NCBI GenBank assembly: GCA_001661245.1
Contig: KV454015.1
Coordinates: 62,001 to 125,395, forward strand
DNA: 63,395 nucleotides
Direction: 5' to 3'
Origin: Pachysolen tannophilus NRRL Y-2460
Taxonomy: Eukaryota
Shown here: piece by piece, positions 1-63,395 of the stretch
How positions within the stretch are numbered: the first letter of the stretch is position 1
Layout of the letters: the number at the start of each line of letters is the position of its first letter
Translations under genes and position numbers: made by a program
The notes under the pieces: model-generated
The model's input: only the letters and a program-made list of their open reading frames with translations
Told to the model about the DNA's origin: nothing
The model's database searches: none

Positions 1-349
1 TAGCATAATCCTCGCTTGTCATTGGTATACACTCTTTATAATTTCTTGATCCCCAAAATGAATCTTCATAAGTTGGTGCGCTCCCAGGAATCTTAACTTT
101 ACACGTTATAACACGTTCAGACGAATTCAACTCAGATAAATGATAACCAAACTGAAATGTTCCTAAACATGCAATTAATGTTGTCCAAGCCAAATGGAAA
201 GTAATCATAGAAATAGTCCTTGTCAGTTCCTCATTTATGATTTCAGCTCCATCCTCTGCTTCCGTTGAAGTTGAATGAATTTGAGATAGTGGTGTTGGTG
301 TTGGTGTTGGCACTCGAGAAGCAGATTCGTTCTCCTTGAAGAACATCAT
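1..349 (-). CDS. Partial (5' end) MFS sugar-porter-family vacuolar transporter, Vps73/Ybr241c-like
   Basis: Not in the ORF track because it runs off the window. ATG at 349 gives MMFFKENES...TLIACLGTFQFGYHLSELNSSERVITC...KECIPMT, matching the QFGYHxxELN...C...CIPM signature of the Vps73/Ybr241c subfamily. Confidence 0.8.
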   Translation of the reverse strand, partial: MMFFKENESASRVPTPTPTPLSQIHSTSTEAEDGAEIINEELTRTISMITFHLAWTTLIACLGTFQFGYHLSELNSSERVITCKVKIPGSAPTYEDSFWGSRNYKECIPMTSEDYA

Positions 350-843
350 TGAAACAATTTTTTTAGGATAGCTGAAACAAAAACTTTGAAGAAAATTAAC
401 CTATAGTTATTGATTTATATATTCATTCCTTATAAACTTACACTCCCTTCAGTCTCTTTCTCTCTTATTTTTTTTTTTTTTTCATACAGATCAACTATAA
501 ACTCCTTTTTAATACTTTATTTTTGATTTCGGGCCCCCGATGCGACCCAAATCCAGTTGCTAGATTGCTGAAGGGTTGAAAAATCCAAAGTTTCAATAGG
601 TACAGAATCGTGCATAAAGTTTCGGCTAAAATCTTCCATTAAGCGGTAGTAAAGATGAAAGATACAGATTGAGATCCAATTCAGATTATAAATATATAGC
701 AAAGAGTTGAGCTACGTTGACCATGGAATAGACTAATAATATAGAAAATTACTATTATTATAATGCAAATGATAAAATCATATACGAAACAAGGGGGGAA
801 AAAAATGAAAAATGAAGCAAGAACAAAAGAAAACTTTTTTAAA

Positions 844-2574
844 CTAAATAATCGGAGCAGCTGTTTCAGTGTATTCTACACCATCACCGGTCACATTATA
901 TTTTTTATTCACATAGTCGTCAATATCCACAACGTCATTTGGAACTTTAAAGAACTTGTTTTTCCAGAATCCGTCAGAATCCAATATTTCTTTGTTAACC
1001 AATTTGTAGTGACCCAATTTTGGTAAAACCAAGGCCCAAATGACCCAATAAACGAATCCTACAAAGAAAACACCCCAAGCAGCAACACAGTGGGTCCAGT
1101 ATGGCATACTAGTGTATACTGATTGTCCGTCATCAGGTGGAATATATGGAGCAATCACCAAGTATAATGATGCTAATGCGAAAAAAAAGGTAACGATAAT
1201 TGGTGATCTGATTGGTGGTTTCCATTCTATTTCTCCTCTATGAGCTCTGAAATGCAACCATAATAAACCTATAGCCACAAAGAAATTAATAATATTTAAT
1301 GGATATGAAATCAAGTTTAAAACAAAATTATAAGCATCTCCCAGGGGTGGTGCTACAATAGTGATAACACAAATTAACCAATGTTCGAATAATCCCACAA
1401 ATGGTGAATTAAATGGTCTTTGAGTAGCAAAAAGTTTGGAAAATGGTAAAACACCTTCACGACCCAATTGTTGAACAATTCTACCTTGTGAAAAGATAAC
1501 AGACATGACATTACCTAAGGCTGAAAGAGCAACAAATACAGAAATAGCCTTTTGAGCTTTTGTTCCAAAAGCAATTTTGAAAAAATCTGCAGCTATAATT
1601 TGACCCGAAGATGAAATAACATCTTTTGGTATAACTGCAAAATAAGCAATGTTAACAAACATATAAATAATTGATATAACAACTAATGCAGCAGGAGCAG
1701 AGTATTTTAAAGCTCTAACAGGGTCTTTAACTTCACTTAAAGAATAATTAACATTTGAGTATCCAATATAAGACCAAATAACGTTATATAATGCTGTGAC
1801 AATACCATAGCCAGTTGGTTTAGAACCAGAAAATGCATCAGAGAAATTGTGAGTCGGTTCATAAGTACCAGTCTTAAGACCTCCACCTAAGGCGACCCAT
1901 CCAGTTACAGAAATAACAATAATAACGGCAACTTTGAAAACACCCAATAAATTTTGTAAATACATTCCAGCTGTTACATTGACTCCATGAACCAAAAATG
2001 CAAATGAGACACATGCAATACCAATACCACGAGATGCCCATTCAGTATCATCTTTACCAGCTGCAAGTAAAATATATTCACCAAACACCACAGAGTTACC
2101 TGCTGCCCAACCTAATAATAAAATGTAAACTGCATACATACAAGTAACCATAAATTTTGGTTTCTTATATATAAATTCCAAATAATTTTTTTCTCCTCCA
2201 TTTCTTTGAAGTTGCCTTATTGGATATGAACCAAAACTAGCATAAACAAATAATCCAGCCATTGCAATAAGTGCACCAACAAACCATAAAATTAAACTTG
2301 TTCCTACAGAACCGGATAAAGTGAAAATTGTACTAGAAGTACTAAAAATACCTGTACCAACAATTCTATTTGTTACTAAGAAAACTGCAGATATATAACC
2401 AATCCTTCTTTCACCATGATCTAACTTTATTTCATCCACATTTCCTTCTTCTTTATTAGAAGAATCGTCATAACTAATATCACGCTCTTCAATTGTTTGA
2501 ATATCCGCCAAATCTCCAACAGATGTATTTGTTTTAGATGAGCTGAGCCAACTTTTTACTCCCAGAACACCCAT
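844..2574 (-). CDS. MUP1: APC-family methionine permease (Mup1-like)
   Basis: 576 aa with many TM segments, NRIVGTGIF in TM1, the GGEKNYLE motif and YSYIGYSN. Confidence 0.8.
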   Translation of the reverse strand: MGVLGVKSWLSSSKTNTSVGDLADIQTIEERDISYDDSSNKEEGNVDEIKLDHGERRIGYISAVFLVTNRIVGTGIFSTSSTIFTLSGSVGTSLILWFVGALIAMAGLFVYASFGSYPIRQLQRNGGEKNYLEFIYKKPKFMVTCMYAVYILLLGWAAGNSVVFGEYILLAAGKDDTEWASRGIGIACVSFAFLVHGVNVTAGMYLQNLLGVFKVAVIIVISVTGWVALGGGLKTGTYEPTHNFSDAFSGSKPTGYGIVTALYNVIWSYIGYSNVNYSLSEVKDPVRALKYSAPAALVVISIIYMFVNIAYFAVIPKDVISSSGQIIAADFFKIAFGTKAQKAISVFVALSALGNVMSVIFSQGRIVQQLGREGVLPFSKLFATQRPFNSPFVGLFEHWLICVITIVAPPLGDAYNFVLNLISYPLNIINFFVAIGLLWLHFRAHRGEIEWKPPIRSPIIVTFFFALASLYLVIAPYIPPDDGQSVYTSMPYWTHCVAAWGVFFVGFVYWVIWALVLPKLGHYKLVNKEILDSDGFWKNKFFKVPNDVVDIDDYVNKKYNVTGDGVEYTETAAPII

Positions 2575-3565
2575 ATTCTTTAACTATATAAGTTTCCAAA
2601 AATTTTATGAAACCTCTTTTATTTGATTATTAACTACTCGAAAAAAAAAATTTAATAAGTCAGCTTTCTGGTATTTATATGAACCACATAAAAGAAGCTT
2701 AAAAAGTGAAAAATATGTACTGTGGCTCATCGAGTAAAACCTTAACGGTAAACTGTATAAAGTTTTTCTTTTTCCTTTACCGTTTTTATTTTTCTTTTTC
2801 TTTTTTTCTTTTTTTAACTCTGTTCTAACTCTGCTAGTAATTGCCAACCTGAGAAGAGATTCGTTTAAATGATGCAAGTAAAAGAATGCCTCGTTACCTC
2901 TTCCTCATCATGCTGCAAAAAAAAAAAATTTTTTTCCCCATTAAGTTTCTTTTTTTTTTCACGAACTTAAATAGAAGAGGTCATCGGTAAAAAAATTTTT
3001 TTAACATTCTTCAAGAAGAGTTGCAAGTTAATTCATGCACTTTACATATGGCTGATCTTTCAGAAGAAGCCACCACTTAAATAATTCTTGTGATTTGATT
3101 CAGTTTTAGTCAAATGTTTTAACACATTTCGTCTGTTTTCAACCATAGAAGACCTAGATGCAGCTTAAAGTTTCAAGGCATTCTTCTTTGTAAGATGCGG
3201 CTAAAGAATCGCCGTTTGTAAGTCGTCATTTCTCGAGACAAAGTGAAATAATCAGCAATAAATATATCATCGATGCTTCAGCTACAGTTATAGTTACAGT
3301 TACAGTTACAACTACAGCTTCGAACAACTTGTAAAGATGGTTCTAAGCGAATACCATTATTATCTATTAATAATGTTTTTACCTAGCTCACGAGATGTTT
3401 GAAAAAAAATTTTTTCTAGGTGTTTGTATGTAGTATGTAGTATATGCGCTTTGATGATTAATACTTCTTCACAGGAAACTAGTTTACGGACACAAATAAT
3501 TTTTCCGGAGATTCCTGCAATAATCATGTAAAAAGGTCAGCAGCTACAACATCTCCCAACTAAAA

Positions 3566-3636
3566 GCGCAAATGGTTTAGTGGTAAAATCCAACGTTGCC
3601 ATCGTTGGGCCCCCGGTTCGATTCCGGGTTTGCGCA
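3566..3636 (+). tRNA. tRNA-Gly(GCC)
   Basis: GCGCAAATGGTTTAGTGGTAAAATCCAACGTTGCCATCGTTGGGCCCCCGGTTCGATTCCGGGTTTGCGCA. Acceptor stem GCGCAAA/TTTGCGC, anticodon GCC, B box GGTTCGATTCC, followed by a T-run terminator. Confidence 0.98.
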
Positions 3637-3864
3637 TTTTCTTTTTTAATTTATTTAATTTTTAAAAATATTATTAATATTATTGTTATTATCATTTTTC
3701 CAATTTCCACTGTGGAAATATGCAGTCTTTATACTGTGTGTGTGTTCTGCCGATAATATACAAATATAAGACCATTCATTGTCTTTTTCTTTTTTTGGGT
3801 TGTGAAATTTATCTTATTTGAAGTATGAGCTGAATTTAAAAAATTGATTATCATTTGTATTTAG

Positions 3865-5226
3865 ATGCTGTTGAAAATTCCGAAATTTAAGAGAATCGCA
3901 ATTGTTGGTGCAGGACCTTTTGGACTAGCTGCAGCTAGAGCGTTATCTGAAGAATCAAAATTTTACAAGTTTGATAAGATTACTCTTTATGAGAAGACGT
4001 CTAAAGTTGGTGGTTTATGGAACTACAATAAGGATGAAAAAAAGGGTGATGATGTTTCGCCAATGTATGAATTTTTAGAGACTAATATACTATGTGAGAT
4101 TATGAGGTATAATAATCATCCTTTTGCAAATGAAAATGAAATTACATTTCCTCCAAGAGAACATGTTCTGAACTATTTAAAAAGCTATGCTGATAAATAT
4201 ATAAATACTGATAATATCACAATGTCATTCAATAGTAAAGTTGAATCTGTTGTGAAGAAAAATCATCTTGAGTGGGAAGTTGTTTCTACCAATTTGTTGA
4301 CAGGTGTAGTTTCTACAGAATTATTTGATGCAGTTGTCATTGCTAACGGTCATTTTGAGAAGCCATATATTCCAAAAGTAAACGGATTAGATAATTGGGA
4401 TTCTGATTGTATTATTCATGCCAAAAATTTTAAAAATGCTGATGATTACAAAAATAAGCTGGTATTAATTGTAGGAGATTCATCAAGTGGCGTGGATATA
4501 TCTACGCAATTAATTACTACTGCCAAGATCATATATGTTAGTTACAATTGTTCTTTAAGTGAGGTTGAAACAACGAAATCCAATGAGAATAAATTCATCA
4601 AGAGATTGGGAAAAATTATTAAATACGATTATAATGATGGCAGATCTATTATAACAGTGGATGGTGATAATATTAAAGATATTGATAATATTATTTTTTG
4701 TACTGGCTACTTGTATCATTTACCATTTTTGAATTTGTATAACAAACCAGATGATCCTTACCACTTATTAGATTCTAACTGTGATAGAGTTTATAATTTA
4801 TATAAACAATTCATCTATATTCCTGATCCTACATTATTTTTATTAGGCTTACCAATGAATGTTATTCCCTTTTCATTTGGTGAATCACAATCTGCGATAA
4901 TGGTCAGATTGTTGAGTGGTAGATTATCTTTACCAACAAAGAAAGAAATGTATCAAGATTTAGCCAATGAGGAAAAAAAACATGCAGAGATGGGGGTTTC
5001 TTATCATCAACATGCAAAACTTCTTGACGTAGAATATTGTAAAGATTTACAACTGTGGATAGATGAATCAGGAACTCACAAAGGTTTTAATGCTGAAATT
5101 TGGGACAAAGATAGAACTGAACTTCGAAAAAATACTGCAGCTATTAAAAATGAAAGACTAACTCGAATTACAAGTCATGCTTTAAAGTTAAGGCAGAATG
5201 GTGAAAGTTTCAAGTTACTTCAATAG
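3865..5226 (+). CDS. FMO1: Flavin-containing monooxygenase (Fmo1-like)
   Basis: GAGPxG FAD motif, GGLWNY, ANGH, the IIHAKNF FMO motif, second Rossmann motif VGDSSSG, and FCTGY. Confidence 0.88.
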   Translation: MLLKIPKFKRIAIVGAGPFGLAAARALSEESKFYKFDKITLYEKTSKVGGLWNYNKDEKKGDDVSPMYEFLETNILCEIMRYNNHPFANENEITFPPREHVLNYLKSYADKYINTDNITMSFNSKVESVVKKNHLEWEVVSTNLLTGVVSTELFDAVVIANGHFEKPYIPKVNGLDNWDSDCIIHAKNFKNADDYKNKLVLIVGDSSSGVDISTQLITTAKIIYVSYNCSLSEVETTKSNENKFIKRLGKIIKYDYNDGRSIITVDGDNIKDIDNIIFCTGYLYHLPFLNLYNKPDDPYHLLDSNCDRVYNLYKQFIYIPDPTLFLLGLPMNVIPFSFGESQSAIMVRLLSGRLSLPTKKEMYQDLANEEKKHAEMGVSYHQHAKLLDVEYCKDLQLWIDESGTHKGFNAEIWDKDRTELRKNTAAIKNERLTRITSHALKLRQNGESFKLLQ

Positions 5227-5454
5227 ATACGATTTTCCTTTAAAAGGAATATTGAAATATATATACATATATATATATATATATAATGTATGAAATTAGT
5301 TTAGAAAAAAGAAAAAAAATTAAAAAACAAAGGAAAAAAATATATGATATAAACTCCCACCAAGTGTTGAACCAAGAATAATCATAGACATACTATACCT
5401 ATGTATTATGTATCATTTCAAATAAAACCCTGAGCCAGAGCTAAAAATAATAAA

Positions 5455-5495
<41 letters not shown>

Positions 5496-5609
5496 ATAAA
5501 TATAGGAGTTCATATATCAAGAAAGGTTGCAAAAAGATCCCCGCCAACCGACATTCAAAAAACAAAAACCATCAGTTTTAAAAAAAAAAAAAAAAATATA
5601 AAAAAAAGA

Positions 5610-6257
5610 TTAATATTTATCACCGATCAAGCCAACTGTAGAAATCAGGAAAGCAAAACCAATAATACCTGTGATAATTTTATAATTGTATTGAACTTTC
5701 TTCAAATCCAAAGTTGCTTCTTTTTTTATTATAGCATGAGCAACTTCATCTTCAACGTCTCCTTCATCTTCATCTTCCTGTGAAGTGCTACTGGCGATAT
5801 CCTGGTAGATGGAGTTATCCAAAGATGATTGAAATTCTTTTTTCTCCTTTGATCCATCATTTTTTTGATTTTTTTTCTTTAAAGTTGGGATAGCAGCTTC
5901 TTTTTCCTTTATAGCAAGTAATTTTTTTTCAACTGAGAAATTTTTAAACAGATAATAAACAAGACTAATTGGAAATCCAACTGCTGCATAAATTAAATAA
6001 GGATGTTGACCTCTTGTTGGAGATTGGAAAAAACCTAATAATAATGAACTAGTTGCTAATGAACCAAATGAAAGTAACAGGAACCTAGCTTTATAAATCA
6101 ACCCAATAATTGCATTAGCAAAATTTGTTACTGAATACTCATCATTTTTAGAAATCAAATTTGGTAACAGCTTCAACGAAATTATACCGGCAGTACCAGT
6201 TGCAAGACCTAATGAAGCAGTCCCAATGACTTTAATTGTTGTAATACATTTACCCAT
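5610..6257 (-). CDS. ATG33: Atg33/Scm4-family mitochondrial outer membrane protein
   Basis: ATG at 6257 (MGKCITTIKVIGTASLGL), QHPYLIYA motif and a C-terminal TM helix. Divergent from ILV5, as ATG33/ILV5 are in S. cerevisiae. Confidence 0.8.
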   Translation of the reverse strand: MGKCITTIKVIGTASLGLATGTAGIISLKLLPNLISKNDEYSVTNFANAIIGLIYKARFLLLSFGSLATSSLLLGFFQSPTRGQHPYLIYAAVGFPISLVYYLFKNFSVEKKLLAIKEKEAAIPTLKKKNQKNDGSKEKKEFQSSLDNSIYQDIASSTSQEDEDEGDVEDEVAHAIIKKEATLDLKKVQYNYKIITGIIGFAFLISTVGLIGDKY

Positions 6258-7219
6258 TATGAACTCCACAACAATAACAATAATAATAAGAACTTAAAAC
6301 AACAAGTAAATAAAAAAAAAAAAAAAAAAAAAATTTTACGATAAATTTAATATGAAAATTGTCCAATAAAGAAATTCTTAGTTCACGAAATGATTATTAT
6401 TCTGATATCTTGAACAATATTTATATAAAATATTTATACAAGATAATAATGATGATAGTGATAAAACAAGATTTAATACTATTCAGAGGCGCACCTTACT
6501 TACAATTTAGGCTCTGTGGAACAACTAAATATTTTAATAGAAATTTAATGACACGTAAACTCTTGTATAAAGGAGACTTGCGGACGAAAGCCGGTGAGAA
6601 ACAGGCCAAAAAAACAAAAGAGAAAGAGAAAGAGACAGGAAAAAGAAAGAGAAAAAAAATCTGCCATTTGCTTTTTCTTTTATTACGTACTTTTGATATA
6701 TTACAAACGACTGTTGTGTTTTTTGCACTACTTTATTTTTTAATTTTAATGCGCACTACCATTCAAATAGTGGTTCTTGCACTACTGTTTGATTTCCAAT
6801 TTTCCAATTTTCCACTACTTGCTTTTGTATATATATATATAATGCAGGTATTAAACTAAGTAACCAACTAAAATAGTACGAAACAAGATTAAACAAGACT
6901 CTTTCCATAAAATAAACTTTTTCTTACTATTTATTGTTTTAAAAATGCTCCGAACATCCAGTAGTCATTCTTTCTAAATAATACCGTAAAATGGATTCTG
7001 AAATCATTATTGTAGTTTTAATCAATACTTAGTGGTGCCGTTAGTCGTGCCGTTAGTCGTGGCGCCGTGCTGGAGCTTACCACTTTTTGCTCCGACTTGC
7101 CTGCGACTTGCCTGCAAACGGCCTGTGAGCGGCCTGTCAACGGCCTGCGTAAATCCAGTACTGAATCATACGTCAACATTCGACGGGCCTGTAATAGGAG
7201 AACTCTTTTTTTTTTTCTT

Positions 7220-7226
7220 TGACTCA
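7220..7226 (+). promoter_or_regulatory. Gcn4 binding site (TGACTCA) upstream of ILV5
   Basis: Perfect TGACTCA after a poly(T) tract, about 220 bp upstream of an amino-acid biosynthesis gene. Confidence 0.65.
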
Positions 7227-7446
7227 TTGAAATTTTTCACTTTTTTTTTTTTTCGTCTCTTCGATGATTTTGACCACTGTAGTTTCTTCAATATATATTT
7301 CACACCATTCCCCATAAGGTTATTATTAGCTTTAATTTTTTTTTTTTCTTTTTTTCTTTTCTTCTTCTTTTTTTTCTTTGATTTATATACAATTGTATTG
7401 ATTTAATATCTTATACTTTAGAAAAAAAAAGAATACTAAAATAGAA

Positions 7447-8667
7447 ATGTCATTTAGAAGTAATTCTATCAAATTAGTACGTGCTGCTGTTGCTGCTAAC
7501 TCACGTGTTGGCTCTGCTCCATCAAGAAGAGCTTTGTCAGCTTTGGCTTCTGCTGCTGCTTCTCGTCCATCTGTTGCAAAGTCAGCTTCAGGTGTTGCTC
7601 CATTGGTTGCATCAAGAGGACTTAAAACTATTAACTTTGGAGGTGTTGAAGAAATTGTTCATGAAAGAGCTGATTGGCCAAGAGAAAAATTATTAAACTA
7701 TTTTAAAGATGATACTTTAGCCTTAATTGGTTATGGATCTCAAGGTTATGGTCAAGGTTTAAACTTGAGAGATAATGGTTTAAATGTTATCATTGGTGTT
7801 AGAAAAGGTGGTAAATCATGGGAAGCTGCTCAAGCTGATGGTTGGATCCCAGGTGAAAATTTATTTGATGTTAATGAAGCTATTAAAAAGGGTACAATTG
7901 TTATGAATTTATTATCAGATGCTGCTCAATCTGAAACTTGGCCATCAATTAAACCTTTATTAACAAAAGGTAAAACTTTATATTTCTCACATGGATTTTC
8001 TCCAGTTTTTAAAAATTTAACAAAAGTTGATCCTCCAAGTGATATTGATGTTATCTTGGCTGCTCCAAAAGGTTCAGGTAGAACTGTTAGAAGTTTATTC
8101 AAAGAAGGTAGAGGTATTAACTCTTCTTACGCTGTATGGAACGATGTCACAGGTAAAGCTGAAGAAAAAGCTATTGCCTTGGCAGTTGCTATTGGTTCTG
8201 GTTACGTTTACCAAACCACTTTTGAAAGAGAAGTTAACTCTGATTTATACGGTGAAAGAGGTTGTTTAATGGGTGGTATCCATGGTATGTTCTTAGCTCA
8301 ATACGAAGTTTTAAGAGAAAATGGACACACCCCATCAGAAGCTTTCAATGAAACCGTCGAAGAAGCTACTCAATCCTTGTATCCATTGATTGGTAAATAC
8401 GGTATGGATTATATGTACGATGCTTGCTCAACCACTGCTAGAAGAGGTGCTTTGGATTGGTACCCAAGATTTAAAGATGCTTTGAAACCAGTCTTTGAAG
8501 ATTTATATGAATCCGTCAAGAACGGTACTGAAACACAAAGATCTTTGGATTTCAACTCTCAATCTGATTACCGTGAGAAATTAGAACAAGAGTTATCTAC
8601 AATTAGAAACATGGAAATCTGGAGAGTTGGTAAAGAAGTAAGAAAGTTACGTCCAGAAAATAATTAA
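7447..8667 (+). CDS. ILV5: Acetohydroxyacid reductoisomerase, mitochondrial
   Basis: Mitochondrial presequence, GYGSQG, SHGFS, SDLYGERGCLMG, CSTTARRG and strong codon bias. Confidence 0.98.
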   Translation: MSFRSNSIKLVRAAVAANSRVGSAPSRRALSALASAAASRPSVAKSASGVAPLVASRGLKTINFGGVEEIVHERADWPREKLLNYFKDDTLALIGYGSQGYGQGLNLRDNGLNVIIGVRKGGKSWEAAQADGWIPGENLFDVNEAIKKGTIVMNLLSDAAQSETWPSIKPLLTKGKTLYFSHGFSPVFKNLTKVDPPSDIDVILAAPKGSGRTVRSLFKEGRGINSSYAVWNDVTGKAEEKAIALAVAIGSGYVYQTTFEREVNSDLYGERGCLMGGIHGMFLAQYEVLRENGHTPSEAFNETVEEATQSLYPLIGKYGMDYMYDACSTTARRGALDWYPRFKDALKPVFEDLYESVKNGTETQRSLDFNSQSDYREKLEQELSTIRNMEIWRVGKEVRKLRPENN

Positions 8668-9022
8668 AACTTTTAATGTTTTATAAAAATTTTCAGTTTT
8701 CTTGCTTCCTTCCTTCCATTTGATTTTTCTTTTTTTTTTTGTTTTTTATTTTTATTATTATATTATTTTTTTGATGTATTTTGTTCATAATGGTCTTTTC
8801 AGAATGACTTAATGATGTTATTTTTTTACTTCTTAGCTTGCAAATAAGTGAAGCTATTAAAAAAAAAAAAAAAAAAAATTCTTTTTACTATTACTGTTGT
8901 CGGGAAATTTGGTTATTTATTTTTTATATAGCATATATTTGATTGAACGTTTTTGTTTAATGAATAAACAAGTTCAAACTTAATTTTCATATTTATTAGA
9001 TTGAAAAAAAGAGATAAAACTC

Positions 9023-9949
9023 TTAATCAAAGCAATTTGAAAGTTGCTCATGTAAAAAATTTAAAGATTCAGTAGGGGAAATTTTAACACTTTTTAGAGT
9101 TGTTACAAAACCTGGATATTTTTCCCAATATTTTGCAGTTTTATTATTTATAATATCATTTTTAGAATCTATTGGATATAATTTAACATGTGCATAATCA
9201 ATCTCCATTCCTTCAAAAATAATTCCAACTCTTTTAATATTCAATGCCTTTAATAATACTTCATTAATTACTGTATACACTGCAGCCATGAGATCATTAA
9301 AATTTTGTTTATCTAGGGACAAAATATTACTTGAAAGGTGTTTGCGTGGTATAACAACCGATGCATATTCAATATTTGGGAATGGTGTTAAAAATGCCAA
9401 ATGTGATGAATTTTCCCAAATTCTAAACTGTTGAATCTCACCTCTTGTTAATTTAGCAAATAGATTTTGATCATCTGGATCACCAAGAAAAGACTTATCA
9501 AAAGATTTCTCAATTAATTTAGAATCGGTATTATTTAATATTGTATTCATATTTGATTCTAAAATATCTTTATCTTGCATATCAGCATCAATTGATGTGA
9601 TATAACCGGGATATTTTGTGAAAAATGATTTCTCTACAGATTTAATGGGACTCCAATCTTTTGATACCCCATATAATGGGAATAATAAAATTTCATCAAG
9701 TGAAGTAGTTGCAAGTGCCAATCTTGAAACTTTTAAAATCTTAATCAAAATTTGACTTATTTTCCTTACACTCTCAAACATTTTTATAAATTTAATTTTA
9801 TCAAGAGAATAAATAAAAATATTTCCATTTGGTTTAACTAAAACTGTTCCTCTACATATAGGAGTCATTGATAAATAACCTTTAACGTTATCATCTTGAT
9901 AAAACGGTGTTATCCCCAAGTTTCTCGGGCAAGAAGTTACTTCCAGCAT
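9023..9949 (-). CDS. Tandem HIT-like domain protein with degenerate histidine triad
   Basis: ATG at 9949. The C-terminal half has IWENSSHLAFLTPFPN..VVIPRKH...FEGMEIDYAHVKLYP. Both halves end in KYPGY/F-I/V-T. Confidence 0.7.
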   Translation of the reverse strand: MLEVTSCPRNLGITPFYQDDNVKGYLSMTPICRGTVLVKPNGNIFIYSLDKIKFIKMFESVRKISQILIKILKVSRLALATTSLDEILLFPLYGVSKDWSPIKSVEKSFFTKYPGYITSIDADMQDKDILESNMNTILNNTDSKLIEKSFDKSFLGDPDDQNLFAKLTRGEIQQFRIWENSSHLAFLTPFPNIEYASVVIPRKHLSSNILSLDKQNFNDLMAAVYTVINEVLLKALNIKRVGIIFEGMEIDYAHVKLYPIDSKNDIINNKTAKYWEKYPGFVTTLKSVKISPTESLNFLHEQLSNCFD

Positions 9950-10419
9950 ATTCTCTCTCACTCGAATTTAAGTTTACAGCACCACTAAAAATTAAAGCCA
10001 TAAAAAAATGGCCAACTTTTAAAGGCTACAGATTATTGTCATCCAATCCAGAACTTATTATATCAATAATGAAAAATGAATAATACCTCTAAAATGTATG
10101 TATGGAATCATCCCGGTATTAAAGGTTATCTCTATATTGCATACAAATAAAAAATAATACCCAAGCAATGTAGTGTCTTTTAGATCAATTATCCTGAAGA
10201 GGAAATATTATTTTTTTTGAGGAAAACAAACACGACAGTTTCGAAGAAAAATAAAACCAGTCGTGTTTAACAGATCAATTTGTGTTTTTTTCTTTTTTCT
10301 TTTTCTCTTTCTTTCATAATGGTGGACATATGAAAAATTAAGAAAAATTTATTTCAGCGTTTTCCAATTAATGAGAAGGTGAATTAAAAATAGGATAACC
10401 CTTTATTATATATATATAT

Positions 10420-11001
10420 ATGATCATGATCAGAGCAATTTCATTTGGTAAGAGCTGTTTGACGATGCAGAAGAGGTTTCAGTCTTCTTCTGCAATCAAG
10501 GAGCTTTTGGTTACGCCAAATCGTTACAATCAAAAAAATTCAGTTTCGAATTTAAAACCAAATTTACCAAAATCAGGAATATTTTTCCATCCAACACCAT
10601 CTGCTCCTACTCCAAGACAAACCCCTAATGCTTTTTTACCACCTACTGATCCAAGAAAAGACAATGAACTATATACTAGAACCACTGCAAATACGATTCC
10701 ATTAGAATATATGCCGCTTTTAAATGATTCTTCAAAGACAACGAAAAATTATCATTTAACTAAAACAGATATTACAGAAATGCAAAAACTAAGAAATGAA
10801 GGGTGGACTAGAAAACAGCTTAAAGAAAAATTTAAATGTTCAAATTTATTTATTAGTTTGGCAACTGATAAAAATGCCAAAGTTGCCCAAAGAGAAGAAG
10901 AAAGATTGGAACAAGTTAAATCAAAATGGTCAGAAGATACGAAAATTGCCAAGTTGAATAAAGAGAAAAAGTTGAAGAAATGGTTAAGAGACCAATATTG
11001 A
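10420..11001 (+). CDS. MRPL20: Mitochondrial ribosomal protein mL58
   Basis: HPTPSAP..TP.AFLP..DPR and K.YHLT..DI.EM.KLR...WTR..L..KF motifs. Confidence 0.85.
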   Translation: MIMIRAISFGKSCLTMQKRFQSSSAIKELLVTPNRYNQKNSVSNLKPNLPKSGIFFHPTPSAPTPRQTPNAFLPPTDPRKDNELYTRTTANTIPLEYMPLLNDSSKTTKNYHLTKTDITEMQKLRNEGWTRKQLKEKFKCSNLFISLATDKNAKVAQREEERLEQVKSKWSEDTKIAKLNKEKKLKKWLRDQY

Positions 11002-11354
11002 TTTCAAAATCTTTACTTTGGTTTCAGTTCATGTATATATAGGTGATATAGATATGGTTATAAAGAGAGAAATGGTCGAAATGAAAAGAACCCCAAAAAA
11101 CTTTGGTAGTGTTTTATAAATCAAACATCTTTCTAGTTTAATTGTAACAATTTCGGTAAAATGTAAACAAAGCAGAAAGTACTTCTTTTGCAGACACAAA
11201 TTTAAAATCTATTTTATTTTATTGTAATTATTAGTAGATCAGAGAGTATAAGAAGATTATAAGATTTTGTCAGCTTTTAGTTGCTGATGGATAGATGGGG
11301 TGGTTTTGTTGGCTAGAGTTTTTAAAATTTTTTTTTTGAGCTAGAAAACTGCTT

Positions 11355-11387
<33 letters not shown>

Positions 11388-11422
11388 CTGTTTTTTAATT
11401 CTTTGTATTTTTGTTAAAAAAA

Positions 11423-13906
11423 ATGGACACTGGTGATAATGCAATTTTACTATCGGATATCTTAAAGTCAAGTTATAGATTTTCATTTTTCCAAGAGTTG
11501 ATAAATTTGAAGCAATTGGAACAAACAACTTCGGAATATTTATTAAGTTATGATTTACTCAAGATTGAATCCACAATATTGGATATCATAAAATATTTTG
11601 AGTCGTTGATTGAGATTTTCCATGACATCGATGAGGCTACAATAGATGATAAAAATTCCATTGATTGGATCTATGAAGGGAGAGTTGAGATTATGGAAAT
11701 ACATCGGAATTTGGAAAGTATAGATGATATAATTTCTCAATTATTAGTTTTAATTGAAAATAAATTGGTTGAATTTAAAAGTGATGATGATGATGAGAAT
11801 GAGAATAATAATAATAAGAAATTAATGAAAATGTTGGATAATTTTGAAATAATAAGTGAACTTTCATTAAGAGTTAAAAAATATTCAATTTTTTATAAAA
11901 AAAGAATGGATATTTCAATTCAATTTAAAGAATTAGATTCTCAAGTAATAGATTCTATTGATCAAGAAATTGAAAATTGTTTGAAAAAAGCTTTTAGAAT
12001 TCATGAAATTAGGATGTCATCTCCTAGTCGTAAAATTGAAAATCTTGATTTAGAAAATTTAATTAAAAAATTACAATTGATAAAGAAAAAAACTTTTTTC
12101 AAAATACCAACTTTTAATGAAATTGATGAATCTTTATCCAATCAATTTTTAGAATTACAAGAAAAAGTTTCACCTATAAATGCTTCAATAACTTTCATCC
12201 CTGAAGCATTGGCTAATTTTAGCATAGCATCAAAAGATATTTATCCTGATTCTGATGAAATTTTATTGGAAAAATATAATTCATTAAAAGAAAAATTATT
12301 ATTTTTAAATCAAGATTTAAAAGATTTAAAAATGGAGTTAATAGATCAAAAATGGAATGAAATATTTAATTATTTAATAAAAGAAGTGATTTTCTTGATA
12401 AAGGATATTAAAGAAGGACTTGCAATTGAAGAAGACCAGAAAGTTTCCACTAATGATAATGATTCTAACTTTAAAATGGAAAATTCAAAAATTTGGAATT
12501 TCAAAATTAAAACAGTTCAAAAAACAATAGATACATTGAAAGAAGCTATTTTAAAAGAAAAGTTAACACAAGATTCCATTATAATTGAAAAATTTGATAA
12601 AGTTTCTAAAAAATGGAACAAGTTAATAACTAATATAAATATAAAAGATTTAGAACAACTGGATGATAATACTGAATTTGACTATATTACAAAATTAAAC
12701 ATTTTAAATAGTGTTAAAAAGGACAATGCTGATTTATATGAGATCATGCCAAATTTTTTTAATAAGGCTAACAAGCAACAGCAACAGCAACAACAAAAGG
12801 TTAATAATAACGTCACCCCTTCAAAAATACAAAGAAATAAAAATTTGAGAACAACAGGAACTGCATTTATAGGTGCATTGAACTTTCAACCAGTTTATAT
12901 TGAAAACACACCAGTTTCTTCAAGTACAAATGAAACTGGAAGTATTGATGCAGTAATACAGTTTAAAGATAAAAGTCTTACACAATCGTTAATAGATCAA
13001 AGCTTTGATGATTCAACTATTATTCATCATCAAGCAGATATTACCGATTTAGTTTCGCTGATTGAAAATATCAATTTGGATAATGAAGCTGAATCAATTC
13101 CGGTACAAGAATTGTCTTCACCAGTATCTATAAGACTGACTTCAAATTGTTTGCAAAATAATAACAACCTTGTGGCAATTAGTGAAAGAAGTAGAAATAA
13201 AAAATCAATGATACCAATAGCATTTCCAAAATTGATTAGAGAAAAATCATTACCTTTTAAAAAAATGGAGAAAAATTCCCTGATGTCGATTAAAAATGAA
13301 AGTTTTGAAGGAGTTTTCAAAGAACCTAAAAGAATTTCTTCTTTACCCACTTCTCAAGAAATACATAAAAGACCTAGTTTGATCCCGAAACCAACATCTT
13401 CAAGATCGAGTTCTAGACTTGGGTCATCGAGATGTTCTTTAAGATCATCAAATTCATCTTCATCACCGTTATCAATATCAGGAGCACAAACACCCAGAGC
13501 TTCTACTTCTTTATCCAATCGTTCATCCACAAATCAGGATTTCAATTTAAATAATAAAAAACGGACTTCAAGGTCTTCTTCTACGTTATCATCAAGATCA
13601 CATAATAGTATGAGGCAGAATCTTAATAACATTACAAACGTTACAAACAATAGCAGTAATAGCAGACCCTCATCTACAACAAAATATTCTGATACCACAT
13701 TGGCGATTTCATCATCAGCATTAAATAATAATGTTGCTTCCATAAAATATAAGACCAATAAAACTGGTTCAAGAGCATCATATTTACCGCAACCTACACC
13801 GGTTAGAGAAATCGTTAAAAGATCACAATCATCATTAGCCAAATTGGGTAATTATGAAACAAAAAATTCCAACTATTTTTTCAATAATGACGATGAATTT
13901 TTTTAA
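11423..13906 (+). CDS. KAR9: Karyogamy/spindle orientation protein Kar9
   Basis: First ATG at 11423. Helical N-terminal domain (PINASITFIP, KWNEIF) and a Ser-rich tail with SxIP motifs (SMIP, SLIP) plus an LxxPTPh motif (LPQPTPV) typical of Bim1/EB1 binding. Confidence 0.8.
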   Translation: MDTGDNAILLSDILKSSYRFSFFQELINLKQLEQTTSEYLLSYDLLKIESTILDIIKYFESLIEIFHDIDEATIDDKNSIDWIYEGRVEIMEIHRNLESIDDIISQLLVLIENKLVEFKSDDDDENENNNNKKLMKMLDNFEIISELSLRVKKYSIFYKKRMDISIQFKELDSQVIDSIDQEIENCLKKAFRIHEIRMSSPSRKIENLDLENLIKKLQLIKKKTFFKIPTFNEIDESLSNQFLELQEKVSPINASITFIPEALANFSIASKDIYPDSDEILLEKYNSLKEKLLFLNQDLKDLKMELIDQKWNEIFNYLIKEVIFLIKDIKEGLAIEEDQKVSTNDNDSNFKMENSKIWNFKIKTVQKTIDTLKEAILKEKLTQDSIIIEKFDKVSKKWNKLITNINIKDLEQLDDNTEFDYITKLNILNSVKKDNADLYEIMPNFFNKANKQQQQQQQKVNNNVTPSKIQRNKNLRTTGTAFIGALNFQPVYIENTPVSSSTNETGSIDAVIQFKDKSLTQSLIDQSFDDSTIIHHQADITDLVSLIENINLDNEAESIPVQELSSPVSIRLTSNCLQNNNNLVAISERSRNKKSMIPIAFPKLIREKSLPFKKMEKNSLMSIKNESFEGVFKEPKRISSLPTSQEIHKRPSLIPKPTSSRSSSRLGSSRCSLRSSNSSSSPLSISGAQTPRASTSLSNRSSTNQDFNLNNKKRTSRSSSTLSSRSHNSMRQNLNNITNVTNNSSNSRPSSTTKYSDTTLAISSSALNNNVASIKYKTNKTGSRASYLPQPTPVREIVKRSQSSLAKLGNYETKNSNYFFNNDDEFF

Positions 13907-14215
13907 CTAGACTTTATTTCTTCAGAAATAGTACATGCAAATGTATCTGTAGGTACCAATATCTAAAGCTAATTGTAAAAATTTAGCAGTTCTCTTTTTA
14001 TAACCTACTAAATCGTTAGTTCTGTAGTGTTAGTACCGTACTGTTAGTACTGTACACCAGCTACTCCCCGCTTGTTTTCTCCTTTCTCCGCCAAATTCCC
14101 TAGAAGTAAATTGTAAGCGTTGCAGCCGACGCCCTTTGTTTTTTGAAAATATAAGTGCAGCGGAAAACCCCGTTCAGCGTAGTGAAAATGGGATTTTTCA
14201 AGGAAAAAATATATT

Positions 14216-14222
14216 TTAGTAA
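14216..14222 (-). promoter_or_regulatory. Yap1-type site (TTACTAA) upstream of catalase
   Basis: TTAGTAA on the + strand about 350 bp upstream of the catalase ATG. Confidence 0.45.
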
Positions 14223-14567
14223 TCACCAACAAAAAAATTTATATGGTTTCTGCAGCAGTTCAGCGGAAAAATTAAGTGAGGATTTAGCGAAGATTCAGTG
14301 AGGACATAATCTAGTAGAAACGGGATATTCATACGTTGCTCTTTTATTTTCCTCTCTGGGGAAGAAGGTATCATTCAACTTTCCAGAGAGAGATATGAGT
14401 ACGTTGAGTTCGCTGCACTTGTTGGCCTACAAAATGTATAAAATGTATAAAATGCCTGTAGAAGTTTTCTTTTATTTTTTTTTTTTTCTGATTTCATAAA
14501 ACTTTTATTTTCAATAGTTTAAAGTCAAGTGTTTTATCACTTATTTTGCCTTTATTTTTTTTGAAAA

Positions 14568-16112
14568 ATGGCTGATAAAAAGATTCCTCCGGTTATGACC
14601 ACCAGCCAAGGCTGCCCTGTATCAGACCCTTTTAAGACTCAGAGAGTTGCAATTGATACTTCTGACTATAAGCATCTGCAACCACCACAAGGGCCATTAC
14701 TCCTCCAAGATTTTCAATTGATAGATGCATTGGCTCATTTTGATAGAGAGAGAATTCCTGAGCGTGTTGTTCACGCTAAAGGTGCGGGAGCATTTGGTGT
14801 TTTTGAAGCTACAGATGATATTTCCGATATTTGTAAATCTAGTTTTTTACAAAAGGGTAAAAGGACTAGAACTTTGACCAGGTTTTCTACAGTTGGTGGT
14901 GAAAAGGGATCTGCTGATACTGCAAGGGATCCAAGAGGTTTTGCTACAAAATTTTATACCGAAGAAGGTAATTTAGATTTTGTATACAATAATACTCCAG
15001 TTTTTTTCATTCGTGACCCTATTAAATTCCCACATTTTATTCATACACAAAAGAAAACCCCGCAAAAAAACACCATGGATGGTAATAATGCCTTTTGGGA
15101 TTATTTGACTACAAATCCAGAATCAATTCATCAAGTTATGGTATTATTTTCTGATAGAGGAACGCCTGCGTCTTATCGAAAGATGAACGGTTATTCGGGC
15201 CACACTTATAAATGGTATAATGCCAAAGGTGAATGGCACTATGTTCAAGTCCACATGATGTCAGACCAAGGTGTTGAGTCCTTAACAGTAGAGCAAGCTG
15301 CTAAACATGCTGGTGAAGACCCTGATTTTATCACTCTGGACTTATTTGATAACATTGAAAAGGGAAACAACCCTTCTTGGACAATGTATATCCAAACAAT
15401 GACTTTAGAAGAGTCTAAAAAATTGCCCTTTTCAGTATTTGATTTAACTAAAGTTTGGCCACATTCTCAATTCCCATTAAGAAGATTTGGTAAATTAACT
15501 CTTAATGAAAATCCTAAAAATTATTTTGCAGAAATTGAACAAGCTGCTTTTTCACCATCTCATACTGTTCCTGGTATGGAGGCATCTTTTGATCCTGTTT
15601 TACAATCTAGGTTGTTTTCATATCCTGATACTCATAGACATAGATTGGGCACAAATTATAATCAAATCCCAGTGAATTGTCCTTTAAAATCAGGTGTTTT
15701 TAACCCAATAATCAGAGATGGCGCAATGACGGTAAATGGTAACATGGGTTCACATCCAAATTACTTGGCAACTCAGTGCCCAGTTACATTTGCTAAGGCA
15801 TTAATTCCTGCAAAGGAAGCTTCCACAGCTACAATAGGTGGTTTAGGTGAGGAAAAACATACAGGTGAAGTTGTACCATTCCATTGGACAGTCACGGATT
15901 ATGATTTCGTTCAACCAAGAGCTTTATGGAAAGTCTTGGGAAGGCAATCGGGACAACAACGTAATTTCATTCATAACGTTGCAGTTCATATTGCAAATTC
16001 TAGACCTGACATCCAAGAAAGAGTTTATGACTATTTTAGTAAAGTTTCTAAGGAAATTGGTGAAGGTATTAGAAGAGAAGTTCAAGGTATATCCAGTAGA
16101 GCAAAATTATAA
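14568..16112 (+). CDS. CTA1: Peroxisomal catalase
   Basis: FDRERIPERVVHAKG active site, RLFSYPDTH heme-ligand motif and C-terminal PTS1 -AKL. Confidence 0.96.
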   Translation: MADKKIPPVMTTSQGCPVSDPFKTQRVAIDTSDYKHLQPPQGPLLLQDFQLIDALAHFDRERIPERVVHAKGAGAFGVFEATDDISDICKSSFLQKGKRTRTLTRFSTVGGEKGSADTARDPRGFATKFYTEEGNLDFVYNNTPVFFIRDPIKFPHFIHTQKKTPQKNTMDGNNAFWDYLTTNPESIHQVMVLFSDRGTPASYRKMNGYSGHTYKWYNAKGEWHYVQVHMMSDQGVESLTVEQAAKHAGEDPDFITLDLFDNIEKGNNPSWTMYIQTMTLEESKKLPFSVFDLTKVWPHSQFPLRRFGKLTLNENPKNYFAEIEQAAFSPSHTVPGMEASFDPVLQSRLFSYPDTHRHRLGTNYNQIPVNCPLKSGVFNPIIRDGAMTVNGNMGSHPNYLATQCPVTFAKALIPAKEASTATIGGLGEEKHTGEVVPFHWTVTDYDFVQPRALWKVLGRQSGQQRNFIHNVAVHIANSRPDIQERVYDYFSKVSKEIGEGIRREVQGISSRAKL

Positions 16113-16409
16113 ACTTGTATATGATACGAAATCCACCTGTAATAAAATGTTTCCTTTTTAGGAATATCTGTAATCCGAGGATTGTCATTCCCAAAGAGGA
16201 AGCTGCATGCAGCTCACCTATTTCTCTTATCGAACGAGCATTGATAAGAATTTTACATACGCATATATATATATATATATATGTCGTATTGGCCGGTTAG
16301 TTTTTTTCGTTTTTTTTTTCCTTAGCTTTTTGGATGAATCAACAACAACACAATACTATTTATTATATATTCAACAAAGTTTAAGTTTAATCAATTAGTA
16401 CATTTGAAA

Positions 16410-16576
16410 ATGGATTCCCCTCAAACATCCAAACCAAATTCATGCTGTGGAGGTTTGTGCAAGTGCGGATCAGCTTGCCAATGCCCATCCTGCAATACTA
16501 CCAAGTAAGTTATTTTTTTGTAATAATGATAGTTGTAATTTATTGTAATTTACTAATAAATGTTTTTAGGTTATAA
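16410..16576 (+). CDS. Small metallothionein-like peptide: 32 aa unspliced (16410-16508) or 33 aa spliced (16410-16504 + 16570-16576)
   Basis: AAAATG context. Reads MDSPQTSKPNSCCGGLCKCGSACQCPSCNTTK, with 7 Cys in CC, CxC, CxC and CxxC arrangement. Intron signals: GTAAGT (16505), TACTAAT (16551), TAG (16569). Confidence 0.8.
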
Positions 16577-16737
16577 TTATGATTATGATTGTGAAAAGTT
16601 TTGGTGAAAAATGAAAAATAAGGTGTAAGATTTTTTTTTTTTTTCTTGTTTGATCTGTTGTGTATGCTTCGGTAAAAATTGATAATAGTGTGAAAATTAA
16701 ATCTGTAGTGATTATTAAAATCTATACATTTATATTC

Positions 16738-18475
16738 TTAGCTATTTTCTTTTGTATTTTGAACTAATTTGATCATGTTAACTAAAAACAAATTAATTGA
16801 AATTTTTCCACTATTGATGCAATTGTTACAATTGATCAAAGTCAACAAACTTAATTTTTTAACAAATCTACCACTAAATTTTTTTCAAAACATATTTTGG
16901 AAATTTTGTAAAGAACGCAACTTGGAGAATTGACGTACAAAGATGAATTCAAATATAAATTTGACCAATAATAATCTTGAATCATTTGTCCGTTTTTATT
17001 TTGTAATAAATTTTTTTAATCAATTCATTAATTGAGTTTTGTAAAATAAAATAAATTGCTTCAGCTGAAGGTTCATTAAAATGGAAAATAGAATCTGATC
17101 TGTCCAAGATTGCTGGATCAATAGTATCAATTAAATTTGAAGTAGTTAAAATTAAAATATTATCATATTTTTTCAATCTATCTAAATGAGTTAATAGTGT
17201 ATTAACTACTCTTACACCATCACTGGCTTCATTTTTGGAAATCAAATCTTTACGTGAACCAGCTATAGTTTCAATTTCATCAATCAATAATACAATAAAA
17301 ATTTGTTTATTATTTTGCAACATTTTTTCAAAATCGTTGAAAAGATTTGAAACTTTTTTAGCACTTTCTCCATACCATCTTGAAAATAATTTTGAACAAT
17401 TTAATTCAATTAATAAACCACCTTGAGAATAAAGAGTTTTTATATTTCCTTTTTCATAATGATTTAAAGATGTTAATCTTGTAGATAATTTTTGAGCAAT
17501 TGCCTTACATACACTTGTTTTACCACTTCCAGGTGGACCGCTTAAAATTATTAATTTTGAACTTTCAATTATTTTCGAATTTAATTTCAAAGAAGAAAGA
17601 TAAAACCCAATTTTACAATGATTTAACAAATTTTTCTTTAAATAAGTTTCAAAAAAAAGATGATCCCATAAACCATCAATCTTTGAGCTTGGTAATGCTG
17701 TAATAATTACTGAATCTAAAGTTTCTTTACTTATCAACGATAAAGGTTCTATGAATTGCTTTTGTGTTAAACCTTTATCGTTTAAACATAGATCTTCTTC
17801 ATCATCGTCATCATCATCATAATCATCATCACAATCACTTTCTCCAATATTATTATTTTTATTATTTTTGATACTCCCACTATTCTTCTCATTCATTCTC
17901 ATTTCTGCAATTTCATCAAAACATTGATAGGGGTAAAACTTTAAAGTTGCCTCTGATAAATTTATAAATTCTGGACTACAATCATTATCATTTTTTGTTA
18001 ACGAATGGCGCTTACCACTACTCCCATTTTCAATTAAAGACAACTGTTCCAATAGATCATTTAAATCATCTTCATCCTCGTCTTCTTCATCATCTTCAAA
18101 TAAACCTTGCGCTTTTGATCTAAAAATTTCTGCTTCATTAATGAAAATGGTCTTAACACACCGCGAAACTAACAGTTGAGCCTTTGAGAGCGTTAAAGTT
18201 TCATTAATTAAAGGTTCCCAAAGAGAAACCGGAGTCTCTTTTTTTTCACCAATTCTATTACCAGCAGGTAATTCAATTATCGTATTAGTCCTCAAAGAAT
18301 GATGTTGATCTCTAATAAACAAAGAAACTGCATCTAATAAGATTTGAAAACAAACTTCTTTATTCAAATAGCGGTTAAAACACCAAGGGTGTAACGATAC
18401 CTCAACATTCAATACATATTTAAGACCGTAGCCGCCATTAACTGTCATCTTTTCAAACTCTGTACCACTTTCCAT
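16738..18475 (-). CDS. PCH2: Pachytene checkpoint AAA+ ATPase Pch2/TRIP13, with two apparent -1 frameshifts near the 3' end
   Basis: GPPGSGKTS Walker A, LIDEIETIA Walker B, LFSRWYGES and RVVNTLLT. The C-terminal SGRxxKKL motif is recovered only after adding one A at each A7 run (17011-17017 and 16879-16885); the stop is then at 16738-16740. Confidence 0.9.
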
Positions 18476-18808
18476 ACCTTGATAATTATTAAAAATTTAT
18501 CTTAATAACACCATTTCCCCTTCCCTCATTTTAGGGGTAATAAAGATGATGAGTTTTTTTTTCCTTTTAATATTTTGGTAGTGTTTAAATAACACAAAAA
18601 ATATCTCAATTACAATTACAACTGGTAAAGATAAATATATATATAAATATATATATATATATTATTGTATCCAACAAGTCAATTGGGAACTAATTATTTA
18701 ATTTATTTAATTTATTTATTTTATTTATTTTAGAGAGGGATCCATCATCAATTGAAGGGATTTGAGCTTTTAATTTTTTTTTCTCTTTTTTTTTTTCTGC
18801 AGTTTTAT

Positions 18809-20320
18809 ATGTTTAAGATTTGTGGTTCTCGATTAGTAGCGCTTAATGAAAAGCGGTTGCTATTTTCAGCGGCTAATGTTAATATCCGTTGTTTGGCAAC
18901 TACATCAACGGATCCATCTGCTTCAAAAGAACCTCCTAGACATTTTGGTGATTTGAAAGATCAAGATCGGATTTTCCATAATTTGTATGAAAATTATGGT
19001 CATGATTTGAAATCTGCAATGAAGTATGGTGATTGGTATAAGACAAAGGAAATTTTGTTAAAAGGTGATAAATGGATTATTGATAACGCCAAGGCTTCAG
19101 GTTTAAGAGGTAGAGGAGGTGCTGGGTTTCCAAGTGGGTTGAAATGGTCTTTTATGAATCCTCCAGGTTGGGAAAAGAATCCTGGTCCAAGGTATTTGGT
19201 TGTTAACGCTGATGAAGGTGAACCTGGTACTTGTAAAGATCGTGAAATTATTAGAAAAACTCCACACAAATTGGTTGAAGGTTGTCTTGTTGTAGGAAGA
19301 GCAATGAATGCAACAGCAGCATATATTTATATCAGAGGTGAGTTTTATAATGAGAGTGTAATTTTGGAGAATGCTATTCATGAAGCATATAAGGCAGGAT
19401 TTTTGGGTAAAAATGCTTGTGGTTCAGGATATGATTTTGATGTTTATGTTCATAGAGGTCAAGGTGCTTATATTTGTGGTGAGGAAACTGCATTGATTGA
19501 ATCATTAGAAGGTAAAGCTGGTAAACCTAGATTGAAACCTCCTTTCCCTGCTGCTGTGGGACTTTTTGGTAGACCTTCCACTGTTACTAATGTTGAAACT
19601 GTAAGTGTTGCACCAACAATTATGAGACGTGGTCCAGAATGGTTTTCTTCCTTTGGTAGACCAAGAAATAGTGGAACAAAATTATTTTGTGTTTCTGGTC
19701 ATGTTAATAATCCATGTACCGTTGAAGAAGAAATGTCAATCCCATTACGTGAATTAATTGAAAAACATTGTGGTGGAGTTAAAGGTGGTTGGGATAATTT
19801 GTTAGCAATTATTCCTGGAGGTTCTTCAGTCCCAATATTACCAAAGAAAATTTGTGATGATGTAATTATGGATTATGATGCTTTAAGAGATGTTGGTTCT
19901 GGTCTTGGTACCGCAGCAGTTATTGTTATGAATAAACAAGCAGATGTAATTAGGTGTATTCAAAGACTTTCATCTTTCTATAAACATGAGTCATGTGGTC
20001 AATGTACTCCATGTCGTGAGGGTACAACTTACTTACAACGTATGATGGACAGATTTGTAACTGGTCAAGGTAAGGAAAAAGAAATTGATATGATTTGGGA
20101 ATTGACAAAGGAAATTGAAGGACATACTATTTGTGCCTTGGGTGATGCAGCTGCATGGCCTGTACAAGGTTTAATTAGACAGTTTAGACCTTTAATGGTT
20201 GAACGTATGCAAAAATATCAAGATGAATTGGGTAAAAAAGTTTCCTACGGAGGATGGGTCGAGAATTCTAGGGTTCTTGATGGTAAAGTAGTTGGAGCAC
20301 CAAAACCTCATATTCATTGA
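18809..20320 (+). CDS. NADH:ubiquinone oxidoreductase (complex I) 51 kDa FMN subunit, NDUFV1 orthologue
   Basis: ATG at 18809. [31 protein letters not shown] and the [12 protein letters not shown]e-S motif. Confidence 0.97.
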
Positions 20321-20334
20321 ATGTGTACGAACCT

Positions 20335-20374
<40 letters not shown>

Positions 20375-20458
20375 TTCATTTATTTATTAATTTTATTTAT
20401 TTAGATTGAAACTACATTCACGTTTTATGAAACGAAAAAAAAAAAAATTTTTTTTGAT

Positions 20459-20579
20459 AGATTGCAGCACCTGAGTTTCGCGTATGGTCTCCCACTACAC
20501 TACTCGGTCAGGCTCTTAGCAGCTTAACTACAGTTGATCGGACGGGAAACGGTGCTTTCTGCTAGATATGGCCGCAACC
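20459..20579 (-). rRNA. 5S rRNA, dispersed copy
   Basis: Reverse complement is GGTTGCGGCCATATCTAGCAGAAAGCACCGTTTCCCGTCCGATCAACTGTAGTTAAGCTGCTAAGAGCCTGACCGAGTAGTGTAGTGGGAGACCATACGCGAAACTCAGGTGCTGCAATCT (121 nt), near-identical to yeast 5S. Confidence 0.98.
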
Positions 20580-21081
20580 GAAATACTAACACCAATTTTT
20601 TCCTCTTGAAATAAATTTGATCACAAATGCTTATCATCCTATTCTATATTGTAATATACTTTACTCATTCTATCTTGTGAGCAAAAGACTGAAAATTTCA
20701 ACCGTACACTCCTGTGGATTATAGTTTATCCGTAGAGCGCATGAAACTTAAACCTACTCTAATCTAATAATTGCAACTAAAATTTTTACAATTACAACAA
20801 AATATATTTACCTATAGTCGATATTTCTATTAAGATAAAATTATCTTTTCATTACACAGACTTTTATTCGTTGTCAAGTTCTTTGCTTATCGAAGAATTT
20901 TACTTTTTTAAATTTCGTTTTTTGGTTTTTTTTTCGGTAACAAAAATTTTTTTTGTTTTTTTTTTCTTTCTTTTTAATTTTTCTTGCTTTAAAGCTAAAC
21001 TTGGCAGTTATTATTTTTTGAATAATATTTATTTTTTACTGGACATAAATATCTTATAATATCTTGAAAAATTATTCAAGA

Positions 21082-22137
21082 ATGAGACTTCCAAATTTGT
21101 CATTTTTTGTGCTACTTGCTGTTAGTGTTTTATTTTTATTGAATGAATGTAATGCTAAAAATACAGGAGATGCTTTATTAATCAATAGTGGATCACATAT
21201 CAAGAAACAGGTTGATGTTAACGATGCTTATGAAACTACATCAAATTCCAAGAATCCAGATATTTCTGCACTGATAATAACCAAGGCAGATGGAACTGAA
21301 GGGGCGGGTGAAAGTGATAGTACCGGTGGTAGTACTGGTGGTAGCACAGGTAGTAGTGAAGGTGATAATAAGGATGGTGATGATGGGCTACCTGCAACTA
21401 CAAATCCATTTATAATGTCGGTTTCTATGATTATTGTGTCTGAAATTGGTGACAAGACTTTCCTTATTGCAGCTTTGATGGCCATGAAGGCACCACGGTT
21501 AGCGGTATTTACTGCTGCGTTTGCGTCATTGGCAATAATGACTGTATTATCTGGTATTGTTGGTCATACTTTACCAACTTTAATTCCACAAAAATTTACC
21601 CAATTGCTGGCTGCTGGGTTATTTGTAGTATTTGGTATAAAATTGTTTAGAGAAGGGTTATCGATGTCAAAAGATGTTGGAGTTGATGAAGAAATGGCTG
21701 AAGTGGAAGAAGAAATTGCAATGAATGATATTAATACAAGATTAGATATGCAAGAATCTCTGCAACATGATGGAGATAATGTTTCAAGTCAAGATTCAAA
21801 ACCAGAATTACCAGTATATGTGAAATTTGGTAAAGAAGTAAAGAATCTTTTTGCCTTTATGCTTTCACCTTTATGGGTACAAGTATTTGTTATGACATTT
21901 TTAGGTGAATGGGGTGATAGATCTCAAATTGCTACTATTGCCATGGCTGCTGGTAGCAACTACTGGTTAGTTATAATGGGTGCAATTGTTGGACATGGAC
22001 TTTGTACCGGTGGTGCTGTATTGGGAGGGAAATTGTTGGCCACTAGAATTAGTATGAGAAATGTCACTCTTGGTGGAGCCATTGCATTTTTCGTCTTTGC
22101 AGGTCTTTATTTTTATGATTCTACAAAATCTTCATAA
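21082..22137 (+). CDS. GDT1: Golgi Ca2+/Mn2+ transporter, UPF0016/TMEM165 family
   Basis: ATG at 21082, signal peptide and two E-x-G-D-(K/R)-(T/S) motifs (EIGDKT, EWGDRS). Confidence 0.95.
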   Translation: MRLPNLSFFVLLAVSVLFLLNECNAKNTGDALLINSGSHIKKQVDVNDAYETTSNSKNPDISALIITKADGTEGAGESDSTGGSTGGSTGSSEGDNKDGDDGLPATTNPFIMSVSMIIVSEIGDKTFLIAALMAMKAPRLAVFTAAFASLAIMTVLSGIVGHTLPTLIPQKFTQLLAAGLFVVFGIKLFREGLSMSKDVGVDEEMAEVEEEIAMNDINTRLDMQESLQHDGDNVSSQDSKPELPVYVKFGKEVKNLFAFMLSPLWVQVFVMTFLGEWGDRSQIATIAMAAGSNYWLVIMGAIVGHGLCTGGAVLGGKLLATRISMRNVTLGGAIAFFVFAGLYFYDSTKSS

Positions 22138-22207
22138 TAAACGAGAAAATATATAAATTTATATATATATACATCCAATAAATATTTACTTTTATTTACT
22201 AAATTTT

Positions 22208-22822
22208 TTAATTTTTTAAATTTTTTTCTATTTGTTGTTTTTCAATTTTAATTGCTCTTTCCTTAACCATTTTATTAATATTTTTTTGTGTTAATTTATC
22301 TAATTTTATCGCTTGAGGCATTAATTTTTCTTTTAAATCCCAATCATTTTTTTGAGGTTTTAAATCTTTAATTTTTAAATTATCATCATTATCATCATTT
22401 TCATTATTTTCATTATTTTCATTATCTAATACTGCAAAACTTTGACGAGATTTTTTTTCAAATTTTGAAAGAATCTCATCTTGCATAGCTTCAGCTAATA
22501 CTTCCACTGTTTCCCCATTCTTCCCAATTATAAAATTTTCCTTATCAATTCTTTCATCAATATCATTATTATCTCTATTTTCAATAAATTGTAAAGTATT
22601 TATTGGTTCATTTGTATTATAGTTAAAATTCCTAGATAAAATCTTAGATTTTTTCGTAAAGGGTACTACTACATCATCATCATCATCATCATGTGTATAA
22701 TTTTTTAATGTATCATTTACTTCAACTGTAATTTCCAGATCCAGATCCAGATTCTTTACTCTTTTCAGTTTCAAATCGGCTAATCTACGTTTCCGGTCTT
22801 CCGCCTGAGCTTCAAGTGACAT
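22208..22822 (-). CDS. Cwf18/CCDC12-family splicing factor, syntenic with NTC20
   Basis: MSLEAQAEDRKRRLA.LK, SRNFN and L.PQK.DWDLK..L....KLDK.T motifs. Lies between GDT1 and RPS9. Confidence 0.75.
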   Translation of the reverse strand: MSLEAQAEDRKRRLADLKLKRVKNLDLDLEITVEVNDTLKNYTHDDDDDDVVVPFTKKSKILSRNFNYNTNEPINTLQFIENRDNNDIDERIDKENFIIGKNGETVEVLAEAMQDEILSKFEKKSRQSFAVLDNENNENNENDDNDDNLKIKDLKPQKNDWDLKEKLMPQAIKLDKLTQKNINKMVKERAIKIEKQQIEKNLKN

Positions 22823-23005
22823 AGTTAATTAAATACGATTAATTAGAAAAATAAATAAATATATAAAACCAAAAGAATTTTAATCTCTTTCTCTTGCTTT
22901 TAATTACCTTAAGTTAGCTACTGGCGGGAAACCAGAAGTAGTGCACTCTTAACTCAAGCAACCGAATTAGGTAATTACACAAGAAAAAAACACGACAAAA
23001 TGTCA

Positions 23006-23049
23006 CAGCCCCTAAGTTTTTTTTCCAAAAAAAAACTAAACAGGGGCTG
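23006..23049. promoter_or_regulatory. Inverted repeat in the RPS9 promoter (Tbf1-like paired sites)
   Basis: CAGCCCCT(23006-13)...AGGGGCTG(23042-49) enclosing T8/A9 tracts. Resembles the paired TAGGGCT sites of non-Saccharomyces RP promoters. Confidence 0.4.
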
Positions 23050-23341
23050 CTATGGTAAATAAATATCAACTGAAAAACTGGGGCTGGATGGTTTAATTTT
23101 AATTTTAAATTTTTTTTTTGGACTTCTATCCGTACTGAAATATTCATTACATCCTATACGTTTGTAGTGCCCAAACGCAGTAAATTACAGAATTGGACGA
23201 AATGAAATCAAAAAAATTTTTCAAACAAAAATTTTTCAAACAAATTTTTCAGTATATAAAATAAACATTTTTTTCCCTTTTTATATTTCAATAAGTTTTT
23301 TTTTCTTTCTTTGTGAATTAAATAGTACTGATCAATTGAAG

Positions 23342-24394
23342 ATGCCAAGTATGTATTAAATGATTACTAAGAACAAATATGATGAAGTAATTAAGAACAT
23401 GACATGTCCATTATAATGATTATAACAGTGACTGTTCATGGAGGTTCGGGTCCTCAAAGAATATCGACATGATATTATATTAGAAGAAAACTATTAAGTT
23501 TTATTGCACTGAATTCCCGACACTTCAGTTGCAAAAAAACCATTTATGGTTTTGTCCAAAGTGAAAAAGGAGAAAAGAAAAGAAAAGAGATGTACGAGAT
23601 TCTATGCGTTGTCGTTAAATTTCTTTTTCTTTTCTTTTTTTTTCTTGAACTATTTGGACAAACCATTATTTGTTTAGTATCTTCTAGTAAAATATCTGTA
23701 GGTAATTAATCTTTGAGTCTAATCTCTATTTTATCTTTATTCTATTGTTTTTTCTAATTCAATATTGAAATTTGAAACTAACAAGATTTTCTCTTTTTTT
23801 TATGTTTAATTAGGAGCTCCAAGAACTTACTCCAAGACTTACTCTGTCCCAAAACGTCCTTACGAATCTGCTCGTTTGGATGCTGAATTAAAATTGGACG
23901 GTGAATATGGTTTAAAAAATAAACATGAAATTTACAGAATTGGTTTCACTTTATCTAAAATTAGAAGAGCTGCTAGAGATTTATTAACCAGAGATGAAAA
24001 AGATCCAAAAAGATTATTCGAAGGTAATGCTTTAATTAGAAGATTAGTTCGTATTGGTGTCTTATCTGAAGATAAGATGAAATTAGATTATGTCTTGGCT
24101 TTAAGAATTGAAGATTTCTTGGAAAGAAGATTACAAACCCAAGTTTTCAAATTAGGTTTAGCTAGATCAATTCATCACGCTAGAGTCTTGATCACTCAAA
24201 GACATATTGCTGTTGGTAAACAAATTGTTAACATTCCATCTTTTATGGTTAGATTAGATTCACAAAAACATATCGATTTCGCTCCAAACTCCCCATACGG
24301 AGGTGGAAGACCAGGTAGAGTTAAGAGAAGAAACCAAGCAAAGGCTGCTGAAGCCGCTAACGAAGGTGGTGAAGAAGCTGAAGAAGAAGAGTAA
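23342..24394 (+). CDS. RPS9: 40S ribosomal protein uS4; exon 1 23342-23348, intron 23349-23813, exon 2 23814-24394
   Basis: ATGCCAA|GTATGT...AACTAAC...TAG|GAGCT splices to [29 protein letters not shown]; the remainder is typical S9. Confidence 0.97.
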
Positions 24395-24701
24395 ATTATT
24401 AACGGCGCTTAATCATTTTGTTTTGTTTTGTTTTTTTTTGTTTTTTTTTGAAAGGGCATGTTTTGTTTTATTATTTTTCATTTTTTTTTTGAATCTTTAT
24501 ATATATATATTTATAAAAGACGAGAAAAAGAGAAAAGAAATAGATTTCAAAAAATTTTTTATTTTTATAAAAATTTGGATATTTGGATTAACGTATTAAA
24601 TTATATTGTAGTTATAATAGCTTTAATCTTCTTATTCTTATTACTATAGTAAAGATAGTTGGTACTAATTAAATTATTATTAGGTATAAAGTAGTGTGTG
24701 A

Positions 24702-24848
24702 AGTGTGCAAAACGGTTCAAGGATGTATGTGGTTTCAACCATTAGAGCGGGTTCCGGGATTCGCTGGCTCTCGGTTTCTCAAGCTAAAGTCCTGGCAGGT
24801 TGTTGGGCTCTCTGCCGAACTCCGGCGAGTTCACACTCTTTTTTTTTT
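24702..24848 (+). ncRNA. Candidate structured non-coding RNA, unidentified
   Basis: GC-rich island with abutting helices, G-U pairs that work only on the + strand, upstream TATAAA (24685-90) and a T10 run (24839-48). Confidence 0.55.
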
Positions 24849-25198
24849 GTTGATACGGTTTAACTCTATATAGGGTACACAACCCTAAATGTAAATGTAA
24901 TTTCATACTTTAGTTCTATTAATTTCTAGTATTTCCAAAATAGGAAATACTATTCTTTACTACTTCTAACATATCTCAAAAAATGTGACAGTGAAAAATT
25001 ACTCATACAAAAACATTGGTTTGGTTCAGAAAACACGACTTTCTTTAATTTATTTCTTTTCTCATCAAAGAAAGGAAAAAAAAAATTTACACCAAAAACC
25101 TTTCAGGGAAGAAGAAATACCTTGGTACACAATTTGTATATTATTAATATTTTTTAATAAAAAAAAAAAAAAAAAAAAAAAAAGAGTTTTAATTTTAA

Positions 25199-25792
25199 NN
25201 NNNNNNNNNNNNNNNNNNNNNNNNNNNNNNNNNNNNNNNNNNNNNNNNNNNNNNNNNNNNNNNNNNNNNNNNNNNNNNNNNNNNNNNNNNNNNNNNNNNN
25301 NNNNNNNNNNNNNNNNNNNNNNNNNNNNNNNNNNNNNNNNNNNNNNNNNNNNNNNNNNNNNNNNNNNNNNNNNNNNNNNNNNNNNNNNNNNNNNNNNNNN
25401 NNNNNNNNNNNNNNNNNNNNNNNNNNNNNNNNNNNNNNNNNNNNNNNNNNNNNNNNNNNNNNNNNNNNNNNNNNNNNNNNNNNNNNNNNNNNNNNNNNNN
25501 NNNNNNNNNNNNNNNNNNNNNNNNNNNNNNNNNNNNNNNNNNNNNNNNNNNNNNNNNNNNNNNNNNNNNNNNNNNNNNNNNNNNNNNNNNNNNNNNNNNN
25601 NNNNNNNNNNNNNNNNNNNNNNNNNNNNNNNNNNNNNNNNNNNNNNNNNNNNNNNNNNNNNNNNNNNNNNNNNNNNNNNNNNNNNNNNNNNNNNNNNNNN
25701 NNNNNNNNNNNNNNNNNNNNNNNNNNNNNNNNNNNNNNNNNNNNNNNNNNNNNNNNNNNNNNNNNNNNNNNNNNNNNNNNNNNNNNNNNNNN
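25199..25792. other. Assembly gap (N run)
   Basis: 594 Ns. Confidence 1.
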
Positions 25793-26044
<252 letters not shown>

Positions 26045-26312
26045 TTTTGCTTCTTCTCTTCTTTTATTCTTTTCTTCTGCTCTCTGTCTCTGTTCATCAC
26101 TTTAGGATAACTGTTTGATAGAGACTTGAATATTGATTAGTCAGATCCATTCTTTTGTTGGTTTTCTTATTTGTCTCGGTCTTATATATATATTATATGT
26201 TTTAATTTGGGCCTCGAGGTTGAGTGTTTTTAATAGTATCACCAGAATACCTGAAATATTTTAATCTATAAAACTTGTACATAGCAGAAAACCAAGTTAT
26301 TTTAAACTAATA

Positions 26313-27431
26313 ATGAGCCATAAACAAAGTCAGGGAGGAAGTCAAGGACAAAATCAAGGTCAGAGATTCCAAAATTTGGAACAAGATATTGAAGCATCGA
26401 TAAATGATCTAGGTAGTGATGAAAAAGCATTAAGCTTTAATAGATCAGATATAATAACTGAAACAAAAAAAATTCCACAAAAAGAGATTAAACCATGGGT
26501 TCATTTTGTTGCAGGTGGTATAGGAGGCATGGCAGGTGCTATATTCACTTGTCCATTGGATGTTGTTAAAACAAGATTACAATCAAGTGTTTATAGAAAT
26601 GCATATAAATCAACTTATACATCTTCAAATATTTTTCTTCAACTGACTGGCCATTTAAAAGAAACTTGCTCAATAATATATAATGTTTATCAAATAGAAG
26701 GTGTTAGATCTTTATTTAAAGGTTTAGGTCCAAATTTAGTTGGTGTTATCCCAGCAAGATCAATAAATTTTTTCACTTATGGATTGGGTAAAGATTTCTT
26801 GGTTCATAATTTCTTTAATGGACAAGAAAATTCATTGGTACATTTACTTGCAGCAGTTAATGCAGGAATTGTTACTTCAACAGCAACAAACCCGATATGG
26901 TTGGTCAAGACAAGATTACAATTGGATAAAAATACATCAAAAGAGTATAAAAATTCTTTAGATTGTATTAAAAAAGTTCTTAAACAAGAAGGTATTGCAG
27001 GATTATATAAAGGATTAACTGCTTCATATTTAGGTTCTGCCGAATCAACTTTACAATGGGTCTTGTATGAACAAATGAAAAGAATGATTCATCAAAGATC
27101 TCTTAGGCATGAACTGTCTGGGAATAAACGTACAAATTGGGATTCATTCATGGAATGGGGTGCAAGATCAGGTGCTGCAGGTGCAGCCAAATTCATAGCA
27201 AGTATTATTACTTATCCACATGAAGTGATACGTACAAGATTGAGACAAGCTCCTTTAAAAGAAGGAAATAAACCTAAATATACTGGGTTGATGCAATGTT
27301 TCAGATTGGTTGTCAAAGAAGAAGGCTTACTGTCAATGTATGGTGGATTAACTCCACATTTAATGAGAACCGTTCCTAATAGTATCATTATGTTTGGAAC
27401 ATGGGAAATTTTTACAAAGTTGTTGTCATGA
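26313..27431 (+). CDS. RIM2: Mitochondrial pyrimidine nucleotide carrier
   Basis: Three Px(D/E/W)xx(K/R)TRL carrier repeats; KPWVHFVAGG, NPIWLVKTRLQLD and GLTPHLMRTVPN. Confidence 0.94.
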   Translation: MSHKQSQGGSQGQNQGQRFQNLEQDIEASINDLGSDEKALSFNRSDIITETKKIPQKEIKPWVHFVAGGIGGMAGAIFTCPLDVVKTRLQSSVYRNAYKSTYTSSNIFLQLTGHLKETCSIIYNVYQIEGVRSLFKGLGPNLVGVIPARSINFFTYGLGKDFLVHNFFNGQENSLVHLLAAVNAGIVTSTATNPIWLVKTRLQLDKNTSKEYKNSLDCIKKVLKQEGIAGLYKGLTASYLGSAESTLQWVLYEQMKRMIHQRSLRHELSGNKRTNWDSFMEWGARSGAAGAAKFIASIITYPHEVIRTRLRQAPLKEGNKPKYTGLMQCFRLVVKEEGLLSMYGGLTPHLMRTVPNSIIMFGTWEIFTKLLS

Positions 27432-27483
27432 AAGGTTAAAACTACATTTGAGGATTGGTCATTGATCATATATATATAAATAT

Positions 27484-27514
<31 letters not shown>

Positions 27515-27579
27515 AATACAACATTAATGCTTCTTGTCTATAGTACATAATATATATATATTTATACGATGTGATGATT

Positions 27580-28344
27580 TTAAGGTCTTGGGTCTACTCC
27601 TTGGTAGATAAATCTGTATATTTCGTTAACACTAAATCCACCTATTGGTCCTGGAGCTCCAGGTATTCCTAAAGTTTCTTGTTTACCTTGGGACCAATCT
27701 GTTTCTCCAAATTCACGTTTAAATTTTTGATCATTTTCAGAAGATATACCTTTATTAACTTCTTCCGTTGTTCTATAACCTTGAAATACGTAATTACTAA
27801 TTTCTTCTTCAATGATTTTTAAACACATTGTACAAAATTGATCATCTCTTATAAAATCAATTTTGTTATCATTATGATTCATCTTTTCATAATTTTCATT
27901 AATCCAATTCTCAACTTCAGGAAGTTTTTTCCTACGTAACAACGTAGTTAATAAATTTTCTTCTTGTGATGTTGGGAAATTTGGTAATGGATATACATTG
28001 GTAGAATTTAATATTGAATAATTTGCATCTGAAGTTAATGATAAAGATGTTAATTGTGAAAGTATGACATTGAATTGATTCTGCAAAGAGGGCCATTGCA
28101 ACAATAACGCCGACAAAGATGACGATGAAGACGATGAAGATGCTTGTTGCTGCTGTTGTTGTTGCTGTTGCTGTTGTTGAGGTTGAGTTATTTCTTTATG
28201 TAATTTTGCAAGTGAATGTGTCAACTGAGTGAGCCTTAACCTTAACGACTCTAAAGCTTCTACTGGAACATTAGAGAAATCTGGCAACGGCTGTTGCTGT
28301 TGCAAATCTTGCGGTTGCAGCGGTTGCTGGGACTGGCTATTCAT
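27580..28344 (-). CDS. MED8: Mediator subunit Med8
   Basis: ATG at 28344. DFS.VP..ALESLRLRL.QLTHSL, W.SLQ.QFNVILSQL and VYPLP.FP...E.LLTTLLR.K..PEV. Confidence 0.92.
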   Translation of the reverse strand: MNSQSQQPLQPQDLQQQQPLPDFSNVPVEALESLRLRLTQLTHSLAKLHKEITQPQQQQQQQQQQQQASSSSSSSSLSALLLQWPSLQNQFNVILSQLTSLSLTSDANYSILNSTNVYPLPNFPTSQEENLLTTLLRRKKLPEVENWINENYEKMNHNDNKIDFIRDDQFCTMCLKIIEEEISNYVFQGYRTTEEVNKGISSENDQKFKREFGETDWSQGKQETLGIPGAPGPIGGFSVNEIYRFIYQGVDPRP

Positions 28345-28516
28345 CTTTGAATCTTTATTAAATATAAAAATTTTATAAATATATATATAAATATATAAAT
28401 ATATATTTAGGTTGTATTTTCTTAATTTTTTTTTTTTTATTCTTTTCTTATTTTTATTTTCAATTTTATTCAATTTTGAAGTTTTTAAAATTTTTTTTTA
28501 TTTTAAAGATAATATT

Positions 28517-29011
28517 ATGAAGAACGATTTGAACCCAGTAGAGCTGGAAAGACGGAAGGCGAAACAAAAAGATATTAGAAAGAATAAGAGAAAGAATCTT
28601 GCTGGCAAGAATAAAAAAGATGGAGAAGAAGATATAAGATCAAGAGAAAATAGGAGAGAACAAGAAGAGAAAAATAATGAAAAAGATAAAGATATAAAAC
28701 TTGGAAGTAAATCAATTTTTTATGATCCTGAATGGAATCCATATGGTACAGTGCCCGAGAAGTATCTGAATAAATATCCTAATTTAAGGTATTTCCCATC
28801 GAAGAAGCAAAAATCAGAGATTGTAAAATTAGATATAGCATTACCATTAGATGATCCACCAATTTTTTATAAATTAGATTCTTCTATTATCAATAATAAA
28901 GTTTCCATGTCAAATGCACATGAATTGGAACAGGAAGAGCTTGCAAAAGAGAAATTACAGAAAAGTCTTGTACCTATTAGTGTTTTAAATAAAAAAAGAA
29001 AGATAAAGTAG
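28517..29011 (+). CDS. Wbp11-domain protein (Aim4-like)
   Basis: ATG at 28517. LNPVE(A)ERRKAKQKDIRKNK N-terminus and G.KSIFYDPEWNPYG..P motif. Divergent from MED8, like AIM4. Confidence 0.7.
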   Translation: MKNDLNPVELERRKAKQKDIRKNKRKNLAGKNKKDGEEDIRSRENRREQEEKNNEKDKDIKLGSKSIFYDPEWNPYGTVPEKYLNKYPNLRYFPSKKQKSEIVKLDIALPLDDPPIFYKLDSSIINNKVSMSNAHELEQEELAKEKLQKSLVPISVLNKKRKIK

Positions 29012-29202
29012 GTAAAAACGTATCATTTCATTTATAATTGGAAAAGAAAAGAACAGATGAAAAAAAAAAAAAAAAAAGAAAAGAAGTAAGACATGAAAGT
29101 TGTTCGATAATAAAAGAAATTTAAAAGTAAACTTATAAACTATTCTTTTGTATAATTTTTTTTCTATTTTCTTTATTTTAAAAAATCAAAAAGAAGAAAA
29201 AT

Positions 29203-29907
29203 TTATTGTTTAAAAACTTTTTCAATTTCATCAACTGCTTGGAGTAAAACTCTTTCTTGGAATTTTGGATTACCAACTTCTTTTTCAACGTTTGCAATAA
29301 CTGTAGCAGCCAATTGTTGTTGTTCTGCTTGTCTAAGGTTATTTTCATGTCTAACCCATGATTCCAAAACAGATTTTGCTTCAGCTGCCAATGCAACTTT
29401 TTGTTTTAATTCAAATGCTTCAGCTTCTAATTGAGCTGTTTCTTTTGAAATTTCAAATAAAGTCTTTGTAGTAGCAACAACATCTTTTAAATTAGTAACT
29501 TGATCAATTCTACTTTGAACAGCTTCAACATGTTTTGATCTTGAAGAATTTAAAATATCAACAATACTTTTAATAGTAGATGAAGCCCATTCTCCATAAA
29601 GAGGAGCAAGAACTCTTGAACACATGGCAACAAAACCTGTAAAAGTAATCAACAACATTGCTTCATCATTAAAGACAAAAAGTCCATTAGAAACTGCATA
29701 AACAGCAGCAGCAGTAGATGTAGCCAAGATACCTGTCTTAGATAAAGCAGAATTCCCTGGAAGAGCATCAATAATCGAATTAGCCTTTGTCTTTGGATCT
29801 ACCGGAGTAGATAAATAACGAATACCAATTGGGGTAATTGGTGCAATTGATCTATTCAATTGCATAGAAATTGGACGAATAGCCCTTAATGATAACCTAG
29901 AACTCAT
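29203..29907 (-). CDS. ATP4: F1Fo ATP synthase subunit b
   Basis: DPKTKANSIIDALPGN..LSKTGILAT and EAKSVLESWVRHE. Confidence 0.96.
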   Translation of the reverse strand: MSSRLSLRAIRPISMQLNRSIAPITPIGIRYLSTPVDPKTKANSIIDALPGNSALSKTGILATSTAAAVYAVSNGLFVFNDEAMLLITFTGFVAMCSRVLAPLYGEWASSTIKSIVDILNSSRSKHVEAVQSRIDQVTNLKDVVATTKTLFEISKETAQLEAEAFELKQKVALAAEAKSVLESWVRHENNLRQAEQQQLAATVIANVEKEVGNPKFQERVLLQAVDEIEKVFKQ

Positions 29908-30290
29908 ACTTATTATTTTTAAAACAATTGATTGATTAATTTCAAGGAATATTATTTAAGAAAACTTTTTTTTTTTAAAACAAAAGAAAGAAAAAAAGAA
30001 AAAAAATTTAAATAAATAAATACAATTTCTTTTTCTTTTTAATTAATTTGGTAAAAATTATTAAATCTCAATTTTTATAACTATATCAATTATTATATTA
30101 TATTATATTATATTAAATTTTAATAGATTTTATTATATCGGCGTTTTAAAACTTTTTTTTTTTCCTTTTTAAAAATTTGTTGATATTTCATTGGGTTATT
30201 GCTGACCCGGTGAAAATGAATGTATACAAGCAAATTGGCAGATACTAAAAAAAGACAAAAAAAAGGGAAAACGAGGAAAAAAAGAATACG

Positions 30291-30425
30291 TGGTGCAGGA
30301 AGTGGTGCAGATTCTGGTGTAAGGTGTTTTTGTTTATGGTGTAGGATGCGAGTGACAAACTTGGTGTAAGATGTGTCATTTATGGTGTAGTGTGTGGTGT
30401 AGTGTGTGGTGCAATGTGTGGTGCA
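30291..30425 (+). repeat. Array of nine TGGTG(C/T)A motifs in the ATP4/ERG20 divergent promoter
   Basis: Copies at 30291, 30303, 30315, 30337, 30362, 30383, 30395, 30407 and 30419; many are 12 nt apart. Confidence 0.8.
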
Positions 30426-30578
30426 GGATTAGTAGTGTATTTTTCAAATAGAAAACACAGTTTTCCGTTTTTAAACTCTTTGGTAAGTGCACGCACTACA
30501 ATTGTTTTCATTTCTAATTTTTTTCATAGCTTTCACTCGTAATGTAGTGGTTTGGTGGTATTGATCGTTCTTGTACTC

Positions 30579-30585
30579 TCGTATA
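30579..30585 (+). promoter_or_regulatory. Sterol regulatory element (Upc2/Ecm22 site TCGTATA)
   Basis: Exact TCGTATA about 190 bp upstream of ERG20. Confidence 0.55.
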
Positions 30586-30773
30586 GTAGAAAGGAAAAAA
30601 AATAAATAAATAAAATAAAAAGTTCCTTTTCATTTTTATTTGTTTTCTTTTTTTTTTTTTTTTTTTTATTTTTTTAACTAAAGAAAAATTATTTTGTTTT
30701 CTACTCTTTTCTTTTTTTTTTTTTTTTTTTTGGTGTTTTATCTCAATTAATTAAAAGTGTTAAAGTTATCAAG

Positions 30774-31829
30774 ATGGATAAGAATTTAGCAAAGGAAAAA
30801 TTTCTTCAAGAATTCCCAGATTTAGTTGATGAATTGGAACAATTGGTACGGAGTTATGGTATGCCAGAAGATGCTATTGATTGGTTTAAAAAATCATTAA
30901 ATTATAATACTCCTGGTGGTAAATTAAACAGAGGTATATCTGTTGTTGACACTTATTTGATTTTAAAAGGTTTAAATCATTATGATGAAATTCCACCACT
31001 TGAATTTAAAAAAATTTCTCTTTTAGGTTGGTGTATTGAATTATTACAAGCTTATTTTCTTGTTGCTGATGATATGATGGATAAATCAATTACAAGAAGA
31101 GGACAACCTTGTTGGTATAAAGTTGAAAATGTTGGTGATATTGCAATCAATGATTCTTTTATGTTAGAAGGTGCAATTTATATGCTTTTAAAAAATCATT
31201 TTAAAAAAGATTCATATTATTCAGATTTATTAGATTTATTTCATGAAATTACTTTTAAAACAGAATTAGGTCAATTATTAGATTTAATTACGGCACCCGA
31301 AGATCATGTTGATTTATCAAAATTTTCTTTACAAAAACATTCATTTATTGTTATATATAAGACAGCATATTATTCATTTTTTTTACCTGTAGCATTAGCA
31401 ATGATTGTATGTGGTTTAAATAATGAAAAAGATATGAAACAAGCACATGATCTTCTTATCCCATTAGGTGAATATTTCCAAATTCAAGATGATTACCTTG
31501 ATTGTTTTGGTAAACCAGAAGATATTGGTAAAATTGGTACTGATATTCAAGATAATAAATGTTCATGGGTTGTTAATACAGCTTTAAAAATTTGTAATAA
31601 TGAACAAAGATCTATATTGGATAAAAATTATGGTATTAAATCAAATGAAAATGAAAAAATTGTTAAAGATTTATTTAATGAATTAAAAATTGATCAAATT
31701 TATTTAAATTATGAACAAGATTTTGTTACAGATTTAAAATTGAAAATTGATAAAATTGATGAAAGTAGAGGATTTAAAAAACAAGTTATAACTTCATTTT
31801 TAAATAAAATTTACAAGCGTCAAAAATAA
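30774..31829 (+). CDS. ERG20: Farnesyl diphosphate synthase
   Basis: GGKLNRG, first Asp-rich motif DDMMD, RRGQPCW and second motif FQIQDDYLD. Confidence 0.98.
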   Translation: MDKNLAKEKFLQEFPDLVDELEQLVRSYGMPEDAIDWFKKSLNYNTPGGKLNRGISVVDTYLILKGLNHYDEIPPLEFKKISLLGWCIELLQAYFLVADDMMDKSITRRGQPCWYKVENVGDIAINDSFMLEGAIYMLLKNHFKKDSYYSDLLDLFHEITFKTELGQLLDLITAPEDHVDLSKFSLQKHSFIVIYKTAYYSFFLPVALAMIVCGLNNEKDMKQAHDLLIPLGEYFQIQDDYLDCFGKPEDIGKIGTDIQDNKCSWVVNTALKICNNEQRSILDKNYGIKSNENEKIVKDLFNELKIDQIYLNYEQDFVTDLKLKIDKIDESRGFKKQVITSFLNKIYKRQK

Positions 31830-32040
31830 AATATTAAATAATAAATAATAAAACTTATAGCTTTTTATACAATATTCAAAAAAATTTATTTTATTTTATT
31901 TTTTTTTTCTTTAGAAATAAAAAAGTATAAATATAAATATATATATATATATATATATATTAATTTGGAAGGTTCTTTTTTTTTTTTTTTTATACATGTA
32001 AATATTTGCAAAATGTGCCAAACATGTTGCTTTAGTTCTA

Positions 32041-32429
32041 TTAGACGTTAACTCTTTCTAATTCTTCTCTACCAGCCTTGGTATATAAATATTCATTATA
32101 ATCTCTAGCCTTTGCCCAAATATTCCAAACAATTATACCTGGAATAACAATATACAAAACTTGTGATCTAGTTCTTCTCCAAGTATTGAAAACAGCTTTT
32201 TCCAAAGAACCTCTCAAAGGATCTTGAGCAAATGGAGAAACTGCATAAGTTGTGATACCTTTTTGTGGTGGAGATCCTAAAAAAAATGAAAAAAAATAAA
32301 TTTAAAAATAAACTTGTTAGTATAAAAAACAATCTCAATACATCATAAATATATATATATATAATCATCTTTCCACATACCCATTGAACCCCACCAGCCC
32401 ATATATGCATTAGCGCCGTGTCCACCCAT
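32041..32429 (-). CDS. QCR8: Cytochrome bc1 subunit 8; exon 1 32429-32381, intron 32380-32277, exon 2 32276-32041; 94 aa
   Basis: Missed by the ORF track. GTATGT...TACTAAC...TAG intron; spliced product [34 protein letters not shown]...NEYLYTKAGREELERVNV. Confidence 0.96.
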
Positions 32430-33045
32430 TTTTAATATAATTGATGGTCTATAAATTTAACTCTTAAAAAAGATTTTTAAAAAATTAAATTATATATATA
32501 TATATTTATATATATATACATATAGTTAAAATGATATAGTACTTTTAAAATTTCTTCGTCTCTTTTTTCTTTTTTTTTTTTTTTTTTGGCCTTATATTAC
32601 TTGAGCAAAAATTAACGAAATAGGATTGGTTGAAATTGGTAGTGGCAACAAAGAACAAAAAAGAACCAGAACGGATAAGCTGGGCTTAAAATACACTACT
32701 TAGTTTTTTTTTTTTTGTTTTCGTTTTCAACATTAGGAAGTAGTGCACGTAGACATAATCCTGAAACAGAAAATTATATTACAATTATACACTACCTTCT
32801 TTAGAATGGAAAGAAATAAAAAAAAACAAAAAAAAAAAAAAAGGAAAAGAATCGAGTTTCCCTTTTGAGACATTAGGGGGCGATTTGAACTAGGACTTTC
32901 TTTTTCTTAATTTTTTTGATTTATTTTCTGGGGCGGTTTTTAGAATGTATAGAGGAAGTTTTTAATGTGGGATTTTTTTTTATTTTTAATAAAATATTAG
33001 TTAAATTGTAATCCTTTATCTATATTCTGTACTCCATATAGAGAG

Positions 33046-35307
33046 ATGGTTCCGCCGGTTGATAATGATCATTTTCATATGAATATTCCTGTGAAATCAA
33101 AACCTATAATAGGTTCAACTAATGTAGAATATATTAATTTGGATAATGGTAATTTACAAATTAAATCATCATCGGATTTATCCGCTGTGGCTCAAAGGAA
33201 TTCATTTGAAAAAGAATCATTAAATTCATTAAATTATGAGCAACAAAAAATTGAATCACTGGAAGATTTACCTAGATCATTTGAAAATGTTAATAAGAGA
33301 GTGCCGAAATTGGTAAGAACTTATTCAGAAACAGAAGCTTGTAATTTTAATCATTTAACTGGAGCTAGATTATACGATGATTTAAAACATAGACCTTATC
33401 ATCGTCTTCATTCCGCAGGTACGGATAATACTGAATCCCCAGTTTTAACAATGAAAAGTTATGGTAATGATGATAGTAGTATTAAGACACAAAAAAATAA
33501 TGAAAATGAAGAATTCACTTTTACAGGTATAGAAGATGAATATATTCCAGGTTTTACCTTTGATAAAAATAGTATATCGAAATGGTTTGATAATGGTGAA
33601 CAAATTGATATTTTCTTAAATAAAAGAGATTCGATATATACAACAACAAACGTTAATCCAATAAAAGTGCCGGGCACTGGTAATGGTAATGCTAATGCTA
33701 ATGGTATCGGTAATGGTATTGATAATAATAATAATAATAATAATATTAATAATAATAATGGATCGAAATCAATTTCATTTAATATTCCAAATTCTGTATC
33801 AAATTCCACATCTTTTTCAATGAATAAAAAAGATTTAGAAGATGCTGTTAATAAATCAGCAAATGCTTTAAATTTACTTCCTCCAAATTTTATTGAATTA
33901 CCCTTTTCACAAAGAAGAAAAATTATTAAAAAATTATATCCCGATGTTGATTATATGTACATGACAAAATTAATCAAACTGTATTATAAAAACAGTAGTT
34001 ATTCATCACATTCTTCACCAGCTCAAAGTTATTTATCCAATCTAAGATCATTCTCATCAAGCGACTCTAACAATAATAATAATAATAATAATAATAATAA
34101 TCTACACAGACCTCCACTTTATGATACCAATGAAAAAGGTGCTTTAGTATTGAATCATAGATTGGGTGATGTAATAGGTTATGGTGCATGGGGAATAATT
34201 AGAGAATGTTTTGATGTTTCTCAAAATCAAATAAGAGCATGTAAGATAATTTCTACTTCAAATTCAAAGATAAGATCGGTTTTCAAAAATGAAATTAAAA
34301 TATGGACAGAATTACACAATGAAAATTTGTTACCCTTATTAGATTATAAAGAAACTCCAGATTTTATATTTGCAATTACACAAAGAATTTATGGTGGAAC
34401 ATTATTTGAATTAGTTCAATATTGGGGGGTTAATGATCTGAGAATAGATTTTAAAACAAGATTAAATATAATTAAAAAATGTTGCTTACAAATTTTGTCT
34501 GGTTTAAAATATATGCATGAGAAAGGTATTGTACATGCAGATGTTAAATTAGAAAACTGTCTTATTGATGATAAAATTGATAATATTTCAAGAAATGATA
34601 TCGATAAAATTTTAATTTGTGATTTTGGAATGTCTCAATATTATCGTCGAACATATAAAAAAGATCGTGGTGTTTCCAAATCGAAATCATCTTCAAACCT
34701 ATCATCTGGCACTAATAGCGGCAGAAAACATTCGCAATTTAAAGAAATCATCAACGACAAGAGATTGACCCATGATGATACACCTATTGGTATAACCTCG
34801 TTTAAAAAAAAATTTGGACCTTCGCTAACTTCCACAAATTTAAGACCGTTATCTCCTAATAGTAGCTACCCAACAACTGGAGATGGGAATAATACCAAAC
34901 TTTCAGAAGTAGTTGATTTCCTGTCTTCAAAAGAACCTGCATCGGAACAAAATACAAAAATGCCGGATTCCCACATTGGTTCATTGCCTTATGCCGCGCC
35001 GGAGTTGCTTTCAACTTTACCATCAGACCTTTCACCTTTACAAGATATATGGGCATTTGGTGTATTATTATATACAATGATTTTAGGAGAGTTGCCCTTC
35101 AATCATAGTTATGAACCAAGATTAAAACTGATGATAATTAATGCTAAAGTAGATTTCAACAAATTCGATACCATTTTACAATCAGAAGGTGATAAGAGAC
35201 TTTTAAAAATTTTGAAAAGTTGTTTAGAAAAAAATATGGAGAAAAGAGTCTCCAATGTCGATTTTTTAATAGCAGAAATTACAAATAGTTTTTCCAACGA
35301 AAATTAA
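33046..35307 (+). CDS. NNK1: Ser/Thr protein kinase, Nnk1-like
   Basis: IGYGAWG, HADVKLEN, CDFG and IGSLPYAAPELL; N-terminal LPPNF.ELPFSQRRK motif and Asn-rich tracts. Confidence 0.7.
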   Translation: MVPPVDNDHFHMNIPVKSKPIIGSTNVEYINLDNGNLQIKSSSDLSAVAQRNSFEKESLNSLNYEQQKIESLEDLPRSFENVNKRVPKLVRTYSETEACNFNHLTGARLYDDLKHRPYHRLHSAGTDNTESPVLTMKSYGNDDSSIKTQKNNENEEFTFTGIEDEYIPGFTFDKNSISKWFDNGEQIDIFLNKRDSIYTTTNVNPIKVPGTGNGNANANGIGNGIDNNNNNNNINNNNGSKSISFNIPNSVSNSTSFSMNKKDLEDAVNKSANALNLLPPNFIELPFSQRRKIIKKLYPDVDYMYMTKLIKLYYKNSSYSSHSSPAQSYLSNLRSFSSSDSNNNNNNNNNNNLHRPPLYDTNEKGALVLNHRLGDVIGYGAWGIIRECFDVSQNQIRACKIISTSNSKIRSVFKNEIKIWTELHNENLLPLLDYKETPDFIFAITQRIYGGTLFELVQYWGVNDLRIDFKTRLNIIKKCCLQILSGLKYMHEKGIVHADVKLENCLIDDKIDNISRNDIDKILICDFGMSQYYRRTYKKDRGVSKSKSSSNLSSGTNSGRKHSQFKEIINDKRLTHDDTPIGITSFKKKFGPSLTSTNLRPLSPNSSYPTTGDGNNTKLSEVVDFLSSKEPASEQNTKMPDSHIGSLPYAAPELLSTLPSDLSPLQDIWAFGVLLYTMILGELPFNHSYEPRLKLMIINAKVDFNKFDTILQSEGDKRLLKILKSCLEKNMEKRVSNVDFLIAEITNSFSNEN

Positions 35308-35407
35308 TTAACTTGCTATAGCTTTGTATAATAATTAACAACATTAGAATCCGAATCCGCTCTTTTAATGCATAGAGATTTCATTATTATTTACTATACA
35401 ATTTCGT

Positions 35408-35476
35408 AATCTTTACAATCTTTACAATCTTTAAAATCTTTGAAATCTTTGCAATCTTTGCAATCTTTGCAATCTT
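35408..35476 (+). repeat. 9-nt tandem repeat (AATCTTTNN) x8
   Basis: Units start every 9 nt from 35408 to 35471. Confidence 0.85.
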
Positions 35477-36177
35477 GTACATGGGTAGTAGATTAAATGG
35501 TGGGGAGAATGTCTGAAAGTGGAGTTGAAGTGGAGGTGAGGGGCAAGCAGGCTAAACATCAAGCGAGACAAAATAATATTATCAAATATTTTACCTTACA
35601 TTGACTTATGATCGAAGATCGCATGATTATTCCTGCGGAAAATTTTTTTTTTTCTTTTTTAAAAAATGGAGAGAATAATACCCTACAAGTAAGCCGCTTT
35701 CAACGGTAGGTTACGGTATATTTGGTTGAAACCGGAAAAACTATATGCACGTATTCCTTGTAAAATATGAGGAGACCAAAGTGAAATAGGAAGAAAAGTG
35801 CGCGCGGAAAATAGCTAATACGAAGGAAAAACTTAATTTTAAATTATAAAGTGTGACGGAAGAATTTATATTGTCTAAGTACGCACCTATTAAGGAAAAA
35901 AGGCAAAACCGCTTGAAAAACCTTTCTATTATTGTAATACGGGTATTAATGGTTCGTTAGACAATATTCTTCTGAGGTTTTATTTCACTTTTTCTTATTT
36001 TCTTTTCTTTTATCATTTTCAAATAGTTTTCTTGAAGTTTTTGCTTATTATTATTTTCAAGTATCAAATTAAACTGAATACAAAAGAGTGGGGTTATAGT
36101 AAAACTAAAGACGGCAACGGATTAATTATTAATCATAGATTTCTAAAGATTTGTATACATTTTTTATATACCTTCGT

Positions 36178-37896
36178 ATGATGCTCTCGGATATCCAGAA
36201 TAACACCGACAACGCCAACAATGAAAATAGACTAGAGATTAATGATCAGACTGGGGTGGACAAGAAGAAAGATAGACCATACCGTTGTCCCTTATGTGAC
36301 AAGGCATTCCACAGATTAGAACATCAAACAAGACATATAAGAACACATACAGGTGAAAAACCTCATCAGTGTACTTTCCCCGGTTGTTCCAAGAGATTTT
36401 CTCGGTCGGATGAATTGTCAAGACATTCAAGGATTCACACTAATCCAACAACTAGGAAACCAAGGTCGAAGAATAAGAAAAATTTGAATACAACCGCTGC
36501 TGATAGGAATGTGCTTGAAAATGGCGGAGGTAATATCAATGTCACCAATGGTAGTGGGCCTGTTGATACCATGGTTCCACCTCAGATTCCAATGAGCCAA
36601 GTCTATGCTGTTCCAGCTGTATTTGACAACAATGGACTCCTTGCGTATCCTCAACCGCCACTACCACCTTTACCAGTACCATTACAGCAGCATCATCAAC
36701 AACAGCAGCAACAACTACAACAACTACAACAACCACAACAACCACAACAACAACCACTGCATCCATATTTCCTCGTACTGGATCAAATGGCTCCTCAACA
36801 GCAACAATCAGCACAACAACTTGCAGAACCTGTTTATAGAGTCCCATTGACTCGTAATCCACAACAGCTTCCAAATATGGTCTCACCACTTAAAGTTTCA
36901 CCTCCACAACAGCAACCTCAGCCTGTTACTTTACCACCGCTAGGTACAATTGCTAATGAATCTCCGTTCAATCACAATACTAATGTTACAAACAATAGCG
37001 AGATGTTCCACTTGAATAGGCCAAGAGTTTTCAGTTCTAATAGTTTACACGCATTTGATTTTAAATCAGTGGCAGCTAATTCAAGTTTCTCATCGAAATC
37101 CAATTCAACAACCTCTTTGCACTCATTGGCTTCTAGAAACAGTTCGAGTTCAAGTCTCGCTTCAAGTTTTGGTAATAGTTTACATCATACAAAGTTGTTA
37201 GGTTCTTTAACCTCTTTACAGAGAATGACACCTGTCAGGTATTCATCAACAACAAATTTAACAAAATCTAGTTCTAGAAACACAATTATTGGAATTTCAG
37301 ATATCTTGGAGAGTAATGCTAATGCTAATACTAATAATGGTTTATATTTGACAAACAGGAAAAAGACTAAACCAGACTCTCCGTTGAATTCGGCACCAAA
37401 TTCTCCTCCTCTCAGAGCCAATATCGCAAGTCTATTGAATCATGATGTAAACGGTGATGCCAATAGCGGGAGGGATAGAGATATGTCAATAAATAAACCT
37501 AGAGTGATATTTAATATTTCAACTCCAAGTGAAACTCCATTGACAACTCCAATGCAATCACCAACGTTGAAACCAGTTTCTTCTACAAATCATGTTCAAC
37601 TTCCTCCTTTGAGATGCATGTTAAATGATATACCAGACGCTAGAAATAATGGCGCTAATGGTAATGGCGTTAATGGTAATGGCGTTAATGGTAACGGCGC
37701 TAATGGTAATATCTCTAATGGTAATGGTAACGGTCCACATAATGATGTCAATCCATTGAAACGCAAATCTACGGTCGATTTGGCAAGTTTAAATGAATTA
37801 AATATACTAAATACAAAGAGTTCCTCTTCTTTAATTACACCGCCGCTAAACCTTGACTCAAAAAAGAGATTTTATTTGGTAGGCGAGAAAAAATAG
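36178..37896 (+). CDS. MIG1: C2H2 carbon catabolite repressor Mig1/CreA
   Basis: ATG at 36178. [52 protein letters not shown]-terminal LPPLR effector-like motif. Confidence 0.93.
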
Positions 37897-38329
37897 CAAA
37901 GAGAGCAAGATGGAACTTTTACAAGCTAATGATGAATCAATGATTTTATAAATGGACAGATGGTTTTGGTACTGCTGGTTTTTCTTTTAACTTTAATATA
38001 CACTTTTTCTTTTTTTTTCTTTCTTTCTTTTACTTTTTATTCTTTAATTAATCTTTACAAAGAAAACTCTAATGTTTGGGATCAGTTCCCGCTTACTTCT
38101 ATATAATATATGATATTCTTGTTGTAATTACACCGTCGTCGGTTAGATCTTTATCTATTAATTGGATCATTTGGATCATTTGGGTCACTAAATGACCCTT
38201 TTTTGGTCGTGCGGTTTTTTGATAATGTTTGTTTACGCTTTTAAATTTAAGTAGAAAGATCAAACTAGATAGAGAGTATTTATTGATAATAATTGAATTA
38301 AGTCTTTTTTTTTTCGGTGGAGGCGATTA

Positions 38330-41300
38330 ATGTCTAAAAGAAATCTTGACCAGGATGTGGATGAAGGTGGTGAGGTAGAGGTAAATGGTAATGGTAATGG
38401 TGGTGGTGGTGTGGATGGACAAGATGTTCTGTTGGATATTTCTGAAATCCATGTTTTGGAAAAATTTACACAAGCGAATGGAGGTAATCGTTACAAGAGA
38501 ACTAAGAGAGAAAGGATTGAAGTTGAGGATAACGATGAAGATGAAGAGGAAGAAGATGGGATGGACACTTTAGCTCCAGCTTTGGCAGGGATAATTGAAA
38601 AAATTGAATTAACAAATTTTATGTGTCATGATCATTTTGAGGTTGAATTTGGACCTCAAATCAATTTTATTATTGGTCATAACGGTAGTGGTAAGAGTGC
38701 TATACTTACAGCAATATCTGTCGGTTTAGGAGCTAAGGCAAATGAAACCAACCGTGGATCATCTTTGAAAAGTTTGATCAAAAATGGAAGTAGTTCTGGT
38801 AGGATATCAATCACCATAAAGAATGAAGGTCCTTCAAGTTATAAACGAGAAATATTTGGTAAAAAAATTATAATACAAAGAATTTTGAAAAGAGAAGGTA
38901 CAAATAATTATTATATTAAAAGTGAAACTGGTAAAACAGTCTCTAATAAGAAAACTGATTTGGATTCGATATTGTCCAGATTTTCAATAACTGTTAATAA
39001 CCCAATGGCAGTATTGACTCAGGATGATGCAAAATCATTTTTAGCCACTGCCTCAGATAGAGAAAAATATAAATTTTTTATGGCTGGTACAAAAACTGAT
39101 GATACCATCAATAATTATTCTATGACTGAAGAAGAAGTTGAAAAAGTTAAAGAAAAATTGTTGGAATTGAAAGAAGAAATAGGAGAGTTAAAAGCTGATG
39201 ATCAAAAGGCTAAAAGTATTTATGACAAGTATCAAGCTTCTGAACATTATCAGGAAATGAAAAACTTGATTGAAGGAAAATATTTATGGGTCCAAGTTGT
39301 TGAAAACGAGGAGAAAATCAAAGCAACAAATGACAAGATTCAACAATTCAAAGAAGAAATTCAAGCTGCACAAAATCACATTGAAAATAATAAAATTGAA
39401 ATTAAAAATTGCGAAGAGAAAAAAACAAAAATCACCGAAGATTTTGCAAATCATAATAATGAAGTAACTGTTTTAGAAGGACAAAGAATGGAGATAAGAG
39501 ATCAGCTTAGTAAGGCCGCTGCAAATTTAAAAGCAATGGAAAATGAGAAAAAATTAATTGAGGTTGATATGAAGAAAAACGACGAAAAAATTACGAAATT
39601 TAAAGAAGATCTGAAAGTAGAACAAACAAGAATTGACAAAATTAATGGTGGATCTCACGAAGAATTGGAAAAACAGAAAAATGAAATATCTGCTGAAAGT
39701 TCTTTAACTGAAGTGAAACTGAAAAATATTAGAAATGAAAAAGAAGTTTATAAAGAGGAAGCTGCGACGCGCATTGTTGAAATTAGAGAACAAATCGAGA
39801 CTGAAAAAGCAAAAGAAATTAATATTACAAATAGATTGAGATCGATACAATCGTCTAAAGCAAAAGAGTTAGATGCGTATGGACATCAAATTTATAACAT
39901 CTTAGATGCAGTGGAGAGAGATCCTGGATTCAAGTCTAAGCCCATTGGTCCACTTGGACGCTATATAAGTATCAAGCAAGGTGAAGAAAAGTGGAGTCAA
40001 CTTTTAGAGGCAACCCTCAAAAGTGCATTAGAAGCTTTTGTTGTTGATAATAGTCATGATTTTAATAGACTTTCTACTCTTTTCAGAAGACACAAGCATA
40101 CGGCAAATATTGTGATAAGAAAAAGCGAGATTTTTGATTATAGTCAAAAATCTGCAAGCGCAGATTTTAAAAGGGTTATGGATGTCTTGGAGATTTCTAA
40201 CAAATATGTTGAGTGTATTCTTGTTGATATGTGCAGAGTTAACAGGATTTTGTTGATAGAAGATAGATCTAAGGCAGAATCTATTGCAAGATCTAACAAT
40301 CGTAATGTTCATAGTATTCTTGTCCCTTTCGATTTCAGGAGTGGTAATAGTATTAGAATAAATCAATACGGAGGTTTGCAGGTAAACGTTATAAATTTTC
40401 CTTACAATAAGATGGATAAGCTTCGTTCAAGTGGTTCTACGGTACAAGAGGTTGAGAGATATCAAAAACTTCTCAATTCAACCAGGAGGAGCTTATTAGA
40501 GTTAGAATCAAAGAGAAAAAAATTCAGCAAGAGGACGACGAAAAGATAAAACTGTTTGATCGAGAATTGAAACTGCTTGTTAATAAACAATCACAGTATG
40601 ATCGCCATATTTTTGAAATAAATAATAAATTGCTGGAGTCTGCAAATACTGGTCATTTGGAATCTTTGAAAGAACAAATTGAAACTCTAACACAGCAAAA
40701 TATGGTTAATAGACAAACGATTGAAGAGGCAAATTTTGAAAATCAAAAGCACTATTTGGAATATCAAAAGTTGGATGAATCTTTTGCAGAGATCAACAGG
40801 AAAATCCAAAAACTTAAAAATAGTAATGATAAAGTTAATAATAAGTTGACCGAATACCAGAGTTTAATAGACACTAAGATTAACGAAATTAATCACTATA
40901 ATAAATCAATTAATAAAAGAAATGTGTTAATTGAAAAATGTGAACAATATATCGAGGGAACATCTACAGAAATTGGAAAATTGATTGCCAACGCTGAAGA
41001 TCATTGTTCTAGAGAAGATGCAGATCTTAAAGAAGAAGATACATTAGACACTATTCGTAAACAGAGAGAACGCATAAGCCAAGAGGTTGCCCAAATTGAA
41101 CAAGAATTAGGAATGTCCAGCGAGGAAATTATCAATCGAATGCAGATAGCAAGATTGAAGTTTAATCAAGCAAAAGAGAAAATTTCCCAAGCTTCAATCT
41201 TACAGAATAATCTACGTCAATCACTAACAGACAGATTAACAACTTTTTTGGAAGTTCGTGATAACTTATGCATCAAAGTCAACGAATCGTTCCAAAGCAG

Positions 41301-41700
41301 TCTTCAATTGAGGAATTTCACAGGAAAAATTGAATTTGACCATAAAGAGCAACGCTTAAAGATGTTAGTCTCAACAAAAGATGGTGCCGAATTGAGAAGC
41401 GTTGAATCTTTTAGTGGTGGTGAAAAATCTTTTGCTCAGATTGCCTTATTGTTAGCTATATGGCAGCAGATGAATACTAAAATACGTGGTTTGGATGAGT
41501 TTGATGTTTTTATGGATCAGATTAATAGAAGGTTGTGTTTGAAATTGATATTACAAAAACTTCGTGGATATGCTTCGAAATCCCAAACAATATTTATAAC
41601 CCCATTAGACATCGCTGGATTGGATGGTGTAGATCAAGGTGATGTACATATCCATAGAATAGTTGATCCTAGGAGAAGTGTGAACTCCAATAATCCTTAG
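38330..41700 (+). CDS. SMC6: Smc5/6 complex subunit Smc6, split by one apparent -1 frameshift at 40516-40522
   Basis: The N-half has NFMCH, GHNGSGKS and a PIGPLG hinge; the C-half has FSGGEKSF and LDEFDVFMD. Adding one A to the A7 run joins the two ORFs. Confidence 0.93.
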
Positions 41701-42008
41701 AACTACTAGGTTTTTTTTTTAGATTCTGGTAAGTGATTTTAGTGTATATAGAAAATTATCTAATATTTGATATGAAGCTGAATATAGAGGAATATAATAC
41801 AGAAACTTGTCAAATGAACTAAAATACAAATATTATTGATTAAGAAAGCGCAGAATGTTTTTTGACTTTCCATGATGGAAAAAGAAAAAGTAAAAAAAAA
41901 ATAAAAAAAAAGCGGTCATCAGTAAATAATATAACAGAAATAATAATACTATACTCAATAAAGTAATAATTAATGAATTAACCCGTCCATCAATGTTCAG
42001 AAAAAGGA

Positions 42009-42048
<40 letters not shown>

Positions 42049-42095
42049 GTAGTAGTAGTAATAGTAATAGTAATACTAAAGACTATTTCTTGCCG

Positions 42096-44924
42096 TTATC
42101 CAGACCAATATCTATACATATGTGGAGTTTCAAAACTAATCGGTTTCAACTCAGTTGGCTCAGCCTTTACTCTGCCGAGACCTGCCTTATCTTTGGATTC
42201 CCCATTCTCACCACCTTCTTTATTTTCATCATCAGCAGTTGGATTATTACCATTTTCTTCACTCTTATTTGAGGAGTCTATATTTAAGAAATTTAAGGAG
42301 GAACGTGGAGGCTTCAAAATCATCGATTTTGTTTCTTTAAGCATTTCTTTAATCCTGTTAAAATCCAGTTTTGTTGCAGAATTTGAATTCTCCTCAATTC
42401 CTGTTGAATTTTCATCTTCATTTTCTGGTAGTAACGATGATAGTTGTTCAACAATTTCAAAAAATCTATCGCTAATTGTTTTAGTGGCCTTTGCTAACGA
42501 TAAACGATCCAAAAACACTTCTTCTTGTTGTTTCATTAGCAATTTTTTTTGGAATTCCAATTCTTTGTCAACGTTTTTAATTTTTTTCAATTTAAGATCA
42601 ACTTTGTTCAATTGCTGATTTATGATCTGTGTTATCAATTTATTCATGACTCTTTCTTGATATGTTGCAAATACATGACTTCTTGCTCCCACTATACCTA
42701 AAGAAGTTGAAGCAGCGTCTTTGATATCAGCTAGCGGATCCAGAGGATCTTCTTCCTTTTGTTGTTGTTCTGCTAATACTTCAGGTGCTGCTTTTGAATC
42801 TTCTTTCTGTTGGGGTTTTCCTTCATTGATCTTATCTATGATCTTTTCATCAATGATTTTAATTGCCCTGCTTGAAGCAGCAGCAGCGACATCGCTATCA
42901 ACAAGAGTGGTTAAAAACGCTAAAGTCGACATAATAGGATTGTCGGTTTGTGAAAACGGTAAATGTGGTATAAATTTCAAAGGTCCCAATACTTCTGGGT
43001 TTTTCTCTAAAAATTTATCTTCAATTGGTAATTGCAAAAATCTAATAATACATTGTTCGGGTGTGTGATTTCCAACACAGTCAGCAATAGCGTTCCAGTT
43101 ATTCTTGAATACTTTAATTCCTTCTAATAATTTAGATAATTCTTCCTCTGTCCAACCCAGGTTTATATCAGCTTTAGCAATTTTTGGCCTTTTAAATTGT
43201 CTTTCACTATCAACTGCGGAATTATCGCTGTTTTCATTATGATTTCCATCACTGGTCCCATTTTCTAATGTGCCTGTATTATTATTATGACCCAATAACT
43301 GTTTTACTCTGCCTAAATCAGGTAAGTTGATTGGTGGTTTATAACTTTCAAATGGAAATAAACCTCTTGGTGTATCATAATCTATTTGGAAATCACTTGT
43401 AGTTGGAGGCTCTACTGGTTGTGGATACAACTCTGGAGCAACTTGATAGTTTATCAACCCCCATTTATTTAAAAATTTATGAACTCTTAATATAGTTGCT
43501 GCATCACCAACTAAGTTCCTTCGGCAAACTGTAAATGTCAAATATTCATTCGGATTAAGACGATATGTATTTATCATAAAATTCCTATATTTTGCATAAA
43601 CTTCCGGTGTCTTGTTTCTATTTGCACCATTGAAAAATTCTGGTAAGGATCTCTTTTCTACTTGATGAATTCTTTTCATGTTGAACCAAGACGCATATGC
43701 TGGTATAACTATAGTATGAGTTTGTATATTTGTCACTGTATCAGGAGTGTCTTCTTTTCTAGCATCAGTAGAAGTTTCAACGATTTTATCATACTCTGCT
43801 TTGATCTTTTGCAGCAGAGTCTCCAGCAGAGACTGTACCGATTCCTCCCGTTCTTGCGGTTGTTGTACTTCTGGCAGTTCCTGTGGTTCCTGCTGCTCGA
43901 CTGATTCCGATTTTTCAATTTCCAGCAGCCGCGGCAGCGGCGTCAGCGATAAAGAGGGAGACAGAGACAGCGACGGTGACAGAGACAGTGACAGAGACAG
44001 TGACAGTGACAGTGACGGAGACAGTGACAGAGACAGAGACAGCGATGATACCAGCTTCAGTTTCAGTTGAAGTTCATCATCACCTTCATCTTCACCTTTA
44101 CCTTTACCTTCACCTTCACCTTCAACTTCAACTTCATTTTCAACTTCACTTCCACTTTCACTTTCACCTCCACTTTTCTCTTTTTCAAATTTTTCTTCAA
44201 CCACCTGAGTTTCTTTTGATTCCAGGTCGATATTTTTTTCTTCTTTATCCAACATGTTAAAATCACCATCATTATCTATTTTATTAGAATCATGTTCTTC
44301 CTCTTGACTCTGCATCTCATCTGCTTCTTTTAGTTCTTGATGTTGTGCTTGTTGTTGTGCGTACAGTTGCAGTTGCAATTGTGGTTGCAGTTGCTCTTGG
44401 GTTGGCGATCGTGATGGCGATTGTGTTGGCGATTGTGATTTCTGTGGCGATTGCTGTTGCAATTGCTCTTGTTGTTGCTCTTCTATTTCCATATCCTCAT
44501 TTTTCAATTCACCATCCACTGACACGGAATCTTTTTTAGATTCTTCAGGATCAACTAAAGGCTCAGAATCTTCCGGGGACTTGATTGAAACCAAAGGTTC
44601 AGAAACTCCAGCTTCTTCCTGAGTTCCCAGTAATAAAACTTCATCTTTTAATTGTGGTACTTCATTTACCAGAGGAGAATTAGAATTTTCAAGCTTTACA
44701 TCTTCCTTATCACCCGATTGCTCAAACACATTCTCATGTGGCTCTTCGTTTACTTCATCTGATACATAAGAATTCTGTCGACTAGTTTCGCGTTCAGAAA
44801 CGTTAAAATCATTGAAATCACCACCTTCATTCTTCTTATCCTGTCCTTCAATTGATTCTTCAATTTCTTCCTTACCTTCCACATCACTCGTCCCAGATCT
44901 TATCTTTTCTTCCTCATCTGACAT
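42096..44924 (-). CDS. SWI3: SWI/SNF subunit Swi3 (SWIRM + SANT + leucine zipper)
   Basis: QTHTIVIPAYASWF...RNFMINTYRLNPNEYL SWIRM, WTEEE SANT, C-terminal YRYWSG and a long acidic N-terminus. Confidence 0.88.
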   Translation of the reverse strand: MSDEEEKIRSGTSDVEGKEEIEESIEGQDKKNEGGDFNDFNVSERETSRQNSYVSDEVNEEPHENVFEQSGDKEDVKLENSNSPLVNEVPQLKDEVLLLGTQEEAGVSEPLVSIKSPEDSEPLVDPEESKKDSVSVDGELKNEDMEIEEQQQEQLQQQSPQKSQSPTQSPSRSPTQEQLQPQLQLQLYAQQQAQHQELKEADEMQSQEEEHDSNKIDNDGDFNMLDKEEKNIDLESKETQVVEEKFEKEKSGGESESGSEVENEVEVEGEGEGKGKGEDEGDDELQLKLKLVSSLSLSLSLSPSLSLSLSLSLSLSPSLSLSPSLSLTPLPRLLEIEKSESVEQQEPQELPEVQQPQEREESVQSLLETLLQKIKAEYDKIVETSTDARKEDTPDTVTNIQTHTIVIPAYASWFNMKRIHQVEKRSLPEFFNGANRNKTPEVYAKYRNFMINTYRLNPNEYLTFTVCRRNLVGDAATILRVHKFLNKWGLINYQVAPELYPQPVEPPTTSDFQIDYDTPRGLFPFESYKPPINLPDLGRVKQLLGHNNNTGTLENGTSDGNHNENSDNSAVDSERQFKRPKIAKADINLGWTEEELSKLLEGIKVFKNNWNAIADCVGNHTPEQCIIRFLQLPIEDKFLEKNPEVLGPLKFIPHLPFSQTDNPIMSTLAFLTTLVDSDVAAAASSRAIKIIDEKIIDKINEGKPQQKEDSKAAPEVLAEQQQKEEDPLDPLADIKDAASTSLGIVGARSHVFATYQERVMNKLITQIINQQLNKVDLKLKKIKNVDKELEFQKKLLMKQQEEVFLDRLSLAKATKTISDRFFEIVEQLSSLLPENEDENSTGIEENSNSATKLDFNRIKEMLKETKSMILKPPRSSLNFLNIDSSNKSEENGNNPTADDENKEGGENGESKDKAGLGRVKAEPTELKPISFETPHMYRYWSG

Positions 44925-44976
44925 ATTGTATTATATTTTATATCAACGGCGGTTAATTATATATATACATATATAT

Positions 44977-45017
<41 letters not shown>

Positions 45018-45737
45018 TTATATATAGCGTAGAAAACAAAGGGAGAAGAATTAACTTTACTTATAACTCAAAACCCCAATCAACTCGATCAAGCTGATTT
45101 TCCAAAAAAACACTAAAACAAACCAACCGCTCTACCCTAAACAGAGAAAAAACCACTCAAATCTCCAATTAATGATGGTAATTTACAATCTATTTTAAAA
45201 ATTATGTTAATCAATTATCTATTTAACCGCCGTTACTTGTTTTTCTACTGTTTTTTTTTGTTTTTTTTCGGTGTTTTTTTTTTTTTTGTTTTTTTGAGTT
45301 CTTGGACGAAAACCAGTAAAAAATCCGAATTAGGAAATTTCCAAAAAAAAAATTTCCAAAAAAAAAAATTAAATTTTCTAACTTCCTAATAAAGGAAGTT
45401 GTCTGTTTTTAGTAACATTTCCGTATTTGGACATCCTTTTTTTTTTTTTTGGAATTTTGATTTTTTTTTTCTTTTTAGTTAGAAGTGGTGAGTGGTGTAT
45501 GTTTTAGTGTATATATATTAATATTTATAAATATATATATATATAGATATATATAGATACAGATATTGATATATATATATTTAAATTGTGTTTCTTAAAA
45601 AAGAAACTTTTTTGGTTTTCATCCAGTAATCTATTTTTCTATTTATAATTGGTACTAGTTATTTGATATTGGGTTGTATTGTAAAGGAGAAGAACGTGAA
45701 AGCGAGTCGGAAAGATTGAGCAGCAAAGGAATAAAAA

Positions 45738-47978
45738 ATGAGTGATGATTCCAAACAACTGACTCTAACGGCGTTACCTAGTGGAAATGTTGAGAATTCA
45801 GCTGTAGGAGTTGGTGGTAATAGTGATAAGAGTGGTATTGGCGGTAGTGATGGTAGTGGTGATAGTAGTAGCGGTAATGATGGTAATGGAGGTAATAATG
45901 AAGGCGATTCATCTACTACGGATATTTCATCTTTTGAGAAAGCGGTACAATTTTGGTCAACAATTGATTTACCATCATTACAGAAAAGTTTAGATGCACA
46001 AGGTATTGAGATTCAAGATTTCCAAAAAAATTCTTTAATAAGTAGGAAAGAATTGGCAACAAAGACAAAGACTTTTAAAAAATTGGAAGATCAAGAAAAA
46101 TTAAAAGAAATTAAACTGTTATTAAAAGATTATCAAAATGAAATTGATAATTTAACTAAAAAAAATAAAAGTATTGAAACTATTTTTTTCACTGTTTATA
46201 GAGCTATTGTTGAAGCTCCAGATCCAAAACCTTTATTAGAAATTTCATTAAATTCAATTAATGATTTATCTCAATTGGAATTTTTGAAAAAAGAAAATAC
46301 AGAATTGAAAAATAAATTATTAAATTGTGCTGATTATGATCAATTAAAATCAAGTTTACTGAAAACAGAACGTAATTTACAAAAATTAATGGATACTAAG
46401 GTTAAGGCAAAAGAATCTGAAATGCAAGCATTAATTGATGAAAAGACAAGAAATTGGAAAAGTAAAGAATCTGAATATCAAGAAAGTTTACAAAATGCAA
46501 ATAAGGAAATTGAAGAATTGAAAATAGCTCAACAAGTTATACAGTTGAAACTTAATTCACAATCAGATGCATTAAATGAAGAAAATGTAGAACTAACAAA
46601 TAAAGCAACAAATTTAATTGAATTGGAAATGTTAACAAGAGATGCAGAATCTGCAAAATCAAGGGTTTTACAATTAGAAAAAAGAAATGAAGAATTAAGA
46701 TATGAGTTGAGTACTTCTAATTCCGAAGTTGAAAAAGAAAAAATTAAGAAATTAAGTGATAGTAAGATTTCAGAATTGGAAAGTGAAAATGCGTTATTAG
46801 TAGCAAGATTAGAACATGAAAGAAATAATGTTAAAAATTTGAAAACTGAAAAAACAAAGAAAATTGAATCATTAACAAGAGAAATAACACAGTTAAATCA
46901 AGAAGTTACTAGGTTGAGAGAAAGAGTTGCTGCAGTTTCAGACTATGATGAATTGAAAAAAGAATTGGATGTCTTGAAAGAAATAGAATTTGGTGAATTA
47001 AGCGATACAAACGACAATGAAGAAAATATAGAAAATAATCAAAGTAATAATAAGTTGGATTCGATTATGATCCAGAGAAATAGGAAATTAAACAACGAAA
47101 TCGTTGAATATAGATCAAAACATGAAGAATTATTGGCAAAGTATAAAGAACTTGAATCAAAATGTCATAAATCAACAATGGAAATAAAAAATTTGCAAGA
47201 ATTGAACTCAAGATTAGAAAACGATTTAATGAATTTACAAGGAGTTCCTTCAAATAATGGTTGGGATTCATTAAGTATGGTTTCTGGTATTTCAAAATTA
47301 CCAACAACTTCATCTTCTAGAAATGGAAAAATTTCACCAGCTACATCTATAGCTGGTAGTATAGTTGACGGACAATCATCTAATCAACAGGAATCTTCGA
47401 TCTTACCAATTATAACACAGCAAAGAGATAGATTTAGATCAAGAAATAAAGAATTAGAAGATGAATCCAAAAAACAATTTAGTAAAATTGTTGAATTGAA
47501 AAGAGATCTTAATAATTTGAAGAACGATAATAAGGAATTATACGAACGTATAAGATATCTATCGTCATATTCCCAGACAAACCAACAACCCAAATTAAGA
47601 TCGAGCAATATTGGCTATGATCCAGAAGCACGTTATAAAGATTCATATGAAAGAGAATTACATCCAATAGAGCAATTTAGAATAAAAGAAAGTCAAAGAA
47701 TATCATCGAATATCAATCCGTTCGAAAGAATTTATATCAGCATAATTAGAACTGTGCTATCAACAAAGCTTTCAAGGTACTTATTTGCAGCTTATTGTCT
47801 TGGATTGCACTGTGTCATTATGATCATGTTTGTTTATTCGATGGATATGCACATGAATGTTGTTGCTGATGTGAGTGAAGGTGGGAGTACTGGTGGTGTA
47901 ACAGATGGCGGTGCTGTCAAGGCCATCGTGAATAGTCATGGAGACACTGTAGGAAATTTTGTTCCCGATAACCAATAA
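45738..47978 (+). CDS. COY1: Golgin CASP/Coy1
   Basis: LLKDYQNEIDNLT, EAPDPKPLL, SILPIITQQRDRFR, DN.ELYERIRYL and a C-terminal TM YCLGLH. Confidence 0.94.
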   Translation: MSDDSKQLTLTALPSGNVENSAVGVGGNSDKSGIGGSDGSGDSSSGNDGNGGNNEGDSSTTDISSFEKAVQFWSTIDLPSLQKSLDAQGIEIQDFQKNSLISRKELATKTKTFKKLEDQEKLKEIKLLLKDYQNEIDNLTKKNKSIETIFFTVYRAIVEAPDPKPLLEISLNSINDLSQLEFLKKENTELKNKLLNCADYDQLKSSLLKTERNLQKLMDTKVKAKESEMQALIDEKTRNWKSKESEYQESLQNANKEIEELKIAQQVIQLKLNSQSDALNEENVELTNKATNLIELEMLTRDAESAKSRVLQLEKRNEELRYELSTSNSEVEKEKIKKLSDSKISELESENALLVARLEHERNNVKNLKTEKTKKIESLTREITQLNQEVTRLRERVAAVSDYDELKKELDVLKEIEFGELSDTNDNEENIENNQSNNKLDSIMIQRNRKLNNEIVEYRSKHEELLAKYKELESKCHKSTMEIKNLQELNSRLENDLMNLQGVPSNNGWDSLSMVSGISKLPTTSSSRNGKISPATSIAGSIVDGQSSNQQESSILPIITQQRDRFRSRNKELEDESKKQFSKIVELKRDLNNLKNDNKELYERIRYLSSYSQTNQQPKLRSSNIGYDPEARYKDSYERELHPIEQFRIKESQRISSNINPFERIYISIIRTVLSTKLSRYLFAAYCLGLHCVIMIMFVYSMDMHMNVVADVSEGGSTGGVTDGGAVKAIVNSHGDTVGNFVPDNQ

Positions 47979-48201
47979 CAACCAATAAGAGTGAAAACAT
48001 AAAACTGTTGTATAGGCTGAATATATATATATATATATATATATATCTTATTTAGATGAAGTATCAGTTATTATAGTTTTAATAATTGAAAAGTAGTGCA
48101 GTTATTTTTTATCTTTTTAAAAAAGATAATAAATAAATATAGGGTTATAGTGATAGAATAGACTAATAATATTCTTTTAATATAGAACGTTTAGGGTAAT
48201 A

Positions 48202-49161
48202 ATGACTGGAACTGAATCTGAAAAATCCACATCTAGTGTTGAACTTCGAGATGATCAAGATGAAGGTATTCCAGAGCCATCTATATTGAAATCATATAAT
48301 AGCGGTAATTCTGCTCATCTGGTGAAACAAGATTTATTAGATGATCAAGAGATTGATCCTGGATTATTAGAAGAAGAAGAAGAGGAAGTAGAGAAAAATA
48401 ATGGCAACCCAAATTTTTTACATTTGAATAATAATCTTGATCAGTTAAATATTACATCTTCAGCAGGTGGGTATTCGAATTCCAGTTCAAAAACTGATGA
48501 ATATACACATGGGGGTGATGAAGATAGAGATGATGAAGAAGAAGATGAAGATGAAGATGAGGATAGATATGATTACGATTATGATGATGACACCGATCAA
48601 CCACCGCCACAGAAACTACGGCCTGTTGACCAAATATCTACTGTTAAACCAGTGGTGAATTATCAGGATAAATTATGGACTCAAATTGATATATTGGATG
48701 ATGTTAAGCAAATGTCTTTAGAAGTTAGTAAAAATGGTTCATTTTTCGATTCTAATCATTCTGAATCTTTACGAAACTTGAAGAACTCTCAACTTAAATT
48801 GCTACTGAACATGATCAAGGCTGAAAAATTGATGGATAGCGAAGAATATCACAAGATATGGAATGTAAAATCTAATTTGAGAGATGATAATGCAGGTGCC
48901 GCTACAACTCAAGCAACCGGTGCTGGAGACACTAGTCTCAATAGCGGTATTGACGACAATAGAGACTTGCGCTTTAGCAAAGATCAGGATGATTTAGAAC
49001 AACTAAAGGAAAACTTATTTAACAGAGAACATTTCAGGAAAATTGGTGATTCAATAACAAGTATAAAACTGGATTTAGAAAATGTGAAATATTCTATCAA
49101 GAAAGTAGATGAAACAACAAAAGACATGTGGGATAATAATGATTTCTCATACCAGACTTGA
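48202..49161 (+). CDS. Acidic protein of unknown function, Ybr197c/Ypl077c (DUF5315)-like
   Basis: YQDKLWTQIDILDDVK..S......SFF...H...L..LK..Q motif. Immediately upstream of PGI1 in the same orientation, like YBR197C. Confidence 0.6.
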   Translation: MTGTESEKSTSSVELRDDQDEGIPEPSILKSYNSGNSAHLVKQDLLDDQEIDPGLLEEEEEEVEKNNGNPNFLHLNNNLDQLNITSSAGGYSNSSSKTDEYTHGGDEDRDDEEEDEDEDEDRYDYDYDDDTDQPPPQKLRPVDQISTVKPVVNYQDKLWTQIDILDDVKQMSLEVSKNGSFFDSNHSESLRNLKNSQLKLLLNMIKAEKLMDSEEYHKIWNVKSNLRDDNAGAATTQATGAGDTSLNSGIDDNRDLRFSKDQDDLEQLKENLFNREHFRKIGDSITSIKLDLENVKYSIKKVDETTKDMWDNNDFSYQT

Positions 49162-49224
49162 TGAGACTACAATTATATGTATCATGTTTCCTATATAGAT
49201 GAATAAATCTAGTAAAAGTAATAT

Positions 49225-49265
<41 letters not shown>

Positions 49266-49272
49266 CCGTTGT

Positions 49273-49706
49273 NNNNNNNNNNNNNNNNNNNNNNNNNNNN
49301 NNNNNNNNNNNNNNNNNNNNNNNNNNNNNNNNNNNNNNNNNNNNNNNNNNNNNNNNNNNNNNNNNNNNNNNNNNNNNNNNNNNNNNNNNNNNNNNNNNNN
49401 NNNNNNNNNNNNNNNNNNNNNNNNNNNNNNNNNNNNNNNNNNNNNNNNNNNNNNNNNNNNNNNNNNNNNNNNNNNNNNNNNNNNNNNNNNNNNNNNNNNN
49501 NNNNNNNNNNNNNNNNNNNNNNNNNNNNNNNNNNNNNNNNNNNNNNNNNNNNNNNNNNNNNNNNNNNNNNNNNNNNNNNNNNNNNNNNNNNNNNNNNNNN
49601 NNNNNNNNNNNNNNNNNNNNNNNNNNNNNNNNNNNNNNNNNNNNNNNNNNNNNNNNNNNNNNNNNNNNNNNNNNNNNNNNNNNNNNNNNNNNNNNNNNNN
49701 NNNNNN
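49273..49706. other. Assembly gap (N run), probably spurious
   Basis: Both flanks carry (AT)n followed by TTATCCGTTGT. Confidence 0.95.
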
Positions 49707-49746
<40 letters not shown>

Positions 49747-49829
49747 CCGTTGTGGCTAATGTCAACAAGAGGAAAAGGAATTGGTGACAGACATTATGTT
49801 CTATTTCTTCTCCGTCAAGCCACCGGCGG

Positions 49830-49861
<32 letters not shown>

Positions 49862-49893
49862 GGAGACAAATAGAAAATCCGAAAAAGGAAGAA

Positions 49894-49947
49894 CAGGAAA
49901 AATAGGAAAAATAGGCAAAACAGGATAAACAGGAAAAACAGGAAACG
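49894..49947 (+). repeat. 9-nt tandem repeat (YAGGAAAAA) x6 in the PGI1 upstream region
   Basis: CAGGAAAAA TAGGAAAAA TAGGCAAAA CAGGATAAA CAGGAAAAA CAGGAAACG. Confidence 0.8.
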
Positions 49948-50521
49948 GAGAACTTTTCAAAATCAGGAAAAGTCTCCTTCCGGAAACAAACCGACTTTTT
50001 CCCCCCCCAAGTTCTTTTCCTTTTCCCAGCCATTAAGAAAGAAGAGTCTTTATAAATAGGAAAGAAGAGCTACCGGAAGATTTAAAGAATAAGAATAGTG
50101 GTACCATAGCATAGTATAGAATAGAATATAAAACGGTAGTAATTGTTAATAGTTCTTATTATTATGCTGCTACCTTGTTATCAGCTGGTGTAGGTTTACT
50201 AATTTTTTTTTTTTTTGTCCTTGATGTTCCTTCTGTAATGTTCTGTCATGTTCTGCCATGTGTATAAAATGTGTGGGAGATTGTTTTCCACCAGGAGATG
50301 CACTTTTTCAAAAACTCGTGCTAAGTGAAGAATTCAAAATGAAGTAAGTTAATATATGATAAATGGTGACTTTCTTTTTTTTTTCTCTCTTTCTTTATTT
50401 CTTGCTTGATTTTTGATTTTGTTTTTTAAGAAGTTTTAATATCTTTTTCAATTGAAGTAATTGAAACTTTGATCAATTGAATAAAGTAAGAAAAAAAGAA
50501 AGTAAAAAAGTAAGAAAATAA

Positions 50522-52189
<1,668 letters not shown>

Positions 52190-52495
52190 AGAAACCTATA
52201 TATTTCTATATATATGACTCTTACGTTTTATTGAGTGATGATGTGAATTTGTTTTGTTTTGTTTTGATTTGTTTTGTTTTGTTTTTTTTTTTTTTTTTTT
52301 TGATCTTTTTATCATCTCTTTCCTGATCTTCCATTTTACAACTAGTTTTAGTCTTCTAATTGCCCTAGTTTGACTATTCCTATTCAATATAAATCTCATC
52401 TAATAATTAACCACAAGTTTTGTACCGTTTTATTTTTGTAGTGTATCTTGATTTATGTACGTATAAGTGAAAAGAAAATTGAAAATCTAAATGAG

Positions 52496-52501
52496 ACGCG
52501 T
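52496..52501. promoter_or_regulatory. MCB element (ACGCGT)
   Basis: Exact ACGCGT about 80 bp upstream of a chromatin assembly factor gene. Confidence 0.5.
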
Positions 52502-52581
52502 TTGAATAAAAATACAAACCAAAAACAAAATAAAAACCAAGATATAAATTATTGTATTGATCAGTGAATTGGTAGAGGAAG

Positions 52582-53856
52582 ATGTCGATGGAGTCGGTGG
52601 AAGTAGGAAATAATATTTCTAAAGGGATACTTGAAGATCAAATTGTGATACCAGACGAGGATATAATGGATGAGAGGAATGATCTGGATCATGTTCAACA
52701 GGATGATTTGGTTGAATCTCAACAAACTTCTATTGATCAAGAGAATTATTTTGTATGGAAGAGAAATGCACCTTTTCTATATGATTATTTACAGACTTCT
52801 GCTCTACTTTGGCCTTCATTAACTGTTCAGTTTTTCCCCGATGTTGAGAAACAAGATGACCGTACTCTTGGTTATAGATTGTTAACTGGGACATATACAT
52901 CAGGTTCAATGCCTGAATATTTAACAATAATGCAATTACAAGTGAAAAATCAAATTAATGTTTCTATAGATGATTTTAACGTGGATAAGAAAGAATTTAC
53001 TTCTATGAAGAATTTACCAAATAAAATATCAGATATTCAAAAAATTTCTCATGATCAAGAGATCAATAGAGCAAGGTATAATTGGTCGAATCCAGATATT
53101 ATTGCCACGATTAATGGGTTGGGGAAAGTTTGCATATATGATAGAACAAAACATCCCTCACAACCGTCGATAAATATTAAACCAGAGATAATATTAGATT
53201 ATCATAAAGCAGATGGTTTCGCCATTGGTTGGAATTTTAATGATGAGTTATTAACAGCTGCTTCGAATGGATTGATTTACGTTTACGATTTGAACAAATG
53301 GTCTAAGGATAAGCAAATACTTGAACCTTCAAATGTAGTTGTTGCTCATGATAATGGTGTGAACGATGCTAGTTTTTTGTTCAAAAATAATTCAATATTT
53401 GGTTCTGTGGGAGAAGATAAGCAATACAAGATATGGGATAAGAGAAACTCTACAAGTAATCATATTTTAAGTTATTCCCACGAAACATCACCTATTAATT
53501 CATTAGCTTTTAATCCTGTTAACCAATACCTTTCAGCAATTGGTGATGCTGAGGGAAACATTTTAATTCACGATTTAAGAAATTTTGACAAACCAATACG
53601 CAAAATTGAAAAAGCTCATAGTTCATCAATAACTTGTTTAGAATGGAATTATAATAAACCAACAGTATTGGCATCTGGAAGCGAGGATAACTTGGTTAAA
53701 TTATGGAATGTATCTGAAGAATATGATAACTTGATTTTCGTACATGGTGGTCACTTGTATGGTATCAATGACCTCAGCTGGAACCCAAATGATGACTGGA
53801 TGATATCAAGTGTCAGTAATGATAACTCTTTACACGTTTGGAAACCCTCTTTTTGA
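52582..53856 (+). CDS. MSI1: WD40 histone chaperone of the RbAp48 family (Msi1/Cac3-like)
   Basis: WKRNAPFLYD....L.WPSLT.QF, EINRARY and F.HGGH...INDLSWNP. Adjacent to PGI1, as MSI1 is in S. cerevisiae; HAT2 is not excluded. Confidence 0.75.
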   Translation: MSMESVEVGNNISKGILEDQIVIPDEDIMDERNDLDHVQQDDLVESQQTSIDQENYFVWKRNAPFLYDYLQTSALLWPSLTVQFFPDVEKQDDRTLGYRLLTGTYTSGSMPEYLTIMQLQVKNQINVSIDDFNVDKKEFTSMKNLPNKISDIQKISHDQEINRARYNWSNPDIIATINGLGKVCIYDRTKHPSQPSINIKPEIILDYHKADGFAIGWNFNDELLTAASNGLIYVYDLNKWSKDKQILEPSNVVVAHDNGVNDASFLFKNNSIFGSVGEDKQYKIWDKRNSTSNHILSYSHETSPINSLAFNPVNQYLSAIGDAEGNILIHDLRNFDKPIRKIEKAHSSSITCLEWNYNKPTVLASGSEDNLVKLWNVSEEYDNLIFVHGGHLYGINDLSWNPNDDWMISSVSNDNSLHVWKPSF

Positions 53857-54333
53857 AATCAAAACTGTATAGGTAAAATAAACTATCATCAATTGCAACA
53901 AACATTAAGTCTCTGTTCTACAATTGCTTTTAACTAAATCTTGATCACTGCCATATAACATTCTCCTCTATCGTGGACAACATAGCAGTGGAGTTACTTT
54001 GCTGTAGATTCATCTGATCCATCTGACCCGTCTGATCCATCTGATTCAAATGGAGCAAATGGTCCAAAAACTGACCCATTTTATAGTCATTTCCTAATTT
54101 AGACATTTGTCTTTGTGTACACTACATTTTGTTTTTGTTTACAAAAATCTTTAATGTAAATAAAAGAGATAAATAAATACAAATTTGATTAATATTTTAA
54201 TTTAATTCATAATAATAAAAAAAGATAAAGTACAGGTGAAATAAGGGTAGCGGGATTGAAGGCTAGCAGATATTATTATTGATCCAGATGTCAGTTTAAT
54301 GGAAAAAGAAAAAAGTAAAAAACGGGAAAAATA

Positions 54334-56979
54334 ATGTCACTCAGTCATAGTAGTTACGGAAGTAATAATGTTCCCATATTAGTACGGAATGATCAAAATA
54401 AGTATGATGGCGGTAATGATGAACTTTCTTCTGATGACGATCTGTCATTTAAACCACCAGCGCTTAGTTCATATGCGATGTCTTTATTGAACGAGTTGAA
54501 TAATAAGCAAATATCGAAAGGTGAAGAGCCAGAATCAAAAATAACTAATAACAATAAAAGATATTCATCATTTGCGACAACTACTACAACAAATACAGAA
54601 AACACGCATTTAACTACAATGAGCAATAATAATAATTATACTACTCCATACACTAATGTCAATACAGAGAAATGTGATAAAGAAGAGAATATTGAAGACA
54701 TAATGGATATATCTCCTCTGGCAAAGCAGCAGCATCAAGTTCGTTTTCATGTTGAAACAGAAGAAGAAAATGACAATAAAAACGGTAAATGGGTGGCTGT
54801 CCATAGTAGCAGTAGTGGTGGTGGAGATAGGTTATCGACTCCATTATCACTGAAACATAATAATGTTTTGTTCTCAGAAAGAAATGATGCGGTCAAAAAT
54901 TCATCAAGAGCTAGTAGAAGGTTTGCAAGAGCTAGTCTAGGTGCTCCAAAAAGAGTTTCCAAAAAGGAAAGTGTTGATAATCACATAAACAGTTATTTGA
55001 ATAATCAGAATTTAGAATCTTTAAATCCAGACAAGAATCAAACTTCAGATTTGAATGGGAAAACTTTTATTACACCTATTCGTTCTTCTTCACAGAAAAT
55101 TAGCTGTGTTTCTAATGAATTTTTCAAGAATGATTCTTCTATTTCCACTATGGATAGGCTTAATGAAATAATGTCAGAAATTGGAGAAATTAAAAAGGAA
55201 ATCGAGCTTTCTCTGGAAAGAAATGAAGATTTTCAATTTAGAAAATTAGAACTAGAAAAAAGAAAATCTTTAATAATGCAATATAATGATGGAATAGATG
55301 ATGATTTTGAAAAAGATTTATTAGCACAAATTCAAGAAGAAATAGGCACAATTGAAAGGAAACAATATGAAGAGAACAAAACACTAAAAGATTTAATAAG
55401 AACTGAAATTGAGTTGCAGCAGAAAAAAGAAAAATATTTGTATCAACTTGAATTTGAGCGCAATAATGAAAAAAGTTATGAAAGAGGACAAGAAGAAATA
55501 CATAAATCAAATAATGAAGAAAGAGAGAAATTAAGGGTTCAGAAATTAGAAACACAAGAAGAAATTGCCAAAATCAAATTAGAAAGAGAGAAATTGAAAA
55601 TAGAAAGAAAAGAACTTGAAAGACTACGACTAGAAAAAGAAGAAAAAGAATTAGAATTACAAGAGCAAGTAAAAATACGGCATGAAATATCAAACAAAGA
55701 AAATTTACAAGACGGCTTTCATCATGGAACTCCAGCTATCTCTTCATCAAAAGTAAGATCAGCTTTAGGCCTGGTTTCTCCAAATGAAGAAAATAAAAAG
55801 GATTCAATACTTGAATCATCTACATATAAACCGCCAGTACCTAATAGGTATTTAAATGGTATTAAACCACAATCTTCAGACCAAATCCAAAGGCCTGGAA
55901 TAATAACTTACCAAGAATCACATTATCCACATCATCAAACATCAACATCGAGAAACCCTTTCATAACTGTTAACGGTATAAGTTACGAAAGGTTGGAACT
56001 AATTGGTAGAGGTGGTTCTTCGAAAGTGTACAAGGTCAAATCTTCAAAAAATTCTAAATTGTATGCTGTTAAAAGAGTTACATTCGACCAATTTGATGAA
56101 AGCGCCGTAAGGGGTTTCAAAGGGGAAATAGATTTATTGATGAAATTAAGAGATAAGGAAAGAATTGTAAAATTGAACGACTATTCAATGTGTGAGGGTG
56201 CCCTTTACCTTGTTATGGAATGTGGTGATATTGACTTGGCTCATGTTTTGTCTAACAGGTTAAACATGCCATTGGATATTGAGTTTGTTAAATATCATTC
56301 CAGGGAATTGTTGAGATGTGTAGCGGATGTTCACAATGCAGGGGTAGTTCATTTTGATTTGAAGCCAGCAAATTTTTTATTTGTTAAAGGAATTTTGAAG
56401 ATAATTGATTTTGGCATTGCTAATGTACTTTCTGATCATACAGTTAACATATATAGAGAGTCACAAATCGGAACTCCAAATTATATGTCGCCAGAATCAT
56501 TGTTGGAGGTGAATCATTCTTTATCAGACTTAAATAATGATAAGAATCACAATAATGGTAGCGGTACTTGGAAAGTGGGGAAACCTTCAGATATCTGGTC
56601 TTGTGGTTGTATAATTTATCAAATGATCTATGGTCGTCCTCCATATGCAGGTTATTCTGGAAATCAAAGACTATTGGCTATTATGAATCCACAGGTAAAG
56701 ATTTTGTTCCCAGACACAGGTTTAGGGGGAGTTCAAGTACCTAAGACTGCTATTGAGGCAATAAAAAATTGTCTTCAAAGGGATCCGGCAAAAAGGTGGA
56801 CTATTAATGAAGTACTAAATAGCCAATTTTTGAAACCCAGAGTTGTTTCAAAAGATTTTGTTAAAGATTTGGTTGTCAACGCAATAAATTTTGGTGTGGA
56901 CAATGGTCCGGTTTCAAAAGAATGTTTGAGAAGTTTGACAAATGATGTTTGGAAAAAAATTGAGGAACTTAATTTGTAA
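54334..56979 (+). CDS. MPS1: Spindle checkpoint / SPB kinase Mps1
   Basis: IGRGGSSKVY, DLKPANFL, IIDFGIA, IGTPNYM and SDIWSCGCI. Convergent with ARP2, as in S. cerevisiae. Confidence 0.95.
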   Translation: MSLSHSSYGSNNVPILVRNDQNKYDGGNDELSSDDDLSFKPPALSSYAMSLLNELNNKQISKGEEPESKITNNNKRYSSFATTTTTNTENTHLTTMSNNNNYTTPYTNVNTEKCDKEENIEDIMDISPLAKQQHQVRFHVETEEENDNKNGKWVAVHSSSSGGGDRLSTPLSLKHNNVLFSERNDAVKNSSRASRRFARASLGAPKRVSKKESVDNHINSYLNNQNLESLNPDKNQTSDLNGKTFITPIRSSSQKISCVSNEFFKNDSSISTMDRLNEIMSEIGEIKKEIELSLERNEDFQFRKLELEKRKSLIMQYNDGIDDDFEKDLLAQIQEEIGTIERKQYEENKTLKDLIRTEIELQQKKEKYLYQLEFERNNEKSYERGQEEIHKSNNEEREKLRVQKLETQEEIAKIKLEREKLKIERKELERLRLEKEEKELELQEQVKIRHEISNKENLQDGFHHGTPAISSSKVRSALGLVSPNEENKKDSILESSTYKPPVPNRYLNGIKPQSSDQIQRPGIITYQESHYPHHQTSTSRNPFITVNGISYERLELIGRGGSSKVYKVKSSKNSKLYAVKRVTFDQFDESAVRGFKGEIDLLMKLRDKERIVKLNDYSMCEGALYLVMECGDIDLAHVLSNRLNMPLDIEFVKYHSRELLRCVADVHNAGVVHFDLKPANFLFVKGILKIIDFGIANVLSDHTVNIYRESQIGTPNYMSPESLLEVNHSLSDLNNDKNHNNGSGTWKVGKPSDIWSCGCIIYQMIYGRPPYAGYSGNQRLLAIMNPQVKILFPDTGLGGVQVPKTAIEAIKNCLQRDPAKRWTINEVLNSQFLKPRVVSKDFVKDLVVNAINFGVDNGPVSKECLRSLTNDVWKKIEELNL

Positions 56980-57373
56980 TTACGTATTTGTAAATAGGAC
57001 AATCATTTTCAAAAGACATTTTGAGTTTTGCTTTTTAATTAGAGTAATAAACTTTATTTTTAGCTTAATTTCGATTTTTTAAAATAGTCAATAATAACTT
57101 TTAAAACATATCATTTTTCTTTTTTTTTTTTTTTTTTTTTTTTTCTTTTGCTTCTTGAAAAGTAACTGAAAAATAAAAATAAAAAATGCAATCTGTAAAA
57201 TTCATGGATATTTGAATTTTTTTCTTTTTTTTTTTTTTTTTTTTGTCTGTCTTCTCTTCTCTTTTCTTATTTTTTTTTTTCATTGTACTTATATATGAAA
57301 AACGTTTTTATCTTCATTATCATTGTTAGAGATGTGTCCAGCAATACGTTATCGTAGCATCTATGTCTTCAAT

Positions 57374-58636
57374 TTACCTTGCACCGAGCTTAGATAGAAT
57401 CCTAGGACCTTGTTCTTCCCATTCTTGTTTAGAAATCCACATATGATCTTTATCTGCCATAATATTTGCCAAGACGGCACCACCTATGAAAACCATATGT
57501 CTTCTTCTTGGTGGATCTTCTATTCTAACTTTAAATTTTTCTAATCTTGTAGGATCACCATGTAACACTTTGGTGAACCATAATTGTTTCAATTCTTTTT
57601 CCAATCTAGTTGGCAAACCTGGATACATTGAGGAACCTCCGGACAAGACTATAGATTTAAACAAAGTCGACCTAATATCTACATCTGCTGATTGAATTGT
57701 GTTAAACAAATATTCACCAATTCCAGGCTGTTCAATATCAACTAGGCTTGGTTGAAATAAACATTCTGGAGCTTCAAACCTTTCACTACCAACTTTGATA
57801 ACTCTACCATCAGGTAATTCATAATTACTAACCAAAGTGGTTGTTTCATTGGCCAATTTTAAATCAAAATCCAAATCATAAGAGACATAACATAATTTTT
57901 CTTTCATTTGTCTAATTGTTTCAAAATCTGCAGTTCTATTAAAAGCATAACCACGGCGTAATAATAATTTTATCAAATTTCTTGTAACATCTCTACCTGC
58001 TATATCCAATCTACGGGTAAGATGATTTAAAACCACAGATTCATAAACTGGAACTATATGTGTCACACCATCACCTGAATCAACAACAACACCTGATGAT
58101 AAACCTTGAGCATATAAGGCCAATACAGCTTGTATAGCAACATAAACACCACCAAAATTATATTTTTCAAACATAACATCAACCATTTTTTCTCTATTTT
58201 TTAAAGGATTCATTGGAGGTTCTGTTAATAAAACTTTTCTATCAGTGGTGTCTATTTTCATTCTTTCATAAAAAGCATAATTCCATAAATGTTCCATATC
58301 TTCCCAATTCTTTATAATACCATTCTCCATAGGATATGATATCTGTAACAGAGATCTCACAGCATTTGCCTCATCACCACACATGATATCTTTAATCTCT
58401 ACATCTCCTGTTCTCTCTTCGGCTCTCAATATAGGTCTACCAACTATCGAGGGAAATGTATGATCTGGGAAATTTGTACCCCCACGTCCAATTTTAACAA
58501 AACCAGTACCTTGATCAAGAACTAATCAAAATTAAAAACCCAATTCAAAAAAATTGATATCATTAGTATACACCGTTTCTATTAATTTATATCAAGTATA
58601 TATATATATTAACTTACCTATAGGTTGTTCAGCCAT
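57374..58636 (-). CDS. ARP2: Actin-related protein 2; exon 1 58636-58618, intron 58617-58522, exon 2 58521-57374
   Basis: ATGGCTGAACAACCTATAG|GTAAGT...TACTAAT...TAG|TT gives [18 protein letters not shown]...[14 protein letters not shown]. Confidence 0.97.
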
Positions 58637-59146
58637 TGTTTAAATAAATATTCTTTTCCAATCAATTCAAATAGAACACGAACTCAATATTTCAATCCCA
58701 AAAAAAAAAAGAAAACCACAAACCAATAACCAATTTCACAAAGAAACTCTAATATATCACTCAATTGATGGATTAGATATCAATTTGATCAATTACTTTT
58801 TTAATTTAACCACTTCTCATACCAAGAGAAATAGGTTAAGGCCCAGTTTTGCCTTTTTTATATATAAATTGGCTTAACGAAAAGTTGTTCGAGATACAAC
58901 TAACAAAAACGGAATTGGGCCGACAACACACGACCTCCAAGATTTCCATAAGTTTCAAATGGTGTTTTAAAATGGTGTTTAAATGATTCATTCATAAAAA
59001 AGACATTAGCATAAAAGTAAAAAAAAATGGAAAAAGCAATACATCTATATATATCTATCTATATGATCATATAGGACACTTTTATTTTCTATTTCTGTTG
59101 AGCTGTTGCTCTATTTAGCTGTTGCGCCGTGGAGCTGGTTTTCAAC

Positions 59147-60700
59147 TTAATTGCCCTTGATACCGACTGAAAGACCTGCAGCGAGTCTCTTTTCGGTCAA
59201 TGCAGCGATAATTGCAGCACCTGCACCTGAACCATCTTCTGCTGGAACAATAACGATAGGATCTTCCTTGGTGTTCCATTGGAAGATATCTCTTAATCCT
59301 TGTGCTGCTCTTTGTTTAAAATTTGGATATTTTGTATATACGGATCCATCTGCAGCACAATGAGCGGTTTTATAACCTCTTTTTTTACATATAGCAGCAA
59401 TACCACAAATGGATAATCTTGCAGCTCTAGTACCAATGATTTCACAAATAGCACGGATCAATTTTCTTTCTGGTTCTGTAGTTACTATACCCAATTGAAG
59501 GAAAAGAGATTCAACATCACTTAAATTTTCATATGGATCTTCTTCAATTCTAGCAGGATATGAAGTATCCATAACATAAGGTTTTTGTAATTTAGAAAGA
59601 TTTTGATTTTCAAAAATAAATCCATCTTTTGCTAAATCTAATAAAATTAATCTTAATAATTCACCCAAATAATAACCAGCAATCATTTTTTCATAAGATT
59701 GTTGTCCTGGTCTTGGAGATTCTTGATCAATTTGAATATCATATTTTGTTCTTGGTAAAACCAAATGTTCATTATCAAAAGCACCATATTCACAATTAAC
59801 CGCCATTGGAGAATCTGGTGAAACATCCAGTGGTAACTTACCTTCCAATTTAGGAATATCTTTAACAACATCATAATATGCACCATTAACACCTGTACCA
59901 AAGATTAGTCCTAATTTTGCTTCAGAATCGGTATACATTGAAGCAATTAAAGTACCTGTTGTATCATTAATTAATGCAACAACATTAATTGGAACATTTT
60001 TTTGAGAAATGAATTTTTGTAACATTGGAACAACATCATGACCTTCAACTCCATCAATATCAAAACCTTTTGTCCAACGTTGTAAAACACCCATATTGAT
60101 TGCATCTTGAGAAGCTGGATAAGAAAATGTGAATCCTAATGGAAGTGGAGATGAAACACCTTCAGGGAATTCTTCTTTAACAAACTTATCTAAACAATCA
60201 GCAATAAAACTAAATAATTCATCAGCAGTACCAGTTCTCATTGAAGATGGTAAAGAATATTTTGATTGAGTAGTATCAAAAGTTCTATCACCACCAAGTT
60301 TAACTAATACAACTCTTAAATTAGTACCACCTAAATCAATTGCTAAATAATCACCTTTTTCTTCACCTGTTGGATAATCTAAAACCCAACCTGGAATCAT
60401 AGGAATATTACCACCTTGTTTTGATAACCCTTTATCCAATTCTTTAACAAAATGATCACTAATAGAAATCAATTTTTCAGGTTTAACTGTGAATAAAGTT
60501 TCAATTTGTTTAATTTGATCTAATAAAGATCTTGGAACATCCGCCATAGAACCCTTTAAAAAAAAATTAATATTTAGTATACTTTGAATTTTTTTTTTAA
60601 AAACTAACCGCTGTTAAAATAATAAAATAATAAAATAAAAAATTTTAAATAAATTACTTACTTTTCTTGATGGTGGAGCTTTTGGACCTAAATGAACCAT
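59147..60700 (-). CDS. HXK2: Hexokinase; exon 1 60700-60662, intron 60661-60554, exon 2 60553-59147
   Basis: Spliced N-terminus MVHLGPKAPPSRK|GSMADVP; DLGGTNLRV, LGFTFSYP, NDTTGTL and EDGSGAGAA. Confidence 0.93.
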
Positions 60701-61775
60701 TTTCGTAGTAATAATAGTAATAATAACAATAATAATAAAAAAAAAAGAATAATACCAATAAAAATAATAAAAAACGATAACGTCAAAAATCAATATTTTA
60801 TATTTTATATTTATATTTTATAAATAAAATTATCATCTATGTACCAGGTGACTCGAATATGGAGAACGTCCCACTGTTTGCATTGAACTTCAAGCATCTG
60901 TTGATGGTGGAGTGCAATTTTTTTTTTTTGGCCTTTTTTTCCTTTTTTACCTTTTTTTCCTTTGAAATATGCGGAAAATTCATGCAGGTTTATTTAAGCG
61001 TGCCCGGAAAATTTTTTAAAATTATTTGTGGGCGGAATCAGATTAAAAGGGGAGAAAAACCCCATACAGGAAAAATAGACTACTACATACATTAAAATAT
61101 AATTAGAAAGATCATTCAATATTAACCAATGCTGTATCTTGTAACTTATCATTCCACTTTGTTTTGATAAATAATCTGGAGTAAAATGAATAAAGAAAAA
61201 AAAATCTTTTTTTTTTTTTGAAGAACTCCAAAAAAAATTTACTGCTTCTCCACAATTTTATGTTTTCCTTAATAATATTGAACATTTGAAATGAATAATG
61301 TTATGAAAAAGAATGTAAAAATTTTAATGACACCTAGAGCTGCGACATGGCGATAATGATGTGGTCATATATATATGTAGTGACATGGTCATTAGATGAC
61401 CAAGTCGTGTGAACCACAAAAAACCTCCCCCCATTTAGTTTCCTTTTGTTATTTCTAACACTACCTATTAGTGGATGTTTTTTCTTCGGTAGTGCCTCGA
61501 AGTATTAATTAGTTTCAATAAAATAGTAATGTGGTAAAATGGTCGTGGATCTCCTTAAGTTTTGGCTCAATTTCGCCGTTTTAGGCAAAAAGGAAGTTGA
61601 AAAAGATTGAAAAGCTTTTTTTTTGTAATACTATAACGAGAAATAAAACTATGTATATTTGTTATATATATTATTACCATTGGCGGTTATTTAAATTTAT
61701 AAAATATATCAATTTTTATTATTAATTGTAGATTTTCACAAGTTGAAAGGAAAGAAAGAAAAATAATTGGAAAGA

Positions 61776-62990
61776 ATGTCGATTGAAGATGCAGAAGTTC
61801 CAAAAATTCCAAATTTTGAACTTTCTCAAAAACATTTTTTATTAAGGTCTGTAACTGCTAATGTACGCCACCCTAAAGAAATATTGGATGAATTAATTGA
61901 AGAAATTAAAAAAGAACATTTACTGCCATATTATTATTATTTATATCATACTTTGAAAATTCCAAATTTGAAATGGGATCAATCATTATATCAATCTTTA
62001 ATTGAAGAAAATGAAAAAGAAATCTTATTATTAAAACAAAAAATTAAAGATGTTGAAAAAGAAGATGAAGGTGAATTAGAAACTGTTAAAGGTTGGATTA
62101 AATTAGGTGAATATTATGCTAAAATTGGTGATAGATCAAATGCAGTTGATACTCTTCGAGAAGCTCAGAAATTGGCTCCAAGTACAGGTTCAAAAATTGA
62201 TATATTATTAACAATAACTAGAATTGGGTTTTTCTTTGATGATAAGTCATTTATTAAATCTTCTTTAGATCAAGTTAATAATTTAATTGAAAAAGGTGGT
62301 GGAGATTGGGAAAGAAAAAATAGATATAAAACTTATCTTGGAATTTATTTAATGTCAACAAGAAATTTTACTGAATCTTCAAAATTATTAATTGATTCAT
62401 TAGCAACTTTTACATCAACTGAATTAACATCATATGAAGATATTGCAATGTATGCTTTAATTTCAGGTGCTGTAACATTATCAAGACCTGATTTGAAAAA
62501 AAAATTAATTGATTCACCAGAAATTTTGGCAATTAATGGTAATTCAGATAAATTAAAACCAATTTATAATTTGATAAATTCATTATATTCATGCAAATAT
62601 GGTTCTTTTTTCCAACATTTGTTAGATACAAATGATCAAATCTTATTAAATGATAAATATTTGGCTGCTCATTCAAGTTATTATATTAGAGAATTAAGAG
62701 TAAGAGCTTATGCTCAATTATTGGAATCTTATAAATCTTTATCTTTAAAATCTATGGCTGATCAATTTAAAGTAAGCATAGATTTTTTGGATAAAGATTT
62801 ATGTAAATTTATTCCAAATAAAAAATTAAATTGTGTCATCGATAGAGTCAATGGTATTATTGAAACTAATAGACCTGATAATAAAAATAGTCAATACCAA
62901 CTTTTAATTAAAAATGGTGATTCACTTTTAACAAAATTGCAGAAATATGGAGCTGCAGTAAGATTAAGCGGTGCTGAGCGTGTGAATTAA
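61776..62990 (+). CDS. RPN7: 26S proteasome lid subunit Rpn7
   Basis: ATG at 61776. GGDWERKNRYKTY, STFTSTEL-like motif, AYAQLLESY and PCI domain LNCVIDRVNGIIET. Confidence 0.97.
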   Translation: MSIEDAEVPKIPNFELSQKHFLLRSVTANVRHPKEILDELIEEIKKEHLLPYYYYLYHTLKIPNLKWDQSLYQSLIEENEKEILLLKQKIKDVEKEDEGELETVKGWIKLGEYYAKIGDRSNAVDTLREAQKLAPSTGSKIDILLTITRIGFFFDDKSFIKSSLDQVNNLIEKGGGDWERKNRYKTYLGIYLMSTRNFTESSKLLIDSLATFTSTELTSYEDIAMYALISGAVTLSRPDLKKKLIDSPEILAINGNSDKLKPIYNLINSLYSCKYGSFFQHLLDTNDQILLNDKYLAAHSSYYIRELRVRAYAQLLESYKSLSLKSMADQFKVSIDFLDKDLCKFIPNKKLNCVIDRVNGIIETNRPDNKNSQYQLLIKNGDSLLTKLQKYGAAVRLSGAERVN

Positions 62991-63395
62991 CTAACATGTA
63001 TAGATAAATAGATATTTATATATATTTACATATATAAAAAACCTTAAATCTTTAAAGCTTAGGGCCGATATAGGCTAGTTATTTTGTTTTCACTCATATC
63101 ATCATTTGTTTAAAAATTTAAAGCTTTGAAACTCAACGGAAACGAAACCCCGTTTAAAATAAAAAATAAAAAAATACAAGAAAAAATGTACGATATTTCC
63201 GAAAAAGTATCTTTTAAGAATCTATACATTGTAAATCAAAATTGCTATTCCTTATACATATCAAATTATTGAAAAATTTATATCGATATTGTGTCCTTTT
63301 ATCAATTCAGAATAAAGATAGATCTCAAATGTAAATAATTTGTGTTTTTTGTATATGTGTTAGTTTACAAATTAAAAATTTTATTTCTGAATTAA

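Follow-up and report, generated by a model that had tools for sequence, protein, structure and literature searches.

The window analysed here is a stretch of 63,395 nucleotides from the yeast Pachysolen tannophilus NRRL Y-2460 (contig KV454015.1). It is very AT-rich, with a GC fraction of 0.30 overall and 0.26 in non-coding DNA, and the proteins it encodes are most similar to those of budding yeasts. Pfam families and protein matches give the gene order GDT1 family, cwf18-like, RPS9, a GC-rich island, a gap of Ns, a RIM2-like carrier and Med8, with ATP synthase subunit b two open reading frames (ORFs) beyond Med8 (the features around the island are collected in Table 1). The RPS9 gene contains an intron of 464 nt, spliced RPS9 contigs from relatives align to 23816-24398, and the island starts about 300 nt downstream of the stop codon (24392-24394). 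In the promoter of RPS9 (22900-23350), three AGGGGCTG-type words, one of them inverted, are arranged round T8/A9 and are followed by T10 and then by TATATAAAA. The RIM2-like carrier gene (26313-27431) has its best match, at 74% identity, among unnamed Logan proteins, and its product is 64-71% identical to proteins of Komagataella, Cyberlindnera, Wickerhamomyces, Kuraishia and Pichia. Between the two genes, the right side of the spacer (25159-26041) is made up of A25, an N gap at 25199-25792 (594 nominal bases) and about 250 bp of pure (TA)n, and no ORF of at least 40 aa was found between 24910 and the gap at 25199. The nearest gene start to the right of the island is that of RIM2 at 26313, about 1.47 kb away and past both the N gap and the (TA)n stretch. 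Elsewhere in the window, two adjacent + strand ORFs (38330-40549 and 40702-41700) both match SMC_N/AAA_23 and are probably one RAD50/SMC-like gene split by an intron, a frameshift or a sequencing error.

Table 1. Features in and around the spacer between RPS9 and RIM2, in positions of the window
Feature	Position	Strand	Remark
RPS9 (uS4)	23343-24394	+	exon 1 ATGCCAA 23343-23349; intron 23350-23813; exon 2 23814-24394 including stop
TATAAA	24685-24690	+	2 nt ahead of the island
GC-rich island	24692-24838		147 nt, from composition
5' domain, AGGAT/GTCCT helix around two hairpins	24720-24793	+	in the minimum-energy fold; z only -0.66
Two abutting hairpins, GGCAG...CTGCC and GAACTC[CGGC]GAGTTC	24794-24832	+	z -1.36 (+), -2.96 (-)
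T10 run	24839-24848	+	0 nt beyond the island end
TATATAG and palindrome TAGGGT-N5-ACCCTA	24865-24887		the only TAGGG-N(2-12)-CCCTA in the window
Perfect 10-bp inverted repeat with CC(A/T)6GG core	24927-24952		from repeat search

The GC content of the island is 0.524, whereas flanks of equal length have 0.163 and 0.245. Across the non-coding 100-nt windows (n=17,073), the mean GC content is 0.270 with a standard deviation of 0.091, and the island peaks at 0.58. Only five non-coding clusters in the window reach a GC content of at least 0.50, and the island ranks second among them by peak. Given this difference from both the flanks and the 17,073 non-coding windows, the compositional anomaly is real, and an earlier reading made from the sequence alone, which had described a GC-rich island of about 140 nt in AT-rich DNA, was borne out on this point. 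The other four clusters are the tRNA gene, the 5S gene and two regions 230-360 nt upstream of ILV5-like (KARI) and catalase ORFs, so that a GC island in this genome is about as often an RNA gene as an upstream region. In its GC content (0.52), the island matches the window's own 5S (0.52) and tRNA (0.55).

Several of the other non-coding clusters have features of their own. The strongest of all, at 6977-7231 (peak 0.63), contains three tandem direct-repeat units of 9-12 nt in 2-4 copies each, and lies 230 nt upstream of the ILV5-like (KARI) ORF at 7447; it ends directly in T13, as the island next to RPS9 ends in T10. The one at 13992-14330 (peak 0.50) carries a recurring CAGCGGAAAA-like word, and the catalase ORF at 14568 follows 240-570 nt downstream of it. 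The 5S gene (20435-20579, - strand) is a lone copy between protein genes, outside any rDNA unit, with a T13 run 11 nt past its end. Unlike the two islands upstream of genes, the island next to RPS9 yielded no family of internal direct repeats.

The island is framed by TATAAA on the left and T10 on the right, both of which the sequence-only reading had taken for Pol III-type signals. Both are indeed there, but on the + strand of the 19,890 non-coding bases of the window TATAAA occurs 46 times (about 2.3 per kb) and runs of at least 10 T occur 40 times (about 2.0 per kb), and the pair is thus weak evidence for Pol III. The T10 run is longer than the at least 5-6 T of a Pol III terminator and could be such a terminator or a promoter-type poly(dT) tract. 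Within the island, the + strand is free of any T run of 4 or more. A yeast 5' splice-site word, GTATGT, is found inside the island at 24725-24730, where it overlaps an ATG, and a TTCTAAC word and a CAG follow about 240-270 nt beyond it; the frame discontinues, and this splice-like arrangement is probably due to chance.

The island does not appear to encode a protein. Two + strand frames run open through it, for 66 and 53 codons, which is unremarkable at 52% GC. None of the five frames tested showed any Pfam family at E<=10, and a search of the 66-residue frame against 1.84 billion representatives returned a single chance-level match (E 1.2e-4, over 25 aa of an 1858-aa protein). The open + strand frames thus have no coding relatives, in agreement with the earlier remark that no convincing ORF is present, and the same two results rule out a relic of RPL21 in the island.

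The proposal of a structured RNA had been built on a set of abutting helices, and every one of these helices is present in the sequence. They comprise AGGAT (24720-24724) with GTCCT (24789-24793), GGCAG (24794-24798) with CTGCC (24812-24816), the hairpin GAACTC[CGGC]GAGTTC (24817-24832), and the closing pair of AGTGT (24702-24706) with ACACT (24833-24837); two further hairpins are TGGT[TTCA]ACCA (24730-24741) and, at 24746-24765, AGCGGGTT and GATTCGCT around a CCGG loop, with three G-U pairs. The energy of the fold is a different matter. A fold of 146 nt on the + strand has -45.4 kcal/mol, a value equalled or bettered by 45 of 200 dinucleotide shuffles (z -0.69), and across eight choices of ends, with 300 dinucleotide shuffles each, z ranged from -0.12 to -1.49 on the + strand and from -0.10 to -2.96 on the - strand. 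Compared with shuffled sequence, therefore, the + strand folds no better than chance (z -0.1 to -1.5). The long versions of the - strand gave z of -1.2 to -1.9, as good as or better than the + strand. Because the + strand is G+T-rich, its shuffles also fold at lower energy. The three G-U pairs had been held to imply transcription of the + strand; this argument is not decisive, given that the - strand forms a separate helix of 12 pairs, also with G-U pairs, and has equal or better z.

Controls from the same window put these values into perspective. The 5S rRNA gave z of -1.55 and the tRNA-Gly -2.17, whereas the two islands upstream of genes gave +0.08 to +1.10; beside these controls, the island had z of -1.0 (+ strand) and -1.7 (- strand). 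Because the island falls between the promoter islands and 5S, the fold test discriminates poorly in this case. The helices form about as well in shuffles of the same composition, and the island thus carries no clear fold signal. Moreover, with RNA genes and upstream regions about equally represented among the GC islands, helices that abut one another have no weight by themselves where the sequence is 52% GC.

Known RNA families were sought with the 4227 covariance models of Rfam 15, at gathering scores on the window and at E<=10 on a 651-nt piece (24450-25100). At gathering scores, the whole window yielded only the 5S rRNA (20459-20579, - strand) and the tRNA-Gly (3566-3636); at E<=10, the piece yielded seven weak matches, none of which overlaps 24690-24850. 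The assertion that the island belongs to no known RNA family thus held in Rfam, down to E<=10. In particular, Rfam found neither sequence nor structure in the island that matches U6, RNase P or SRP RNA. Resemblances to the Alu-like 5' end of SRP RNA, to an RNase P CR-I-like word, to U4/U5 and to a telomerase template received no support from Rfam. No tRNA was found in the island by either ARAGORN or Rfam, and ARAGORN recovered the window's tRNA-Gly.

For snoRNAs, the defining motifs can be checked directly. Box C/D snoRNAs carry a C box (RUGAUGA) and a D box (CUGA) near their ends, and H/ACA snoRNAs have an H box between their two hairpins and an ACA placed 3 nt short of the 3' end, with the pseudouridylation pocket 14-16 nt above it. 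The island resembles these classes in that its size is in their range and that, as had been pointed out, an ACA on the + strand is followed by just three more nucleotides of the GC-rich body (ACA at 24833-24835, then CTC, then T10). However, neither strand of 24690-24850 contains CTGA, RTGATGA or TGATG, and the H box, ANANNA, is absent from the + strand of the same segment, which excludes both C/D and H/ACA snoRNAs on the + strand. Furthermore, the + strand ACA at 24833 directly follows a hairpin of 6 bp with a 4-nt loop and without a pocket.

The island was also compared with the small RNA genes that Pol III transcribes in budding yeasts. TFIIIC binds an A box of the consensus TRGCNNAGTGG and a B box of the consensus GGTTCGANNCC. 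At 24714-24724 on the + strand, the island has a tRNA-type, B-box-like word, GGTTCAAGGAT, that lacks the final CC, and a full A box was not found in or near the island. GGTTCRA words number 12 in the window and lie mostly in coding DNA. With its TATA-like element, its GC-rich body on the 120-150-nt scale and its T run, the island is like SNR6 (U6) and like RPR1 and SNR52 with their leader promoters; it differs from these genes in that an A box is missing and the B box is partial, and it is a candidate for such a gene.

Relatives of the island were sought in several collections. No second copy was detected by blastn in the 63-kb window. A covariance model (R1) built from the structure in the sequence-only reading was run on the window and on 43 of 80 metagenome RPS9 loci, these 43 having been chosen by eye and the other 37 being mostly shorter or of higher GC; it found the island itself and a single 7-bit match, in locus L060. 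An exact 35-nt core had no match in metagenome contigs, and an exact 25-nt core had none in prokaryote genomes. When all 80 metagenome RPS9 loci were searched by blastn, there were four matches of at most 50 nt (E 0.087-4.5), and nothing island-like. In L001, the most similar of the yeast-like loci (87% identity), the gene upstream of RPS9 is not the one seen in the window but a DNA-polymerase-like ORF, and the 540 nt left after RPS9 show no GC island. Because the nearest relatives of this yeast are distant, the negative outcome says little on conservation. Within the window, 9-mers common to the island and the RPS9 promoter are no commoner than for other spacers.

To the right of the T10 run, the sequence has a different character. 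The palindrome TAGGGT-N5-ACCCTA next to TATATAG resembles what we take to be a site for a TTAGGG-binding factor, and the inverted repeat with the CC(A/T)6GG core resembles, presumably, an MCM1/SRF-type site; both sites are predicted. Because it combines TATATAG with two putative protein-binding palindromes, this stretch resembles a promoter on at least one of its strands. For the - strand of 24836-25000 the fold has z -2.35, which is mostly an effect of the two palindromes. A telomerase template was considered for AACCCTAAA at 24881-24889 and rejected, this word being half of the palindrome and having no Sm-type site after it.

Given these observations, we tentatively favour, at somewhat less than even confidence, the interpretation that the island acts at the level of DNA in the spacer between RPS9 and RIM2 and not as a folded RNA. 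Under this interpretation, the island would be a GC-rich block of nucleosome size, bounded by T10 and with TATATAG and the two palindromic sites less than 100 nt further on, within a promoter or boundary region, and its helices would be a by-product of its G+C-rich composition. We infer that it would bind factors or position a nucleosome, and hence act on chromatin, between the highly expressed RPS9 gene and a transcription unit to the right. This interpretation is favoured by the lack of a clear fold signal, by the location of two of the window's GC islands upstream of genes and by the promoter-type motifs to the right. Moreover, the GC content is well above the intergenic background (0.524 against 0.27), as in a promoter region. 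Against it stand the distance to the nearest gene start, the lack of direct repeats, and edges at TATAAA and T10 that look like those of a small transcription unit.

One candidate for the transcription unit to the right is RPL21, lying in the N gap with the island as part of its promoter. The YBR187W-YBR193C and YPL081W-YPL078C blocks of S. cerevisiae show a like gene order, with RPL21 between RPS9 and RIM2. This candidate is weakened by three fungal metagenome contigs in which RPS9 adjoins a RIM2-like gene, in tandem in L080 and convergently in L054 and L078. In L080, where the pair is found at 2501-5715 and the RIM2-like carrier gene has several introns, the spacer between RPS9 and RIM2 is 1.3 kb long, and none of its 19 ORFs has any Pfam family, L21e included; nor did the L21e family turn up when 30 of the larger ORFs downstream of RPS9 in other loci were tested. 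Given the adjacency in the three contigs, the neighbourhood of RPS9 and RIM2 seems to be old. A unique gene within a gap that is bounded by simple repeats would not be the likeliest case.

The strongest competitor of the DNA-level interpretation, which we consider possible but doubtful, is a Pol III-like gene on the + strand for an orphan small RNA that would be restricted to this lineage and belong to no known yeast RNA class. In such a gene, TATAAA would serve as the -30 element, transcription would start near 24715 or at the left edge of the island, and a body of about 125-145 nt, made up of the 5' domain and the two hairpins, would end in T10 with a U tail. The edges of the island coincide with TATAAA and T10 as this gene would have them; TATAAA and T10 are, however, common in the genome, and the window's own 5S and tRNA genes are both followed by T runs, as the island is, but neither has a TATA at -30. 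The GC content also agrees with that of 5S and tRNA, the absence of internal T runs of 4 or more on the + strand suits a Pol III transcript, and no gene is seen close enough for the island to regulate. The B-box-like word points in the same direction, although it lacks the CC and is accompanied by no convincing A box. As for folding, z of -1.0 to -1.5 comes fairly close to the -1.55 of true 5S, but the fold is no better than chance. Above all, there is no Rfam match at E<=10, neither a second copy nor a relative turned up in the window or in the metagenome and prokaryote collections searched, and the exclusion of every testable known yeast small-RNA class, the essential ones among them, means that the RNA would have to found a new class. 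Orphan structured RNAs are rare and GC-rich control regions are common.

An unlikely origin of the island is a young insertion or the remnant of a mobile element, for example a short solo LTR or a MITE-like unit, which would have yet to decay towards the AT-rich background. LTRs typically end in TG...CA. The island has such TG...CA ends, imperfect inverted repeats at its termini (TGTGTGAA at 24695-24702 and TTCACAC at 24830-24836) and a composition foreign to the surrounding DNA. However, no target-site duplication is visible, neither blastn nor the covariance model found a second copy in the 63 kb, the 25-35-nt cores had no exact match in the metagenome or prokaryote collections, and 141-147 nt would be very short for an LTR.

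Still less probable is a snoRNA-like RNA transcribed by Pol II from the - strand and driven by the block of TATATAG and palindrome to the right of the island. Read on that strand, the palindromes, TATATAG, A10 and the island follow one another in this order, the z values (-1.4 to -1.9) are slightly better than those of the + strand, and an ACA at 24697-24695 lies just past a possible closing stem. This strand, however, has neither C/D boxes nor an Rfam match. ANANNA is found on it at 24735, at 24697 and within or next to the A run; when the strand is drawn as an H/ACA RNA, the ACA falls 17 nt below the upper stem, against the 14-16 nt of the rule, and H-box matches next to the hairpin are confined to the A run.

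Finally, we give very little credence to a cis-acting, autoregulatory structure in the 3' UTR or a read-through transcript of RPS9 that would be bound by uS4: the island is on the same strand, 300 nt past the RPS9 stop, and uS4/S4 autoregulation is known, but the structures proposed for RPS9 autoregulation are placed in the intron by Plocik and Guthrie (2012, PMC3315480), yeast-type poly(A) signals (T-rich, then TATATATATA) occur at 24416-24520, well ahead of the island, and no match to the Rfam SSU rRNA models suggests mimicry. Among 22 matching sequencing runs from 8 studies, four from a single sample contain 0.93 of the sequence words and are probably the source DNA. Contigs of relatives, obtained from 4 of the other 18 runs, which have small shares, cover 23400-24419 and none of the 13 bins across 24420-25190; the RPS9 mRNA contigs in these four small-share runs stop near the stop codon, which speaks against the 3' UTR structure, but they come from other species and are uninformative on expression.

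The interpretation of the island as a DNA element can be set against two well-described systems. In S. cerevisiae, ribosomal protein gene promoters enriched for Hmo1 have intervening regions with 48.6% GC on average, compared to 36.1% in Hmo1-limited promoters, according to Kasahara et al. (2011, PMC3105432). Like these promoters, the island is GC-rich, on the scale of 100-200 bp, next to a ribosomal protein gene and adjoined by a T tract and putative factor sites. The placement is different, in that the intervening regions sit between the upstream activating sequence and the core promoter of a known gene, whereas the island is downstream of RPS9, with no gene start seen within 1.4 kb.

The second system is the GC-ACS class of replication origins in Komagataella (Pichia) pastoris, which are described by Liachko et al. 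(2014, PMC3945215) as having a 20-bp GC-rich motif with a TYGAAC core and poly(dA) 10-35 bp upstream; the article links the motif to an Hsf1 site. The island, too, is intergenic and GC-rich, the two yeast lineages are related, and its one TYGAAC, a TTGAAC at 24720 on the - strand, lies in the reverse complement of the B-box-like word at 24714-24724. However, there is no poly(dA) within 35 bp upstream of this TTGAAC, A10 being about 120 nt away. In addition, from their sequences we read the 10 wild-type GC-ARS fragments in part 1 of Table S4 of that article as reversed tRNA genes, in which the TYGAAC core would be the B box; the island, by ARAGORN and Rfam, is not a tRNA.

As a DNA element, the interpretation that we tentatively prefer, the island would be one more GC-rich intergenic control or boundary block and, as such, ordinary. 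If it were an RNA gene instead, a yeast lineage that has almost no RNA annotation would gain an orphan Pol III-type RNA, and GC islands would then be a usable route to RNA genes in AT-rich yeast genomes.
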